Positions 1-64,000 of a stretch of 64,000 nucleotides of DNA are shown in pieces (the first letter of the stretch is position 1; the number at the start of each line of letters is the position of its first letter). The stretch is from Auanema rhodensis (lineage: Eukaryota > Animalia > Nematoda). The stretch covers positions 12,524,001 to 12,588,000 of the forward strand of contig OZ059897.1 of NCBI GenBank assembly GCA_964057225.1. Reading direction: 5' to 3'. Position numbers and translations under genes: made by a program. The notes under the pieces were generated by a model. The model had not been told where the DNA came from. It did not search any database and saw nothing but the letters and a program-made list of their open reading frames with translations.

Positions 1-3000
1 AGTATATTTTACAGATTGCAGAAGATTTAAATATATTAAACAGCCGAAAATTGTAATAGAATTTGATGTAAGCTACGAGTTCATTCAGGGACTACAGGAA
101 AGAATTCCACGAAAATTAAAAATGGTTGGCCTGGTGATTTTTAAAAGCTGCCAAGGTATATCTATGGAACTAATCTCAATGCTCAAACTAGGAGAATTTC
201 GAAACGGAAGATGAAGTATGAAAAGAATAATTACATTTGATTTAAAATAATGGAGCATGAATTGAGAGAGAGCTAAAATTGACATTTGGAGTGGAGCATC
301 TAGAAACATAGATGAGAAGAACCGAGCAACACCACTCCATGACATCAGGTATATTTCGGAGACAAAACGGACAATCAGAATCGACAAAAGAGGAAAGTGA
401 ATACAGAAAAAGATGTAGGAGATGACGAAGAAGATGAAGATGACAGACGACAAGAAGAAGGAATTTATAACACTTAAAACAAATACAAGACCACCGAAAG
501 AGACAAGAAGAAAGGTTTGGAAAACGACATAGTTATTAGGTTTTAACACAAGTATTATTCTTTTTTTTTGTTTTGCAACTATCAGCAATTTTTTTACTTT
601 TTAAAAATTCGAAAAAAAAATGTTCAGCCTGTACAAATGATAGCAGATTGAAAAAAACATACAAGGAAAGCTACAAATAAAAATGAGAAAACAAGAGTAA
701 TATATGTATATCTATACATATCAGAAGAATGAACAAAACAAAATGTTTATATGAATAAGACTAAGCATAGCTATTAATGTATCAATATATTTGTATATTT
801 GTATAATAACTATCAATCTAATCTTAATTTTAATATATTTTATGCGCGAAAAAGTAAATAATGTAATGATCATAACTTAATTTATGAAAAGTTGCTCAGA
901 ATTAATAATCGCAAAAATGAAAGGTGAAGCTAGCTCAAATTTGATCGTTCAATTCAGTTGTCCACAAATTTGTTGAAGCACCTATATATGCTTTCGATTG
1001 AATGTAAGGCTTCATCAGAAGTTAGTATAAAGTTTTAAATAATTAATATAATCTTTAAAATACTCTGTACGGCAAATAGAAGTTTACGTTATGCTGGCAG
1101 GATGAAAGATAAAACATTTGCCATTTATGTATTTACGTAATCAACAAGAGAAATATTATTAAAAGAAAAGTATTTGATTGACAATATATCGAGAAGAGAA
1201 TTTGTTAATTTCTATCGAATCTAATTCGACGATCAAAATTTTTCTTTCAATAAGTCTAAATATATTTTTCACGTAAATGTAAAGTATAATCAGCGGAAGA
1301 TGATACAAAAAATAATAATCCATAAAAAGGTGGATACAAAGCTCAACATGCTCAACCTATTCTTGTTTTCTATTTATAAGTCAGAGAAATATGAATGAAT
1401 ACGTAATATAAGATTAAGATGTATATATTACATTTTGATTTAAACTTTCAGAAAATAAATATAAAATAAAAAGACAATTATTAGAGAATATCATATAATG
1501 ACTATATTGAAAATGAGAAAATCAAATAGTTGTGTAAAAATGTAATGAACTGAAAGCATTTTAACCTTGTTTTCCATAACAACTCAGATGTTGTAGGAAG
1601 AACAGAGAGTTTTTTATGAAACAAGTTTTCAATTTTATTTCTTTCAAACATAAAATCTCAACAATTTCCTTTTTTTTATAATTTGTAATGTAATTACTAT
1701 ATATATAAAAAGATAAATAAACAATATAATGACACACAATATGTACAATATATAATAATATAAACAATCAACTAAAATATATAATCAATTAACCGTTTTT
1801 TTCTGAAAATAATTAACCTACATAGCAGATATGCGTCGATACATACATATTAGGACTTTTGAAATACGAGTGTTGTAGATGTTTGCTCAATATGAATGAA
1901 ACATACGCTTTCTCTTTCTCTGTTCGCCAATGATTCTTTCCCTCTTTCTATCTCATTTTCCCTTTCTCATACTCTCTTCGTAGTTCGTTATCATTCTTTC
2001 TATTTTTCTTTCTCTGAGCCTCTCGAAAGGTAAAGCTAAATATTGAGGATAGAATTTTAGGCTTTATCATTCGTTTCCTTCTTCTTCTTCTTAGTTCTTA
2101 TTTAGCAAAATGAGAAAATATATACATATATACGATATATAGAAAATAGAAATAGTAAAAATATGGTATATATGGTTCCAAAAAAAAATATATAAATATT
2201 CCTTTATAATTCTTTTTTTTTTGTGCTCTTCCAGCAAAATTGATCAATATGTTATATGCTAGTTGTTACATTTAAAATGCGTTGATTTTCATATAAAAAC
2301 TTATAAATAATACTTAAACGTGATCGTTATACAAAAGTAGTACAATTTGAATGGTTTAACTCAGAAATACATGTGGGACAGTCGTAGCTATGGGATTTTG
2401 ATGGTATTCAACACAACAAAAAAATGATATTGAAATGAATCATATTTTCTATATATTTGGTATTGAAACATATATAACAAGAAATTCTTATAAAATAAAT
2501 GTATTTCATTGAAAAATAGTAAAAATATGGTTACATATCTGTCAATCATCATATAAAAATGAATAAATTGTACTTTCTAAGAATACAAAAGAGTACAGCT
2601 GTTTAAAAATATGATGGATATATCAAGATTGTAATGAAAAGTAGAATTCAAATTCTTATAGAGAAGTAGAATTCAAGCTCACTTATTGCAGTTTTAATTT
2701 TAAATAATTTTATACTGTTAATATTTAGATAAACATTAATCACGTGATAAAAAATATGATCTATTTAATTTATTTGAATGTTGAAAATTGAGTTTAATTT
2801 CAAATATTATATAGTGAATATATTACATTTACAGATCAGTATTGAGACTTATAATGAGATAGAAAATATGAAAAAGAGACGAATAAATTGATGTATGAAG
2901 TAACAAATTGAACACAAAAAAAAGAATATGAGCAATAAAAAGTGAATATATAAGGGAATCAAAGAAAGATTGAAATTAAAAATGTAAAATATGTACATTA

Positions 3001-5120
3001 AAAAAGTATTGTACATTATTAATTGATTATGCTATCAGTTTATAAAGTAAAATATAATAAATTATTTGAATATATAATATGAATTTATGAAATAGTTATA
3101 GTATAATCAGAAATAATAGTTTAAAATAAAAGCTTTATCAGTCATATAAATAAATTGTGATACAAGACATCAGAGATATCACCATATTCAAAATGAATTG
3201 ATCAAGAAGACCATAAATATTTATTTTTAGTCATAAAAAACAAAACAAAAATATGATGATTACAATTAAAAGTACCATCTTGTTATCAGAACTGTTTATC
3301 GAACACATGGATATCAACTACAAAAATTAAGTAAAGTGAATGTTTTTCTTTTTGCTTTTCTTGAACAAAACAAATCATTAACATTTATGTTTCTCATAAT
3401 ATCTCTTGTGATTTATAAATTTTATAATTATTTACTTGTGCAATAATTCATTAGAAAAGGTAAATCTGTACAAACGTTGTTCAATATGCTTCATAATAAA
3501 GAATTTTTAAACTTTCGTAAGCACATGAAGTATTTAGGAAAATTAGTTGTATGCTTTCCTAATATCTCTAAATCTATATGGCTTCATTGTTCTCAAAATC
3601 GTTTTTTTTAAATTTTTCATTCACTATATTATTTCGTTTATACATAAATAGCAAAAGAATAATCTGGAATATAATTTAGAAACATGTCGTTATATATTAC
3701 AAGCTGAAAACTAGTTTTTTGGTATGCTGATTAGCTTATTTTTTTTTCAAAACGTAATAAATATCATAATAAAACTGATAATTTAAAGAAAGTGAGTCAT
3801 TGTTATTTTTACATTCATATATACTATAAATAGGTTTCTGATTTATTAGAAGAATATATTTCACCAAATAAAAAGACTGAAGGGATTTGTAAGATGATTG
3901 AAAAGGTGCTTCCCATTGTGAGATGTGTATTTTTATCACAGAGTTTATGATGTATCACTAGTTAATTTTAGTTTGTACATTCTATTCATTTATCTTTAGT
4001 TCTTTCTTGACTCAAAGCAACACAGCATAACCCAGACTGTCTGAAATGTGGCCAAAATCAGGAATAACAAGCGAGTTTATTATATACATCGAAGTACTCA
4101 CTATAGATGGTTGATAAAATATTGTAAAAACCCTCTTGACTTTGAAGTTCTTCTAAAGTTAAGAGAAGGGAATAGCCACTCAAAGAGCAGAGTTCATAAA
4201 CTGCGAATGTGTTGATTACTCATTTACCACATTTTATGCCTGGAAACATTTAATATTTAACACTGAAATGATTTTATATTATATTATACGATATAAATAG
4301 ATTGTTTTTTAGTAGATGAAAATATTTTTTTTTAGGGGAGACTCAATAACGTACATTTTTAATATAATCTAATGTATATTTGAATGGATCAATTGACTCG
4401 TTTTATCATCATCCATATAAAATTGTTATTCATTTATTTTTCCCATAGCATTCCAGAATTCAAGAATTATCAAGCAATGCTTAAGTAGAAATAGATTTTG
4501 TTTTATTATTTCTATGTAAATATCCACCAACAAAAAAGAATGTTCAACAGTAATTTATTAACAATATGGAACATAAGACAAAAGACTTGTTAGGATTAGA
4601 ATGAGCAAACTAGTTAGTCGGTTTCATGCAAAATGACAGATGCTTGAAGCGTTTATAATAGAAGATGGTGTATAATTCAAAGTATTTTTTAAAATACTAT
4701 ATAGCATTGCAAACCCTAGAACTTTGAAAATAAAACTCGCGCTTTCTGGAAATTGAAATATTGCATGAATAAATGGATTGAGAAATTTTGATATGCGGAA
4801 CTAGAGAAGGCGAAGGAACACTTAGGGTGAGATGTAATACCAGTATACTAAACACTTCAAAATAAAAATTATATATTAAACTCATAGCTGCAAGGACCCG
4901 AAAAGGATCGCTCAGAGAATTACAGGTTATAGAAATCGTACAGTAGCAAGCCAATAAGTACGGGCATCACAAGAGTTTGCATATCACAGACCACATGAAT
5001 AGCTCTTGGCCCGCATAAAAAAGCTCTCAACTTCACAAAGATTTACAAAAACAAAGAACCGTAGAAACGACTGAGGAATAAAGAATATACAAACAAAAGC
5101 TCTGTACGCAAAAAAAAAGA

Positions 5121-8100
5121 TTACGTAGTCAATGGCTTATCCATAGCATTGTCTACCTGGACCTATAATTGATAACTTAAAAAAGAACATGGTTTACGAA
5201 TGCATACCATAGAATTATGAATATCAACCTCTGGATCAGAAGTCTTTGCACTAATATCGACAGGAGCATCGTCACGGAAAGGATCTCTGTTATGATATAA
5301 TAAAAATATATAATATTAAAACACAGTTATACCTGAATGGATCATCCATCTCAGCTTCAGCTACAGTTCTTCTATATATGGGATTGTCGAAATTCAAAGG
5401 AGCGAATGATCTATTAGCCTTTCTTTGGTGAATATACACAGCTGTCTAAAAATATTGAAATAAGGTTTAGAAATAAATGAGATAGGCTGACTCCTATGAC
5501 AAAAGCTGATGCAACTAAGAGGAGGAAGATGGAGTTCAAAGATGAACCGTTGGATCCACCCGTGGTAGCAATTTCAACTGAAAAATATCAAATAATTTTA
5601 AAACTTTCCAAAAAATAATAATATCAGGATGACTCACCAGCACATTCAATCAGATCGGATGGTGTGTTACCCTGACAGACACAGGCATATGGTTTATCTC
5701 TCCATGTTCTTTCTGCATTCTTAGTGTTACCACGATATACGGCACGAGGTAAGCACATCTCTTGACACTCATTGTATAAACACTAAAGAAAAAAGTTCAA
5801 ACTATTATGTTTACTTGAAAAATTGTGACCTTGTTTTCTCCGGTAGGTTGAGCTTCCTTATGATAAATACGAACGGTCATTGGTGTAGCAACTTTGCTCA
5901 TAACATTTTTCACATCAGAACCAGTAAACTTAAATATGAAAATAATAAATATGGTTCAACGCATAATAATAACCTTATTGAGAGTGATAACTCCGTCATG
6001 CTCCCAATCGGTGTAATAAACTCTATCTTCGAAAACAGCAAGCGAGAAAGGATGGCGCAAATATTGATGAGAGTGTAGCACAACCTACAAAATCAACATA
6101 GTTTAAAATTTTTATATCCCAAACAAGCCTTTGTATTTTCTCCCCAATAGTCCGAAGAGAAGATAGACTTGACTTTAGCATCTGCCCAATAAACACGCTT
6201 GCCGATGTAATCAAGAGCCAAACCATTAGGCCACTGGACACGATCACCATGAACGATGACCTATAAACAATTGAGTAATAAGTTATAAATAATAATTGTA
6301 TATACGGTTCTATGTTGACCATCCATTCCAGCTCTTTCGATACGAGCTTCTTTTCCCCAATCAGTCCAGAAAATCAACCCCATTTCAGGATCAACGGCAA
6401 TAGCGCGAGGCTCTTCGAGATCGGAAGAGAACAGTACTCTCTTCTTTTTGGTTTTCAAATCCATCACGTTTACTTGATCAAGACCTCCGTCAGTCCAGAA
6501 CAATAAGTCATGAACCCAGTCAATAGCAAGTCCATCAGGAGTTTGGACATTATCAACAAGAACGGCTTTCTCTCCATCACACTAAGAATATTCGTTAAAA
6601 CTCACAAAAAGAATGCCCCCTCAAACTTACATTTTCCTTAATAGCTAAATGCTGACTAACTGAATCATTTCCGATTTCACACATGTATATCTTTCTTTGA
6701 GTGATGTCGGACCAAATAATTGTCTAAAAAAATAAAATGTAATAAGAATATGAAGACGGAATAATCATACCCCATTTGAATGATGGAAATCCATTGCTAC
6801 TGCTGAGCCTACACTCTGAATCAAAGGTACATGTACATTGGTGACCAAATCAAATTGCCGAATAGTAGCTCTATAACTTATTGAATTATACACGCTTAAT
6901 TTATATAGTATACCTGTTACTAAGAAGTACAAGTGGATCTCCACCAATCGCACGACATCTAGTAGATACAGAAGAATTAAAGCCATGACTCAATTTATAT
7001 CCATGACGACAAGAACAGACAAATCCACCGTCGATATTATGACACATTTGATCGCAAATTCCTTCTTGCTCACATTCATTAATATCTGAAGAAAGTATAT
7101 ATTTTTTTTGTAATAAATAAATGAAATATACCTTCACATAATGATGTAGGTCCAGGATAACGAGGTTTATATCCAACTCTGCAGTAGCATACTTTAGAAT
7201 GATTAGTTTTTAAAAACGAATCATGACAATCGCAGTTATCTGATCCTGGCTTACAAGTCACTTAAAATTCAGCAAATTTGATGTAAAATGAAGAGTCATT
7301 CTTACAAATATCGTTTACGCACAGATCGTCATCACTTCCACAATTATGAGTTGAGTCACGACACATATCTTTCAATTTTACACAAATATGTTTATCAGAT
7401 TTGGAGTCTCCGCAGTCATACTCGACCGTTTTATCACATTCAACAACTTAAAAAAGAAATAAAAATGGGAAAAAATTTAAAATTGAGTACCTGTAGCATT
7501 TCCTGGACATCCTTCCTCGTCGTCCCCTTGGACACAATCCTGTTGTCCATCACAACTTTAAAAAAATATTAATAAACTATTACAAAACAAATCAACTTAC
7601 ACATTAGCCGCAGAAATACACCTTCCATTTCTACATTTAAATTCATCTTGCTCGCATTTGTGGAAGTCAGCACAACCAACTTCATCACTACCATCTGGAC
7701 AATCAGGCTCGAAATCACATCTCCAAAGAGAATTAATGCACATGGTACCAGAAGCACAAGCAAATTGCTAAAACATAATAATAATAATATACACAAACTA
7801 AATAAATTACTGATGATGGTCTCTTGCAGGGTAATGTTTTCTCTGTACAATTTTGCAATTCATCTGAATGATCTAAGCAATCGGCTTCTCCATCACATAC
7901 CCAATCCTGAGGAATACAACCTTCTGCTGTTTTGCACTAGAATAGATTAAAAATATTTCTAGAACCATCAACATATAAGATACTTTAAACAATTTTTTTT
8001 CGGCGCAAATCTGTTCAGCAGTTTTATTACAATTTCTTTCGTCTGATCCATCACCACAATCATCAGCAGCATCGCAAACCCATGTTTTGAATATACAGAT

Positions 8101-9423
8101 TCCATTATCACAGCTAAAATTTAAGTATAAACTAAATAAAACTAGAAACAAAACGTACGCAAAATCTTCTTCTTGACAATGAGTATCCAGACAATTTTCT
8201 TCATCAGCTCCCGATGCACAATCTCTCTGAAACACTAATATTTATTTCAAATAATAGACCAATTGGTACCTGGCCATCGCATCTCCAAGACTTTGGAATA
8301 CATAATTTATAATTTCCATCGAATTCTTTACAAGTGAACTGTTCATCGGTGCATGTTACATCTGAAAGGACCAAAGATAAAAAATAAAGATGACCTCGAA
8401 ATACCTTTGCAGTCCTTTTCGTCACTTCGATCGTCACAATCATACTCTCCATCACAAACCCACTTCTGGGGAATGCAAGGATAGGTATCAGGCTTGAAAT
8501 CTGGCCTCTTTTGGTCACCAAGACATTGGAACTCATTTGGCGAACAATGCTCTAAAAGTATCGTTTTACATAACCTAGGTCAAACTTTCTATAGTTACGC
8601 GTACTGTCGCATCCCAGTTCATCTTCTTCATTTTCACAATCTATGTCTCCATCACATTTCCAAGCAAGTGGAATACAACGACCACTGTCACCACAAGCGA
8701 AACTTTGATTTCCGGAGCAAGCTGGAATTTTTTGTGTTGCGCAGTAAAGACAAATATTGAACAGGGAAAAGCGCAACTAATTATCAAGTGCTGGTCCGTA
8801 CCAACTATGTTGATCTTCGGGCTTCACAGGTATATTTTAATGTATTTAATATGGCAAAGCATTATCCTTTGAACAAAAAGAAAAATATTTAATGCATGAT
8901 GCATGCTGTACATTTAAAAAACTTGATCAGCAAAAATATCGAACATATATTGATTGAAATGTTTGGCCACTCGTGCAAAATAACGTGCATTTCACTATTA
9001 CATTTGATATATTTAACGAACCAGTAATTATGCCCGAAGCATAAGGATTCTTAAAATTTCCAGGCGACAAGAAAAAAGCTATAAAAAATCATATGAACTA
9101 ACCCCGTGATAAGCCAGATTTCCTAGGTAGGCTGAGTCCTACAAATCAAAAAATTCTTATTTTCTTTTTTTTCATTCATGATTTTAAAAAAAAGGTATTT
9201 TATGATATTCTAATTTTCTACATAATATATTTGAAAGATAAGCTTTGCGCCTACATTTGCACTGATAACATGTTGAAAATTTTCGAAAAGTTGTTCAATT
9301 ATTGAGAATTTTGAATAATTTTTTAACTTGAAAGTGAAATAACAGACCTCTTCGAGCACCAACTCCTTCTAAATGTACAAGAGATCCAAGTATTACAAGA
9401 AGTAGAGCAAATCGAATGCCCAT
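5121..9423 (-). CDS. LDL receptor family protein, VLDLR/lipophorin-receptor architecture (multi-exon)
   Basis: Manual splice. Exon 1 (9348-9423) encodes signal peptide [23 protein letters not shown]. Then 7 clear plus 1 degenerate LDLa repeats (e.g. [46 protein letters not shown]), EGF and cbEGF ([15 protein letters not shown]), one YWTD propeller (IIWSD, LFWTD, IFWTDWG, VYWAD, VYYTDW) and EGF. A TM ([18 protein letters not shown]) precedes cytoplasmic FDNPIY (5374-5391) and TAA at 5121-5123. Introns are GT-AG. Confidence 0.93.
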
Positions 9424-10183
9424 CTTAGCTGGGTAAGAAAAACCAGCAGACACGTGGAAGTTTAATCTAAAGATATAATCTACACAGGATATGATAGTTG
9501 AATGATGTTACTGAAGAATAAGGATAAAAAATAAAATAACCGTGGTTTATCGTTGACCTACGAGAACGAATACTTATTTATATTTAATTATGAGGAGGAG
9601 CAATAATAATAACAAATAAAAAATAAACAATAAACGAAGGGGAACGAAAAGCAAATCTTTCTGTTTTACACAGAGGTGAACGTTAATGAAGAAATTCATG
9701 ACGAACAACACACTCACTTACACACAACATTTCGTCCAAACGGTCACATGACAGTCCAGGATTGCGAAATAAAATGTAAAGTGCGAAAAAAATTTTAATT
9801 TTAATTTTTAAATTGAGAAATATATATTTCAGTCAAACCAGATAAATAATTAATTGATAAAGTAAAGCAGCAAACAAAAACAGCATAGAATAGTCGATTA
9901 CATCGAGCAACACCACAAAGTGGGAGGAGATGGGAAGGGGTGGGAACGGGTAAAAAGACACAGAGAGATAGAGATAAAGATGAGTCAACTGTTGCTGCTC
10001 TACACAAGCTCATCTAAAATGAAAAAAATCCATGAGATGATTGTTAACTAAAAAATAAGAGAAAAAGAAAGGCATATCGTAAAAAAAACAAATTGTGGCA
10101 ATTCGAAATAAGGCTTCAAAGAGCTATAGCATAGAAACGCAATCGCTGACAAAGGAAGCATGAGTGTCAATATAGCAAGCTTT

Positions 10184-10199
10184 CTGATAAGCTGATAAG
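10184..10199. promoter_or_regulatory. Tandem GATA-factor sites (CTGATAAG x2) upstream of the LDLR-family gene
   Basis: ctgataagctgataag lies about 760 bp upstream of the ATG at 9423. TGATAA is the canonical nematode ELT/GATA site. Confidence 0.35.
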
Positions 10200-12277
10200 G
10201 CTGTAAGTTTTAAAATAGGATTATTAGTATGAATAGCTGAGTTTAGCAAGTTTCTATGAACAAACCTACACAACACATCACAAGTTCCGTTTTTATCGTA
10301 ACTGTCGCCACGAAACCATTAAAGAGTGCTCGAACTCAAAAAGGCGCGAAAACAAATATCTCGAATAACCTAGCTTATGTAGCGGGTAATAAGGTAGCGC
10401 AAGTTTCTTGTTTTTTAGATCGAAACTTTTCGAGGGCGTTTTATATAGAGTAAACAAATGATTCGAATTCAATAATCACGCGAGAAGGAATATTGTAGTG
10501 TGTATTGAAAAAGAAAGCTGGGAAAACCTTGTTGTATGAGGCTAGGAACATACACACAAAGTGGAAAGCAACCTATTGCGATCGGACGTCATTGGAAAAT
10601 AAATAGAACTGATCCCGATCGCCAAGACCTAGGAAGTTACGTAAAATCAATACTTGTTTCACGTACATATGATTAAAACGTCGAAGATGATTACCGACAA
10701 TTCATCAGTCATTTCATCTTTCAAGTTTATAATTGAGAATTCCTCGGACATTGTGACAACGAATAGAGAATTAGGGAATTTAATCTATTTCTAGATATCA
10801 TATGTATAAACATAGTTTCCAATTTTTTCTCGATGTACAGTTATAGCTATATATAGTGCTAAATAATAAATATATTCGTTATAAAGCTTGGTGTGCGGCA
10901 TTCATATATTATATATCCGCTTACGAAAATAGATAGAGAGAACTGGAAGTTGTTTGCATTTTTTTTTCATTGAACCTTGGTGTTCCCATATACCTTATAT
11001 TATGGCCGTTGTGGTAGAAAAGAGCATTAAGCAGGGGGGAAAAATAAAGAGAAATAGAGAGAGAAAGAGAAAACGAACAAGTGAAATCAACATAAAGAGA
11101 GGAGATATCTGTTTGAATGAGGGGATTTCCCGCAGATAATAACGGGTCGAATATAATTTTTAGGAGAATTTATGCATTATTTTTCAGTTTTCTTTCAAAA
11201 TGTTCGGCATATGTCAGGATAGTTAACATCAGCAAAGAGTCAGCGGAAAACTAAGAGAAATAACCCAGACAGATTGAGAGAAATCGCTGAATCAAAGAAA
11301 CGGATCATCTCTACACTAATATCGACTGGTGATTCGTTTGGAAAAAAAAACAAAAAAGGAGATTATCAAGCGCAAAATTAGGGAAAACTGAATAGACACC
11401 AAGTCTATATCGATTTTTTTGGGAAAAAGTTGTTTGTCATTTGTTTGCGACTGTATAAGCTGTCAATGAAATAAGTCATCATAAATGAAACTAAACAGCT
11501 GAAACTGTGTTATATTATTAGAAATTAAAGAGATAAAATGATATCAAACTGTTGTATTTTTAAATTATCATTTACAATTTGATCAATAAAACGAATATTT
11601 AATCATTTAATATTTATCATTTAAAAATTTGAAATAAATTTTTTAAAATCACATGAATTATGGAGCAAAATCACAACATATGAGAAAAAAACACGTCATA
11701 TCAACATCGAAGACAAGCCGAGTGAAATACATGTATCAAACATACTCTCACTCGGACCGTATAAGTAGAGAGAAAGCTAGAAACTGGAATGCGACATATA
11801 TATCGTTCAGATCAATGAATCTAACGGCTCTTTGATACAGCTTAAAACGAGAAAAAATGCCAAAAGAAAGGAAAAAAATAAAGAAAATAGACATAAATGT
11901 TTGTTTCTGCATTGACAAGACAAAATGAAGAAAACAACAAAGTAGAAAACTAGATGAGCGTGAGAAAGGCCTGGTAGTCTTTATACTATATGGCCGTTTT
12001 TTGTTTTTTTTTGAATTTCTCGTTGATAATCGGAGCAGGAGAGGGTATAAATGAGTTCCTTAAAATAATGACAAGAAAAGAAATGTGTGTGTTGAGAATA
12101 TAAGTGTTAGTCAAAGATGGCGTTGGAGTGAACGCCGATGACTGGCAAGAGGCGGGAGGGGACAAGGTAATTCGTGGTCTATTTATAAAACATTTGAATA
12201 GAACAAACGATAACAAAATTATGCGGATAGAAAACAGAATAAAATTATTATATTATATAACTGACATAGTATTTGGC

Positions 12278-15200
12278 TTAATAACGATATAACTTAGCCT
12301 GTTCTCGATTGGCTGAAGTTCGATGTTCTCCACCTAATGTGTAGTAGGCAGATGGGTCATTTGGATAAGATACGTATGGTTGCGTTGACGGTGGGCGGGT
12401 TGATGATGGTGGAGGAACACCAGGCAGGGTTTCCTCGTGCTGTTGCGATTTAGAGCCAACCTGGAACAAACAGATTTTTTGTTGTTGTCTATATGGTTGT
12501 CATCTTCTTTTATTTTATTTTCTATTTATGTCTTTACTACTCTCCACTTTTTTGCCAATCTATCGTTTCCTCCCCCCTTTTACTTTTTTCTCTCTTCTAC
12601 TTCTCTGCTACTTCTTCCTTTCGCTAATTTTCTAGTCTTTGGACCACAATCAATATTCTCAGCTATTTTTCGTTCTTAGAGATAAATGGAATAGGAGATG
12701 CCAAAGAGCAGAGAGAAAATCCTGATGTGTAGCGCTTTTTTGCCGGTGGCCTTATTCCTCAGTAGTAATTTATTTATTTTAAGTGTTGTTTGTTATGATA
12801 GTTTTTAGTTCAAATGTAAAAATCTCACCTTAGTATACCATTCGTGATATGTTGTTTCTCCTACTCCATCTGGAATTCCTTCTTGTTCTACTCCTGGTGG
12901 ACTTGGCTGGCCACTAGGCTTTGTTGAAGCAGTTGTAGTTTGTGAGTAATGTCGATGATAAGCGGCATTATCAAAACCCAATGGTGCTTTCTTCATTCCC
13001 ACTAAATAATGATAATTCTTGATTGTCCGGACGGTTTGCAAATGAAAAAAAAAAGAAAGAAAAAGCAATAACTCACTCGTTCCATATGGATAATTGGGTG
13101 GTGGAATAATTGGGTATGAACTCTGGAAATGAAAGAATAAATTGATTTGAAGGTAATACCAAACATACATAACGTCTTGAAGATCTACACTTGCAAATTA
13201 AACAGCATGTACAAGCAATAGCCAAAATAAGAAGAATTGAAGCACTTCCGATGATGACGATGTTACGTAAGAGGTCGGGAGACATAGAAGCTTCCATGAT
13301 TGGATTTTCTGAAAAAAAATTTATTTGGTATATATTAAGTTACATTTGCTTGGTTTCTATAAAATAAACAGAAAATTTGATAACTTACCAATTTCTTTAG
13401 CTTTCACAGTGCTTGCCTCGATAGCTAAGTCGCCAATCTTTCCACGAATAGCATTCTCTTCTAATAAGCTCTTAATTTCAATTGGACGAGGTACAGACTT
13501 AGTTGAGAGAACCTGAAAAAAAGAAAAACCATTTAGATTCAACTATTTTAGTATGTTTTACTTCAAACTCAGCGATAACGGATCCCTTTGAGTATTCGAA
13601 GATCTTGGATACCTGCATTCCCTTCCATCTTTTATCGAGCATACCATTGATCTGGAGAAAACAAATTACTTAACACGAAAACAAGTTTTTTCAAACTTAC
13701 AGCTGAGGAGACTTGTTTAGTGAAGCTCTGATAGTATTCCGTTTGAGGATCAGCAAGAGCTGGGATATATTCGCGATTAAGAATACGCACCCAGAGACGG
13801 TAGCGAGATTTAACTGGTTCAGTAGGTTCGTAAACAGTGTAAGCTGAAACAAGAATTGTATCAGAAGTCGTTACATTCGATGACGTCAAATTACCTGGTT
13901 TCTTAATAAGAGGTGGCATCTGAACTGTTGGCTTAATAAATGGAACATTGGATGAGTCAACAGGTTCATTAGGAAGACTGGTTGTAGTAGTGACTGGCTT
14001 CTTCTTTTCTGGAGTCTTCTCAGCAATCTTTTCGGTAACTTTCTCAACTGTAGTCTGGGTGGTTGGTGGAGCAGAGGTTTCTGTAGTTGTGGTGGATGTC
14101 TGTCCAACAGTTGTGAGAGTTTTATCAACAGAGCAAGTTCCCAAGCAGATCTGAATAGATAAACTTGAAAAGTGTGGATTTAGAATATTATATTTCTACC
14201 TTGTTATTGCTTACAACAGGTGTATCAGCATGCTTACGTAATTCGCCATTCTTCTCAATAATTCCAGAACTTGGAGTATATAGAAGATATACACACTTTT
14301 GAAGATTAATATCATCTTTATCTTCACTGAATAATTCACGAGAGAAGTTAGCAATGAGAATTCCTTCATTATATAATGTCTGAAAATTAATTAATTCAAT
14401 TATTCCATATATATTAAAAAAAAAAAAACTTCAAAAAACATACCTCAACATCAAAAATATCTTGCTGTTCATCAACAACTGGTCTACCGTAATGAGGCAT
14501 GAACTGATCAGTTACTGTAGCTAGCCCATCTTGACTTCCCATGATGATAACATCAGATTGAGCCATGCTTCCATCGATGGAGAATCCAAGTGCAGACCAT
14601 TCGTTTTCATTGAGAGAAGTTTTAACTGTGAATCGAGCAGTGGTTCCATCACTCATCCAAGATATAACGTATGAGCACTCTTCACCCTTACATCCATCAG
14701 GATGAGAATAGGTTCCAGTGCAAGTTGATTGTGTAACATGAATTCCATGCTCGGTTGGCTCAACCTTCTTATCTATAAATGAACAACTTTAATTGGTATT
14801 CTTCAACTTATAATTTACCTTCGAAGAAGTCAATACTTAATACTCCACGTTGATTCTTTCCGTGATATTTGAAAAATCCTGGGGCAAAGAAGTTTGGATC
14901 AGCCTGAATAGCTGGGCCTCCAGTAGTATGTTGGTAATTTTCAGGATCAGCTCCCTTAGACCAAATAACTGTCATAGGTCCAGGTGTGATGGAGTGATCA
15001 TACTTATCCGAGCCTAGAATGCTCACAATGATTCTGCTAATTTCAGTTGATGTTTCTTACTCTTTAATTTTCTTCTGAACACAACAGTTGTGATTCCATC
15101 TTCATAGAAGGCAGCAGAAGATTCTAACGTATCTTCTCCACCAAAGAAACTGTCAGGTCTTGGAGTAGCCTTGCTTGGAGAGTAGAAGTCTTTTACACGT

Positions 15201-18200
15201 CCACGTCCATCAACAACAGCTCCAACAACCATGTCCGTACATTCCATAGCATTACCTAAGATATATAACATAGTAAATCATGTTAATATATCAACAATAT
15301 TATTAGAAGTTAATACTTAATTCAAATTTAATTTTTCACGTAATCTACACTTGCAAACTATTTTAATATCATTTTCATCTATGTTGCTGATGCAAACGGT
15401 TGTTCTCTCTTCGTTTTCGCGCTTTGGAAGCTTAATTGATATTATTTCCTAATCTAATAAAATTTTTTCGAGCATATCAAGAAAATTTGTCATACTCCGC
15501 ACTTTTATCAGTTTTCTATGAAACGTTTCAGCATAAATAAATTGAAGCTTACCACGTTTAGGATTTGGTGGCTGGACAGCAGCTTGTCTACGGACTCTGA
15601 CCCGAATCGGCGCCTTATCAGTGGTTATTGATACTCCTTTTTCATCACAGAGACAGATCTTGTTGGTGCTAACGCGTGGCTGGTACAAATCATGATAACC
15701 TGCAAACATCCTCGATCGTACTTAATGAGACCTCTTTGAAACACTGGTTAAAATTTCGAGAAAAGATTCTTATCAAAGTACTTTCGATGTACATGAGGAT
15801 ATTCCAAGAATTTTGAAATCAAATCTAATCAGCTAACCAATGGCACGAAAGATGGTACGAAAAATTAAAAAAAAGGGGAAATTAACGTTTTTCGTTATTT
15901 ATTTAACAAAAAAAACTTACCGATTGGAGTACGTGGATTAGTGAAGTCGCTGCTCTTCTTAGCAATTACACGCCCACCACCAATTGGATACATGAAATAA
16001 TAGCATTCATCAAGTGGGAAATCAGTCAAAGGATCAGAAGTTATAACTTTTCTCTTGAAGGATATTGTCTAAAAATACTGATTTAGAAACAGAGCTGCCT
16101 AAAGCATTTGAACCTGCATGTCTTCAATCATTGAACCACCGATATCATAGATATCTTGACGATCAGCTGGATCAATTGCAGGAAGTTGTCGTCCATAAGC
16201 AAAACGATCAGTTACAAATGCTTTATTTTCATAAACCCATCCGGTGTATATGTCACTGTTGGCCATTTGTCCATCTCTGAAATAGTCATGAAAATTATGA
16301 ATTCAAACTATTATCTTCATACTTAGAGAATCCAATTCCAGTCCATCTTCCCATATTTCTGCTAGAAATATTGAATTGAACTTCCTTGTTATCAGAAATA
16401 TATTTCCATCTAGCAATGTACTCGCATTCAGAATCTTGACAGTCAAGAGGATATCTATATTCTGTTTCGCATTTAGCTTGATTGCCAGCTGAAATTTATT
16501 TTTGAGATATGAGAGGTTTTTAAATTATTTTCTTACAGTTCACAGGCTTCTTGTCTTCATTGCAGTTACGGATACATACTTGTCTATCGGATACAAGAGG
16601 AGTGTCAGAATGAATTGTGACGTTTCCACTCTGTTAACATATTATTTTAAAATTAAATTCATTTCTATAAGTACTTACCTCATCGAGTTTACCACCAGAA
16701 ACTGGGAACATGAGCTTCCAGCATTCAGATGAGAATTGCTTGTCGGCTTCATCTCCAGTATCACGTTTGCGGATGAATTGAGCACGAAGAAGCCCATTCT
16801 CATGTGTTCCAACAACAGAGGTAACATCATTCTTTTCGTCAAGTTTTGGAGCTCCATATCCTTCACTGGTCATATCGTGAACAGATAATACTCCGTTGAA
16901 GGATTTGACAATAATCATATCAGCTCCCACCATAGTTCCATCAGCACTAAATCCGACACCGGTCCATGAGTTAACATCCATCTTAGTTTCCAAAGAGAAT
17001 TCAATCTCATCAGAGTCTTCAACATAATTCCAATTCAACTTATACTGACAATCTAATTGGCATCCAGCGGGGAAACGGAATTCTCCATAACAAACATCTC
17101 CATCAACTTTAGGCTTGAGCTCACGTTTAGGAGTTGTTCGTGTAGCTGTAGTAGTAGTTACAGCAGGCTTTGATGTTGTAGTAGGAGAATCTAATTCACA
17201 ATCTCCCCAGTAGACACAGATTCCTTGAGAGTTTCTGGCATACCCTTGCAAGCAAGCACAACCTGGTTCTGAACACTTGGTACATTCATCTCGGGTGAAA
17301 ATTGTTTGACAATCAGCTTCACATAAGTTTCCACATTCGTTGATTGTTTCGTTAACAGCACAAGTTAATGGAACAATAGGTACAGATTTGGAGTGAGATG
17401 TGGTCATGGTGGTTGGAATAGTAGTTGTGCTTTCAGCTCGGACTTCTACAGTAACTGGCTGAGAACTCTTAACAACTTCAGTGGATGCTTCGGATTCATC
17501 ATTGTGGAAGTGAGTTTCCAAATCAGGACAATCTCCCCAATAGATGCATTGTCCATTGTGGCGAACATAGTTATCAGCACAAGTACAATCAGGCTTTTCA
17601 CAACTAGCTGGGCATGGAGCAGTGTCATACATGTTGGCACAGCTAGGTTCGCAAGCTGTTCCACACTTAGCAAAAGTAGAGTTAGCAGGACATGAAGGCT
17701 CTTGCTAAAAATTTATATTTTAATAATTGTATTTATTTATTTCAAAGTTATACCTCTTTATCGCAAAAATCGAATGGTACGCAAGCATCTTCCTCATTTG
17801 TCATACGGACGTAACCTTCTTTGCAAATACATCTTGGGGTTCCACATTGTCTTGGACAGTTTGGAATAGTCTCTGGGAAACGAGTCCAATCACATGAAGC
17901 TTCACAATCACGAGAAGTTTCAGCACATTCAGTCCAAACTTCATTTGGTCCACATTGCTCACCTATAGATAAATTAAATAATAAACAAGTTATATATACG
18001 GTATGGTACCACTATCTTTGGTTTCATGTTCGATAGCTGATTGGACTACGGTATTATTATTTTGGAAAACATGATGTTCAGGAACCTTGATTTCGATTTT
18101 CTTGAGATGAGCTTTAGCTGGAACGATATGAGCATGATATGTTATGTTTATAAATAAACATACGATCTTCCTGTGGAATCATGCTTTCACAAACATAATC

Positions 18201-20657
18201 AACTGGCTTAAACCCAATAGCAGCCCAGGATTGTCCAGGATAGCGTAAAACCATTTCAATTTCGTTCTGAAAATCCGATCTCTGTTATCAAAAACTTTTT
18301 TTTGAATTGTAAGCTATACACTTACTCTTAGAATTCTCCAAAAAATCTTATTATCTTTAGCTTCTCTCATATTATACAGAGACTCGTCAAAATCAGACAA
18401 AGAACGGAAAACGGTTGATTCTAAAATGATGTTTTCAGTTAATTTGTGTTCTGTTTAGTTGACTGTTAACCTTTTTCACAACGTACTCCATGTCGTTCAC
18501 TTGGGCAATAGCATTGTGTTCTTGGATCATCAGCATTCTTCTTGCAAACTCCTTGAACTCCACAATCATCATTTGAAGTACATTCTTCTATAAATAGATG
18601 TTTCGTTATTTATTGCTAATTTCCAATTCTTTCATTATTTGTTATTCAAAAAACAAATGACTAACCAGCATATTGACATTGGCTACCAGAATATCCACTA
18701 TCACAAATGCATTTTCCGCCAATTCTTTTACCTCGTGTAAGACATGAATCACCATCGGGAATTGCTGCAATTTAGATATTTGTCATCAGTTTCATTTAAC
18801 ATGTTTCAACTTTACAAATAGTTTGTTAAAAGTTTTTTTCATTTTATACGAACAGCATATTTGCTCTAAAGATATTTTTCATTTTAATGCTAACGTTCGA
18901 CAGATGTAAAGCGTAATATCAGGGTACAGAAGTGGTTGAACAAGAAGGGAAGAGAGGGAGGGGGGTGGTGGCTGCTAAAATGACCGACCCAAATTTGACA
19001 ACACTTTCTATCGTCGTTCAACACCATGTATAATGTCTTAGGTCAAGAAAATTTCGTTTATTGTTCAAATTCTCTTGGTACATAGCCAGCCGATGACTAG
19101 ACACGCTTTTGGCGTTGTCTTTTACAAAAAAACGACATCGTTCAAGTTTTTGACGACACAGTCTTCATCATAGACGACGTCTGTGGTCAGCGCTCATAAT
19201 GCTGTTCACTCCAGTAATTGTCATTGACCATAAAATCATATAAAATTGCATTTGTTCTTTTGAATACATGTATCAAATAGAAAAAAAGGTGATTCTATGC
19301 ATTCAATAGCTTAATTTTGCAAAAAAACAGTTGGAAAAACTTTTGAAAAATCACGATAGAGTCACATAAAAATCATTATATTGGGTGAAATTATGTTTTT
19401 GAGGAAGATTTGTAGTATTTTTATGAATAATTTTAGTTCAAGTTGTATTTTTTGAAGTGTTAATCTATAATACCTTTAACGATATTGACATCAGCACAAC
19501 TGTAGAAAAAGTATTCTTCACCATATTCGGTAGCTTGATGAGTCAAACGAATGGCACAGTTCATACACTCAAAATGAGCTGGTAACTCAACAGTTTTAGA
19601 TGATTGTCTGAAGGTAATTCCATAAAAATTTTTTAAAATATCTGAAAAGTTCTTACGTGATATTGTATTCATCACGGAAATTGGCAAATATAGCAATAGG
19701 CTCATCCAAAGCATTCAATACTTCCAATCGGATTCCTCCCTAAAATAGTAAATATGATCATAACTCCTATTCATTGATTTATTAGAGTTACATAACTCAT
19801 AAGTTTCATAGTTTGATTATATAACAATTTATTATTAGTTGGTTGATTTAAGATCTTTATGAGATTTAAGTAATAAGAGACCAACGATATAGTAACGGCC
19901 TCCAGAATAACCTTGGCCTATGAGGGAGAGCTAAGCCTAACTAGTTGCGGAATAGATCAGAGATAAAGATAGATAAAGATAGTTAACATTGTCTCTTTAT
20001 ACTATTCTTTTGGTATATAAACTAACTATTATAAAGAGCATTTTTTGGATATTTTATAGACATTCATATAGTTGATACGTCATATGTAACTAATAAATGA
20101 AAATTTGAAAACGAATAAAGAAATATTTGAAAAAATTATTTTAATTAAATAAATTAAAAATTTTATTTGGGTCTTAATTAGTAAAATAACTTACCATATG
20201 TGGAATTGCTGTAAACCATTCGATATCAACAATTGAACCAGATTCCAAGAATGTTCGGACACCTAGAACAATGCTTTAAAGAAAAATTAAATTTTTTTTT
20301 CCATAGATTTGACCAAAAGATTGAAAAATTACAATACTTATGCAATAATTTCTTGAATAGAACATATAATTTATTTTTTTCTCAAATGTTATAAGGTCAT
20401 CTTCAATAGAAGAAGTAAAACTTAAAGAAAGAATGAATACTATTTTCTTTGAAAAAGAAGAAAAATCTGATGAATCTTCAGAGATACTTACCATCATTGG
20501 CACCGGGCTTAGGTAGACCACATGCTCCTTGAGAGTTGTGATTAGAAAAATAATCAAGAGAAGGTGAACGAGCTGCTGGATAAGTTAATCGAACATGACT
20601 ATATGCTTGAGCTATTAATAGCAATAAGAGAAATGGTAATGAGAGCCTCCACGGCAT
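12278..20657 (-). CDS. Type I membrane protein, ~1,700 aa: signal peptide, His-brace LPMO-like domain, 2xEGF, split DOMON enclosing 3xTIL and 2xDOMON, a fourth DOMON, S/T-rich stalk, SEA, TM and cytoplasmic tail
   Basis: ATG at 20657 directly follows a TTCCAG acceptor. N-terminus MPWRLSLPFLLLLLIAQAYS|HVRLTYPAAR; EGF CICDSGYSGSQC; TIL CGPNEVWTEC, CPANSTFAKCGTACEPSC and CAVNETINEC. DOMON cores WTGVGFSADGTMVGAD, WTGIGFSKDGQMANSD, WSALGFSIDGSMAQSD, and WAAIGFKP...AMECTD. SEA with KGSVIAEF; TM IVIIGSASILLILAIACTCCLI; stop taken from ORF 12278-12469. The last exon is less certain. From memory it resembles C. elegans C09F9.2 (unverified). Confidence 0.9.
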
Positions 20658-23600
20658 CTGGAATTATTTTTTAGTTTAACAAACTGAATAATAAACATTT
20701 AAAAAGATAAGAAACAATCATTTATCACTTAGAAATCAGCACTTAAATCACGAAAAAAACACTTAAGGATGAAAATTGTTCTAAGTTTCCTATAATGGAA
20801 GTTCAGGTTTAAAGTGCTAAACACAAATATTTTGGAACTTCTATTGATGAATAATGAAAAAAAAAGGAAAAAAAATTGTTTGAAGGTGATTAAGTTTAGA
20901 ATACTTGTTGTCATTATTAAAATTATAGATATGTAAGTAAGAATGGTTAACTTTTAAATATATTTTTATGGTAAATAAAATAGTTTTGAGAAGTTTTTTT
21001 AAATAAAAAAGAAAGAAAAGAAAATATCTTAAAAGCTTTTGGTATAAGAATAAGAAAAAAACAGGAATACTATTTTGAAACATGCAAAGTTATAGGAAGG
21101 ATTTCGAAAACATTTAGGGATTTAATAATTTCTTTTGTTTGTTATTGAATTGGGAAGGATGATGAAGACATACTAGCAGTTTATAGGAGGATATACTATG
21201 AATCTGTGAACAGATCCATAATAGGTAGTATAGTAAAATTGAAAATGACCATAAACTATATGTATATAGATAGATAGATATATGCTAGTAGTAATTGTCG
21301 TTTTGTATCAAAATCTAGTATATATTACACAATCGTATAACTTCAAATATTAAAATTTATATGATTGTACATATATGTACTGAAATAATTATAAATAAGT
21401 CTCAAAGCACAATATGAGTTTCATGTTAAAGGAGAGAATCGGACAATTCTTACCGATCAGAATGATCTCATGTGGACGTGGAGATGAGGTTAGAAGGGAG
21501 GGAAGAGATAGTCCGAGGTCTCGAAGAAACAAACTGAGGAAGACTTGCGCAAGCATTTTATCAAGGACGCGAGAAGATAGAAGTAATAGATAAAAGCGGA
21601 AGATGAGAGAGTAAAGTAGAGGTTATGATGATGATGGTGGTTACCCTGATCCTATAAGATTTGAGGAATATGAGCATTTAAAGAAAATCTCAATAATTTG
21701 CAAGGATAAACAGAGAAGAGTACTATGAAAAGTTAAAGGAACATGGCATGAAAGAAGAAATAAAAATGAAATGATTATTTCGATTCAAAATTATGAGCAA
21801 TAGACTAATAGATTTTAGAAGAAGCAAATGAGGTAGTCGGGATCAGCTTCGCTCCACCCATGATAATTTAAAATTTAATTAGCTTTTCCTTTAAAAAAAG
21901 TTTTAAAAAAGTCTTATAAAATTATTGATAATTAGATAATTATAAGAAGAAAAAATGAATATACATAGACATATCCTCATATAAAAAGAGATAAAATGAT
22001 AAAAGTACGCGATTGCATTGATGATTATCTGAGAGAACATATCGTTCATTCATCAAACACTAATCACTACTAATTATCAACGACATCTGGCTAAATCTGT
22101 CAGAAATTTCAGGAAGATGAAAAGAAAAACGGTGATGATGGACAGTAAACCGGACAGGAATTGTATAGTTAATGATAACACTAAGAAAATAACTATAAAC
22201 TGATTGAGGAAAATAGAATACAAGCCCTTAAGCATAATTATTCTGAATAAAAATACTTGACGATAGAAATTCTCGAAATGTGCTTCTTATACTGGCGGAA
22301 CTGATTTCATACAGAAGATACAATAAGAAGTTCCAGTATATACGCTGAAAGTTTTTGAAAGCCAAACAAACTGAAGTGAACAAGACATCATTAGAACAAT
22401 TCCATCAACATCCTCATCATATTTCAAAGTTTTTTTTCTTTTGAATGAAAGTAGATAATTACTTTAACTACACAACGTAAATTGTTAACTTTTAAGTTTT
22501 GACATGTACCAACAAATAAGATAATTATATTTTAAAAGAGAAGGTCTATGAGATGATTTGTATTATGCTTAACTAATTATATATTTTATTTTCTGTTTGA
22601 TCTGTTTGAAAAAAAACAAAGCTCATGCAAAAGCTGTCTTAAAGAAAAAAAATTTGTTAAGAAAAAAATAAAAAATAAAAAATTGCAATATTTCATGTAG
22701 TTCTTCGTGTCTATCTTACCTCACTCTTCCACTTTCTGTAACCGTTTAAGTCAAAAATAAGAGGTGGATTAAGAACCGTCTTTACAATAGAAATCTGCCG
22801 ATCGGTAAAAGACAAAAGATTTTGCATTTTTTAGAAAGCGAGAACCATTTATCCTAACTATCTATTCTTTTAATCTTGAAGAGCCTCGTCCTTTTTTACA
22901 CGAACAACGGTTTGACAGGTTTAGATTAGAAAAACCGGGAAAGTCTCAAGATCGGCAAACTATATATTTATCGGATTTACTTGTCAAGATAACTAAACCT
23001 ATTAAATATAGCATCTCATAAATGACCTTATCTGGCTTTCATCAAGTTCCTATTTCCCATGGGGACTGTTGATGCCTTTAATATCATATTACTACTATAT
23101 GGTTATAAATAGTTAATAAGTAGAATTGTCTTGATTTATAACTATCTTCAGATATATTTTTCAAGAGAGAAAAAGTTATAATGAAAAAAGATAAAGAAGG
23201 GAAAAATGGAGAAAACATGGTAAAGAAGTCTTCGAAATGACGAATAGAAGGTCAAGGCTTCAAATCTTTATGGGATACAACATGACTGAGATAACATGAA
23301 TTTAAATAGGAGAGCTTTAAAATCGTTTCAAAACAGAAAAAAATAATTTTCAGATATCTTTTTCATCCTATTACATCTCTTACAATTAAAATATTTGGAT
23401 CATCTTCATACGATATCATTTCTTACCAACAACCAAAAAATTGGAAAATAAAAGAATAATTTCAATATCGTTATGGTTAGTTGTTAAAGTTTAAATGCAT
23501 ATCTTCTTTAATTATATGTCTATTGCTATTAAAGAATATTCACAAAGCTTTTCTATTCTAAAAATTTCACATCTTTTCACAATAGTTGTATAAAGGACAT

Positions 23601-26600
23601 TAGCTAAATGGTCTGTGAATCCGGCTCCTTCAAATACTACATTAGCTACAATTTCAAATCAAGAAGACAAAGATTAGGCATCCTAAGTGAATATGGTCAA
23701 AAAACATATATCTTATGACTTAGTTAAGTATGAATTATCAAATACATTGGGGCGAGAAGTTTTTTTTGTAGAAAAAAAACAGCTGCGTCTGCTTAATCAT
23801 CGAATTTATCTTAAAGTCTTTGTCTGTATAACAGGTTCGACTATGTAATCATGATATTATGAATAATTAAAATAGTTAGCTATATATATACATATAATAT
23901 AGAAACAATAAATAGCTCCCAGAACCTTTTTTTTAATTTATATATTCAAACGACACGAAAATTGAAGGAAGCGGAATGGAATGCGATGAAGAATTAAAGA
24001 AAAAGGAGAAGACCGCAGGCAGGACATTGGGCTAGAAGGAACTGGGTCATAGGTCTTTCCTTCGTTGTCGTCGTCTTTCTTCATCTTCTTGCCCTCCCAT
24101 CTTACCTATCGTGTCTACCTATCTGTCTTGCAGTTTTTCTGATAAGTCACATCAGCAGTTAGCATGAAAGTCAGTTAGCTTATATGATATAGGAAAAATG
24201 AGTTAGAGGGGTACGGTATCATGCACAGTTAGATAGACTGTATAGGATAATAGAATAAAGATAACAGCTGTCGTTAGGTGTAGGATGGAAGGACAATCAT
24301 TACCTGAGGCCATCTAACATCTGGAAGACATTCATTGAAATTCATGAAGCGAATAAATGGAATAGCCTTCGATCTTTAGCGTCCATAGTAATATTGGATT
24401 TTGTTTTGAGTTACAAAAGAACAAAATACATGAAATAGTCTAAAGATGAGCGAAGGAAGCGAAAAACTTCAACCATCGCAATACGCTTTTGACCTGGATC
24501 GTAAGGTTACAAGAGAAATGTTTAATTTATGAAAGATGAAACTTTGTTTCAATCGTAATCATAACATGAATTAATATAAGAATATAGTAAAAAAAAGTGA
24601 TCTTGAATCTTCTATTATCTAAATGTTTCAGAAAAAGTTCTAGAAGTCAACTAAAGTTCTATCAACCTATATTTACATTCATTCAAAAAAAATTGTATTT
24701 TGATCAGTTAATTTCTTTTTTTTTTTAGTGTAGCTAACTAACCCCCCTTTTCCAATGTGATTGACAGACACAAGAGCTAAGGCCGAACGTTTTAGCAATG
24801 ATGACTAAATACAGAATTGGAAGAAATACAGCTAGACAGGACAAGAGGATGAAAAACTAAGAAAGATAACGCTGTCGAAGCCTCTTCTTTTGACCCACTT
24901 TACCGGAAAAGGAAAAAAACGGATAGGCACCGGATGACAAGTGCAATTCATCAGATGGAATTGGAATTGAAAAAAAAAAGAATATATATATATATATATA
25001 ATTTAGACAAATAGAGAAAATATATGAAGAGATAATTAAAGGTTTGAAATTTAGAAAAGTTTTCCGATAAACTTTAATCATGAACTTTTCAATTGTATTA
25101 TATATCTCTTTCTATTGTCAAGTTAACATATCATTCCCCAATATTTTATCCAAAACTTTTTGTCTATCAATCAGTCATTTTATCTGACATCTCAAATAAT
25201 TTTAGCTATGCTGATAGTTCAGATTCGACGATAAAATCAACGTCGTCCCGATTATTTTTCAAACGACAAACTATGACGCTAAATTGCTAACCAAGCCATA
25301 AACAACTGTAATTAAAACTATGTCATCAGATACATCACAATGATTTTAAAGAATTAATTTTAAAATATTTACAAAATATATAATATAATGAGAATAGTTA
25401 TAAAAATTGTTCGAAACAGTCAATATGCAAAATAAAAAATGAAAATGAGCGATTTACTTGAAACAAACATGGTTAAAGCTGGATGCAAAAGCATGCAAGC
25501 CTTAAAAGAGGCTTTTTACTTCTGGCCATCTACAAGAGAATCTCGTTTTCTCGCTTTCATTATTTAATATTTACGCGATTACGGTTTGTGTGTATGAGGG
25601 GGGGGGGTGGATATGTATAAGTGAATAATTATTTTAGATGAAAAGAAGAAAAGAAAGAAGATGGAAAAATAAATATAAAAAAAAAGTTCAATATCTGGTT
25701 TTTGGCTCCGGATGTACATATATTAATAGTTTGTAGAGAGGATGATATTATGTGGAAAATAGAAACTAAGATCGATTTCTACATATATATCAATTCTTTT
25801 AGTAAAGCTGATTTATGATTATCCTGGAACAACAGGAATAGAAGTAAATTTGAATACATAAAAACAGAACCGAATGAAGCGTTAGAAAGATGATGACAAT
25901 GAGAATAATTCAAGAGGAGGAAATGATGAAAAGACATGTCAAAACCGGGTATAGTTAAAGAGGATAACTAAACCTTGCAAGATCATGACTGATGTCCGTA
26001 ACTGAATGAAACGATGAAAAGACGTTGGAAAAGAAAAGTTGATTGTGTAGTAGAAACAGGATTACTTTGGAAAGGCTATAGAGCGGTCATTTCTCGCCTC
26101 ATAATAAACTTTGTCGGCCCGCTGGTGGCTTATCGTAAAACCAATGCTATGACATCAAGAATTAGCCACTTAAGAGCATCCGACCAAATATATTCCATTT
26201 TCTTTTCTTTTAAGGTAATAATATGAGTTTATATAAAGAAGAATAGCGCGAACCTAGATCGTTTAAACATCTTTCATCCATTTCAACTATCTTTGTCATG
26301 GATCGTCTTTACTCGTCTTAACGTTCGTTAGAAATTGTACTCATCTATAGACACTATTCTATCACTTAGGTGCTTTTTCTGTTAAAAAATATTTCATCTC
26401 ATCATATACATCAATATATCTTGTCAAAAGAGAAGATTTCAGGCCATCTACGACGGCATTTGATGTGAGGCTAAAGAAAATTGAACTATCCCGCTGTGAC
26501 AATGTCAAATCAAAATACAAAGATTCCGAATTGTGGGTAACCTTCTACCAATTTATAATACTGTTTTTTGGATCATTCCATGCAGATAAATTGAAAATAA

Positions 26601-29600
26601 TCTATTTAGTTTGAAAGTTTTGAAGATGTTTTATACGAAACATGAATAGTTCATGAAACGAATAAAGAATAAAATAAATTACCTTTATTTTCGATACAAC
26701 TTATTTTATAAAAGAAGAAGAAAAACGATGACAAATCTGAAAATAACAATAATTAATGAAGAAGAAAAAGAAAAGAATAAATTAAAAAGAGTCATATATA
26801 TCGGAATACAACCGATTATCAGGTACATAAATTTATAAATAGACATATAATTAAAATATTCAAATTAAGTTTAATATTCAAATTATGTTAATTAAATTAT
26901 GTTGTCATAGTAAAGGTTATATATAAGTAAATTGTTAGTTTGACACCTAAATATTGTATTTATATCCAATTATATGATTAATCAATATCAATATATTTAT
27001 ATATAAATTCTACCATTTCTATATTTATACGTAATAATAATTTATTGTTTTAATATTTAATTATAAATAAACGTAATTATAAATATAAATATATATACTA
27101 TATGTAAATGATAAGAATCTTTTCCTTTTTATTTAATTTCTCTATTACAGTACTATACCGTCATCTTTGACACCTTTTAGATATCTTTGGCATGCCTTAG
27201 ATTTGATATGTATCCAATCCTAATAAGATGCCGGTAGTTATTAAATAATTTATAATGTGAGAACGGATTATAGCATAATTAAAAAAGACTTTGGACTATC
27301 CGCATGTATAGTTAGTACTTTATAAATATACTTTTTTTCATTTACTACTTGTGGACTCAGATAGTGCTGCAACATACAACATCTTTTCTTCTATCAATCA
27401 TATCGATAGAATTTTCATTGACAACTCGATCTATTCTTTGTCTTCTCTATTCACATTTTGCCTTTTCATTCTCTTCATTTTCAACGATTTATAGACACTC
27501 ATAGGATGATAATATGATTTTCATGAAATATAGACGTGATCCTTTTTTTACTATTATTTTTATTTTTAATGTACTGTTTTTCTTGTTTAGTAATGTTAGA
27601 TCATGTTTTCTAATGTTTCTAAATTATTTTACATATATGATATGTCTATATAATATTATTATTATTATATAATATTACATACATGATTAGCATATCATAA
27701 CTATATTTGTTTCAATTATTTCACATGAATTCTTTATTCATGTATATATTTGAAATTTAAAACAATCTGACGTGGTGATGTGAATGGAATTTTTTTTGTT
27801 TTGTTCTCATAGACTACCTGTAATATTTCAATTCTCCACCTCCTCCTTCATATTTAGTATAAAATGAAGTATTTTTTGCCAGTTTTTGACAATTTTTTTG
27901 TCTTTTGATGATGAAGTTTTTGTACTTCTAAACGTTGTCAACAAAATCTGTTGTAACCTACTTTTTGTTCTTTACTAATTATCTCATTAACTTTTTTTTT
28001 AAACAACATTTCTTATCAACATTTCTGAATGCTATATTGAATTTCCCCCCTCCCCCCCCCAGCGTAAGAATTAGTTCGTCCTTCTATCTTTTACTATTTA
28101 TCTGTAATAGAAACGAGAGAATATGTTTGTTTTGTATAAGCATTAGAGACAACGATAGAAGTACTTCTCAACACCTTTTCGTCCACTTAAGCTACTATAT
28201 TACCATAATATATAGATTATTAGTCGAAACTAACCAAGTATCCTCTGTTTATACTTTTGATTTCAATGACTCCAGCGATTAGGACAATAGGAAAAGCATC
28301 AAAAATCGAGAAATAGTTGAAACAGCTTGATAAACGTTGAGACTATATTAGAATGATGATGCAATGAAAGCTAAATATTATGAATTATTATGTCTTTTTT
28401 CATTGTTTTTATTAATTGATCAAATAATTTCTATTATATAGAAGATATATATACTTTAGATATAATAAGATATATTAAAAGAAGTAAAATAAATCCAGAT
28501 CAGAAAGTAAAATAATGCTGGATAATATAATAAATGAAAAACTAGTTTTTTTCACTTCGATTGACTTGATTTTATATTTTCTGATTCACATATATGCATG
28601 TACATTGCTTTATAAAGCTGTTTTTCTTTTAGATAAATATATAATGTAAACATTAAGATATATAACTTATTATATATTTTATTTCCCTTTAATATGCTTT
28701 TATATTGCTTTGTAACCCTAAGCTGACAAGATGAGGTGTGAATATCCTTAGGTCATATTTCCTTAAGTGATATATTTGCCTAGTAAATGATGGATTACAT
28801 TGATTTGTTGATGCTATTTACCTCAGTTGTTCTGATATCTTGTAACTATCTTTCTCTTGCTTCTTTGTCTCCTCTCTTCAACTTTCTTAGCAAAGTGATA
28901 TCTTCCTATCTCAGCTGTCTGCAAGCTTTACTTACGCTGTAATTTTATGGTCGGCACGCGGATAGATTTGTCGACTTCCAGCCATCTGGAAGCAATTTAT
29001 GTTTTCTGCTCATCGTTATCGTTTATCACTTGCGTGCCATCTGAATTTACAGAAAAGTGATATATGAATTCTACCGTTCATATCTCTTTCATCATGATGC
29101 TTCCAATTGGCTGAATGTAAAGCTGAATCATCCACATGTATTGGAATGATAATTCTACAATATTCTACTATTTCTACAATAATTTTTGTATTTTGAAAAT
29201 TCAAAAAAAAAAAATGTGAACATAGAAGGATATTTTGATAAGTAATTTTAAAATATTGATGTTTGCTTGGCTATTGTTTTGGCCTTTAGACCCATACTTT
29301 ATCGGTTTTTGAGCTTATTCACAATCTCTTGTTTTCAAACATGATCGTTTTCAACAATTTTTGTTACAAACGAAACCTATTCACGCTGTAAAAGAGATTT
29401 TGATTTCGTTGATATTTGCCATACATCAACAATCCACCTAATCCTATTTAGGTTCATCATGAATGGATATCATTCCAACCAGTTCTGCTATACTCTGCAC
29501 AATGACATTTCTCTTTATTGTCTTGTTCTTTTTCTGTCTTTCAATATATCTTCATCTCTGAATTTTCGAATTGAAGCCTTTTTCTCTTTTGATGATACAG

Positions 29601-30810
29601 CCCATCAGTTTCAATATTCCGTATCTGCTGATGAGTCATCTCTTAGTTTGAGACTTGTCATAGACATGCTTCATGTTCTGCACTACGAAGATATTTATTT
29701 TGCTGTCCATGCAGCTAATTGATTCTTCTGTTTCATTCACTTTATTGTTAAATCATTCGTTTTCTTTTAATTTTATCAGATAGATAGTTAGTTGAAAGAA
29801 CGGCTTAAATTGCTTTGATTGCTCATTCGTCTCTATTGAATTTGCTTTTCGTTTTTTCTGACTATCCGTCAAAGTGAATTCGTTTTTTTCAAGTTTCGTT
29901 AATTTGCCTTATTATCAGATTCATTTATTAGAATAAATAACCATTTGATTAATTGTATTGCTTGTTTACCTTTGTCTAATAATTCTTTTGATTGAAAAAT
30001 CTTTCTTTTTTCATATTTTTTCATAGTTTCTATTATATTTAACTGAGAGTTACAACATTTTCAAAATTATTAATAACACTTATACTTCTAGCATTTTGAA
30101 CTTTTATAGTTTAGAATTTACATGTTTTAAACATTTTTTTTTCATTTTTCCTTGTTGAAGTGTATTATATAACCAGTTCATGTTATGAGTCATGTGTGTT
30201 ATCTATAAAACATACTAACATCATCTTCCAAATTTGATCATTTTACTTTTGTTTTCACCCACTTTATGCAGGTTTTTGTACTTAGTAATCGTTTAAAGAG
30301 CATTACCCCCTCATAATTCCAATTTTACCTTTATACTCTGTTCTGTCTTTCTCTCTTTATTATCATTTTCAATGATTTTGGATCTGCAGAGATGTCAAGC
30401 TCATAGACAGGTGTCAAGATTTCTTTTTAAATTTTGAATTTCATATTATACTTCACTATAACTCTAATTTATCTCATTATAAGTATTTAAAAGATATTTA
30501 AATATTATTTTAAATTTATAAAGTGACATAGTCAGTTGTCTTGATGATGAAAGTGATGACATGGTCTGACATATAACGTCGACTGACGTTCTCAAATTGC
30601 CCTCAGGGCTGTTTGTGTCAGCTTTCTCACCTATTAAGACAATAGAGGATAGAACAAAAAAAATATCTCAGTCACCTCCCATCTGAAGAATCATTGGAAT
30701 CATTGCTCCATTCAATTTATTTCATTCATCTCTATGATCTCGTCTGCTGCTCTTATTGACTTATTTCAGTTAATTTCGTAATAATTCTTTTTTTTTCAGT
30801 GTAAAGCATA

Positions 30811-31254
30811 ATGAACACTAAGCTAGTTTTCATTCTTGTTGTGTTAGTCTCAGCTACCCAGGCTGATTGGTGGGATGATTTAGTTTCTAAGGCTTCTGAT
30901 GGACTTTCTTCTGCTGGAGATTGGATTCGAGAAACCGCAGGTCCAACAGTTAGGTTAGGCTTCTTCCATCTGAACTTCACAATTAACTAAAACGATTCAG
31001 AGAGAAATTCAATGATGCCAAGACTACTCTTCAAGACCCAGAGACTCACCGAACAATCAAGGAATGGATATCAGAGGTTTCAACTTATTCTTTCGAGTTT
31101 ATCTTAAAATTCTTAATTTCAGAAGGCTGAAGCAGCTTCTGAGTTTGCTCAAACTGAAGTTTTACCCGAACTTAAGAAAATCTATAATGCTGCTACAGCT
31201 AGTAACGAAGAACAGCCAATACCAACTCCTCGTCCTAACGAAGAGTCCAATTAA
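30811..31254 (+). CDS. Small secreted amphipathic-helical protein, 116 aa, 3 exons
   Basis: Exons 30811-30953, 31001-31076 and 31123-31254, all GT-AG and in frame, with a TTTTCAG trans-splice-like acceptor at ~30799. Protein: MNTKLVFILVVLVSATQA|DWWDDLVSKASDGLSSAGDWIRETAGPTVREKFNDAKTTLQDPETHRTIKEWISEKAEAASEFAQTEVLPELKKIYNAATASNEEQPIPTPRPNEESN*. Missed by the ORF track. Confidence 0.88.
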
Positions 31255-33261
31255 CTCATGTAATATCAATGTAATAGCATAAATTTCTGTTACCACAGAA
31301 CGCAAACTCCCTTTTCAATTTGATTTTCCGGCTTTACGGTTTCCCTCGACAGTTTACCTTGATCTATCGTAATATTTTTTTTCTTTTAATATTCAAACAT
31401 TATTATAACAAAATATAATTATTATGTATTTGATCAATAATTATAAGATCAATAAATTTATTTATTTAAAACAAAGAAAAATAATATTATAAAGAAATAC
31501 ATATGTATACATATACAAATATATCATTTTTTCCCCTTTATCTTGGAAATAAATATTGAAACGTTACGAAATTATATTCTGAAATCTTGAATCACATCAA
31601 CTATCATCATGGATGCTACTATGAGCAATAAATGTATTCATAAAACATCTTTTCAAATATATGACTTCTGTCATTTGAAAATGGTTTTTTATAAATTTGT
31701 ACGAAAGAAACTACCGTTTCATATAAACATTCAAATATTATATATTGAAGAGATATATATTAATATATACAAAACTTTCACTTACCTCTCCTTTAAATCC
31801 CTTCTTTTATTAGTTTTTTTTCTTTTTTATGACTTGTCCATCTATATGTTTCCTCCTTGTATAACTTACTTCATTCATTCATTCATTCATTCAGTTTTCT
31901 TTCTTTAACTTCAACTCTCTTGAGGTTCCCAGAGTGTGATGAAAACTCACATTGAGTCAGAAGAGTATGGCATTCCAATGGATTGATATACCTGAAGATG
32001 AATCAGATTCAGGTTATGTATCACTGAAATTGAACGAAACAAGATAGAAAGGCAGCTAATGAGAATGTGATATATGACATTCATACCCTACAGCTAAAAA
32101 TTCCAAACTAAAAATTCCATTTCAAAGTTCAATATTGGATCAAAAATCTGTTTTTTTTCTCTTTTTTTTTGTGAATATAATAAAATACAGGCGGGAAATA
32201 TAACAATATATAGTACATAATATATCCAAAACGTTCAAATAATTAGCAAAGAACAGCAAAAAAATTATTTTATATAAGTTTTATTATATTTTTATTTTTT
32301 AAATTTTATTTATAAAATATTTAATTACTTCATTTATTTAATTATTATTTTATATAATGTACTAATTAAGTTCAATGTATCATCTATAAACAGACAATGA
32401 CGAGTATGAGGATTGAAGGCAAAATATGATGTTGATGATGATCCACGGAACAGAAAGTTAGATGATGATACAGTCATCCCTCTCATGTACTACTCTTCTT
32501 CTTTGTCCTCAATGGCCTCTTATCATTCCCAAATCAATCATATAGCCAAATATAGCAAATGAATTAACTTAGGACGACGACCATATAAGGAAGGATATAG
32601 CCAGCCGAGGAAATGATGATGATGATGATCGTCTACCTTTCGCTGACGGAACTGTCGTCGTAACAGTCGTCCTCATCTTCCTCGTCTTGTTGTTGTCTTG
32701 ATTATTTTGATCATTGTTATCATCGTGTCTTCTCTCTGAATCCTCGCTTATCATCCGAATATCTCAACTCGTTGTGGTCCAGTTACCTGGGTTTATATCT
32801 ATTTCTCCCTGTCTTGGCAGTATTATTCCTCATCTCATTCACTCGTTTCTCTCTTCGTTTATCAATGCTTTATTCATATCTTATTCTATCTCTCTTTCTT
32901 CATTATCCTATCAGTGCTCATCCATACCTCCAATCATCATCTCAATTCATTAGTGTCTCTCTCTCATTCTCTTTCTCTTTCTTACTCTCTTATGGATGTG
33001 GGAGGAGGATCCTGAAGATACAGAGTCACCTAAAGAGAAAGAGAGGAAAGAAGGTTAGAAAGAAAAAGAACGAGAGAAAGATTGTGTTGGAAAGAAAATT
33101 CATTCAATCCCACCAATATCTCTGTTCTTGGAAATTTTTCTTTAATAACTAAGGCTGTATAATTGGTATAATTCCTTTAATTCTAAGTTCTTAGATAAGA
33201 ACATCTTGCTTGATTTCATTCTATTCTAGTAATACATATTTCTTATGCTATTTCATTATCT

Positions 33262-34232
33262 ATGATTTCATTTTCTAATAATATACGAGGACTATCTGTC
33301 CATATTCTGATAACAAGCTTTATACTATTCTGCCTATTATCACATTCTTCGCATGGCTGGCCCTTAGAAGGATCTGGTAATGCTCAAGATTCATCCCATG
33401 AAGATGAGATTGGACCAGAACTTGATGCTGAAGATTTATTACGACCTCCAGACACTACAGGTATATTTTGAATATAATAACTTAAAACTTTAAGAAGCAA
33501 ATGATCAATAAAGTTTTGCTTGTAAGAGCTAATGAATTATCTATTAGAAAATTTCTAAACAATTTCTTCAAAATGAGCAGTTTCTCTAGTTTCACGTTTT
33601 CTTAAGCTTTAACTTTCCTTAGTTAATTTTTTGTAATTGTTTTTTCTTGTCATTAGTTAATATATAATTAATATAATTAGATATATAGGATTTGTTTCCG
33701 TGGAAGATACAGTTTACTACGATTTTTCTGTTTTGATAACAAGGTCATAATCATTATTTTCTATTGATAACCATATAGAATATATAATCCTTCATTTATT
33801 TTATTTTATATAATTTTGATTATCAAATAATCAAAGATTAATGATAATTTCTTTTTAAAGTTCTATCATGAATTTTGATTCAATTTCACATCTTCGTAGA
33901 GTTTTTTTATCATTTTCTGTTTGAAGAACAGTTTAATTGACAGAAAAAAATGCTAAAATCTGCCATGATGCTTCTTGTTCCTGTTTCTACAACTTCTAGA
34001 TGAAATATAATTTTTATTTGGAATTTCGATAGTGGGATCATATTCTTACAAGTATTCGCACGACTCGGAATTATGTATTCCTATTTCAAGCTCCGTAGTG
34101 GAAATCGACACCTAATGCTGTCGAACTTGTTCAAGACACCTTCCATTTTCTTTCTATGTTCTCTCATCTTACCTTCATATATTATTCCGACGTAGTTATG
34201 CTTCATTTCTTTCTGCTCAACATGCTCTCTCT

Positions 34233-34288
<56 letters not shown>

Positions 34289-37200
34289 ACTTGTTGTCTT
34301 TCTCCTCCTTTATTTCCGTATTTCCCTTGCTCTCTCATCTCGTTCCATCAAGTCTCCCGTATTCTTTCTTTCTGCAGAAGCTTAACATGACTCTGACTGT
34401 CTGCACAGTCATCGTGCACAATCTTCTATGATGCTGTGATTGTCCCTTCTGTCGGCCTATTCAAACATTGTGATGATGGTATCAGGACTCCGCCCACCCT
34501 GAGGGTTGGCTAGATCTAGCTGAAGATCTCGTACCGAAGAGGTTCCACCACCCATACTCTACCTCGTTCATTTCATCGCCGATCGCTTAGTTCAGCTAAC
34601 TAAGTTCAGAGTAGATAGAATACGAGCTTCCAGTAGAAGAACATCTCACTTCTCTTCGCGTCTCACTTACTGATCATTCAACTCCGATCGACAGTCCAGC
34701 CGGCTAGATCATCAGGAGATCATGGTTTTACCGATTTCGGTAGCATTATCGCTATCGATTCTGTATCGTATAACAATCAATTTACCTGATTTACCGTATT
34801 CACGGGAATTACGAACACCAGGATCAGAAGATTTTCTATCGACATCTAAGCATCTTACTCAAGCTGTTGATAGACTTTTGCAAAATATTCCTGGAGAACA
34901 TCGCTCCTCTGTCTATCAGTTTAGGTTTGTAACCTGAAATAATTCTACGGGTCCACTCGTTTGTTCATATTTTTTAGTTATCATCAAGTTATTGGTACTC
35001 TAGCATCTCTTGATGTATATTCTGATGAAAATTCTGGTGCTGTTCGTCAAGCGTTTCTAAAGGCTTTTGATAACGGATATATTGGAAATTATGCTGTTGC
35101 TTCTGATGGATTTGAGTTTCATTCCGTCAAAGGTCCGCATAGCTAACGTTTAACTATATATTCGTAACATATCTCTTTATATCATCCTTTAATTTCGTAA
35201 AAAGCATTTTTCCTCTTTCTTCCGTTTCTTTTTCGTTTATTCTCTTACCCACTCAATTCCGTTTTGATTTCTTTCTCTCAAATCGTTTTGAATCTCGCCG
35301 TAGCGAACTAATGTCTTTGCCGAAGTTGCATCGTGTAGCTCCGGTACTGCTCCTACGACGTCGTTGTCATGTCATCGTCGTCATCCGACAACCTTGTGTA
35401 CTCTTTGTTACGATTCGGAACAAAAATGAGAGAAATGATTGAAAAACGCACTTTGAAACTGAGGACAGGAACGGAAGGAGAAATGTTTCATTTTTGGTTT
35501 ATAGAGTAAGCAAAAGGAAATGAACGCTATAACATTTTGATTTATGCAAAACTACATTGAATCAGTTGTATAACAGAAAATTCTTTTCATATGATATTTA
35601 CAAGTTTTAATATTATTTTTAGCTTCTAATACAAACTGTTCGGCTCTTGAATTCCAATGTTCTGATGGAACTTGTATTAGTGCAAAATTGAGATGTAATC
35701 ATCATAGAGATTGTCCAGATGGTAGTGATGAAAGTGCCAAATTCGGTATATTCTTATGAGAATAATCGTAAATATATGAAAAATATATTTTTAGCTCAAT
35801 GTAAACATCATATTCCCGTAATTTATCAAACGGATAAGATATTCTCTGTACCACTTGGAGGAACTATCCATTTATCAGCAATCATTGATATGCTTGATGA
35901 TAGTCATCAGGTAATCATTATAGTTTTACTTAAATTCCTTTGTATAACTATTCGGTTTAAGGTAATTTGGTCTCGTAACGAGAACATCATTGCTGAAAAC
36001 TCTTTGGCTTTAACTGATGATGATCGCTTAAACGTGTATCGTTCTCATGATGAATATTTCCTTACAATCACCAATGCTAACAGTCGTGATTCTGGAGCTT
36101 ATAAGATTCAAATTCAAGGTTTACCTGTTAACGCCACTTTTGAGGTTAGTTGCAACTTCATATGTATATTTGAAAATTTTTAATGAATATTTCTTCAAAT
36201 AAATTAATTTGAAGGTACGAATTACTGCTGATACTGTTCCAATGGAATCATCTGAATGCCCTGAAGGTGAACGTGCATGTAAATCGGGTCACTGTCTTCC
36301 AGTTACACAGTTTTGTGACCGAATCACTCAATGTCCAGATGGTGATGATGAAGCCAATTGTACTGGTATGTATCCTTTTATCATTTTCAACATTTATTTC
36401 AACAAATCAAACAAAACTTATTGCAAAGGAGAAAAAGATACGAAAAACTTGCAACATGATATTGTGCTATCTGTTTGTTTATTAGATATTTCCTTTGAGA
36501 GCATTTTTTGCAATTTTAAATTTTATTTTATTCCAAAGATAGAAAGATATTTTATATTTTTTACTTTTAAAGTCTTTTTTTGTCCCTCCATTTTATCATT
36601 ATATTACTTATTTAGGAAAAAAGTTATTGCCCATTCAAACTTTTAAACTTTTATATTTTAAAAACTGAAAATTAGGTTTTGAAGGTATTAAAAAACATAA
36701 AAAATACAAATATTCTTTAATATTTCATGTAAATTTTAATAAAAATACAGTTTTCTATTTTAGTTGTTGTCTGCTCTTCTACTGAAATTCGTTGTGCTTC
36801 AACGAATGTATGTGTACCAGCTAGCGTGAAGTGTGACGGGTGGAATGATTGCCAAGATGCTTCCGATGAAAAGGTACAAATCGATAAAAAAATCTTATTT
36901 TTAAGAATTTTTAAGAAATTTTGTTTTTTGTTTACAAAATTATTTTTAGGATTGTCCAGTTGAACCTACACATCGTCCCATTTCTCATATTAATCATAAG
37001 AAAAATTCTCGTTTGACTGTCACCTGCGAGGATGGCTCTGCTCCAGAATATAGTTTGTGAGTTTACTAATCCGATTACATTAGATTATCATTTTTGATTC
37101 ATTTTCTTTAAAACATTCAGCAAATTCTGAAGCATTCAAGCGTATTTTCAACATTTTTCATTTTCTGATTATTTTTTTCCTGATAGAGAAAGAAAGAGAG

Positions 37201-40200
37201 AGAGAAACAGGGAGAGATGTACACTACGAATACGCCATTCACAGGGTGAGATTCTGAGACCATTTCCATGTGTTTGAGCTCTTAGCCTCCTCAATCATGT
37301 TTTCCTTCTTCTCTCTCTCTGTTTATGAATTTAAAAAGAAGGTGAGGAACAGGAAAGTTAAGTCCACTCTTAGCAAGCTTTAATTCCTTGGAGGTTATTC
37401 ATCTATTTCCATTGCATGACCTTCCTCTCTAAATATATTTCTCTCTTTCTCTCACTCGCTCTCCCTCTCCCTCTCTCTCTCCCTCGCTTTCTCTCTATCT
37501 TCGTTCTTTTTGTTTTCTATTTCTTAGTAACATTTCTCTTCTCTGATTACTTCAATTCTTTTGCACATCATTATAGTTCTTCCTTCTCTCACTCATGCTG
37601 CTGCTTAGTGGCGATCACGACTATTGACACAGTCCGAGAACCATCTACATGCTTCTTTCTGTTCCTCTGTTCTCGTGCCTTCATTTAGCTTACAGTCATC
37701 TCTCTGTTTCTCTCTTTTTTCTGCAACTTTCATTGTCTATTCTTCAACTAACATTCTTTCATCATCTATTTCACTAGCTTCTCTTATATCCCTGTGCTTC
37801 TGTCATGCTTAAAATGAATTGTAAAGCCTGCTCCCCCTCTGGCTAGTATCGGAACAACTCCAACCTTCCCTAATAGCTCAATCGAACTCGATTTATTGGC
37901 ATTGGAAGTGTTCAAAAAAGCGAATGAGTGTCGAGGATGATTTAAGGGAAACAAAAGATGAGACAAAAGGTTAAAATATAAAAAACAAATGAAAAGAGTG
38001 AAAGAGATATAGTACAATGTTGAATACAGAATTAAAGCAAACCCGTCGAGATTACTTAAAATTTGTTTTTATAAAAAAAAATAAATATTAAATGATTTAT
38101 AGACATGGATCTACCTATTGCTGGTCAAACTCTGTCTGCCCTACAGCTACAGCTTGTGTTCAAGGATTATGTTGTGCTACAGGACGTAAGTTCATTTTTG
38201 TATTTAAATTAAATTAAAAACAAACAAAAAAATATTTTTCATTATATATGAATATAAGATGATTTTTAAAATCATTAAACATGCTTTTGCATGCCAAAAA
38301 ACTTCGTGACACTTGAATATCTTGACTGAGTGATTATGTAAGACGAAGTGTTTGTGTCTGTATTTGTGTGCCAAACATAGGACACAGAGATTAAAGTTTG
38401 AAGTGCTTCTTTTTCTTGATCAAAGTTTTGATTCAAGTTTTGATTTATTTATATATTATATATTTACATATATTATTTATCACAAATAGTTTATTATAAA
38501 ATAAGTTAAACAAATACTGTTTAAGTTATAATGCACGAATATAATTTATTTCATTTAACCATTTCTAATATTTTTTTATTATAACTTTTACTTTTATTAT
38601 CTAACCTTTCACTATTATTAATATTATTTTTGTTTAATTTCTCTCATTTAATCCTTGTTGTCCTCGACACTATAATTCTTGTAGCTAATAGCACGATTCA
38701 ACGATTATGTCCCTCATTTCAATGGGAATGTCTTGATGGTACTTGTCTGGATTGGAAATTACGTTGTAATGGAAGAGCTGATTGTACAGATGCTGGTGAT
38801 GAAAGATTCTGTGATGGTATGTTGATATACGCATATCTCTGTCCAATAGACGCTTGAATAATTGAAGTTTATGGCTACGATAATAAGAATTCTCTGAAAT
38901 TTTCTAGATTTTTCTGAGTTTTTTCTTAATTATCTATAAGTCATATACTGTTTATTCGTACTGTGCTCAGCTTGATCTTCGTTCACGTCTCTGTTACAAA
39001 CTGTCTCTGTTCGGTTTTTTTTGAGTTTTCCATCTGAGTTTCAGACAAAAAGCATTATATGTACACTGAACTTAACCTTGCACGCTTAACTACCGTAATA
39101 TTCCTGATCATATTTCAACCTAATTTTGATTTAAGTTTATCCCATTTTCCTGTCTATCAGTTTGCACTAGAAGAAATCAAAAATCTGAACTTTTTCACAA
39201 ACATTTTAAAATCAAAAAAAAGCATTGATAAACAGATAGAAGTGAAAGAGAACGAGAACTTTTTTTTTTCGATGGTAACCACAAAAAAAGTTTGAGAGAG
39301 AACGCTGGTATCCATTACACACATCACATACGTCTTCCGGGGTGTCAATGAGCATTGCTGTCATCAGAAGACATATTTCCGGTATCTATTTGCTTAAACT
39401 TTAGATTATTGGCGAATAAATCAAATAGTTTAAACATCATATAGGGGTATACAGTCAGATGAGACATTTCGATAGGATACTAACTAATCAAAGATATCCG
39501 ATTAGGTGTGATTGTTAGCAGAACTATCTGAGAAAAAGCTATAATATTGAATCTTAATCAAAATCTATAGAGAAAAAGAAGATATTATACTAAGCGTTAA
39601 GTAGCTATAAGACTTAATGACTATATTTGAACTGTATTTGAATAGTTTTAAGAATAAGAGAGGGATAAGTGAAAATGAATATGAGAGAAATGGATGCTTA
39701 GATGAAGTTACGAAGAAGAGGTTGAGTGAAAGAACAAACTATATATAGATTATAAGAAATTGTCAATATCGTATTATTATTTGATAATAAACGGTAGAAG
39801 TTTCAGGGACATTTCATTAATTTAATTATAAATCATATAACATTTTGATATTTTTAAAGTTTTTATCTCAATATATACCGGTTTATGGAAATTATATTAT
39901 ATTTAAAAACTTTCTGTATGCTTATTCCTTCTTTTTCAATTTATCTTGCTCTTCAGCTTTCCTCAATGATTTCAATCTTTCAGTTTCCATACAGGCATGA
40001 GAATTGAAATAGCCGAGGGTAATGATAAGTAAGAATGGCCAACTATAATTAGGAATTTTTTTTAAATTTCTTTAATTATTCCACTTACCGAAGTGTAATA
40101 GTTTCTTCGATAAGGAAACGTTGAACAAATGCTGCTCCAACTTCAGAGCCACCCAAGAAGTAAAAGTTGGAGTAAAGTCCAACAGCAAAGGGAAGAATCT

Positions 40201-43200
40201 ATATGTTGAGATTAAGTTGCACATATAATTCAACTTTCAAACCTGAAGCCATGCCAAAATGCGTCTGAAGTTGATATCACTAATATTAGCTTCTCTCCAT
40301 TTACGGAATTTATCAATAGTATATAAAGCTTTTGATGTCATTTCAATGAAAAGTGATAAGATGTTAAGAGAAATCCAAACAATGTTATGATGATGGAAAC
40401 CATGCCATATCAATACAAATCCATATGAAACGAAAACTCCTATGATTTTGCGTGGAAGCGAAAAGCTTGGAGCGCAAATAGGAATGAAAATATAATTTTT
40501 GAAGAATTGATAGAGACCACGATCAAATTCTCTCCAAATCTGAAATAGTTTAAACTTTGATCTAGTATGTGTTGAAGAGAAACTTTTGAATATAAAGTGA
40601 TGCGAACGATACAGATAGGTCCCTCAGGTGGTGTCATGTTGTCTAATTTGGCAAACAAAGCAGGAAATCCGAAAATGACGACATACTTGAGATGGAAGAA
40701 GATACCTGAAGTTAACGTTAATATTATGTTCTTCAAGAAATAAAATGAGAAATGAATTTAAATATTTATCTTACCAATAGCCATTCCTAAAGCCACAAAT
40801 TGATCCTTGGGCAGAGAGAAAGCATACTTATGATCCCGAAGAATAGCTTCAAAGTATAAGAAATGAAGCATAACTTCAGCTAAAATCCACCAGAAAGCCA
40901 GTCGAACAGCAAACCAAATACTATTCTATAAATTAATTTTATTTACGAATAAATAAAATAATTAGTATTATACCTTAATATCTCGTTCCTTTTTCATTCG
41001 ATTCTCATATTGTTGTTCAAAATCTGGATAAAGAACAATGAGAGTGAATAAGTACGGTTGATAGAAAGTATAGAACAACATTCGTAAATATTTTTTGAAA
41101 AGAGTATCATCTTCTTTACGAATAGTAGTTGAGCATGTTTCTAAGTTGAAAGAAATATATGAGAGAAAACTAAAATAAAGTAAAATAATCAATAATTATG
41201 TATATAATTATATTAACCTATAAGATACAAATGTATAGATTTGGAATGGATCATCAGATAATAAGGTTGGATGATGCATAGTCACATATAGTGTTGGTAA
41301 CGAACTTAACCATACACTCCACTTATTTCTGAAAATACATTTTCCTTCATATTGTATTCACAAAAAAAAAGAATTTTTACTTGAAATAGTTGGAAACCAA
41401 GAACATGACAGTTCCTTGAAATATACTACCAGCTACTAATAAGGGTGAAAACCATAATGCACATCCAATCATTGAGCATATAGTATAAAGTGGTACAAAT
41501 ATGTTTTCAGATAAAAACTTTGATCCAATATTAAATAATACTGTATGAGATAAGAATAATGGTAAATATTGTAAAGCAAATGGTGACCATTTATACCATT
41601 CCCAATTACTTATATCCTATAATTGAAAAGTTAGATGAATTTTCTATTTCTATTACCTTAATACGAGCACCAATAAATGGTAATGTACTTTGAATACCAT
41701 AATCTCCATATTTCCATGTAAAACCTTGACTAGCTTGATAAACTCCATAGTAAGCATAAGCTAAGGTACAGAAAGATATAGCAAAACATAATTTTATTTC
41801 TGGTAATGGTGGATATTGGAATAGAATCCGTTTTACTGGCTGAGCTGTGGTTCCCATTTTACCCAATAGAAGTCAATAAGTTGAACTTCTAAAAATTAAA
41901 ATAAATCTAATGAAAGTGAAATGAAGATAATAGAAAGTGAAAGTTATAATAATAATATAATAAATAATATAGTATATAAATGAATTTAGCTTGATATAGT
42001 TGATAGAGATAGATATATTATGTTGAAATATCGGGTCAGAGTGGCAGAGAACGAGTTCAAGGTTATTTTCGGGTAAAATCAACTGCCCTTTACCTTTTGC
42101 AACTTGTTAAAATCTTTAACTTAAACTTTATTTTGTAAATAATTAAATTAATAAAACTGAAAGAATATTTAACAAGTTTGAAGAACTAATATAAGAAAAT
42201 GCGAACTATCGAACAGGAGTATTGGAGGCGAGAGATGGCCCAATTGAACTATTCTGAAGAGGATATGGGTCAGTGAAAGAGAAATTTCTGTGGATCTATT
42301 CTCTATCTTTCTTGTCCATTCCTGTAAAATAGAAAAGATACATACATTCTATGTGGATATAGGCATTTCATTGAGAAATCCAATTTAAAATTCTTGAATT
42401 TCTAATGAAAAGAAGTAGAAAGAAATCAATAATACCGGTACTGACATAGAGATTTTTGAATAAATAAATGAAAATTCACGTCAAATGATACAAACTCACG
42501 TGAACATATTTATACATTTAATTTTAAAATTTTTGTTTATGAGGTTGCATTTTTAAAATTTAAAATTTGCTTATATATTTATGTATGAAGCTTTAAAATA
42601 ATTATATTTATATATTAATTTTATAATATTATTTAGGTAATGAAAAGAGATCAGTAATTTCTAATAATGGACATTGCTCAAATGAAGAATTCAAATGTGA
42701 TGATGGTGTATGTATTTCCCGTTCTCGTCATTGCGATCGTCATTATGATTGTTCCGATGGATCTGATGAAACCAAATGCGGTAAGGTTTCTTAAAGTTTT
42801 TTCCCTCCAAAATATTTTTCAAGTCTGTTTGAAACTATTTGAAGGCAAAGTTTCAAGAAATGTGTATTCAAGAAACAAACGTTGAACATGATGTTTAATG
42901 ATGTCAAATGTTTGAATAACATTAAAGTTTGTCGCTAATCACAAAAAGAAAAAAAAATCATAAAATTGATATGAAAGATTGTATTCTAAAGCAATGACAT
43001 TACATATCCTATATCAGATATTATGTTCAAAAAAGTTTTTCTTCTGAAATGATCAAGATTTCATATTTTTCTACAAGCAATGTAAATATGGAAAATCAAA
43101 ACATATAATTATAAAATATTTTTGTTATTTAACATTGTATTGTTAACTAATCCACGTATTAACTATATGTTCATGTCTTGTTTTGTCCAGATTACTATGT

Positions 43201-46200
43201 CAATGCTATGAAAGCTCATTCTTCTTCTAATGGCCATCAAACTCAACATCATCAAGCTCAAGAACATCCAGCTCAGGAACATCCAGCTCAACAACATCCA
43301 ACTCTTGAATCTCACCCAGGTTTAACATTTGAATTTATTTAAACAAAAATATGTTTACAATTCAAATTATATGTATATTTCTAATTTATATATAAGACTA
43401 AAGACATAGGTTTTATATATATTTCAGCAATATCACCTCGAGATCCAAACTGTAGGTTTTACCACAGTATAATCAGCATTAGTTAATATAAAATACATCA
43501 CAATTGATATGAAAATATTAACATTTAAAATGAAAAATTGTATAAATTATACAAATTATTAACATAAATAACTGTTTGTTTTTGCACATTCAATTAGAAA
43601 ACAATGTTCATTATTATAGTTTAGATAGATGTGTGTATCACGTAATATTCACAAATCATTTTTTAAAATCACTTTTTTTTTAATTTTTAATTAATATAAA
43701 TTAAAATATTTAAAGGTCAACATCATGCTAGTCATCAACAAAGTTCTCATCATCTTGAACATGCTTCACATGATCCTAATATTGAATGTACTGATCAAGA
43801 ATTCAGGTATTCAAATGAATTTTCATCTATTTTCAAAATATTTTTAATAGATGTCCATATCTTGTTCAAGTTAAATGTTTCCATTATGATAAATTATGTG
43901 ATGGAGTAGATGATTGTGGAGATGGATCTGATGAGGTTTTCTTATTATTTTAATTAAAATTATTATTTTTTTCTTTTTATTAGGTTAATTGTGAATCTGG
44001 AAGTAAAGAAGAACCTGAAGTAACTGAAGTTAAAGCTACTCTTAATGGTGATTGTAATCAAAATCAATTTAAGTAAGTCTTTTAATATATTTTATTTTTT
44101 AAATTTTATTATATATTAGATGTGGTGATGGACGTTGCATTGATTTATCATTAGCTTGTAACCGTAAATACGACTGTGATGATGGTACTGATGAAACTCA
44201 TTGTGGTAAGTATTCTAAACTATGAAAACATTTTCATTTTTTAAACTTTTTTCAAAGCTTAAGCTTAATAAGTGTTATGAAAAGAAAAAAAAAGCAATTT
44301 TTTGAAAACTTTTAACGATTTGACGACGTTTTATTTATATTGACGTATCAAGGCATCTTCTTCAAGTAGTTTTAGTTAAGTGGCTAGTATTTGAATTTAG
44401 ATTTTTCTGAATGTTCTTCATTGGTTTCTTTTTTTTTAAAGAAAGAAGAAACAAATAAATTGTAAAAGAAAAACTTAAAAATTGAAAAAAAAGAAGATGA
44501 TTAAGCATATTATATAGAATATAGAAATTGGATAACATATGTAACTTATAAAACTCATTAAATGAATACATATTGTTCTCATAAAAAATAATATTGAAAA
44601 AGAGATGTGATAGAAGAATCATGACCAGATGTTTTCCTGATATAAGCCACTTTCATGCTATTTCTCATGATGTTCGTCTGGTCTTTTCGGAACAGGAAAA
44701 GAAAAAAAGAAAAAGAATTAAATTCATACATCAAACATTATTTGATTCATTTTTATATTTAAAATTCGTTTTTTTTTCAGAGTATTTCAAATCTGCTATC
44801 TCTCATCGTGCTGATCGTAATAACAATAATGCTCGAGATGATGAACTTAAACGACGTGAAGAAGAAATCAGTCGCCGCGAGCAGGTAAAGGGCTAGAAAA
44901 ACCACATCCAATCGAAATCTCTCTCGTTCAGGAAGAAGCTCGTCGTGAGGAAGAACTCAGAAGACGTGAAGATGTTGAGCGTAGACGTGAGGAAGGAGAA
45001 AGACAACGTGAACATGCTGCTCAACAGCAACATCATGAAGAAGAAGAAAGACGTCGTATTGAGGAGCACCGACGTCAATTGGAACAAGGAACTCAGCATG
45101 TTGAGCCACTACCTAAGGTTTGGTTCTTTTCTTGTTTATGAAAATATAGGAAAATATTTGACTGTAGTGGTTACGGTATGTCAGCAGTTGAGAAGTCTCA
45201 AGCTGCCAGAACTGAAATACTTAGCACCTTAGATGGTCAAAATCCCTGAAATGGTCTTGAAGCTCAAAATAAGATCAGATTGCCCTTGGCAGCCCAACAC
45301 ATGTGTGTTGTAAGGAGAGACAGCAGCAATAGCAGCCGTTGAAGTAGGAGGAAAAGGGTGGGGGACTAAACGATGAACAGGTGGACCAAAGATGAAAACA
45401 GAAAGTGAAATTTGAACGTAATTAGTAATTCAACATGAAAATATTTGTCTAGCTTGAACAAATTCAATTCCTTAGTTTATTTTCTTCTAAGTTTGATTGA
45501 GCCAAACTTCCAAATAAGAAAATTTCTGACGAACATCTGAAGGGAATATTTGGGCTTCTTTCTAATCAAATGTCATATCGGATATATCTAATGTGAAATA
45601 CTAGAATACAAAGAAGTGAGAACATATTGCCCCAGGGAATGTGTTAAAACATAACAATTTCAATTGAATTTAAAGCTCAATGAAATGGTCAAGCGGCAAT
45701 TTCGTTTTGTTTAGCACAGCTTAACAGCTTAATGTTTCAAATAAGTGTTCGATTTAAGATGTGTCGTTAAGGCTGAGATTGTTTTTCAGTATGTTCATTG
45801 ATTTGAGTCATAAAACTTTTAGTTTTATTTCTATTGAATATCCTGACTAAGTAGCTTCTAGCTTGAATTGGTGGTCTGCACCGTCGATGAAGTTGAAAAA
45901 CCCAATTGGTGTCGTTCGAATTGATGCGTATAGCATCCTCTCGTTGGTCATTTCCCGAAGGAGAATGAATTTGAATAAGAATTTTGTTTTTTTTCTATTT
46001 TTAGACACAGTAAACCATAATCAGATATTGAATTTTAAACAGAGAATGAAAGATGTCTTCAAATTGCCCGGACAATTTATCAATGTTTCTTGGGCCATTT
46101 GTGCGTGTGTTGACAGCTTCATCTCTCACTTATTTCAACATGGCCTCTCTTGTTGTCTAAAACTTCTATCCCGTTTCTGTGTTTGCATCTTCTTTGCCTT

Positions 46201-47506
46201 TTTTTTTCGGAATTTCTTTGATTATCCGAAATATCAAGAATATGAGATTTTGACAAAAAAAACATTAGTTCCTTTGATGATGTTTCATCTTATCTTCGGA
46301 AATGTTTAAATCAAACGAATGTTGATTCATTTGAAAGAAATGTTTATTAATGTTGCTTCAAGTTCAACTTATTGATACAACCTTAAAGAAAATGGTTGAC
46401 AAGTCAAAATTTGCTACTTAGCACCTCGCCAACCTCTGTTATCTTATAGATGAAGGACTTCACCGACCGCTACTAGCACTTGCAGTCCAAGGTTTTGAAA
46501 TGTCTATCTGACAAGCGTTTCAAATATTGTGAATCATTTGTATCACATCTATCATTCAAAAGTAAAAAATTCGAAAAGCTTTTGGAACAACAATCTGTTG
46601 ACAGAGATGCTCCGTTCTGTTCAATTTCGCTTAAAAAACTACAAGATAGGTTAGAAAACTTCAGGACGGATTGTGAGTATATTACAAACTTACTCTGAAG
46701 TCCATGTGATACTCCTTGATCTGGTCTGCCTGTTGATGTGTTGTCATTTAACTGATCGCTTTAGGCGATAGTAAGATCGACAGGCGGCCATTTGATGTTG
46801 ATTGATAACAGGCTTAATTATATTTATATAGTTAGAATGTTTTTGTAAGAAAACTTAAGCTTCACATTCCTATCAATTTGTCTTAAGGGTTGCAGATAGA
46901 TAGATAGGTAGATAGATAGATGTAGCTGAAGAAGTTCATACAACCAAAATGTAATAGTGGTATAAGTATTATAAAATGTGTATAAATACAACAAATATAT
47001 ATTGAAAAACATATAAACAATTTATTAAAGCTTAATTATACTAATTATTTCTATTTCCAGCCTGCTCATCATACTGGATTATCAAATGAAGTCATTTTCA
47101 AAGAATATGATGACGAAGACGATGATGTCGTCTGCTTAGATCATGAATTCCAATGTGGAAATGGAGAATGTATTGATAAGTATGTAAACTTCTTTTCATA
47201 TCTTTGAGTATTTTCTACTCTTTAGACGACGTGTGTGTGACACTCGTCCAGATTGCTTAGACAGCACTGATGAGGATAACTGTGCCGAACGTTTACATCA
47301 GTCCCCTGAAGACGATGTTGACCACACCTTGAGACATCAACAAGAGCATCTTGATCATCAACGAATTGATCAACGTCTTCAACAACACCAACGTGAACAT
47401 TTGCAACATCAGCAACATCAGCAACACCAACAACACCAACAACAACAGCAACAGCATCATCATCACAATCTCAAGCAAGCAGAAGCCCATAGCGCAACCT
47501 TCCACA
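33262..47506 (+). CDS. Secreted SEA/Ig/LDLa-repeat unit upstream of unc-52 (separate gene or 5' extension of perlecan); 3' end unresolved
   Basis: Exon 33262-33460 encodes a signal peptide plus [18 protein letters not shown]-like exons 34744-34924 and 34978-35132 ([24 protein letters not shown]). Eight LDLa repeats at ~35623, 36250, 36763, 38700, 42670, 43790, 44050 and 47130; an Ig domain at ~35795-36230; a Cys-rich module ([35 protein letters not shown]); His/Gln and Glu/Arg linkers. The last clear exon ends at a phase-1 donor CAC A|gtacgt (47506). Confidence 0.82.
34226..34286. repeat. (CT)n microsatellite
   Basis: About 60 nt of near-perfect CT dinucleotide repeat in an intron. Confidence 0.95.
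39922..41857 (-). CDS. hhat-1: MBOAT-family hedgehog acyltransferase (HHAT/Gup1-like), nested antisense in an intron
   Basis: Spliced protein [10 protein letters not shown]...[10 protein letters not shown]...[10 protein letters not shown]...YTFYQPY...[13 protein letters not shown]...PPEGPICI...[20 protein letters not shown]...FVLIWHG...NFYFLGG...DKLKKKE* (TAA 39922-39924). The HHAT-type WRxFDxGLY motif and the catalytic His in WHG are intact. The symbol rests on family plus my recollection that C. elegans hhat-1 lies beside unc-52; hhat-2 is not excluded. Confidence 0.88.
45900..46800 (-). mobile_element. Possible highly decayed non-LTR retrotransposon (CR1/L2-like RT) relic in an intron
   Basis: Minus-strand translation gives weak RT-like echoes in the expected order: [12 protein letters not shown] (cf. 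NYRPISLLS), a KAF-like stretch and RLSDRHF (cf. FLSxR). There are many stops and no recognisable YADD/FADD. Confidence 0.2.
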
Positions 47507-49373
47507 GTACGTTTTATTTCATTTGGTTTCAGAAGTATAAATGCTTATTTCTTGATTAATTGGAAAAGTTTAAATAATGTTGGTTCAATTTTTTTGAGTT
47601 TAAAAGTTCTTAGAATATCAAGAGAAGCAAAAATGTCATTTGAACTAAGAGTCAATTTGATGGATTGAGTATATAGAATGATATGGACTAATTTTCTATT
47701 TCTATGTACACGAACTGTTCTATCTATCGTTTTTTTCTCTGATTTTTCATCATTATGATCATCATCACCTGTATCAAATTTAATGATCAACGAACTGCTT
47801 GCCAGAAAACACAAGCAACAGCTCGATTTATGGAGACGCCTAACACATGGGGCGTGGCATATGATATAGCTCCACCCCTGGTGGTTGGCAGAATAATGCC
47901 TCCCCGCCCTTCGTAGCGTTTGAACACAAGAGATTGACTTCGGCTTTTTATTTCTTGTAGCCTGTCATCTAATCTAATATATATATATTTAATTATATAT
48001 TATAATGTATAAGTTTGTCATCACTTCTATTAATATAAAAAATATTTCTTTAATTAGTTAAAGAAAATTAATATGAGAGAAGATATAAATCATAGAAAAC
48101 TGTGTTATGATCTCATTAATTTTATTCTCAAAAAAGCATAACTTTCAGTATCCTTTTATTATTTTTTCTCTTTTAACTATAAAAAGAATTATTATTAAAG
48201 TATATTATAATTAATAATTCTTCTTATACTACACATATTCATTGATTCTTCATACTTCTTGTGTTCTTACTATATCATATAAGTTAAAGCTAAGAAAAGA
48301 TTTATTTGAATCTTCTTTTATTTGTTACCTTTCTTCTCTTTTTAACCTCCTGGAATTCAGTATATAGTTAAAAACAAATACTATTATCCAGGTATACAAA
48401 CACAAGTTTCTCATCTCATCACAACTTGACGTAATTGGTCTCATCAATCCGATTCAATCACCAATTGGAAAAAATGAACAAAACCGCGAACAATTCTTTT
48501 TTTCAAAATTTTTCTTTCTATTTCTCTTCCTATCTCTCTATTTTTACCTTTTTTCTCTTTCTCTCTCTTTCTCTCATTCTTAGTCTTTTTCCTTCTCTCA
48601 CCTCTCGTTTTGCTTCTTTTCTATTCAAGTTATCTCCCGTTCTCTTCAACTTATCTGTCTCTCTCTCTCTCCTATATTTCACATTTTCTATCCAAACCGC
48701 TCATGACGCAGCTGCTGTGGCTTCATTCTTCCTGCCTTTACTTCATTCAAGCTCAGCGGCTATGCCTTGCTGTGTTCCTTAAGAAAAGGAGAAAAACTGA
48801 GAAAGTGAAGATGTCTATTTTCCTCACCCCTGATCATATGTTCGAGATAAAGATGAAGTGATAAAGTATGTTCAAGCATAGAGCTGATCAGTGCTTTCTC
48901 CTGCTTGACCATCTAAAAAAAGATTTGTAAAGTATTGGTAATGAATATAATACTTTTTTCAAAACTTTTATTTGGTATAACTAGTTAAATATATGAAATA
49001 TATAGTTTATATAAAGAATAAATAATATATTTTTTATATTATTTCTAGATATATCAGTATGACTAATATGGGAATACCTAGTAGGTGTATGTATAATTCT
49101 TACAATTCCAAATGAATCACTAACTCAGTTTTGAATTTCTTTATGAATAGCCAAAGAACTAAACGAAAACTATATATCAATAATTCTTTTTCTCCCGTTG
49201 ACACTCTCTCAATCGACTTCTCTTCCGATTTGAGAATCTACGTTAAGAATACTTCCTTTTTATTATTTTGAATGAAAGAATTACCATCTTGTTTTTGATT
49301 CTTATTGTATTTTTTCTTTCTGCTCCTGATGAATCATAGAGAAAACTTCATCTCTGTTTCTTTCTAATACTCT

Positions 49374-49398
49374 TTCTCTCTCTCTCTCTCTCTCTCTC
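49374..49398. repeat. (CT)n microsatellite
   Basis: Run of CT dinucleotides. Confidence 0.85.
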
Positions 49399-52278
49399 AA
49401 ACTTTTACTTCTCTTATAAGAGGAAATGTTGAATTATTTCCTGTATTTCCTTTTGTAAATTGCACTGAAGCTGGAACTTGAACTCAAGGTAGCATGTCTA
49501 TTCTAAACATCTTCTGTTTGTAGACCTCTACTTAGTTGGTTTCCACACCAATGATCTATCTCCTCATTCACTCACATTTCTCATACCAAATATTCCGAAG
49601 ATGAAAGAGATTGTATAAATAATATTAGACTATGATGAGGAGAATTTCAACTGAAAGGGGATTAGAGATAGTGGGAAATAGAGAGAAAGAGAGGAAGAGA
49701 GAAAGAGGGAGAAAGAAAGAGAGAGAGAGAGAATGAAATAGAGATATGAAAAGTGAACATTCAGGTTCTGAGCACTTACAACAAGTTGCTAGAACAGTTT
49801 GCTCATATCGTGTGATGGAGCATATTTCTTTTCCATGCTTGTCGTGATATTTCTGTGAGATCTCGTCTAAAACTTCTTTATTTCATACCACCTTCTTTTC
49901 AATTTGCTCTCTCTTCAACTTCACTCTTTTTCTGCATAAAGCTTCATTCTAGCTCCACTTATCCCACACATTTCTCACTCTACGACGTCTTCGTCAAACA
50001 GATTGTACAAGCAAACGGGAGACACACGTCTCATCTGTACTCATATTCTCATTACCTTCAGGCATAACTTACTTATAATTTTTTTTTAATATTATATTCG
50101 TTATAATGAATTTTATTTATAAAAAATTATAAAGTTTGATATCATTCAAAATATTTTAAATATTTGTAAGCATTAATCATTGGATTGTTTAGCCTCATTT
50201 CAACACCTTTTTTCAAATAGCTTTTTTAATATCAGATTAAAGCTATTAAAATAAAAATAAAAAGGTTATAAGAGAGAAAAGATAATTGTTATAACGAGTC
50301 ATTACTCCATAGGTACATAAGTGTGTGTATGTGTCTATGTATACATATGTTTCCATACAAACTATGTTTTTCAATTTTAACATTCAATCATCAAATTATT
50401 ATCAAATCAAGCTTTTTCTCCTTGTTATATACTTTTTATGCATTTTTCTAATATTAAACTGAAACTTTTAAAAGTTTTCGAGTTCAATCTGTTTCAAATC
50501 CTTCTAGGAGATACTCCTTTTTTGGGGTCAAAGCATGTCTCGAGAATGTTTCAAATTGAAATAAGAAGAGATAGATTGAATAATAGTCTTTAACGTATCA
50601 TCATTTCATCAATTATCTATCCTTTCCTAATTTTATCAATCTTTAGATTCTTATATTATACCCTATTCTTATAAATGATTTTACATTTTATACAATTTTT
50701 TGGTGTTGTATCTCCAAAAAATGAATGAGAGACTGTTTTCTTCTTTTAACTTCAAGTTTAAAGTTTTGAAAGTTACGGTGACAACTCCCTTATACGTCAG
50801 AAACACACACACACACACATACATATACGCATGCATACACAAGGTTTCAGTTTTGTCAGGGCATAAGATGCTTCAATTCTATTTCTCTAATTCTCTTAAC
50901 ACTTAAAGTTAATTGAAGAAATTTTCTCTTCCTCTTTCTCTCTCTCTCTCTTTTTCTCTTTTAAATTTTCTTATCAATTGCATCTGTTGTGTTGTTTATT
51001 CTCTATCAGTTACCTTTCAACACACACGCACGATAGACTTGACCATACTTGAATGCTTTTTGGTTTAACTTTACCTAATCGTAATTACTTTCTCTATGTT
51101 CAATCAATTTTAAACTAACTATTTGTATTATTTTTCCTTTTTTTTAAAAATATTTTTATGAATAAGGAATTCTAAGCATGTTCATGATGATTACAATTAT
51201 CGTTTCAAGTGAAATTGCACTTCTTCAACTTTGTGATCTTAAACGAGTCAATTCCGTTTGAACTGACAACAACAACAATATTTCGTTAAGACTGGTAACG
51301 CTGAGAGAGATTGTATGGAGATGCAGAGTAATTTCTGAGTTGTAGAGAGTATTAGAAATCCGTAGAAATGATATACAGGTGGAGAATTAGAGATAGAGAT
51401 TGCAGAAAGGGTGGAGTAACGTAGTTTGATGGGATATGTTTCATCTATGATAATCACCAGCCCATCAAACTGTCTTTCTCTCTTTTGCAACCACCCATCC
51501 AGCCCCTCATTCGGCTAGCCCACCTCATCCTCTATTCAACCAATCCACATGCTCTCTCTTTCTTGCTGTTTCTCTCTATCTCTAATTCTCTTTCTTTATC
51601 ATTACTCTCTCCTTGTATCTGTATTTTTGTCGTTTTGTCTATCATCTACTTCACTTTCTTACTTCATCTCCATCTTCGTATTCTTGTCTTCAGTCACATA
51701 CTTTCTCTTCGGGGGACGACGTTGAAGACGACGTTGGGTGGTAGTCATAATCTCTAATCGTCTAACGTCTCTCTATTCTGTTCTTCTCATCTGTCTCCCC
51801 ACATTCTTCTGTCCAACGTCTTTCTTCTTCCGTTCAAGGCCCTAATATCGCATTCCGACAATCATCGTCCTCTGTTTATCGAAATTTATCACCGTAGCCA
51901 CACTTTTAAACCTAAACAGTACTTCTTCAGTCGTTTCATCTTTATTGTCATCTTATTTATTTCTTTGACTTACCTCAGATTCAATAATCAGTTTTATATA
52001 AGGAAATGTAATGATTAAACTTTCCATACTAGTAATTTCAACTTAAAATCTACAGTACTCTACTATATCTATATGATCTCTTTAATCATTTTATCCTTTT
52101 GATTTTCTTTTTTTTTCTGTTATGTATTGTATTTTCTTCATCTTAATTTAGTCTAACCACCATTTTTAATCGAACTATTTACGGCGAATTGTAAACATAC
52201 ATATCTCATGTCTCTACTAGACTGTCTAACAAACAGGCTCATAGCAAAACTATATTAAATATAATACAGAAAGGAGAA

Positions 52279-52279
52279 T

Positions 52280-52353
<74 letters not shown>
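52279..52353. repeat. (GA)n microsatellite upstream of the canonical unc-52 first exon
   Basis: About 75 nt of near-perfect GA repeat. Confidence 0.95.
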
Positions 52354-52357
<4 letters not shown>

Positions 52358-52790
52358 AAGGGGGGGGAGAAAAACAGGGAAAGAGAGAGAATACAAATTT
52401 TCTTTATTTCAAAATTTAATAAAGTTTGTGTGACTGAGAAAACGTGAGTAAATTCTTTCATTATGTATCGTCCAAATACTGTTCAACCCACACCTAAGAT
52501 ATTATTTTCAATTTCTCAATCTCTCTTAATAATTCTTCCTCTTTTTCCTATATTCTTTCTTTCTCTCTTTATCTAATATTTCTCTCTCTATATCTCTTTT
52601 CTCGCTCTCTTTTTCAAATCTTAACAACATCTGTCTCGTTTAGTTCTCAATTCGTTTTTTTTATCTTCATCTATCATTCTGTAGTTGATATCGTTTTTTT
52701 GCTTTTTTTGTCACAATCTTTCACAGCATTTCTTCCTGCTATTCGTACTATTCAAACTCAGCTCATATATTTCATTTCTAAGCATTCAGA

Positions 52791-55700
52791 ATGCTTGGGG
52801 GGCAGTTCCGACTGCTGGTAGTCGCAACCTTATTAGCGACTACTCTTGCAGCCAAACGGAAACATCGACAAACCTGTAAGTTTTTCTGGATTATCATAAG
52901 AATATTGTAGTTCAATCGCTATATTTATATTTCTTTTACCCAATTCATTGTTCAGCAAACTTTAGTTGAAACTTTCCTCCTGATGGCGTATCATCCAGGC
53001 TTTCAAAGTTTTCTTTGAACTAGATTCTGTTTTATATAAATTTAAAATATTTTCTAGCTCATAATATGATTTTTTAAGACAAAAAAAAAACAAAATCGTT
53101 TAACGATAAACTTTTGAAGCTATCAATATCGTTGATTTTATCATTAACATCATCATAATTTGTCACTGCAATGGTTCGTAAATGAGAAAAGTGGTAGCAA
53201 AAGGCATTCATAAACCTGTTCATATCACTTGCCACTAGCTTCAGTAGTCGCCTCGTTTCTTATTTAACTTGGTTTCTGACGACATACACTATGATGAAGA
53301 TGACGGCGTCAAACGTAAACGATTATGGTGATCATTGTCAATTTCACCAACATCAATCCTAAAGATGTTCGTTAAGATATAAAATTGTGAATAACGACAT
53401 CAATATTACGCTAAACTGAAATATCAATCAACACTTTTTTTTTTGGTTTCTCATCATTTAAAATGAAAAGCAAAGTTAAAGGGATATATCCATATATCAT
53501 TCTAATATTAGAAATATTTATATGTAAAGATTTATTATTTAATGTAAATCTATATTGTTTTTAGTAAATAATATTAAATATTTAATAAATTTAAAAAATA
53601 TTTCTTCTATAATTTTAATTTTTTTTTCGGCTTTTCCCTGAGCAGATACATCATTTGTCAGATTTTGCGGCATTTGAAAAAAGTTTTCTCTTCTTTTAAC
53701 GCTTTCCAAAACTTCTCTTTACTATTATTTTATGAGGTAAAAAGATATTTAAAAGATGAGTATAAATGATAAATTCAAAGAAAACGAGAGAATAAGAGGT
53801 ATGAAAGGGCTATACTCTTTCCATTCCCTCTCTTCCTCTCTCTCTCTCTACTTTCCTCTCTCTCATACTCTTTTTTTCCTTTCATTCTAAATATTCGGCT
53901 GCCTTTTGTTTCTGATTGTCTTGCCGTTGTCAGTGATGGCTATTGTTTCCATATTCGACCGCACCCATCTCTGCGTTTATCATTTTCCCGGAACCTGAAA
54001 TCTTTTCTAAAATGCAGTTCAGCTTTCCGATTATGGAAATTAATTTTCCTAAAGAAGGATTCTGGATGTGGGCACAGCCAGAAATCAAAAATGTGTGGCT
54101 TTAGCCTTGTCTTTCGGTCTAGTATCTCCGTTATCTTAATATCCAATTGAGACGACCACCCCAATGGAGATGAAAGATGAGAAAGAGAAATAATGGTGAC
54201 GATGATGTTGATGACAAAGATGAAAAGCCAGAAAGGAGTATGACTTCAATCACATAAACCATCAGAAACCATCATTTCTGAATAATGTGGAAGACGATAA
54301 TGTATTGGTCTATGAATTCTTGAAAAATGGAAATTGTCCACATACAAAAGAGAAAGACTAGTCTCCTCGTCTAGGTAATTTTCATCTTCGTGCTGCTTCA
54401 AGCCACATTAGTTTAGATGAGAAACACATTAAGACTATCTGTAAAAGTAGGTGACTGACTGACTATATAGGGATTAGATAAGTGTACTCATCAGATTTTA
54501 CGAAAAAGATATTCATATTATGAATAGAATGATGATCGTGGTGAAGATGATGATGTACTTGTTTGGGACTTGACAGTTATATCATCTGTACGTACAGGAG
54601 GTCATCGTTTGAAAGGATTAAGACGTTTAGATCATTACTAATTATCCAGCTGGTAGCAAAATAAGAAACGAAGACAGAGAGAGAAAGATCGAAAGAAAGG
54701 GAGAGAGAGAGAGAGGCATAGGTATAGATAAAGAGGATCGAACTTACCGACCTAGAAGATAGTATTGTAGATAGAAACTAAAGTGAAGAGAGGTACAGCA
54801 GATTCGAGACTATTGCGGTTCGGGACCATAGATGACCCGAGTCTGATAGTAAACTAATTTGACTGGATACAGATACATAGGATATTCATTCAAATCGATC
54901 AGTTCATCCTTCCATCTGATAATGACTAGACGACATCTAGACGAGAACCATTATGATTAGAAAAGAACAAAAATGAAAAAAGAAATAAAAAAGATAATAA
55001 CAGAACAAGAGAGTAGTAGAGAAGCAGAGTGTTCAGAGAATGTATAAGATGATATAGAAGAGTAGGAATGGAGGTAAGCAAGTTGTATGAGGATACTCTG
55101 AATGTCCCCATCTGTTCATGATGATGTTGATTATGATGATGATGATTATGACGACGACGATGACTACGACAAAAGAAGGAGAAGATATTGATGACAGTGA
55201 TAGAAAGTAGATCCAGCCGTTCGGATGAATAGGCCATTTTATCAGATTTTGATGAAGTAAAAGAGTATTACTAGAAAATGTATGGGTATACTGGGACAAA
55301 TATATAGATAATAGGGTTCTTTTAATAATAAGAAATTGGAAAAAAACTTGAATTGATTAAGAAATAAGCAAAATCTACTTTTCATTATCGTAAATAACAA
55401 CTTATTTTATATTTTATTATTTCTTCCAGACCAAGATATTGATGAAGAAGGAGCTAATGATGTTCAAATTACTATTTATCCAACCGAAGCTAGTGTTCGT
55501 GATGGACGTGATGTAACTTTTGATTGTAGAGCTCGTACTGCTGATAATAGTGTTTATCCTTCAGTCAGGTAAATTATATTTATTTGTCTTTACTTATTCT
55601 AAATTGTTTCTTCAGATGGACCCGGGTAGGTGGTTCTCTTCCCCAGAATGCTCATGAATCTGGAGGACGATTGACAATCACCCCTGTCTCTACTGCTGAT

Positions 55701-58700
55701 TCTGGACGATATGTATGCACAGCTACTCACAACGGACAATCTGTTGATGCTCATGCTATGTTAAACGTTCAATCATGTATGGCATAGCGTTTAAATAAAT
55801 TTAAACACGAGGTTTTTCTTTCAGATGGACCACAAGACATTCAAGGAGTTCTTCCTAATAATGGAGCTTGTATGGCTGACGAAAAAGCTTGTGGAAACAA
55901 CGAATGCGTCAAGGCTGACTACGTCTGTGACGGAGAGCCAGATTGCCGTGATCGTTCTGATGAAGCCAACTGTCCAGCTCTTCGCTCCTGTGAACCAAAT
56001 GAATTCAAGTGCGCCAACCAGAGATGCGTTCAGAAGATGTGGCTCTGTGACGGTGATGACGATTGTGGAGATGGATCTGATGAATTGAACTGCGGTAAGT
56101 CTCATTGGAATATATCATATGAAATGATAAAAAATATTTTCATCGACCTAAATTAGTACATTGATGGTACTTTTCATCTTGTATATTGAAAAAGTACATT
56201 CATATGACCCTGTTTTAAATTTTAAAAAAATATTTTTGAAAGATTTGAACTGAAAAAAATCTTAGATTTCTAAGATGTTTTATCAAGTTGCTAATAATGT
56301 AGCGTTATTTCAACTTTGTTTTCGTTTTATTTATTTATTTCTGTTCATTATTGTGATATTGGCATTATCTATACTTAGCACATAAGAATTGCTGATCACT
56401 TAACGATAATTTTAACAGAATTATGTTGCTAATGCATGTCCCGATCGTAAAGAATGACAGAAGTATGGCCGATTTCACAACCTTTTGGGTGTCGTGTAAG
56501 GTTTGCCATCATGCTGGCATACCTATCTACAGTCCAAGCTGGATTCTTGATAGGGTGTGGTCGGTACGATGAATGTCGTCGGACGTCAACGAGGACGATT
56601 TGCCATAAACACGAAAAAGCGAAAAATGATCAGATAATTAGTGTACCATACGTTTGTGAGCGGGGTTCGTATACGGGGACTTAAGCACAGTTTACCGCAC
56701 ATTGAACCAAATAATCATTTAATTCGTATAATTATATGAAAGAATTAACAACGATTTATAAGTTTATTCACAAATCTTATTATAAAAGTTTTGAAAACCT
56801 AATTAAACTTTTGAAACTTAATTGATTGTTCTTTAGGTGGACAACAATCTGGAGATCTCTGTAAAGCTACTGAGTTCCAATGTGCTGATCGCCGTCAATG
56901 TGTTCCAACTTCTTTCCACTGTGATGGAACTAATGATTGTCGTGATGGAAGTGACGAGGTTTATATTACTTTCATAATCATCTTACATCATATCTCTTTA
57001 AGGTTGGATGTGTTCAACCTACTGTTGTCGAACCTCCAGAGACTAACAAGCAAGTTCCAATTGGAGATACTTTCCGTCTCACTTGCAAGGTAACACTTGT
57101 CAATCAAATATAATTTTGTTTTCAACAACTATCATTACAGGCTGTTGGAGTTCCAGAGCCTTACATCAATTGGCGTTTGAATTGGGGACCTGTTTGTGAG
57201 CCACCACGTTGTCTTCAATCTTCTGAAGGAGGATACGGAACTTTGACTGTTAACAATGCTCAGTACGTTTATTCTTTTATAGAAAAGAGATAGAAACTTC
57301 ATAGATTATTATAAAAATAGTAAATAAGACATAAAGAAGTGAGAGAGAATAAGAGAAAGCTGGTTTGTCAAACAGTATTACGCTTGAATTAACGCTTTCT
57401 CACAAACTATTTAAACTATATATATATATATATATAGTATACACATGTATATGTGTATTATATCCATATAGTTATTCGATTTTATAAAATCTTTCTACAA
57501 AAAATTCATAACATCAGCCAAAAAGATAGAAATTCAATAGACGAGTTATGAAGTGCTAAACATCCTCCTATCTTTTTTTAATGAAATTCACATTATCACT
57601 TTTTGAATTCATGAAAATGAATGAATAAAAACACAATAAATGACAGTGAACGGCAGTTTCAAATAGTTTATAGCCAGTCAAAAGAAACGATGTCATCGAC
57701 ATAACTGTTCCGATGAAAAGCAGAAGAAAGAAAGAGAGAGAGATAGAAAGATTGAAATTGATTTTCTTTTCTTTCATATTAGAAGTTATATATTTAAACA
57801 AGAAAATGTTGTTGAAGAATTTGATTTACAATAGAAAATTCTAAGAAAAACGAACAAAAAAGAAATTAGATGGTTGATAGTATTCAATACAAATAGCTAA
57901 CAATCTAATAGATTTTCTTGAAAAAGAAAACTTTGGCCTTGTAGTGTGATTGTTATTAATTCAAAGAATTTCAACAAGAATACTCTAGATAACTGAAATT
58001 TCTTTTCTTTTCAGACCAGCTGATCAAGGAGCTTACACCTGTGAAGCTATCAATGTTAAGGGACGTGTTCTTGCTACTCCAGACTGTATCGTCCGCATTG
58101 TCAACATCCCATCCCCAACTCTTCCACCTCGTCCACCTCCAACTGCTTCTTGCGATACTCGTGGCTCTGTCAGCCCATACCCAGATCAAAGTGGACGCTG
58201 TCAATGCAAGGTTTGTGAATGATCATACAGAGAAATAAAACGATTATTGTGATTTAGCCACAAGTAACTGGACCAAACTGCGATGAATGCAGACCAGGAG
58301 CATTCCATCTTTCTAACAAATCCCCACAAGGATGTCTCAAGTGCTTCTGCTTCGGTATTACAGATCAATGCCGTTCCAGTAGCTACTACAGAACCAAGGT
58401 TAGTATAACATAAATATAAGTATATGTCTAATTATATGAATGTTAATATATTACATTTGTCTTAGTTAGTTTAATGCATAGTCGTCTTTTTTATTTTCAG
58501 GATGCTGCTTGTGTGAGTCCACGTTTAAAGTCCTATCTATGTCCATGTTCTTCGTTTTTTATGTCATTTTAGATATTTCTTTTAAAAAAATGTTTTTTAA
58601 CAATGCTCAATGTCTAACTAACAAACTATTCCCTTTTCCAAAGTTTGAAACTTATTCAGAATTTTCTTTTTTCAGGATCGTCTTATGTTTGCCGGAGAAC

Positions 58701-61700
58701 CAGAAGGAGTTACTATCTCTGATATGGAAGAGAGACAGATTGATGAACACTCTAACTTCGAATACCACAAACAAGGATACTTAACTCTTGGAGGACAACC
58801 AGAAGGAACCAAATATTGGAGACTTCCACAAAGATTCCTTGGAGATAAGGTTACCGCTTATGGTGGAAAGATGGAATTCGAAGTTGAATTCAGTGGATCT
58901 GGATCTTTGAACCAAGAGCCAATGGTTGTTCTTAAGGTAATTGTGAAATTCTATTTGAATAATATCTCTTAACTAATATTATTATTCTCTAGGGTAATCA
59001 AAATATCCTTGTTCACCGTATTAGAAACCAAGACCACGTTCTTCGCAGCGAAAGCCCTGTCAGAATCACTGTTGAAACTTATGAAGTAAACTTACAACCA
59101 TTCTTATCTTAGTTTTATTTTTGTTCTTTTAGACCAGCTTCGAACAATTGAATGGATCTCCAGCTACTCGTGAAGATCTTCTCATGGTTCTTGCTGATCT
59201 TGATGCTTTCCTTATCAGAGCTAGTCATTGTGATAGCCAATACTCCTCCAGGTACTTTCAAGATATTTTATATCTAAATTTACTAATTATGTTTTGTTTA
59301 GCCTTGGAGATGTTTCATGGGAAATCGCTGTTGATCGTCCAACTGAAGATGGACAAGCTTTGGAAGTCGAACAATGTAGCTGTCCACCAGGATACACTGG
59401 AACTTCTTGCGAAGACTGCGCTCCAGGATACGAGAGATCTGGACATGGTCCATACCTCGGAACTTGTGTTCCAATGCAACAACGTCAACCACAATGCACT
59501 GGAGTTGGAGCTGCTTCACCAACCGCCAGCTACGGAGGACGCTGTCAATGCAAGACCTATGCTCAAGGTAAAATTATATCAAAAAGAATTATTGTAATAC
59601 AATGCTTCAGGACCAAATTGCGATCAGTGCGCTGCTAACAGCTTCTACATGGCACCAAGCAACCCACAAGGATGTATTCCATGCTTCTGTTCTGGAGTTA
59701 CCCAACAATGCCAATCCTCTAGCTATAGCAGAACCAACGTTGAGATTGACTACCGTCGTGGAGATCGTGACCAACTCACTTTATCTTCTTCTGACTCTCG
59801 TTCACCTTTCTCACCTCAAACTCCAGGATACGTATCAGGATCTGCTATTGAATTCAGCTCTTTCCATGAAGCTAACGGACAAACCCTTTACTGGAAGATG
59901 CCCGAAAAATTCTTGGGCAACAAAGTCACCGCCTACGGAGGAACTCTCAAGTTCACATTCAGATATTCTGGTGAAGGAAATACCAACCGTGACCCTCATA
60001 TCATCCTTAGAGTAAATTTCTTCATTAAGTTATAAATAACATCATATTATATATTATAGGGAAATGATATCAGTCTTCAATACACTCACCGTGAACCAAC
60101 CTATCCAGATCGTGATAACACTATTGAAATCAAGGTATTCGAAGATAAGTGGCAACGTGTTGATGGACAACAAGCTACTCGTGAGCATCTTTTGATGGCT
60201 CTCGCTGATCTCGATACTCTCCTTATCAAGGTTTTTACACATTTCTGAATAAAGATCTCAAATATTTCTATTTTAGGCTACTTATATTGATGATTGCTCT
60301 CAATCTTCTTTGATTCAAGTATCTCTCCAATATGCTGAACCATACGGACGTGGTGGACAGACTGCTCTTGAAGTCGAACAGTGCCAATGCCCACCAGGAT
60401 ACGTCGGAACATCTTGCGAAGACTGTGCTCCAGGCTATTCTCGTACCGGAGGAGGACTTTATCTTGGACTCTGTGAGAAGTGCGAATGTCACGGTCACGC
60501 CAGCACTTGCGATAAGGTATCTATAAGCTTTAATCGTTCTTAGTATCACTAATTATTTAAAGGAATACGGATTCTGTGTTGATTGCCAACACAACACTGA
60601 AGGAGACCAATGTGAGCGTTGTAAACCTGGATTTGTTGGAGATGCTCGTCGCGGAACTCCTCATGATTGTCAACCAGCTGCTACTCGTCCACCATGCCAA
60701 TGTAACAACCACTCCCCAAGAGGATGCGACTCTTTCGGACGTTGTCTGGTAAGAAAAGTATATTTAATGTCTATAAACTGAAAATCATTATTCAGCTCTG
60801 TGAGCACAACACCGAAGGAACACACTGTGAACGTTGTAAGAAGGGATTCTATGGAGATGCCACCAAGGGAACTCCATTCGATTGTACACCATGCCCATGC
60901 CCGTAAGTTTTTCAAATCTTCAAATATTTTTTGTAGGTTTCTTATTGTATTTATCTGTTATTTTCAGAGGAACATCAGACTGCTTCCTTGATCAACAAGG
61001 ACAAGTTGCCTGCCGTAACTGCCCTGCTGGACTTTCTGGACGCCTCTGCAATGAGTATGACTTTCTAATATAATGTATGATATTTAATTCAACCAATTTT
61101 GTTCAGATGTGCCCCTGGATACACTCGCTCCAACAAGGAAGCCGGACGTATCTGCGAACCAATCGGATCTGTTACCAACAACGACCGTACCTACGTCCCA
61201 TCTCCACCCGAAGGTGAAGCACCTCGCCGTCATCGTCGACGTCGCATTCGCATTCGATCACGCTTCTATCAGCAATAGATGTCTGATACGTAACACGAAT
61301 TCCATTTGTCATCGTCGTCTTCAACGTCCACATGTCCATCAAACTGTTTCTCATTAATCTGATGTTTGTTTGTCGTAACTATGACTGTCCTTTGTTTTGT
61401 GTTTTTGACTTAATAACTATCAAAATCATCAGAATTAGATCAGAATTAGCCTCAGAAAATGAGAAATAGAACCTTTGAAGACGTCGTCGATGTTATGAAT
61501 TCTTCAATTGCTTCACATATACAATTAGCACCATCACTTAATTTCTTAAAGAATACTCTTTTATCTCAAAAAACAAAACAAAATTTGTTTTGCCTTTAAC
61601 AGGATTACTGTACTACCGTATTCCATCTGTTATATGTTTCACTTATTCCTTATGCAATCACACGTTTTTATGTTTCTCAAATGTCTTGTTTGTAGTTATT

Positions 61701-64000
61701 TAAAACTAAAAAACAAAAATGACTGTCTTCCGTCTCTTGCTACTCACTGTTTATGATTTTCTCAAGGAATCGCAATGTAACAAACAAGCTTCTAAACTTT
61801 AAAACTTTAAAACTTTTTTTTCTTTTTCCTTTACACGAACATTTTTTGTTTTGCTTTTTCACAAAAACCTTAGCTTTGCACCTTTTATTATAATTTAAAA
61901 TATATTCTATTGAATATAGAAATAATTATGATCAAAGATGAGCACAGCTGAAAATTTCTTTTTTTTTTTCAAAAAAAGCTCTCTATCTCTCTCTTTCTGT
62001 CTCTCCTTTCCAATATAGATTGTTATAAGCTTGGAATAGATTATAGTTCTTATAATCAAGCTCAAAAAGTTCTAAGGGAGAATGACAAGATATTTCTTTA
62101 ATAAAATCTAATATGCAAACTATATGTATCCTAGCGTTTATTACAGTTGTCTTTACGTTTTATATTAATAAAATTATGTTCGCTTTGCATCAATTCACAA
62201 GCATTTCATGCAAACACGTTCAACACAAGTATGTCAAAAGTCAATTTTCACCTATCGTCCGTCGTCGTGTTAATGTTCAGATTTATGCACTATCCAATGT
62301 TTTGTTTTCAACAACAACAACAAAAACTCTTTTAACCATAACATTTTTTAAGTTTTCTAATATAAAAATTAAATTTTATATTATTATATACTAATTATAA
62401 CATTAAATATAAGATTTAACCTTAATTATTTTTTAATAATGATCACTAATCAAGCTTATATACCGCTTCTCATCTAATCCATTTAACATTTAGCACTGCG
62501 AGTACGTATTCTGGATCCTAAGCATCAAGTCTTAGGAGTTGGTCAGAAAGCACAATGGATTTGTCAAATAGTTGGCAACATAGTAAGCTTATAACTACTA
62601 TAACATATAGCTAAAAGAATGATTATTTATGATTCAAATATGAAAATTATTTTTTTTTTTTTCAAAAATCAATAAAATCATTCTTTTAGTTTAGCATAAC
62701 AAATACTTTATAACATTATAATTTATTAAACATAGCCTGTGTTGTCTTCAATTTTAGCCATCTAACGCTCATTTGGAATGGACACGTGTTGGATATGCTA
62801 CGTTACCATCTAAAGCTTATACGGATGAAGGATATCTATCTTTGGATAATGTACAAGAAGAAGATGAAGGACAATATCGTTGTACCGCAACAACTATACA
62901 TTCATATGCTACTGATGATGCCTTACTTACCATTAGTCAGCAGCCTAGTATGCTTTTCAATCACTCAAAATGCTTCACCCACCTTAGTTTCAATATCAAA
63001 AAAGCTTAGAACAATGCTTATGCTTCATTCTTTAGTTTGTATTCAGTTTTCAACAGTTAAGGATATTTTAATCATTGTTAACAGAAAATCAGATGAGAAA
63101 CCTATAGCTATCATCTTAACAACATAACTGTCTGATTCTCGTGTTTTCATGATATCTCCTACCTTTGTTTAAACAAAAGTCTAAACAACTGAACTATATG
63201 TATGTGCAGTCTTTTCGTTTTTTGAACAAAAAACAGAACTTTTTATTTAGTTCTCAATGTTTTAGTTTAGAATATATATTTTATGAGTTTAAGCTATTTT
63301 AACAAGCTTAAATTACAAACGTTTTGTCAGCTTTTTTTGTTTTGTTTTAATTTTATTTTTATAATTTATACACAAAGCTTTATTCCACATAATATTTATC
63401 ACATATAGCTTTATGATGTTAAGTTTCGCTTAAACTCAGCCGTTATGCACAATATTTCAAACAAATATTTCAAGAAATTATCTAAAGATTGTTTGTTAAA
63501 GTTTGTTAATTTGATATGTTTAGGTGGACGTCCTCCTCAGCCAGTAATTGATCCACTTCATCAAACTGTTATTGAAGGAGATGCTGCATCATTCAGATGC
63601 TGGGTACCTGGAATTCCTGATTGTCAAATCACTTTCCATAAGGTAATATCACGCTTTTTCTTGATAGAATTATAATTTCTTTTCTTTTAGGAACATATTG
63701 GTGGCCCATTACCTCATGGAGTTTACCAAACTGGTAATGCTTTGAAGATTCCAAGAGCTATGCTTAAGGATGCTGGAAACTATATCTGTACAGCCATCAA
63801 TCAATATGGAATTGGACAATCACCAAATGCTCGTTTGGATGTTGTTAGACGTTCGTTTTCTATTATTCTTTGAAATTAATTTTACCACATATGTTACATC
63901 AATGAAACCAATGATATTTCAGCTGTTCAAAAGCCAAAGGTTGATCCAATTGAGCAAACTGTAAATGAAGGTGAGCCCGCCCGCTTCCGTTGTTGGGTTC
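52791..64000 (+). CDS. unc-52: Perlecan / basement-membrane proteoglycan UNC-52, 5' part (domains I-III and start of Ig domain IV); runs off the window
   Basis: First exon 52791-52875 ([28 protein letters not shown]) splices to 55430 ([37 protein letters not shown]). Then Ig, 3 LDLa ([35 protein letters not shown]), Ig, and laminin EGF plus two L4 modules ([36 protein letters not shown]). Ig repeats start at 62494 ([10 protein letters not shown]...FRCWVPG). Very close to C. elegans UNC-52 as I recall it. Confidence 0.96.
57416..57436. repeat. (TA)n microsatellite
   Basis: TA dinucleotide run in an unc-52 intron. Confidence 0.8.
58501..58512 (+). other. unc-52: Candidate 12-nt in-frame microexon of unc-52 (DAAC)
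   Basis: ttttattttcag|GATGCTGCTTGT|gtgagt has a consensus acceptor and donor. It is phase 0-0, between the exon ending at 58398 and the exon starting at 58676. Confidence 0.55.
61214..61278 (+). CDS. unc-52: Alternative terminal extension of unc-52: short isoform ending after domain III
   Basis: Read-through of the donor GAA G|gtgaag (61213) gives [21 protein letters not shown] (TAG 61276-61278). Use of the donor instead joins in frame to the Ig exon at 62494. Confidence 0.75.

What the first reader, a model, noticed from the sequence alone, without database searches (positions are those of the whole stretch)
14140..18352. All four DOMON domains retain the Met/His b-heme ligand pair: a candidate extracellular electron wire
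Seen: Met in the GxM..xD loop and a late His in every domain: AMECTD/FKYHG, GTMVGAD/VTIHSDT, GQMANSD/IGYHDL and GSMAQSD/LRKHADT. Known: heme-type DOMONs (cellobiose dehydrogenase cytochrome domain, SDR2/FRRS1, AIR12) use Met/His axial ligation, whereas sugar-binding DOMONs lack it. Inference: up to four hemes are arrayed between the membrane and the N-terminal copper site. There is no cytochrome b561 in the chain, so an outside reductant or partner would be needed.
Basis: partly seen in the sequence, partly recalled or inferred. Interest (0 to 1): 0.8.

Follow-up and report, generated by a model that had tools for sequence, protein, structure and literature searches.

The report
Four heme-type DOMONs behind an LPMO-like head
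A conserved but unstudied nematode cell-surface protein (C. elegans orthologue C09F9.2) carries four DOMON domains that all keep the Met/His pair used by fungal and plant DOMON cytochromes to hold heme, behind an N-terminal copper-enzyme-like (LPMO-fold) head, so it may be a one-chain extracellular redox machine, though heme binding is still untested.

Summary
A 25+-exon gene on the minus strand (about 20657-12305) is supported exon by exon by 5.6-kb RNA contigs from four runs. It encodes: signal peptide, LPMO-fold module with an N-terminal His, 2 EGF, a DOMON split by a 700-aa insert (3 TIL + 2 complete DOMONs), a fourth DOMON, mucin stalk, SEA, TM and a conserved tail.

All four DOMONs have Met in an S-x-D-G-x-M-x-x-x-D loop and a late His (M979/H1091, M652/H743, M827/H929, M1175/H1265).

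- A profile of the DOMON-C orthologues puts the Met on heme ligand Met74 of cellobiose dehydrogenase. Heme-free DBH has Leu there.
- The Met-His spacing (102) equals that of MtCDH. Whole-domain structural alignments place the His within about one residue of CDH His163/176.
- The pair is invariant in DOMON-C and nearly so in D across nematodes. In B and A it is lost in some lineages, often both residues together.

No cytochrome b561 is in the chain.

Heme binding, Met-His geometry and any "wire" function remain inferred. The linear "between membrane and copper" picture is complicated by the nesting. Similar LPMO-like plus Met/His DOMON arrays occur in arachnids, a hairworm and an abalone. I found no literature on this family.

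The parts
12305..20657 (-). Whole gene, at least 27 exons. Orthologue of C. elegans C09F9.2, about 1650 aa.
   Evidence: Collinear tblastn with P0002 and others. Splice search. RNA contigs. Orthologue named. The last three exons (about 13140-12305) are placed only roughly.
19474..20657 (-). Signal peptide plus LPMO-fold module (aa 1-150). Mature N-terminus is His21 (20597-20595); second conserved His is His77 (20200-20198). Four exons.
   Evidence: Pfam BIM1-like PF20238 at E 0.002, below threshold, on the orthologue. AlphaFold model pLDDT 82. All top PDB matches are LPMOs: AA15 TMq 0.68, AA10, AA11, X325 0.63.
18471..18764 (-). Two EGF-like domains (aa about 154-222).
   Evidence: Pfam EGF_2.
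18164..18420 (-). DOMON-A, N-terminal part (first strands, up to ...AAIGFKP, aa 223-275).
   Evidence: An HMM built from DOMON-B/C/D matches the joined N+C halves contiguously (hmm 19-108; 43.7 bits against 33.2 for the C part alone). Junctions are in the RNA contigs.
17195..18117 (-). Start of the 700-aa insert: a linker exon and three TIL domains with Ser/Thr-rich spacers.
   Evidence: Pfam TIL. Same arrangement in the orthologues.
16562..17104 (-). DOMON-B (aa 595-759). Met652 at 16933-16931, His743 at 16612-16610.
   Evidence: Pfam DOMON E 2e-31. Orthologue alignment A2.
15644..16477 (-). DOMON-C (aa 772-945). Met827 at 16266-16264, His929 at 15694-15692. The most conserved domain.
   Evidence: Pfam DOMON plus a weak CDH-cyt hit. 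A1 alignment: 77% mean column identity, Met and His invariant. Met aligned to CDH Met74. Model and fold searches.
14820..15255 (-). DOMON-A, C-terminal part (aa 976-1105). Met979 at 15247-15245, three residues after the insert ends. His1091 at 14864-14862.
   Evidence: The Pfam DOMON match starts at profile position 40 exactly at GNAMECTD. Lineage table.
14133..14728 (-). DOMON-D (aa 1121-1281). Met1175 at 14566-14564, His1265 at 14232-14230.
   Evidence: Pfam DOMON. A3 alignment. RNA-corrected donor at 14200.
13389..14132 (-). Thr/Pro-rich mucin-like stalk and SEA domain with a G/SVI motif (Gly1431, 13585-13583).
   Evidence: Weak Pfam SEA in the window; above threshold in C. elegans. The motif is read from the sequence.
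13167..13308 (-). Transmembrane exon (aa about 1495-1518), followed by a conserved cytoplasmic tail in the downstream exons.
   Evidence: The loose end of the RNA contig maps to 13279-13308. Hydrophobic stretch and tail conserved in P0002 and P0153.

Best explanation
The four DOMON domains are b-type cytochrome domains. [quoted passage not shown] They sit on the outside of the cell on a mucin/SEA stalk, in the same chain as an N-terminal LPMO-fold, His-brace-type copper module.

The most likely job is to take single electrons from an outside donor and pass them between mobile cytochrome domains to the copper site. The donor could be ascorbate or a separate cytochrome b561/ferric-reductase-type partner. 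This is what the CDH cytochrome does for fungal LPMOs.

Shown here: the gene model, the DOMON fold, the position and conservation of the Met, the absence of b561, and the LPMO fold of the head.

Inferred: the residue-level equivalence of the His, heme binding, electron transfer, the donor and the final substrate (chitin or matrix oxidation, or copper/iron reduction).
For: - Pfam DOMON hits on all four domains.
- A profile of 25 DOMON-C orthologues aligns its invariant Met with Met74 of MtCDH cytochrome (4qi3). The same column is Leu in heme-free DBH.
- The Met-His spacing is 102, the same as MtCDH 74->176 (ligand numbers from PMC10784544).
- The Pfam CDH-cyt match in C. elegans spans 796-920, so it includes both M816 and H918.
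- The closest AlphaFold DB Swiss-Prot folds are FRRS1L and FRRS1/SDR2. The FRRS1/SDR2 orthologue CG8399 also matches, and its DOMON has published putative ligands M286/H379 in a closely similar loop motif (PMC10691727).
- Conservation: C invariant, D nearly so. Both ligands of B are lost together in Globodera and Heterodera. Both ligands of A are lost in Tylenchina and Syphacia.
- Over 353 DOMON domains, His without Met is rare: 2 of 172 in the family and 0 of 18 outside it.
- The N-terminal module has an LPMO fold. It travels with Met/His DOMON arrays in arachnids, Gordionus and Haliotis.
Against: - There is no experimental heme data for any member of this family.
- The His equivalence rests on spacing and alignment ranges, not on a residue-level structural alignment. 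MAFFT even misplaces the DOMON-C His relative to B and D.
- The nematode domains score below Pfam's CDH-cyt gathering threshold (about 23 bits against 27).
- DBH, which has no heme, is the top structural match.
- His is lost alone, with Met kept, in DOMON-B of Dictyocaulus, Syphacia and D. destructor, and in DOMON-A of filariae. The pair is therefore not strictly coupled.
- There is no electron source in the chain.
- B and C sit on a long excursion, and heme-heme distances are unknown.
- The DOMON-C model is only moderately confident (pLDDT 75).
Confidence: 0.55

Rival explanations
1. The DOMONs do bind heme, but the protein is a heme-binding or heme-handling receptor, or a cell-surface metal (Fe3+/Cu2+) reductase serving uptake, rather than a relay feeding an LPMO-type oxidation. 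The N-terminal module would then be a BIM1/X325-like copper-binding (non-catalytic) domain.
For: - The only Pfam hit for the head is BIM1-like copper acquisition factor (also in Haliotis). X325 matches with TMq 0.63 and TMt 0.57.
- CYBDOM proteins with the same DOMON ligands are ferric/cupric reductases (PMC10784544, PMC10691727).
- Nematodes are heme auxotrophs (my own knowledge, not tested here).
- The N-terminal His is replaced in some filariae and Tylenchina.
Against: - Six-coordinate Met/His heme is typical of electron carriers, not of heme transporters.
- Similar LPMO-like plus Met/His DOMON arrays occur in an abalone and in arachnids.
- The best fold matches for the head are catalytic LPMOs (AA15, AA10, AA11).
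Confidence: 0.2
2. The DOMONs carry no heme. They are structural or glycan/matrix-binding modules of an apical extracellular-matrix protein (as proposed for Knickkopf-type DOMON proteins). Met and His would then be conserved for fold or other ligand reasons.
For: - DBH DOMON, which has no heme, is the best structural match.
- The EGF, TIL, mucin and SEA context is typical of matrix and mucin-like proteins.
- Ligands are lost in DOMON-A and DOMON-B of several lineages without loss of the domains.
- The nematode domains score below Pfam's CDH-cyt threshold.
Against: - The Met column is exactly the CDH ligand column, and it is Leu in DBH.
- Met and His are invariant in DOMON-C from Trichinella to Caenorhabditis.
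- His is almost never kept without Met.
- The Haliotis homologue passes the CDH-cyt threshold (147 bits).
Confidence: 0.2
3. The four-domain, nested arrangement is an annotation or assembly artefact, or reflects alternative splicing that never joins all the parts in one protein.
For: The N and C parts of DOMON-A lie 3 kb apart, with complete domains between them.
Against: - Single RNA contigs of about 5.6 kb in four runs carry all the junctions, from 18766 to 13389, base for base.
- The same order is found in more than 30 orthologues, including C. elegans.
Confidence: 0.03

Closest known systems
Cytochrome domain of cellobiose dehydrogenase / PQQ-pyranose dehydrogenase (CAZy AA8; PDB 1D7B, 4QI3, 6JT6), the natural electron donor to fungal LPMOs
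- The Met is in the same loop column.
- The Met-His spacing is 102, as in MtCDH.
- It is functionally paired with an LPMO-fold copper module.
   Different: - Sequence identity is only 12-16%, and the nematode domains fall below Pfam's CDH-cyt threshold.
- There are four copies in one membrane-anchored animal protein, fused to the LPMO-like module itself.
- There is no flavin or PQQ dehydrogenase domain to supply electrons.
CYBDOM proteins (SDR2/FRRS1, Drosophila CG8399, plant HYP1/CRR) and AIR12
   Same: - Classical Pfam DOMON.
- A closely similar S-x-D-x-x-M...D loop and a late His, taken as heme b ligands (PMC10691727, PMC10784544).
- FRRS1L and FRRS1 are the closest AlphaFold DB Swiss-Prot folds (TM 0.62-0.68).
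- Extracellular location.
   Different: - No cytochrome b561 domain; a single-pass TM instead.
- Four DOMONs, one of them split.
- An LPMO-like head instead of a reeler or DM13 module.
Dopamine beta-hydroxylase / MOXD1 DOMON (PDB 4ZEL)
   Same: Best sequence and structure match in the PDB. Some orthologues are auto-named MOXD1.
   Different: - DBH has Leu at the Met column and no heme ligands (PMC4846438).
- There is no Cu2 monooxygenase domain here.
LPMOs (AA15, AA10, AA11) and LPMO-like X325/BIM1 copper proteins
   Same: The N-terminal module begins with His directly after the signal peptide and has the LPMO fold.
   Different: - No Pfam or CAZy family membership (BIM1-like scores 19 bits against a threshold of 27).
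- The module is small (about 130 aa).
- Copper binding and activity are untested.
- It is fused to cytochrome-type DOMONs.

Membership tests
Heme b (cytochrome-type) DOMON, as in CDH cytochrome/AIR12/CYBDOM | DOMON beta-sandwich fold | tested here: met
Heme b (cytochrome-type) DOMON, as in CDH cytochrome/AIR12/CYBDOM | Axial Met at the loop position of CDH Met65/Met74 | tested here: met
   The HMM alignment puts the invariant Met of DOMON-C on Met74 of 4qi3, while DBH has Leu there. The same column holds Met in A, B and D of the window.
Heme b (cytochrome-type) DOMON, as in CDH cytochrome/AIR12/CYBDOM | Axial His at the position of CDH His163/His176 | tested here: inconclusive
   - His is invariant in C and present in 24/25 orthologues in D.
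- Spacing is 102 in C (the same as MtCDH), 91 in B, 90 in D and 112 in A.
- Whole-domain alignment ranges place it within about 1 residue of His163/176.
- The Pfam CDH-cyt match 796-920 of C09F9.2 includes H918.
- No residue-level structural alignment could be obtained.
Heme b (cytochrome-type) DOMON, as in CDH cytochrome/AIR12/CYBDOM | Met and His face one pocket; heme b bound (Soret/alpha bands) | not testable with these tools
   Structure prediction returns no coordinates and models no ligand. Spectroscopy is needed.
Pfam CDH-cyt (PF16010) / CAZy AA8 | Score above the family's gathering threshold (27 bits) | tested here: not met
   Scores are 22.9, 23.6 and 21.4 bits for DOMON-C of three orthologues, and 17.2 bits for C09F9.2. 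The Haliotis homologue passes with 147 bits.
CYBDOM (cytochrome b561 + DOMON) | Cytochrome b561 transmembrane domain in the same chain | tested here: not met
   No b561 hit in any exon or in full-length C09F9.2. There is one TM helix.
LPMO / LPMO-like X325 (N-terminal module) | His as first residue of the mature protein, and the LPMO immunoglobulin-like fold | tested here: met
   The sequence reads ...AQAYS|HVRLTYP. His is conserved in clade V, Plectus and Steinernema. All top PDB matches are LPMOs.
LPMO / LPMO-like X325 (N-terminal module) | Family-level sequence membership; copper binding by a His brace; oxidative activity | tested here: inconclusive
   BIM1-like matches at E 0.002 and 19 bits, below the 27-bit threshold. 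The second His (His77) is conserved, but its placement in the brace was not checked. Copper binding and activity are not testable here.

The most novel reading that the evidence does not exclude
An ancient protostome family (nematodes, arachnids, hairworms, molluscs) is a self-contained, membrane-tethered extracellular redox machine. An LPMO-type copper head is wired in one polypeptide to an array of Met/His heme b DOMON cytochromes. It would be the animal counterpart of the fungal CDH-LPMO pair. It would act on chitin or apical matrix, or on copper/iron uptake, and would be fed by an as yet unknown membrane or soluble reductant. In heme-auxotrophic nematodes it would also be a large extracellular heme client.
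Probability: 0.3. Interest if true: 0.85.

Novelty: new variant of a known kind. Interest (0 to 1): 0.66.

Why it matters
Heme-type DOMONs are known mainly from fungi (CDH) and plants (AIR12, CYBDOM). In animals the heme has only been inferred, for SDR2/CG8399.

Here a phylum-wide, uncharacterised nematode gene puts up to four such domains in one chain with an LPMO-fold head. The C. elegans orthologue C09F9.2 is named in only one open-access paper, in a gene list. If the hemes are real, several things follow.
- Animals would have a fused cytochrome-LPMO-like system.
- The question of what reduces animal LPMO-like proteins in vivo would get a genetically tractable model in C. elegans.
- Heme-auxotrophic worms would need to supply several hemes per molecule to the secretory pathway.
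- The gene is present in many parasitic nematodes.

The domain-in-domain architecture, with the insert three residues before the Met ligand, is also unusual.

Tried and rejected
- Looked for the window's own protein in the databases. It is not there; the closest orthologues are 57-60% identical. Structure work therefore used Haemonchus orthologue ranges, not the window sequence.
- PDB profile searches with DOMON-B and DOMON-D hit only DBH and did not reach CDH.
- Joint MAFFT alignment of the four domain types misaligned the DOMON-C His. It put Asn of TNPRTP under the B/D His. I judged this an alignment error, because the His-to-terminal-Cys distances agree (12, 13 and 12 residues after the RNA correction).
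- Tested whether the gene is C. elegans chondroitin proteoglycan CPG-22, a DOMON protein. CPG-22 is T10E9.3, and the orthologues here have no SG at 382/399. Rejected.
- Tested a gene-model artefact or exon skipping as the explanation for the split DOMON. Rejected by the RNA contigs.
- Literature searches for nematode LPMO or DOMON fusions found nothing relevant.
- Looked for a b561 gene nearby. The long ORFs elsewhere in the window belong to a perlecan-like gene, and no b561 was seen. That scan covered only ORFs of 130 aa or more, so it is weak.
DOMON-A, B and D were therefore not modelled.
Full report
**What is there**

The window is AT-rich eukaryotic DNA with short GT-AG introns. The finding lies inside one large gene on the minus strand. 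I built its exon chain in three steps. First, six-frame ORF pieces. Second, collinear tblastn hits of full-length homologues found with the largest exon. Third, a splice-site search scored against five orthologues.

Transcriptome contigs from four runs of one study carry the same mRNA. A single contig of about 5.6 kb runs from beyond 13389 to beyond 18766. Between 13701 and 17960 it holds 3249 nt, exactly the sum of my exons. The RNA corrected one donor (the exon ends at 14200, giving ...LRKHADTPVVSNNKICLGTC). It also revealed a 51-nt intron (13894-13844) and fixed the start of the TM exon at 13308.

**Architecture**

In order along the chain:
- signal peptide;
- a ~130-aa module whose mature N-terminus is His21;
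- two EGF domains;
- the first strands of a DOMON (DOMON-A, up to AAIGFKP, aa 275);
- a 700-aa insert holding a linker, three TIL domains with Ser/Thr-rich spacers, and two complete DOMONs (B, aa 595-759; C, aa 772-945);
- the rest of DOMON-A, starting at GNAMECTD (aa 976-1105);
- DOMON-D (aa 1121-1281);
- a Thr/Pro-rich stalk;
- a SEA domain with a G/SVI motif;
- one TM helix and a conserved cytoplasmic tail.

The split of DOMON-A is real.
- Pfam's DOMON match on the C part begins at profile position 40, exactly at GNAMECTD.
- An HMM made only from B, C and D matches the joined halves across the junction (hmm 19-108; 43.7 bits against 33.2 for the C part alone).
- The RNA contigs join all the parts.
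- More than 30 orthologues have the same order.

The earlier notes s1-373198 (nesting) and s1-373126 (His-brace head) on this window agree with what I find.

**The observation**

The four Met residues fall in one alignment column, inside S-x-D-G-x-M-x-x-x-D in B, C and D (G-N-A-M-E-C-T-D in A). Each His lies 12-13 residues before the terminal Cys strand in B, C and D, once the RNA-corrected exon is used.

**Is it the heme pair?**

For the Met the answer is yes, at the level of homology. A profile of DOMON-C from 25 nematodes (A1) hits the cytochrome domain of M. thermophilum CDH. It aligns ...SRDGQM... with ...SLGGPM..., that is, with Met74. The same column in human DBH, which binds no heme, is Leu (DBH statement from PMC4846438; CDH His176 and the HYP1 M90/H174 pair from PMC10784544). 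The loop is close to the SXDXXMGXD motif described for CYBDOM/SDR2/CG8399 DOMONs, whose Met286/His379 align with the CDH ligands by HHpred (PMC10691727). It has one extra residue between Met and the final Asp.

For the His the evidence is indirect but consistent.
- Met-His spacing is 102 in DOMON-C, identical to MtCDH (74->176). It is 91, 90 and 112 in B, D and A. Known cases are 84-102.
- Pfam's CDH-cyt profile, although below threshold, aligns with 796-920 of C. elegans C09F9.2, spanning both M816 and H918.
- The closest predicted folds in Swiss-Prot are FRRS1L and FRRS1/SDR2.

**Conservation**

The family is present throughout Nematoda, from Trichinella and Trichuris to Caenorhabditis.
- **DOMON-C** is the most conserved part (77% mean column identity), with Met and His invariant.
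- **DOMON-D**: Met invariant, His in 24 of 25.
- **DOMON-B**: both residues are replaced together in Globodera and Heterodera (Leu and Pro), and apparently in Trichinella and Trichuris. His alone is lost in Dictyocaulus, Syphacia and Ditylenchus destructor.
- **DOMON-A**: Met plus KYH are kept in clade V, Steinernema, Parascaris, Pristionchus and Mesorhabditis. Both are lost in Tylenchina and Syphacia. Filariae keep Met but lose His.

Over 353 DOMON domains from all proteins fetched, His without Met is rare: 2 of 172 in the family and 0 of 18 outside it. These copies are not phylogenetically independent, and many C-terminal columns were gaps.

So the window's species, like C. elegans (all eight residues kept), has the full set. 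The family can live with fewer, and DOMON-C is the universal candidate cytochrome.

**The rest of the interpretation**

The N-terminal module was modelled from 22 orthologues (pLDDT 82). It matches only LPMOs at the top of the PDB list: AA15 TMq 0.68, then AA10, AA11, AA9, AA16 and X325 at 0.63. Its only Pfam hit is the BIM1-like copper acquisition factor, below threshold. The mature N-terminal His and a second His (PHMGG) are conserved in many lineages but not all.

The same head is found with EGF and arrays of Met/His DOMONs in a scorpion, a mite, the hairworm Gordionus and the abalone Haliotis asinina. The Haliotis protein has eight DOMONs and passes Pfam's CDH-cyt threshold with 147 bits. 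This recurrent fusion is the best argument that the head and the DOMONs work together.

The simple picture of four hemes in a row between membrane and copper does not fit the topology. Because DOMON-A is split, the head, EGFs, A and D form the trunk, and TIL-B-C is an excursion leaving A three residues before its Met. Linkers are short (B-C 13 aa, C-A 31 aa, A-D 16 aa). Inter-domain electron hopping by mobile cytochrome domains is therefore conceivable, but nothing here measures it.

**Mechanism proposed (inferred)**

Each DOMON holds one six-coordinate heme b. An external one-electron donor (ascorbate, or a separate b561/ferric-reductase-type membrane protein) reduces a membrane-proximal or exposed heme. 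Electrons then pass between domains to the Cu(II) of the LPMO-like head. The head either activates O2/H2O2 on a polysaccharide (chitin of the eggshell or pharyngeal lining) or releases Cu(I).

The rivals are a heme- or metal-handling receptor without LPMO chemistry, and heme-free matrix-type DOMONs. Both are given with their evidence in the Rival explanations section.

**Novelty**

The Met/His signature of heme DOMONs is textbook (Iyer et al. 2007, cited in PMC4846438), and multi-DOMON CYBDOMs are known. What seems undescribed is this family. The C. elegans orthologue C09F9.2 (O62055) is annotated only as an EGF-like domain-containing or uncharacterised protein. It appears in one open-access paper, in a gene list. 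Searches for LPMO/DOMON fusions or nematode LPMOs returned nothing relevant.

I therefore class it as a new variant of a known kind: known cofactor-binding domains and a known partnership (cytochrome DOMON to LPMO), in a new fused, nested, membrane-anchored animal architecture. All functional statements await spectroscopy.

Noticed in passing
window 13583-13585 (Gly1431), exon 13651-13562: The SEA domain carries ...EYSKG/SVIAEFEV..., the classic G/SVVV-type autoproteolysis motif of mucin SEA domains. The whole redox ectodomain may therefore be held non-covalently on its membrane stub and be sheddable.
   Followed up: no
window 15255-15245 and 18206-18204: The 700-aa insert (3 TIL + 2 DOMON) enters DOMON-A between ...GFKP and GNAMECTD, only three residues before the putative heme-ligand Met. 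This is a domain-in-domain arrangement at the cofactor loop.
   Followed up: partly
window about 12305-13140 (tail exons): The cytoplasmic tail is strongly conserved across clade V (GFDNAAY, HYSQTTTASTK, GETTYHEWY, PYVSYPNDPSAYYTLGGEHR) and has Tyr-based motifs. This suggests trafficking or a cytoplasmic partner. The exon borders here were placed only roughly.
   Followed up: no
window about 35700-60000, + strand: Exons encoding I-set, LDL-receptor class A and Laminin B domains. This is probably a perlecan/unc-52-like gene next to the DOMON gene.
   Followed up: partly
P0008/P0201 (Haliotis asinina), P0190 (Centruroides), P0199 (Brevipalpus), P0112 (Gordionus): The same LPMO-like head plus EGF plus arrays of Met/His DOMONs occur outside nematodes. 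The abalone protein alternates eight DOMONs with seven SEA domains.
   Followed up: partly
window 16624-16616 (Asn739-Val-Thr): An N-glycosylation sequon sits four residues before the putative His743 ligand of DOMON-B (SGNVTIHSDT). A glycan there could affect access to the heme pocket.
   Followed up: no
P0160 (Cylicocyclus nassatus), P0156 (C. auriculariae), P0192 (Mesorhabditis spiculigera): Several database orthologues look like faulty gene models: garbled stretches in DOMON-B, an insertion inside the LPMO-like module, and a duplicated C-A-D block. They were not used as evidence of ligand loss.
   Followed up: no

What the first reader, a model, noticed from the sequence alone, without database searches (positions are those of the whole stretch)
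14819..18352. Nested architecture: one DOMON is split by a ~700-aa insert containing 3 TIL and 2 complete DOMON domains
Seen: the first DOMON begins at ~18350-18190 (KIFWRILRNEIEMVLRYPGQSWAAIGFKPVDYVC) and stops after the WxxxGF strand. Its missing remainder (AMECTDMVVG...VKDFYS...TTVVFRRKL...MTVIWSKG...KYHG..QRG) resumes only at 15255. Three TIL domains, Thr-rich linkers and two whole DOMONs lie between. Each half has one Cys flanking the insert (YVC / MEC), which could staple the halves. Inference: five domains were inserted into the loop just before the heme-ligating Met, a rare nested arrangement that domain scanners would report as two fragments.
Basis: partly seen in the sequence, partly recalled or inferred. 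Interest (0 to 1): 0.78.

Follow-up and report, generated by a model that had tools for sequence, protein, structure and literature searches.

The report
Split DOMON domain hosting five domains
A nematode surface-protein gene really does encode one DOMON (heme-type) domain cut in two by about 690 residues holding three TIL and two complete DOMON domains; all nematodes sampled share this layout, and it appears to be undescribed.

Summary

- **Transcript.** Spliced RNA contigs join every exon from 18766 to 13560 into one transcript. No hidden exon completes either half locally.
- **N-half (18326-18420 and 18164-18266).** It ends at ...WAAIGFKPVDYVC. A profile of this half matches the first strands of canonical DOMON domains (hhalign 91.7%, E 7.6e-7).
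- **C-half (15061-15255 and 14819-15013).** It matches Pfam DOMON positions 40-108 (E 1.8e-12).
- **Relatives.** In Priapulus and one unidentified animal the same two halves lie 20-31 residues apart. They fold as one DOMON (DBH, Z 13.4).
- **Nested model.** In an AlphaFold model of the C. elegans orthologue C09F9.2, the N-half keeps pLDDT above 90. Single-domain sandwiches superpose across residues 21..868, so the halves pack together in the model.
- **Flanking cysteines.** Both are invariant in 48 homologues.

New here:
- The two-DOMON insert is pan-nematode. The TILs were detected only outside Dorylaimia.
- Molluscs and an annelid put their own DOMONs into the same loop, probably independently.
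- A furin-type R-x-K/R-R site (RVRVRR, 15587-15604) sits at the insert's C-edge in 23 of 24 nematode orthologues.

The function is untested. This is a new variant of a known kind (split or nested domains).

The parts
18326..18420 (-). Exon A: the linker after EGF2 and the first strands of the split DOMON (ends ..KIFWRILR, phase 0)
   Evidence: Splice joints 18420/18471 and 18266/18326. The family N-half HMM hits it at E 1.3e-8. 55-67% identical to orthologues.
18164..18266 (-). Exon B: the rest of the N-half (NEIEMVLRYPGQSWAAIGFKPVDYVC) and the start of the loop. The conserved Cys is at 18189-18191. The exon ends in phase 1.
   Evidence: Joints. N-half HMM E 2.3e-14. hhalign of the N-half profile against canonical DOMON gives 91.7%, E 7.6e-7. 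The Cys column is invariant in 48 sequences.
18010..18117 (-).
   Evidence: Joint 18117/18164 and depth over 17961-18117. No BLAST hit in any orthologue. No hit to the DOMON HMMs. The equivalent C. elegans stretch has pLDDT 36-54.
17754..17962 (-). TIL domain 1 of the insert
   Evidence: Pfam TIL E 4.5e-9. Contig piece 17754-17960.
16679..17704 (-). TIL 2, a Thr-rich linker, TIL 3, a Thr-rich linker, and inserted DOMON INS1 (complete)
   Evidence: Pfam TIL, 2 stretches, E 9.8e-20. DOMON profile 2-122, E 2e-31. Contig piece 16679-17704.
16537..16630 (-). C-terminal tail of INS1 (..IHSD..C..C)
   Evidence: Joints 16630/16679 and 16488/16537. Conserved in orthologues.
15921..16488 (-). Inserted DOMON INS2 in three exons (16323-16488, 16114-16276, 15921-16068)
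   Evidence: Pfam DOMON profile 2-38, 39-87 and 93-124 on the three pieces. Joints.
15553..15699 (-). Link exon (phase 1 to 1): the YHD motif and ICLC tail of INS2, then RVRVRR (15587-15604), a furin-type site at the C-edge of the insert
   Evidence: Joints 15697/15919 and 15251/15549. R-x-[KR]-R lies 8-17 residues after ICxC in 23 of 24 nematode orthologues.
15061..15255 (-). C-half, part a: ..AMECTDMVVG..VKDFYS..TTVVFRRKLK. Met is at 15245-15247 and the conserved Cys at 15239-15241. The acceptor is in phase 1.
   Evidence: Pfam DOMON profile 40-108, E 1.8e-12. Family C-half HMM E 6e-31. The Cys and Asp columns are invariant.
14819..15013 (-). C-half, part b: ..MTVIWSKG..KYHG..QRGVLSIDFFE (last strands and the His motif)
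   Evidence: Family C-half HMM E 9e-25, profile positions 69-135. Joints.

Best explanation
The gene is the orthologue of C. elegans C09F9.2 and belongs to the arthropod 'nahoda' family. It encodes a type-I membrane protein with this order: signal peptide, LPMO-like His-brace domain, two EGF domains, DOMON1, further DOMONs, SEA, TM. DOMON1 is a discontinuous domain. Its first four strands (exons A and B) and its remaining strands (15061-15255 and 14819-15013) are separated in the chain by 687 codons: a linker, three TIL domains, mucin-like Thr-rich linkers and two complete DOMON domains. The break lies in the surface loop between the W-x-x-x-G-F/W strand and the Met-x-x-x-Asp motif. This loop is a general length hotspot in the family, from 20 to more than 900 residues. 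The two halves reassemble into one beta-sandwich, probably stapled by a disulfide between the two invariant cysteines at the base of the loop. The insert therefore projects as an excursion from the face of DOMON1 that carries the Met motif. The two inserted DOMONs were already present in the nematode ancestor. INS1 probably arose by duplication of the downstream DOMON into a phase-1 intron. TILs were detected only outside Dorylaimia, which suggests they were added on the chromadorean side. I infer, but have not shown, that a proprotein convertase cuts at the conserved R-x-K/R-R site at the C-edge of the insert. That would turn DOMON1 into a two-chain domain held together by the sandwich and the disulfide. 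I also infer that the arrangement clusters several putative b-heme DOMONs next to the copper-type N-terminal domain on the cell surface.
For: Shown:
- One spliced transcript carries everything.
- Pfam and HMM domain content is as described.
- The N-half is homologous to DOMON strands.
- The halves are contiguous in Priapulus and in P0005, and the gap grades from 20 to 941 residues across 80 proteins.
- The contiguous homologue models as a single DOMON, pTM 0.83. Best matches are DBH, Z 13.4, and the CDH cytochrome domain, Z about 11, both over residues 7..228.
- In the nested C. elegans model the N-half has pLDDT 91-94 with the same four strands.
- Sandwiches of about 110 residues align over 21..868 at rmsd 3.1-3.9 and Z about 6. 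Chains of the same kind give Z 5.6-6.3 over 21..225 on the contiguous model.
- C57 and C746 are invariant in 48 sequences.
- INS1, INS2 and the downstream DOMON each form a pan-nematode clade that includes Trichinella, with support 100/98 to 100/99. INS1 is sister to the nematode downstream DOMON, with support 84/83.
- R-x-[KR]-R is present in 23 of 24 nematode orthologues.
- The insert is 2061 nt and is flanked by phase-1 introns.
Against: - Packing was modelled on the C. elegans orthologue, not on the window's protein. That orthologue is about 55-76% identical per exon in BLAST against its 90%-identity cluster representative P0164. The tools return no PAE or coordinates, so packing is read indirectly from aligned ranges.
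- Pfam itself never detects the N-half, even in contiguous homologues.
- Heme binding, the disulfide and cleavage are untested.
- In Trichinella and Trichuris, DOMON1 has lost the Met and His motifs, so any heme role of DOMON1 is not universal.
- Contigs cannot exclude a minor isoform that skips the insert.
Confidence: 0.8

Rival explanations
1. Cassette reading. The 2061-nt block of insert exons is an alternatively spliced cassette. The functional DOMON1 is made mainly from an isoform that joins exon B (donor after 18164) directly to the acceptor at 15255, giving an ordinary contiguous DOMON. The nested form would be a minor or regulatory isoform.
For: Both introns are phase 1 and the block is a multiple of three, so skipping keeps the frame. 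Contigs drop rare variants, so absence of the skipped form is not shown.
Against: All four RNA runs give the inclusion form, at contig depths of 41-64, and no listed joint links 18164 to 15255. Every nematode gene model from more than 20 genera includes the insert. INS1 and INS2 are as well conserved as the rest of the protein.
Confidence: 0.1
2. Relic reading. The N-half is a vestigial remnant and the C-half is a truncated DOMON. They no longer form one domain. Each is either unfolded or packs against other parts, for example the EGFs or the inserted DOMONs.
For: Pfam does not recognise the N-half. Trichinellid DOMON1 has lost the Met and His motifs. The nested model has pTM 0.41 overall.
Against: The N-half is strongly conserved from echinoderm to nematode. 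G49 and C57 are invariant, and W27, E33, E35 and W50 are at least 90% conserved. It has pLDDT above 90 in the nested model. Single-domain sandwiches superpose over 21..868. The cysteine pair is invariant.
Confidence: 0.07
3. Annotation artefact. Two genes, or a nested gene inside an intron, have been read as one protein.
For: None beyond the unusual layout.
Against: Single contigs of 5.6 kb in three runs span all the exons, every joint has GT..AG ends and the frame is continuous. The insert has no start codon or signal-peptide exon of its own in the region read.
Confidence: 0.02

Closest known systems
C. elegans C09F9.2 (NP_497053.1, UniProt O62055) and arthropod 'nahoda'-type proteins
   Same: It has the same order of parts: His-brace-like N-domain, two EGF, DOMON1 N-half, insert, DOMON1 C-half, DOMON, SEA, TM. 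Per-exon BLAST identity is 47-76%, measured against P0164, the 90%-identity cluster representative of C09F9.2.
   Different: The window comes from a different rhabditid species, and no near-identical protein is in the databases. Arthropod members have 109-530 residues in the loop, with no Pfam domain in the two I scanned. I found no paper describing the architecture. The single text hit for C09F9.2 is a toxicology study, which I did not read.
Split PH domain of phospholipase C-gamma (two SH2 and one SH3 inserted in a PH loop) and the syntrophin split PH domain. These are cited from general knowledge and were not tested here.
   Same: A small beta-sandwich domain is interrupted in a loop by several complete, independently folding domains, and the halves reassemble.
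   Different: This case is extracellular. The host is a DOMON, two of the guests are the same fold as the host, and there are five guest domains. A conserved disulfide pair and a furin-type site flank the insert.
Canonical DOMON and cytochrome domains: DBH DOMON (4ZEL) and the cellobiose dehydrogenase cytochrome domain (1D7B, 4QI3)
   Same: The fold of the reassembled domain matches: Z 13.4 to DBH and about 11 to the CDH cytochrome domain for the contiguous homologue. Met sits at Pfam profile position 42, with a downstream KYHG His (and sequence).
   Different: The known structures are contiguous. Heme binding by this family is untested.

Membership tests
DOMON domain (PF03351) for the split domain | Sequence match to the DOMON profile over its C-terminal two thirds | tested here: met
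   window:15026-15277 matches profile positions 40-108, E 1.8e-12, 48 bits, above the 32.7 cut-off.
DOMON domain (PF03351) for the split domain | Sequence match of the N-terminal strands (profile positions about 1-39) | tested here: met
   Pfam alone fails here. A 53-sequence N-half profile aligns to canonical DOMON columns 21-58 of 144 at 91.7%, E 7.6e-7. The N-half HMM also hits the N-terminus of the window's own intact DOMON, residues 219-255 of the big exon, directly before the C-half HMM hit at 258-328.
DOMON domain (PF03351) for the split domain | DOMON / CDH-cytochrome beta-sandwich fold built from both halves | tested here: met
   Tested on orthologues only. The contiguous Priapulus model gives Z 13.4 to DBH and 11.2-11.3 to CDH over residues 7..228. 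In the nested C. elegans model the N-half has pLDDT 91-94, and sandwiches align over 21..868. The window's own joined protein was not modelled.
b-heme-binding DOMON (CDH or CYBDOM type) | Met and His axial ligands at the conserved positions, and bound heme | tested here: inconclusive
   Met of AMECTD lies at profile position 42, as in the other DOMONs of the gene, and the KYHG His is present. Both are lost in Trichinella and Trichuris. Heme binding cannot be tested with these tools.
Discontinuous (nested) domain | Both halves and the insert are on one mRNA and in one reading frame | tested here: met
   5.6-kb spliced contigs in three runs, all joints GT..AG, continuous frame.
Discontinuous (nested) domain | Relatives exist with the two halves adjacent | tested here: met
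   The gap is 20 residues in P0005 and 31 in Priapulus P0194. It is 109-530 residues in arthropods, Haliotis, Holothuria and Gordionus, with no Pfam domain in the five gaps I scanned.
Proprotein-convertase (furin/kexin) substrate | A conserved R-x-K/R-R motif in an exposed linker | tested here: met
   RVRVRR lies at 15587-15604. The motif is present in 23 of 24 nematode orthologues, 8-17 residues after ICxC. The surrounding linker has pLDDT 37-49 in the C. elegans model.
Proprotein-convertase (furin/kexin) substrate | Actual cleavage | not testable with these tools
   Needs protein work.

The most novel reading that the evidence does not exclude
The Met-proximal loop of DOMON1 may be an evolutionary docking site that has captured whole DOMON domains at least twice, in the nematode stem and in lophotrochozoans. 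In nematodes the guest block would then be released from chain continuity by convertase cleavage at the conserved R-x-K/R-R site. The result would be a two-chain, disulfide-stapled cytochrome-type domain that holds two extra heme domains and three TIL modules against its heme face, forming a compact extracellular multi-heme relay feeding the His-brace copper domain.
Probability: 0.2. Interest if true: 0.75.

Novelty: new variant of a known kind. Interest (0 to 1): 0.55.

Why it matters
Split domains hosting several guest domains are known mostly from intracellular signalling proteins such as the PLC-gamma split PH domain. Here an extracellular cytochrome-type fold is split by five domains, two of them copies of its own fold, and the arrangement is fixed across the nematode lineages sampled.

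- **Annotation.** It explains why domain scanners under-count DOMONs in this conserved but uncharacterised family (C09F9.2 / nahoda).
- **Evolution.** It offers a clean natural case of exon-level domain insertion into a phase-1 intron, with graded intermediates in other phyla and probable independent recurrence.
- **Experiments.** It suggests two concrete tests in C. elegans. One is an in-frame deletion of the insert. The other is a cleavage and disulfide map.
- **Biology.** These would bear on how a putative LPMO-like copper domain is coupled to heme domains on an animal cell surface.

Tried and rejected
- **Pfam on the N-half exons alone.** No hit at E up to 1, and none on the N-half of the contiguous homologue P0005 either. 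Pfam cannot decide the question, so I replaced it with family HMMs and hhalign.
- **A canonical-DOMON HMM built here.** It also missed exons A and B. Only the reverse direction and the profile-profile comparison worked.
- **A hidden exon completing either half.** Intron 15256-15552 has zero RNA depth. The extra exon 18010-18117 is real but is a non-conserved linker.
- **The window's own full-length protein in the databases.** It is not there. The best matches per exon are 55-85% identical, so I used orthologue protein ids for the structure work.
- **Literature.** Searches for DOMON+LPMO+nematode, nahoda, C09F9.2, and DOMON+'domain insertion' found no description of this architecture.
- **A single origin of all inserted DOMONs.** None of 200 bootstrap trees support it. 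The backbone of the tree is weak, so I call independence probable, not proven.
Full report
**What is in the sequence.**
The window is AT-rich and has short introns with GT..AG ends; its closest homologues are nematode proteins. The minus strand from about 20663 to 12800 carries one multi-exon gene. Exon-by-exon Pfam scans give this order:
- EGF-like hits at 18664-18771 and 18469-18609
- TIL at 17751-18011
- two TILs plus a complete DOMON (profile 2-122, E 2e-31) in the 1026-nt exon 16679-17704
- a second DOMON over three exons (profile 2-38, 39-87, 93-124)
- a DOMON fragment covering only profile 40-108 at 15026-15277 (E 1.8e-12)
- a further DOMON at 14417-14788 and 14191-14430
- a weak SEA match

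The two exons holding KIFWRILR and NEIEMVLRYPGQSWAAIGFKPVDYVC get no Pfam hit.

**Transcript evidence.**
Four runs from one study hold about half of the sampled words of 13000-20700, as expected for spliced RNA. Laid on 13500-19400, three runs each give a single contig of about 5.6 kb that crosses every exon. All joints have GT..AG ends on the minus strand. This has four consequences.
- Both DOMON halves and everything between them are on one mRNA.
- The intron 15256-15552 is removed whole, with depth 0, so no exon there completes the C-half.
- The 147-nt exon 15553-15699 sits between the last inserted DOMON and the C-half.

The extra exon encodes a linker. It has no BLAST match in any orthologue and no match to any of my DOMON HMMs. 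Reading phases, exon B ends in phase 1 and the acceptor at 15255 is in phase 1. The eight insert exons total 2061 nt, or 687 codons.

**Is the N-half really DOMON?**
An exhaustive search with the big exon and a word search with the Angiostrongylus orthologue recovered the family. BLAST of the window's exon peptides, kept apart, against these proteins maps the same order of parts in nematodes of all major clades. The C. elegans member is C09F9.2 (NP_497053.1, O62055).

The decisive comparison comes from outside nematodes.
- In P0005 (a Logan assembly, taxon unknown) the two halves are 20 residues apart.
- In Priapulus P0194 they are 31 residues apart.
- Insects, horseshoe crab, scorpion, Haliotis, a sea cucumber and the nematomorph Gordionus have 109-530 residues there. 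In the five of these gaps that I scanned, Pfam finds no domain, only acidic or proline-rich repeats.

HMMs built from each half score the window's pieces, tested separately, as follows:

| Piece | E-value |
|---|---|
| Exon A | 1.3e-8 |
| Exon B | 2.3e-14 |
| C-half, part a | 6e-31 |
| C-half, part b | 9e-25 |

The same two HMMs hit adjacent parts of the window's own intact DOMON in the big exon, residues 219-255 and then 258-328. Together the halves therefore equal one DOMON, broken between the G-F-S turn and the Met-x-x-x-Asp motif. A 53-sequence N-half profile aligns to canonical DOMON columns 21-58 of 144 at 91.7% probability, E 7.6e-7.

**Do the halves pack?**
The joined protein of the window has no reference, so I did not submit it. 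I used orthologue ids instead.

*Contiguous model.* Priapulus P0194:235-464, with a 61-row alignment, gives pLDDT 83 and pTM 0.83. It has four N-half strands at pLDDT 93-97 and a low-confidence loop. It matches:
- the human DBH DOMON: Foldseek E 1e-5 over 215 columns, and VIA Z 13.4, rmsd 2.6, range 13..228
- the CDH cytochrome domain: Z 11.2-11.3, range 7..228

*Nested model.* C. elegans P0233:221-1094, with a 48-row alignment, gives pLDDT 78. Its pTM of 0.41 is expected for beads on flexible linkers. The N-half (residues 11-50) keeps pLDDT 91-94 with the same four strands, and the C-half reaches 85-93.

In the second-look alignment, true DOMON chains choose the intact inserted DOMON (353..526, Z 12-15). 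About twenty single-domain Ig-type sandwiches of roughly 110 residues align over model range 21..868, with 104-114 residues at rmsd 3.1-3.9 and Z about 6. Chains of the same kind give Z 5.6-6.3 over 21..225 on the contiguous model. A 110-residue domain can only superpose across 850 residues of chain if the two ends are packed into one sandwich. This evidence is indirect, because the tools return no PAE.

The two cysteines flanking the loop are invariant in all 48 aligned sequences (C57, C746, and D748). In the window they are at 18189-18191 and 15239-15241.

**Evolution.**
Gap lengths by group:

| Group | Gap between halves (residues) |
|---|---|
| P0005, Priapulus | 20-31 |
| Arthropods, Haliotis, Holothuria, Gordionus | 109-530 |
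| Trichinella, Trichuris | 436-485 |
| Chromadorean nematodes | 613-941 |

Trichinella has two DOMON hits in the gap. Trichuris has one full hit plus a second that comes out as two partial HMM pieces. Neither shows a TIL hit. Plectus already has TILs.

In a careful ML tree of 48 DOMON domains:
- Nematode INS1, INS2 and the downstream DOMON each form a clade that includes Trichinella, with support 100/98 to 100/99. The two-DOMON insert therefore predates the nematode crown.
- INS1 is sister to the nematode downstream DOMON (84/83).
- Lottia, Owenia and Ylistrum also carry one or two complete DOMONs in the same loop. These group with lophotrochozoan downstream DOMONs (94/87).
- No bootstrap tree, out of 200, unites all the inserts.

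The backbone of the tree is weak, so independent capture is probable, not proven.

**A conserved basic site.**
The link exon carries the YHD and ICLC tail of INS2 and then RVRVRR (15587-15604). An R-x-[KR]-R motif lies 8-17 residues after ICxC in 23 of 24 nematode orthologues from all clades. Trichuris has KR dibasic sites instead. Some insects and Owenia also have such a site in the loop. I infer convertase cleavage at the C-edge of the insert. That would leave DOMON1 as two chains held by the sandwich and the cysteine pair. This step is not shown.

**Verdict.**
Rivals and their weights:
- an in-frame cassette that is mostly skipped: 0.1
- relic halves that no longer pack: 0.07
- an annotation artefact: 0.02

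I found no paper describing this architecture. It is a new variant of a known kind, the split or nested domain. The closest analogue I can recall from general knowledge is the PLC-gamma split PH domain. Function is unknown experimentally. The mechanism offered, a multi-heme cluster held at the Met face of DOMON1 near a His-brace domain, is inference.

**Earlier notes of this scan.**
Note s1-373126 had already flagged the LPMO-like N-domain. I saw only a weak BIM1-like Pfam hit on the Tachypleus orthologue (E 1e-3). Note s1-373187 concerns the Met/His pairs, which I checked only at sequence level for DOMON1.

Noticed in passing
It encodes a non-conserved linker (..KAHLKKIEIKVPEHH..) between the N-half and TIL1.
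   Followed up: yes
window 15587-15604 (-): RVRVRR, a furin/kexin-type site just after the ICLC tail of the second inserted DOMON. An R-x-[KR]-R motif is present at this place in 23 of 24 nematode orthologues.
   Followed up: partly
P0045 (Lottia), P0046 (Owenia), P0081 (Ylistrum): Lophotrochozoan homologues also have one or two complete DOMONs inside the same DOMON1 loop. In the domain tree these group with their own downstream DOMONs, not with the nematode inserts. Their gene models were not checked against RNA.
   Followed up: partly
P0014 (Trichinella), P0017 (Trichuris), P0011 (Rhabditophanes): In the two trichinellids DOMON1 has lost the Met and KYHG-His motifs. In all three proteins the N-terminal domain lacks the His expected right after the signal peptide (..ISIRLIYPP....AAEIKLLYPP....SANIRLLSPP..). 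Any metal chemistry may therefore be degenerate in these lineages.
   Followed up: no
window 16276/16323 (-): The inserted DOMON INS2 has a phase-2 intron in the same G-F-S / Met loop (GFSK | DGQMANSD) where DOMON1 is split. Introns in this loop may have been the entry point for exon insertion.
   Followed up: no
window 19474-20597 (-); P0026:20-154: The N-terminal domain starts with His directly after the predicted signal peptide (..AYS|HVRLTYPAAR..). The Tachypleus orthologue gives a weak Pfam BIM1-like (LPMO-like copper) hit, E 1e-3, below the cut-off.
   Followed up: partly
public records behind P0014, P0167, P0181, P0187, P0002: Orthologues are named 'Teneurin-a', 'MOXD1', 'MOXD1-like protein 2' or 'Cytochrome c oxidase polypeptide II' in source databases. 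These names are probably misleading, since the proteins share the domain layout described here. The Angiostrongylus model P0002 is mispredicted exactly at the start of the C-half.
   Followed up: no

What the first reader, a model, noticed from the sequence alone, without database searches (positions are those of the whole stretch)
19474..20597. Hidden histidine-brace (LPMO-like) copper domain heading a multi-DOMON membrane protein: a one-chain LPMO plus cytochrome system in a nematode
Seen, split over 4 small exons and largely invisible in the ORF track: the signal peptide ends A-Y-S, so mature residue 1 is His (codon 20595-20597). The domain reads HVRLTYPAAR...GACG...IEWFTAIPHMGGIRLEV...VELPAHFECMNCAIRLTHQA...YFFYSCADVNI. 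Known: LPMOs need His1 after signal cleavage and a second His (W..TAxH in AA10, TANHxG in AA15), and AA15 enzymes have LPxxxxCxxCxL and a terminal FxxCADV carrying the axial Tyr/Phe. Fungal LPMOs are reduced by the DOMON-fold heme domain of cellobiose dehydrogenase. Inference: this gene fuses a minimal (~130 aa) His-brace domain to its own four heme-DOMON donors and anchors it at the cell surface. It could oxidatively remodel chitin, glycan or cuticle, or act as a Bim1/X325-like copper-handling protein. I am not aware of a functional characterisation of such a nematode protein.
Basis: partly seen in the sequence, partly recalled or inferred. Interest (0 to 1): 0.92.

Follow-up and report, generated by a model that had tools for sequence, protein, structure and literature searches.

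The report
LPMO-like copper domain on DOMON protein
A nematode cell-surface protein, the counterpart of the unstudied fly gene nahoda and worm gene C09F9.2, begins with a small domain that has the fold and key residues of copper enzymes that cut chitin and cellulose, joined in one chain to four probable heme domains; nobody has tested what it does.

Summary
Four minus-strand exons (20657-20492, 20262-20195, 19739-19657, 19607-19474) encode a 20-residue signal peptide and a 130-residue domain starting with His (codon 20597-20595). Transcript contigs from four RNA runs show exactly these junctions, with an SL1 leader joined just before the ATG.

The domain belongs to the LPMO (lytic polysaccharide monooxygenase) superfamily.
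- An AlphaFold model of the 70%-identical Nippostrongylus orthologue (pLDDT 91.6) matches only LPMOs. The best is insect AA15 (5MSZ, Z 13.6, 129 of 132 residues, starting at His1); the X325 copper protein scores Z 10.9.
- A profile search aligns the second His with His91 and a Phe with the axial Tyr184 of that enzyme.
- His1, His57, Phe120 and four Cys are kept in 96-99 of 99 distinct homologues from nematodes, arthropods, annelids and molluscs.
- His always directly follows a rule-compliant signal-peptide cleavage site.

The four DOMON domains keep a Met that aligns with the heme-ligand Met of cellobiose dehydrogenase, and a conserved C-terminal His.

Copper binding, heme binding and catalysis are all untested. 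Catalytic LPMO versus Bim1-like copper handling is unresolved, and the chain contains no primary electron source. The family is protostome-wide, not nematode-specific. One 2019 paper noted such sequences in passing.

The parts
20658..20663 (-). Trans-splice acceptor (ttccag) where the SL1 leader joins, directly before the start codon
   Evidence: RNA contigs end at 20659 and continue with the 3' part of SL1; sequence
20598..20657 (-). Signal peptide, residues 1-20, ending A-Y-S
   Evidence: Residues -1 and -3 fit the cleavage rule here and in all 137 homologous N-termini
20492..20657 (-). Exon 1: signal peptide plus mature residues 1-35 (H-V-R-L-T-Y-P-A-A-R ... C-G)
   Evidence: GT donor at 20491; RNA joint; aligned by reference with 19 homologues, H1 P7 A9 R10 D15 C26 G27 invariant
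20595..20597 (-). Codon of mature His1 (residue 21), the proposed N-terminal copper ligand
   Evidence: His in 98/99 distinct homologues. The structural alignments pair model residue 1 with the first residue of mature LPMOs
20195..20262 (-). Exon 2, ending with W-F-T-A-I-P-H-M
20198..20200 (-). Codon of mature His57 (residue 77), the proposed second histidine of the brace
   Evidence: Coordinates. The family His aligns with His91 of TdAA15A. Kept in 98/99
19657..19739 (-). Exon 3 (G-G-I-R-L-E-V-L ...)
19474..19607 (-). Exon 4: L-P-x4-C-x2-C, R-x-x-x-Q-A-x-E, Y-x-F-x-S-C-A-D
   Evidence: This exon was the query. Its Cys motifs align with TdAA15A
19505..19507 (-). Codon of mature Phe120 (residue 140), at the axial position of the copper site
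   Evidence: Aligns with Tyr184 of TdAA15A; Phe in 96/99; coordinates
19526..19528 (-). Codon of mature Glu113 (residue 133), a near-invariant carboxylate in the loop before the last strand. It may be a second-sphere residue or a fourth copper ligand
   Evidence: Glu 95/99 plus Asp 3/99. Loop position from the model's secondary structure. Role not resolved
18471..18764 (-). Two EGF-like exons (18764-18666, 18587-18471)
   Evidence: RNA joints; EGF Pfam hits on orthologues
14145..18406 (-). Three TIL domains and four DOMON domains. One DOMON is split: its N-part ends near 17958 and its C-part resumes near 15607. Each DOMON has a Met in G/N-x-M-x3-D and a His near its C-end
   Evidence: Pfam DOMON 2e-31 and TIL 1e-19; gene model; domain coordinates; Met/His conservation
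13393..13823 (-). SEA domain, after a Ser/Thr-rich linker (14123-13836)
   Evidence: Pfam SEA is weak in the window (0.0034) and stronger in relatives (8e-7)
13193..13261 (-). Single transmembrane helix followed by basic residues (type I orientation)
   Evidence: A 23-residue hydrophobic stretch read directly from the sequence; no TM predictor was run
12281..13192 (-). Cytoplasmic tail (three exons) up to the TAA stop, with a conserved C-terminal motif
   Evidence: Collinear tblastn hits with three orthologues; gene model

Best explanation
Identity (about 0.9 likely). Window 20657-19474 (minus strand) encodes the signal peptide and the N-terminal 130-residue domain of an approximately 1,581-residue type I membrane protein. 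That protein is the orthologue of C. elegans C09F9.2 and of the insect protein named nahoda. The domain is a small member of the LPMO superfamily, closest in structure to AA15.

Copper site (inferred, about 0.75). After signal-peptide cleavage, His becomes residue 1. Its free amine and side chain, together with His57, would hold one copper ion in a histidine brace, with Phe120 below it.

The rest of the ectodomain (shown by domain searches):
- two EGF-like modules
- three TIL modules
- four DOMON domains that keep the Met and His that bind b-heme in the cytochrome domain of cellobiose dehydrogenase
- a mucin-like linker and a SEA domain

Mechanism I commit to (inferred, about 0.4). The copper site is redox-active and is reduced by the neighbouring DOMON heme(s), as cellobiose dehydrogenase reduces fungal LPMOs. 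It then uses O2 or H2O2 to oxidise a component of the apical extracellular matrix. A chitin-type glycan is the most likely substrate, because the nearest structures are chitin-active and the confirmed hosts all come from chitin-making phyla.

The electrons must come from outside the chain, either a soluble reductant or a partner protein. The chain has no flavin or cytochrome b561 domain.
For: Gene and transcript:
- Exons, reading frame and splice sites.
- RNA contigs with exactly these joints and an SL1 leader.

Fold:
- AlphaFold2 model of P0140:18-149 (70% identical to the window's domain) has pLDDT 91.6.
- All 50 best Foldseek PDB matches are LPMOs or LaX325.
- VIA-align: 5MSZ TdAA15A Z 13.6, rmsd 2.7 A over 129/132 residues. 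Chitin-active AA10s score Z 12-12.7, with model residue 1 aligned to their first mature residue. LaX325 scores Z 10.9.

Sequence profiles:
- Family profile against PDB sequences: TdAA15A E=1.4e-5, pairing P-H with His91, C-x2-C with C-x2-C, and F-x-S-C-A-D with Y184-R-N-C-A-D.
- Pfam BIM1-like_dom hits start at the His and cover nearly the whole profile. P0074 (31.6 bits) and P0053 (27.2) exceed the 27-bit cut-off.
- Pfam LPMO_10 reaches up to 25.2 bits against a cut-off of 23. 18 and 17 of 45 members match LPMO_10 and BIM1-like respectively.
- NCBIfam 'SCE4755 family polysaccharide monooxygenase-like', E 1e-5 to 2e-11, in all 8 tested.

Conservation in 99 distinct complete domains:
- His1 98, His57 98, Phe120 96, four Cys 99, Arg10 99, Asp15 99.
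- His is at +1 after G/A/S/C/T at -1 in 137/137.

DOMON domains:
- Pfam 2e-31.
- AlphaFold2 pLDDT 91.9. Z 14.3 to the dopamine beta-hydroxylase DOMON and 12.2-12.4 to cellobiose dehydrogenase cytochrome domains.
- Invariant Met (20/20) aligns with Met74 of MtCDH, where dopamine beta-hydroxylase has Leu. A His is nearly invariant about 12 residues from the domain end.

Distribution: nematodes, insects, crustaceans, chelicerates, annelids and molluscs.
Against: - No metal, heme or activity data exist for any member.
- The model is of an orthologue, not of the window's own spliced product, which the tools could not take by reference.
- The nematode members fall below the curated Pfam cut-offs (21-22 bits for BIM1-like; no LPMO_10 hit for P0140 or P0003).
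- The domain is small. Between strand 1 and the core it has only a 35-residue loop, so a flat polysaccharide-binding surface is not evident.
- A near-invariant Glu113 could block the fourth copper position, as Asp does in X325. That would argue against catalysis.
- The chain lacks any primary electron source.
- In this species an alternative cleavage site (A-Q-A|Y-S) would leave His at position 3 and abolish the brace.
Confidence: 0.55

Rival explanations
1. The domain is an X325/Bim1-type copper-binding module and not an enzyme. It captures Cu(II) at the cell surface with a histidine brace plus a carboxylate (Glu113). The heme DOMON domains reduce it to Cu(I), and it passes the copper to a membrane importer or to secreted cuproenzymes.
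For: - The Pfam BIM1-like profile is the only one matched from the first residue over nearly its whole length. Two members exceed its curated cut-off.
- LaX325 is a clear structural match and is of similar size (Z 10.9, 121 residues aligned, chain 150 residues).
- Bim1 is also tethered to the cell surface, and X325 carries an Asp ligand on a flexible Gly-containing loop (PMC7529816; PMC10952591).
- This family has a near-invariant Glu in a Gly-containing loop just before the last strand.
- The domain is small and no extended binding surface is evident.
Against: - Structure and motifs are closer to AA15 and chitin-active AA10 (Z 13.6 and 12-12.7 against 10.9). The only significant PDB sequence hit is AA15.
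- The anchor is a transmembrane helix on a long stalk, not a GPI anchor.
- Whether Glu113 reaches the copper could not be measured.
- X325 was described in fungi, where no heme partner is attached.
Confidence: 0.3
2. The domain keeps the LPMO fold but binds no metal in vivo. It serves as a glycan- or protein-binding head of an apical extracellular-matrix receptor (EGF, SEA, transmembrane helix, conserved tail), and the DOMON domains bind sugars rather than heme.
For: - LPMOs were first described as chitin-binding proteins.
- DOMON domains include non-heme members, and the best DOMON sequence and fold match is the non-heme DOMON of dopamine beta-hydroxylase.
- The EGF/SEA/mucin/TM architecture is typical of matrix receptors.
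Against: - Near-total conservation of exactly the three copper-site positions, and of His at +1 of the signal-peptide cleavage site, across phyla. This is hard to explain without the metal site.
- All DOMON domains keep the Met that dopamine beta-hydroxylase lacks and cellobiose dehydrogenase uses for heme.
Confidence: 0.12
3. The four small exons are a chance alignment or a dead remnant, and the real protein starts further downstream.
For: None found. No protein with this N-terminus from the window's own genome appeared in the protein database search.
Against: - Spliced transcript contigs with an SL1 leader directly before ATG 20657 and 0 mismatches.
- The reading frame is open through 25 exons.
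- The gene is collinear with orthologues over its whole length.
Confidence: 0.01

Closest known systems
AA15 lytic polysaccharide monooxygenase (Thermobia domestica TdAA15A, PDB 5MSZ)
   Same: It is the best structural match (Z 13.6, rmsd 2.7 A, 129 of 132 residues, starting at residue 1 of both) and the only significant PDB sequence match (E 1.4e-5). Both have an N-terminal His, a second His in a P-H context (His91) and an aromatic residue at the axial position. Both carry the L-P-x4-C-x2-C and C-A-D motifs. Both come from animals.
   Different: Only 21% identical. 130 residues against 195, lacking much of the loop region. Phe replaces Tyr at the axial position. The residue two before the second His is bulky rather than Ala. 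It is fused to EGF, TIL, DOMON and SEA domains and a transmembrane helix instead of being a free secreted enzyme. Activity is untested.
Chitin-active AA10 LPMOs (CBP21 2BEM, EfCBM33A 4A02, JdLPMO10A 5AA7)
   Same: Same fold (Z 12.0-12.7), with model residue 1 aligned to their first mature residue. From my own knowledge, not tested here: the axial Phe is usual in AA10. JdLPMO10A (142 residues) shows that a domain this small can be active. Pfam LPMO_10 matches 18 of 45 family members.
   Different: 13-17% identity. Only the C-terminal half of the Pfam profile matches. The nematode members do not reach the Pfam cut-off. AA10s are bacterial and secreted.
X325 / Bim1 LPMO-like copper proteins (LaX325, PDB 6IBH; Pfam PF20238)
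   Same: Small size, histidine brace, and tethering to the cell surface. The Pfam profile matches from the His over nearly its whole length. Fold match Z 10.9. A conserved carboxylate lies in a loop near the site.
   Different: X325 is fungal, GPI-anchored, and has an Asp ligand whose equivalent could not be placed here. It has no attached DOMON domains. It is structurally more distant than AA15 and AA10.
Cellobiose dehydrogenase plus LPMO (fungal AA3-AA8 with AA9)
   Same: A DOMON-fold b-heme domain with Met/His ligands acts as electron donor to a histidine-brace copper centre. The window's DOMON domains match CDH cytochrome domains (Z 12.2-12.4), and their Met aligns with Met74 of MtCDH.
   Different: In fungi the donor and the LPMO are separate proteins, and the heme is fed by a flavin dehydrogenase domain. 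Here the copper domain and heme domains are in one membrane-anchored chain, and no dehydrogenase domain is present.
Drosophila nahoda and C. elegans C09F9.2 (orthologues)
   Same: Same family and architecture. C09F9.2 (P0188) has the same N-terminus, with His after the signal peptide. Insect proteins named nahoda share 38-43% identity in the N-domain.
   Different: The insect proteins show two DOMON matches and no TIL domains. Neither gene has a described function in the searched literature; both appear only in gene lists.
NCBIfam NF043005, SCE4755 family polysaccharide monooxygenase-like protein (bacterial)
   Same: It gives the best E-values of any library model (down to 2e-11), covering positions 20-146 of 146 in all eight members tested.
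   Different: Scores of 25-44 bits lie far below the 75-bit cut-off. That family is bacterial, stand-alone and itself uncharacterised.

Membership tests
LPMO superfamily (AA10/AA15 type) | LPMO beta-sandwich fold | tested here: met
   Model pLDDT 91.6. The top 50 PDB matches are all LPMO or LPMO-like. Z 13.6 to 5MSZ over 129/132 residues. The model is of a 70%-identical orthologue.
LPMO superfamily (AA10/AA15 type) | His as first residue of the mature protein, directly after the signal peptide | tested here: met
   The (-3,-1) rule is satisfied with His at +1 in the window (A-Y-S|H) and in 137/137 homologous N-termini. SignalP and protein sequencing were not available, and the window has an alternative site two residues upstream.
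LPMO superfamily (AA10/AA15 type) | Second conserved His completing the brace | tested here: met
   The family His aligns with His91 of TdAA15A. Kept in 98/99. Spatial adjacency could not be measured because no coordinates were available.
LPMO superfamily (AA10/AA15 type) | Aromatic residue (Tyr or Phe) at the axial position | tested here: met
   Phe120 aligns with Tyr184 of TdAA15A. Phe in 96/99.
LPMO superfamily (AA10/AA15 type) | Score above the curated Pfam LPMO_10 cut-off | tested here: inconclusive
   18/45 members match at E<0.01. A few exceed 23 bits (25.2, 23.8). The nematode members P0140 and P0003 do not match.
LPMO superfamily (AA10/AA15 type) | Binds one copper ion; cleaves polysaccharide oxidatively | not testable with these tools
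   Needs ICP-MS, EPR and product analysis.
X325 / BIM1-like (PF20238) | Score above the curated Pfam cut-off (27 bits) | tested here: inconclusive
   P0074 31.6 and P0053 27.2 bits pass. Nematode members score 21-22 bits.
X325 / BIM1-like (PF20238) | Carboxylate (Asp) as fourth equatorial copper ligand, on a flexible Gly-rich loop | tested here: inconclusive
   A near-invariant Glu113 lies in a Gly-containing loop before the last strand. Its distance to the site, and the position of the X325 Asp in an alignment, could not be obtained.
X325 / BIM1-like (PF20238) | GPI anchor | tested here: not met
   The domain sits at the N-terminus of a ~1,581-residue chain with a transmembrane helix and a 131-residue cytoplasmic tail.
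Heme-binding DOMON (cellobiose dehydrogenase cytochrome type, AA8) | DOMON fold | tested here: met
   Pfam DOMON 2e-31. Model pLDDT 91.9. Z 12.2-12.4 to CDH cytochrome domains.
Heme-binding DOMON (cellobiose dehydrogenase cytochrome type, AA8) | Met and His axial heme ligands | tested here: met
   Met is invariant in 20/20 DOMONs and aligns with Met74 of MtCDH, while dopamine beta-hydroxylase has Leu there. His is nearly invariant about 12 residues from the domain end. Its match to the CDH His is by my estimate of position only. All four window DOMONs have both residues. Heme itself is untested.
Cellobiose dehydrogenase | Flavin (GMC) dehydrogenase domain feeding the heme | tested here: not met
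   No such Pfam domain in the window's exons or in six full-length relatives.
NCBIfam NF043005 SCE4755 family | Score above the curated cut-off (75 bits) | tested here: not met
   25-44 bits in eight members. Related, not a member.

The most novel reading that the evidence does not exclude
Animals of the chitin-making phyla (nematodes, arthropods, annelids, molluscs) carry an ancient single-chain extracellular redox machine at the cell surface. It would consist of an AA15-like copper monooxygenase head wired to two to four b-heme DOMON domains on a membrane stalk. The hemes would reduce the copper within the chain, and the enzyme would oxidatively cut or modify chitin or another matrix glycan during eggshell, pharynx or cuticle formation. 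This would be the first natural fusion of an LPMO with its cytochrome donor and the first LPMO-type activity in nematodes.
Probability: 0.3. Interest if true: 0.85.

Novelty: new variant of a known kind. Interest (0 to 1): 0.72.

Why it matters
LPMOs changed how polysaccharide breakdown is understood, and in fungi they depend on a separate DOMON-fold cytochrome for electrons. In this conserved animal family the copper domain and the probable cytochromes sit in one membrane-anchored chain.

If the inferred chemistry holds, the family offers three things:
- a natural model for heme-to-copper electron transfer within one protein
- a candidate for oxidative remodelling of chitinous matrices, or for copper handling, in nematodes, where I found no report of an LPMO
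- a clear, testable function for genes that are still unnamed or unstudied in the two main invertebrate models (C09F9.2 and nahoda)

Because the family occurs in parasitic nematodes and insect pests and no vertebrate member appeared in the hit lists I could name, it may also interest people looking for control targets. That absence was not tested systematically.

Tried and rejected
- Pfam on the four single exons gave nothing useful; the pieces are too short.
- phmmer of exon 4 against PDB gave only a spurious LIM-domain hit.
- A profile of the N-terminal 45 residues against PDB gave nothing relevant.
- phmmer of the window's first complete DOMON against PDB gave nothing. A profile of 20 DOMONs was needed.
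- The window's own protein with this N-terminus did not appear in the protein database. I aligned exon pieces to a full-length orthologue to fish it out (A1), then dropped the idea, because would already have listed it.
- The spliced 130-residue product has no reference, so it could not be handed to the fold, family or PDB tools. I used the 70%-identical orthologue P0140:18-149 instead and aligned the window's sequence to the family in scripts.
- To decide between LPMO-type and X325-type copper sites I tried to locate the X325 Asp ligand. Three papers gave no residue numbers, the Bim1 paper is not held, and a stand-alone relative (P0299) did not hit LaX325 by sequence. Model coordinates are not exposed, so no distances could be measured.
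- Reeler, DM13 and other non-metal folds were considered. None appears among the top matches.
- A Trichinella 'DOMON domain-containing protein' that is up-regulated at moulting (PMC6757440) may or may not be an orthologue. This was not checked.
Full report
**1. What is in the sequence**

On the minus strand an ATG at 20657 opens a hydrophobic signal peptide that ends A-Y-S. The next codon (20597-20595) is His.

Four exons with GT..AG borders join in frame to give 150 residues:
- 20657-20492
- 20262-20195
- 19739-19657
- 19607-19474

When every GT/AG combination near these borders is scored by splice consensus and by similarity to five orthologues, these four junctions win clearly.

Transcript contigs of about 5.6 kb from four runs of one study lie on the stretch without a single mismatch. 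They skip exactly these introns (229, 455, 49 and 709 bases) and the next two. Beyond position 20659 the contigs continue with the last bases of the nematode SL1 spliced leader. The mRNA is therefore trans-spliced at the acceptor ttccag, and ATG 20657 is its first AUG.

It is not a chance pattern: the 44 residues of exon 4 alone retrieve 137 proteins at E<=0.001 from 1.84 billion.

**2. The whole gene**

The gene is collinear with orthologues from Nippostrongylus, Angiostrongylus and Caenorhabditis from 20657 down to 12281.

My model has 25 exons and about 1,581 residues, with no stop codon. A few internal junctions are approximate, for example 16140/16046.

Domain order:
1. signal peptide
2. 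the 130-residue N-domain
3. two EGF-like modules
4. the first half of a DOMON
5. three TIL modules
6. two complete DOMONs
7. the second half of the split DOMON
8. a fourth DOMON
9. a Ser/Thr-rich linker
10. a SEA domain
11. one transmembrane helix followed by basic residues
12. a 131-residue cytoplasmic tail

**3. What the N-domain is**

Single exons are too short for Pfam, so I worked through homologues.

*Library profiles.*
- On eight full N-domains, Pfam finds BIM1-like_dom (PF20238) in every one. The match starts at the His and covers almost the whole profile. Two members exceed the curated cut-off.
- Pfam also finds the C-terminal half of LPMO_10 (PF03067) in most, with two above its cut-off.
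- Of 45 members, 18 match LPMO_10 and 17 match BIM1-like at E<0.01.
- NCBIfam's 'SCE4755 family polysaccharide monooxygenase-like protein' matches all eight tested at E 1e-5 to 2e-11, below its cut-off.

*PDB sequence search.* A profile of the family searched against all PDB sequences gives one significant hit, the insect LPMO TdAA15A (5MSZ, E 1.4e-5). In that alignment:
- the family's P-H histidine pairs with His91
- L-P-x4-C-x2-C pairs with the same motif
- F-x-S-C-A-D pairs with Y184-R-N-C-A-D

From my own knowledge of the TdAA15A paper, His1, His91 and Tyr184 form its copper site.

*Structure.* An AlphaFold2 model of the Nippostrongylus orthologue's domain, which is 70% identical to the window's, has pLDDT 91.6.
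- All 50 best Foldseek matches in the PDB are LPMOs of families AA9, AA10, AA11, AA15 and AA16, or the LPMO-like LaX325.
- With VIA-align, TdAA15A is best (Z 13.6, rmsd 2.7 A, 129 of 132 residues, both starting at residue 1).
- Chitin-active AA10s follow at Z 12.0-12.7. Model residue 1 is aligned to their first mature residue.
- LaX325 scores Z 10.9.
- No Reeler or other non-metal fold appears.

**4. Conservation**

In 99 distinct complete N-domains:

| Position | Kept in |
|---|---|
| His1 | 98 |
| His57 | 98 |
| Phe120 | 96 |
| Four cysteines | 99 |
| Arg10 | 99 |
| Asp15 | 99 |
| Asp125 | 99 |
| Glu113 | 95 (plus 3 Asp) |
| Tyr118 | 93 |

In all 137 complete N-termini the first aligned residue is His. 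It is preceded by G, A, S, C or T at -1 and by a small or aliphatic residue at -3, which fits the signal-peptidase rule.

The window's exon 1, aligned by reference with 19 homologues including C. elegans C09F9.2, has every invariant residue.

In this species a second acceptable site (A-Q-A|Y-S) lies two residues upstream. His at +1 is therefore strongly suggested by the family, but not proven for this protein.

**5. The DOMON domains**

- Pfam finds DOMON at 2e-31, and weak matches to the cytochrome domain of cellobiose dehydrogenase.
- In an alignment of 20 DOMONs from nematode, insect, annelid and mollusc members, one Met is invariant and one His near the C-end is nearly invariant.
- A profile of this alignment hits the non-heme DOMON of dopamine beta-hydroxylase best (2e-12) and cellobiose dehydrogenases only weakly. 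However, the invariant Met pairs with Met74 of MtCDH, while dopamine beta-hydroxylase has Leu there. From my own knowledge, Met74 and His176 are the heme ligands of MtCDH.
- A model of the fourth DOMON (pLDDT 91.9) matches dopamine beta-hydroxylase (Z 14.3), four cellobiose dehydrogenase cytochrome domains and a pyranose dehydrogenase cytochrome (Z 12.2-12.4).
- All four DOMONs of the window carry both residues.

Heme binding is a reasonable inference, not a result.

**6. How it probably works**

*Shown:* a transcribed, trans-spliced gene; an LPMO-fold head with the three copper-site positions conserved; DOMON domains with heme-type ligands; a single-pass membrane anchor.

*Inferred:* copper is held by the amine and side chain of His1 and by His57; the DOMONs carry b-heme; electrons pass from heme to copper.

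I favour a redox-active copper centre acting on an extracellular matrix glycan, most likely chitin, for four reasons:
- the nearest structures are chitin-active enzymes
- the disulfide and motif pattern is that of AA15
- attached cytochrome-type domains make most sense for a site that cycles between Cu(II) and Cu(I)
- all phyla in which I could name members make chitin

The main rival is a Bim1/X325-type copper-handling role. It is supported by the full-length Pfam match, the small size and a conserved Glu in a loop next to the site. In X325 an Asp on a flexible loop closes the fourth copper position, and no polysaccharide activity was found (PMC7529816; PMC10952591). I could not decide between the two readings because the model's coordinates are not exposed.

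In either reading the chain has no flavin or cytochrome b561 domain. The first electrons must therefore come from a soluble reductant or a partner protein. 'One-chain system' is too strong.

**7. Comparison with what is known, and novelty**

*Named orthologues.*
- The C. elegans orthologue is C09F9.2 (NP_497053.1), annotated as uncharacterized. One paper mentions it, in a gene list.
- The insect orthologues are named nahoda, 'DOMON-like domain-containing protein nahoda'. In the library the name occurs only in gene lists.

*Literature searches.*
- Searches for histidine brace with DOMON, LPMO with DOMON domain, and AA15 with nematode found no study of this family.
- The exception is one sentence in Voshol et al. 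[quoted passage not shown]

*Traces in databases.*
- A Necator fragment is named 'Chitin-binding type-4 domain-containing protein'.
- A few lepidopteran entries carry a precomputed PF20238 hit.

The kind (LPMO-like histidine-brace domain) is known. The architecture, its animal-wide spread and its presence in nematodes are essentially undescribed. I rate it a new variant of a known kind.

**8. Earlier notes of this scan**

Two first-stage notes on the same window state that all four DOMONs keep the Met/His pair, and that one DOMON is split by a large insert. My alignments agree with both. I did not study the insert further.

**9. Limits**

- The fold was predicted for an orthologue, not for the window's own product.
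- No signal-peptide predictor or transmembrane predictor was available.
- Organism names are masked in the AlphaFold DB output. My impression that two of those hits are from a sponge and a placozoan rests only on my memory of accession prefixes and is not evidence.

Noticed in passing
window 20658-20663 (minus strand): The mRNA is trans-spliced to SL1 directly before the start codon. RNA contigs carry the end of the leader beyond 20659.
   Followed up: yes
window 18406-17958 and 15607-14744 (minus strand): One DOMON is split exactly in the loop that carries the candidate heme Met. About 610 residues (three TIL and two complete DOMON domains) lie between the halves. In insect relatives, a partial DOMON match (C-terminal part only) lies upstream of the one complete DOMON. 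This suggests a shorter insert at the same place.
   Followed up: partly
window 12460-12281 (minus strand): The cytoplasmic tail ends in a motif (Y-P-N-D-P-S-x-Y-Y-T-L-G-G-E-H-R) that is nearly identical in the Angiostrongylus orthologue. It may be a sorting or signalling motif.
   Followed up: no
window 13193-13220 (minus strand): There is a cysteine cluster at the cytoplasmic end of the transmembrane helix (C-T-C-C-L-I-C-K-C), a possible palmitoylation site.
   Followed up: no
P0279 and P0287: Short database fragments of the same N-domain from Necator and Trichostrongylus carry automatic names: 'Chitin-binding type-4 domain-containing protein' and 'Plastocyanin-like domain...'. The full-length orthologues are named only after their EGF or DOMON domains.
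   Followed up: no
P0299: A 177-residue stand-alone relative carries both LPMO_10 and BIM1-like Pfam hits. In the loop that holds Glu113 in this family, it has an Asp- and Gly-rich stretch. It could help place the X325-type ligand.
   Followed up: partly
window 16140/16046, 16679/16630 and 14844/14749 (minus strand): These internal splice junctions of my gene model are uncertain. Comparison with the orthologues suggests a few residues are missing in the second DOMON.
   Followed up: partly
AlphaFold DB hits: Family-like N-domains (TM 0.78-0.92) occur in entries whose organisms are masked. One further hit is a 'Copper acquisition factor BIM1-like domain-containing protein'. The family may reach beyond protostomes.
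   Followed up: no
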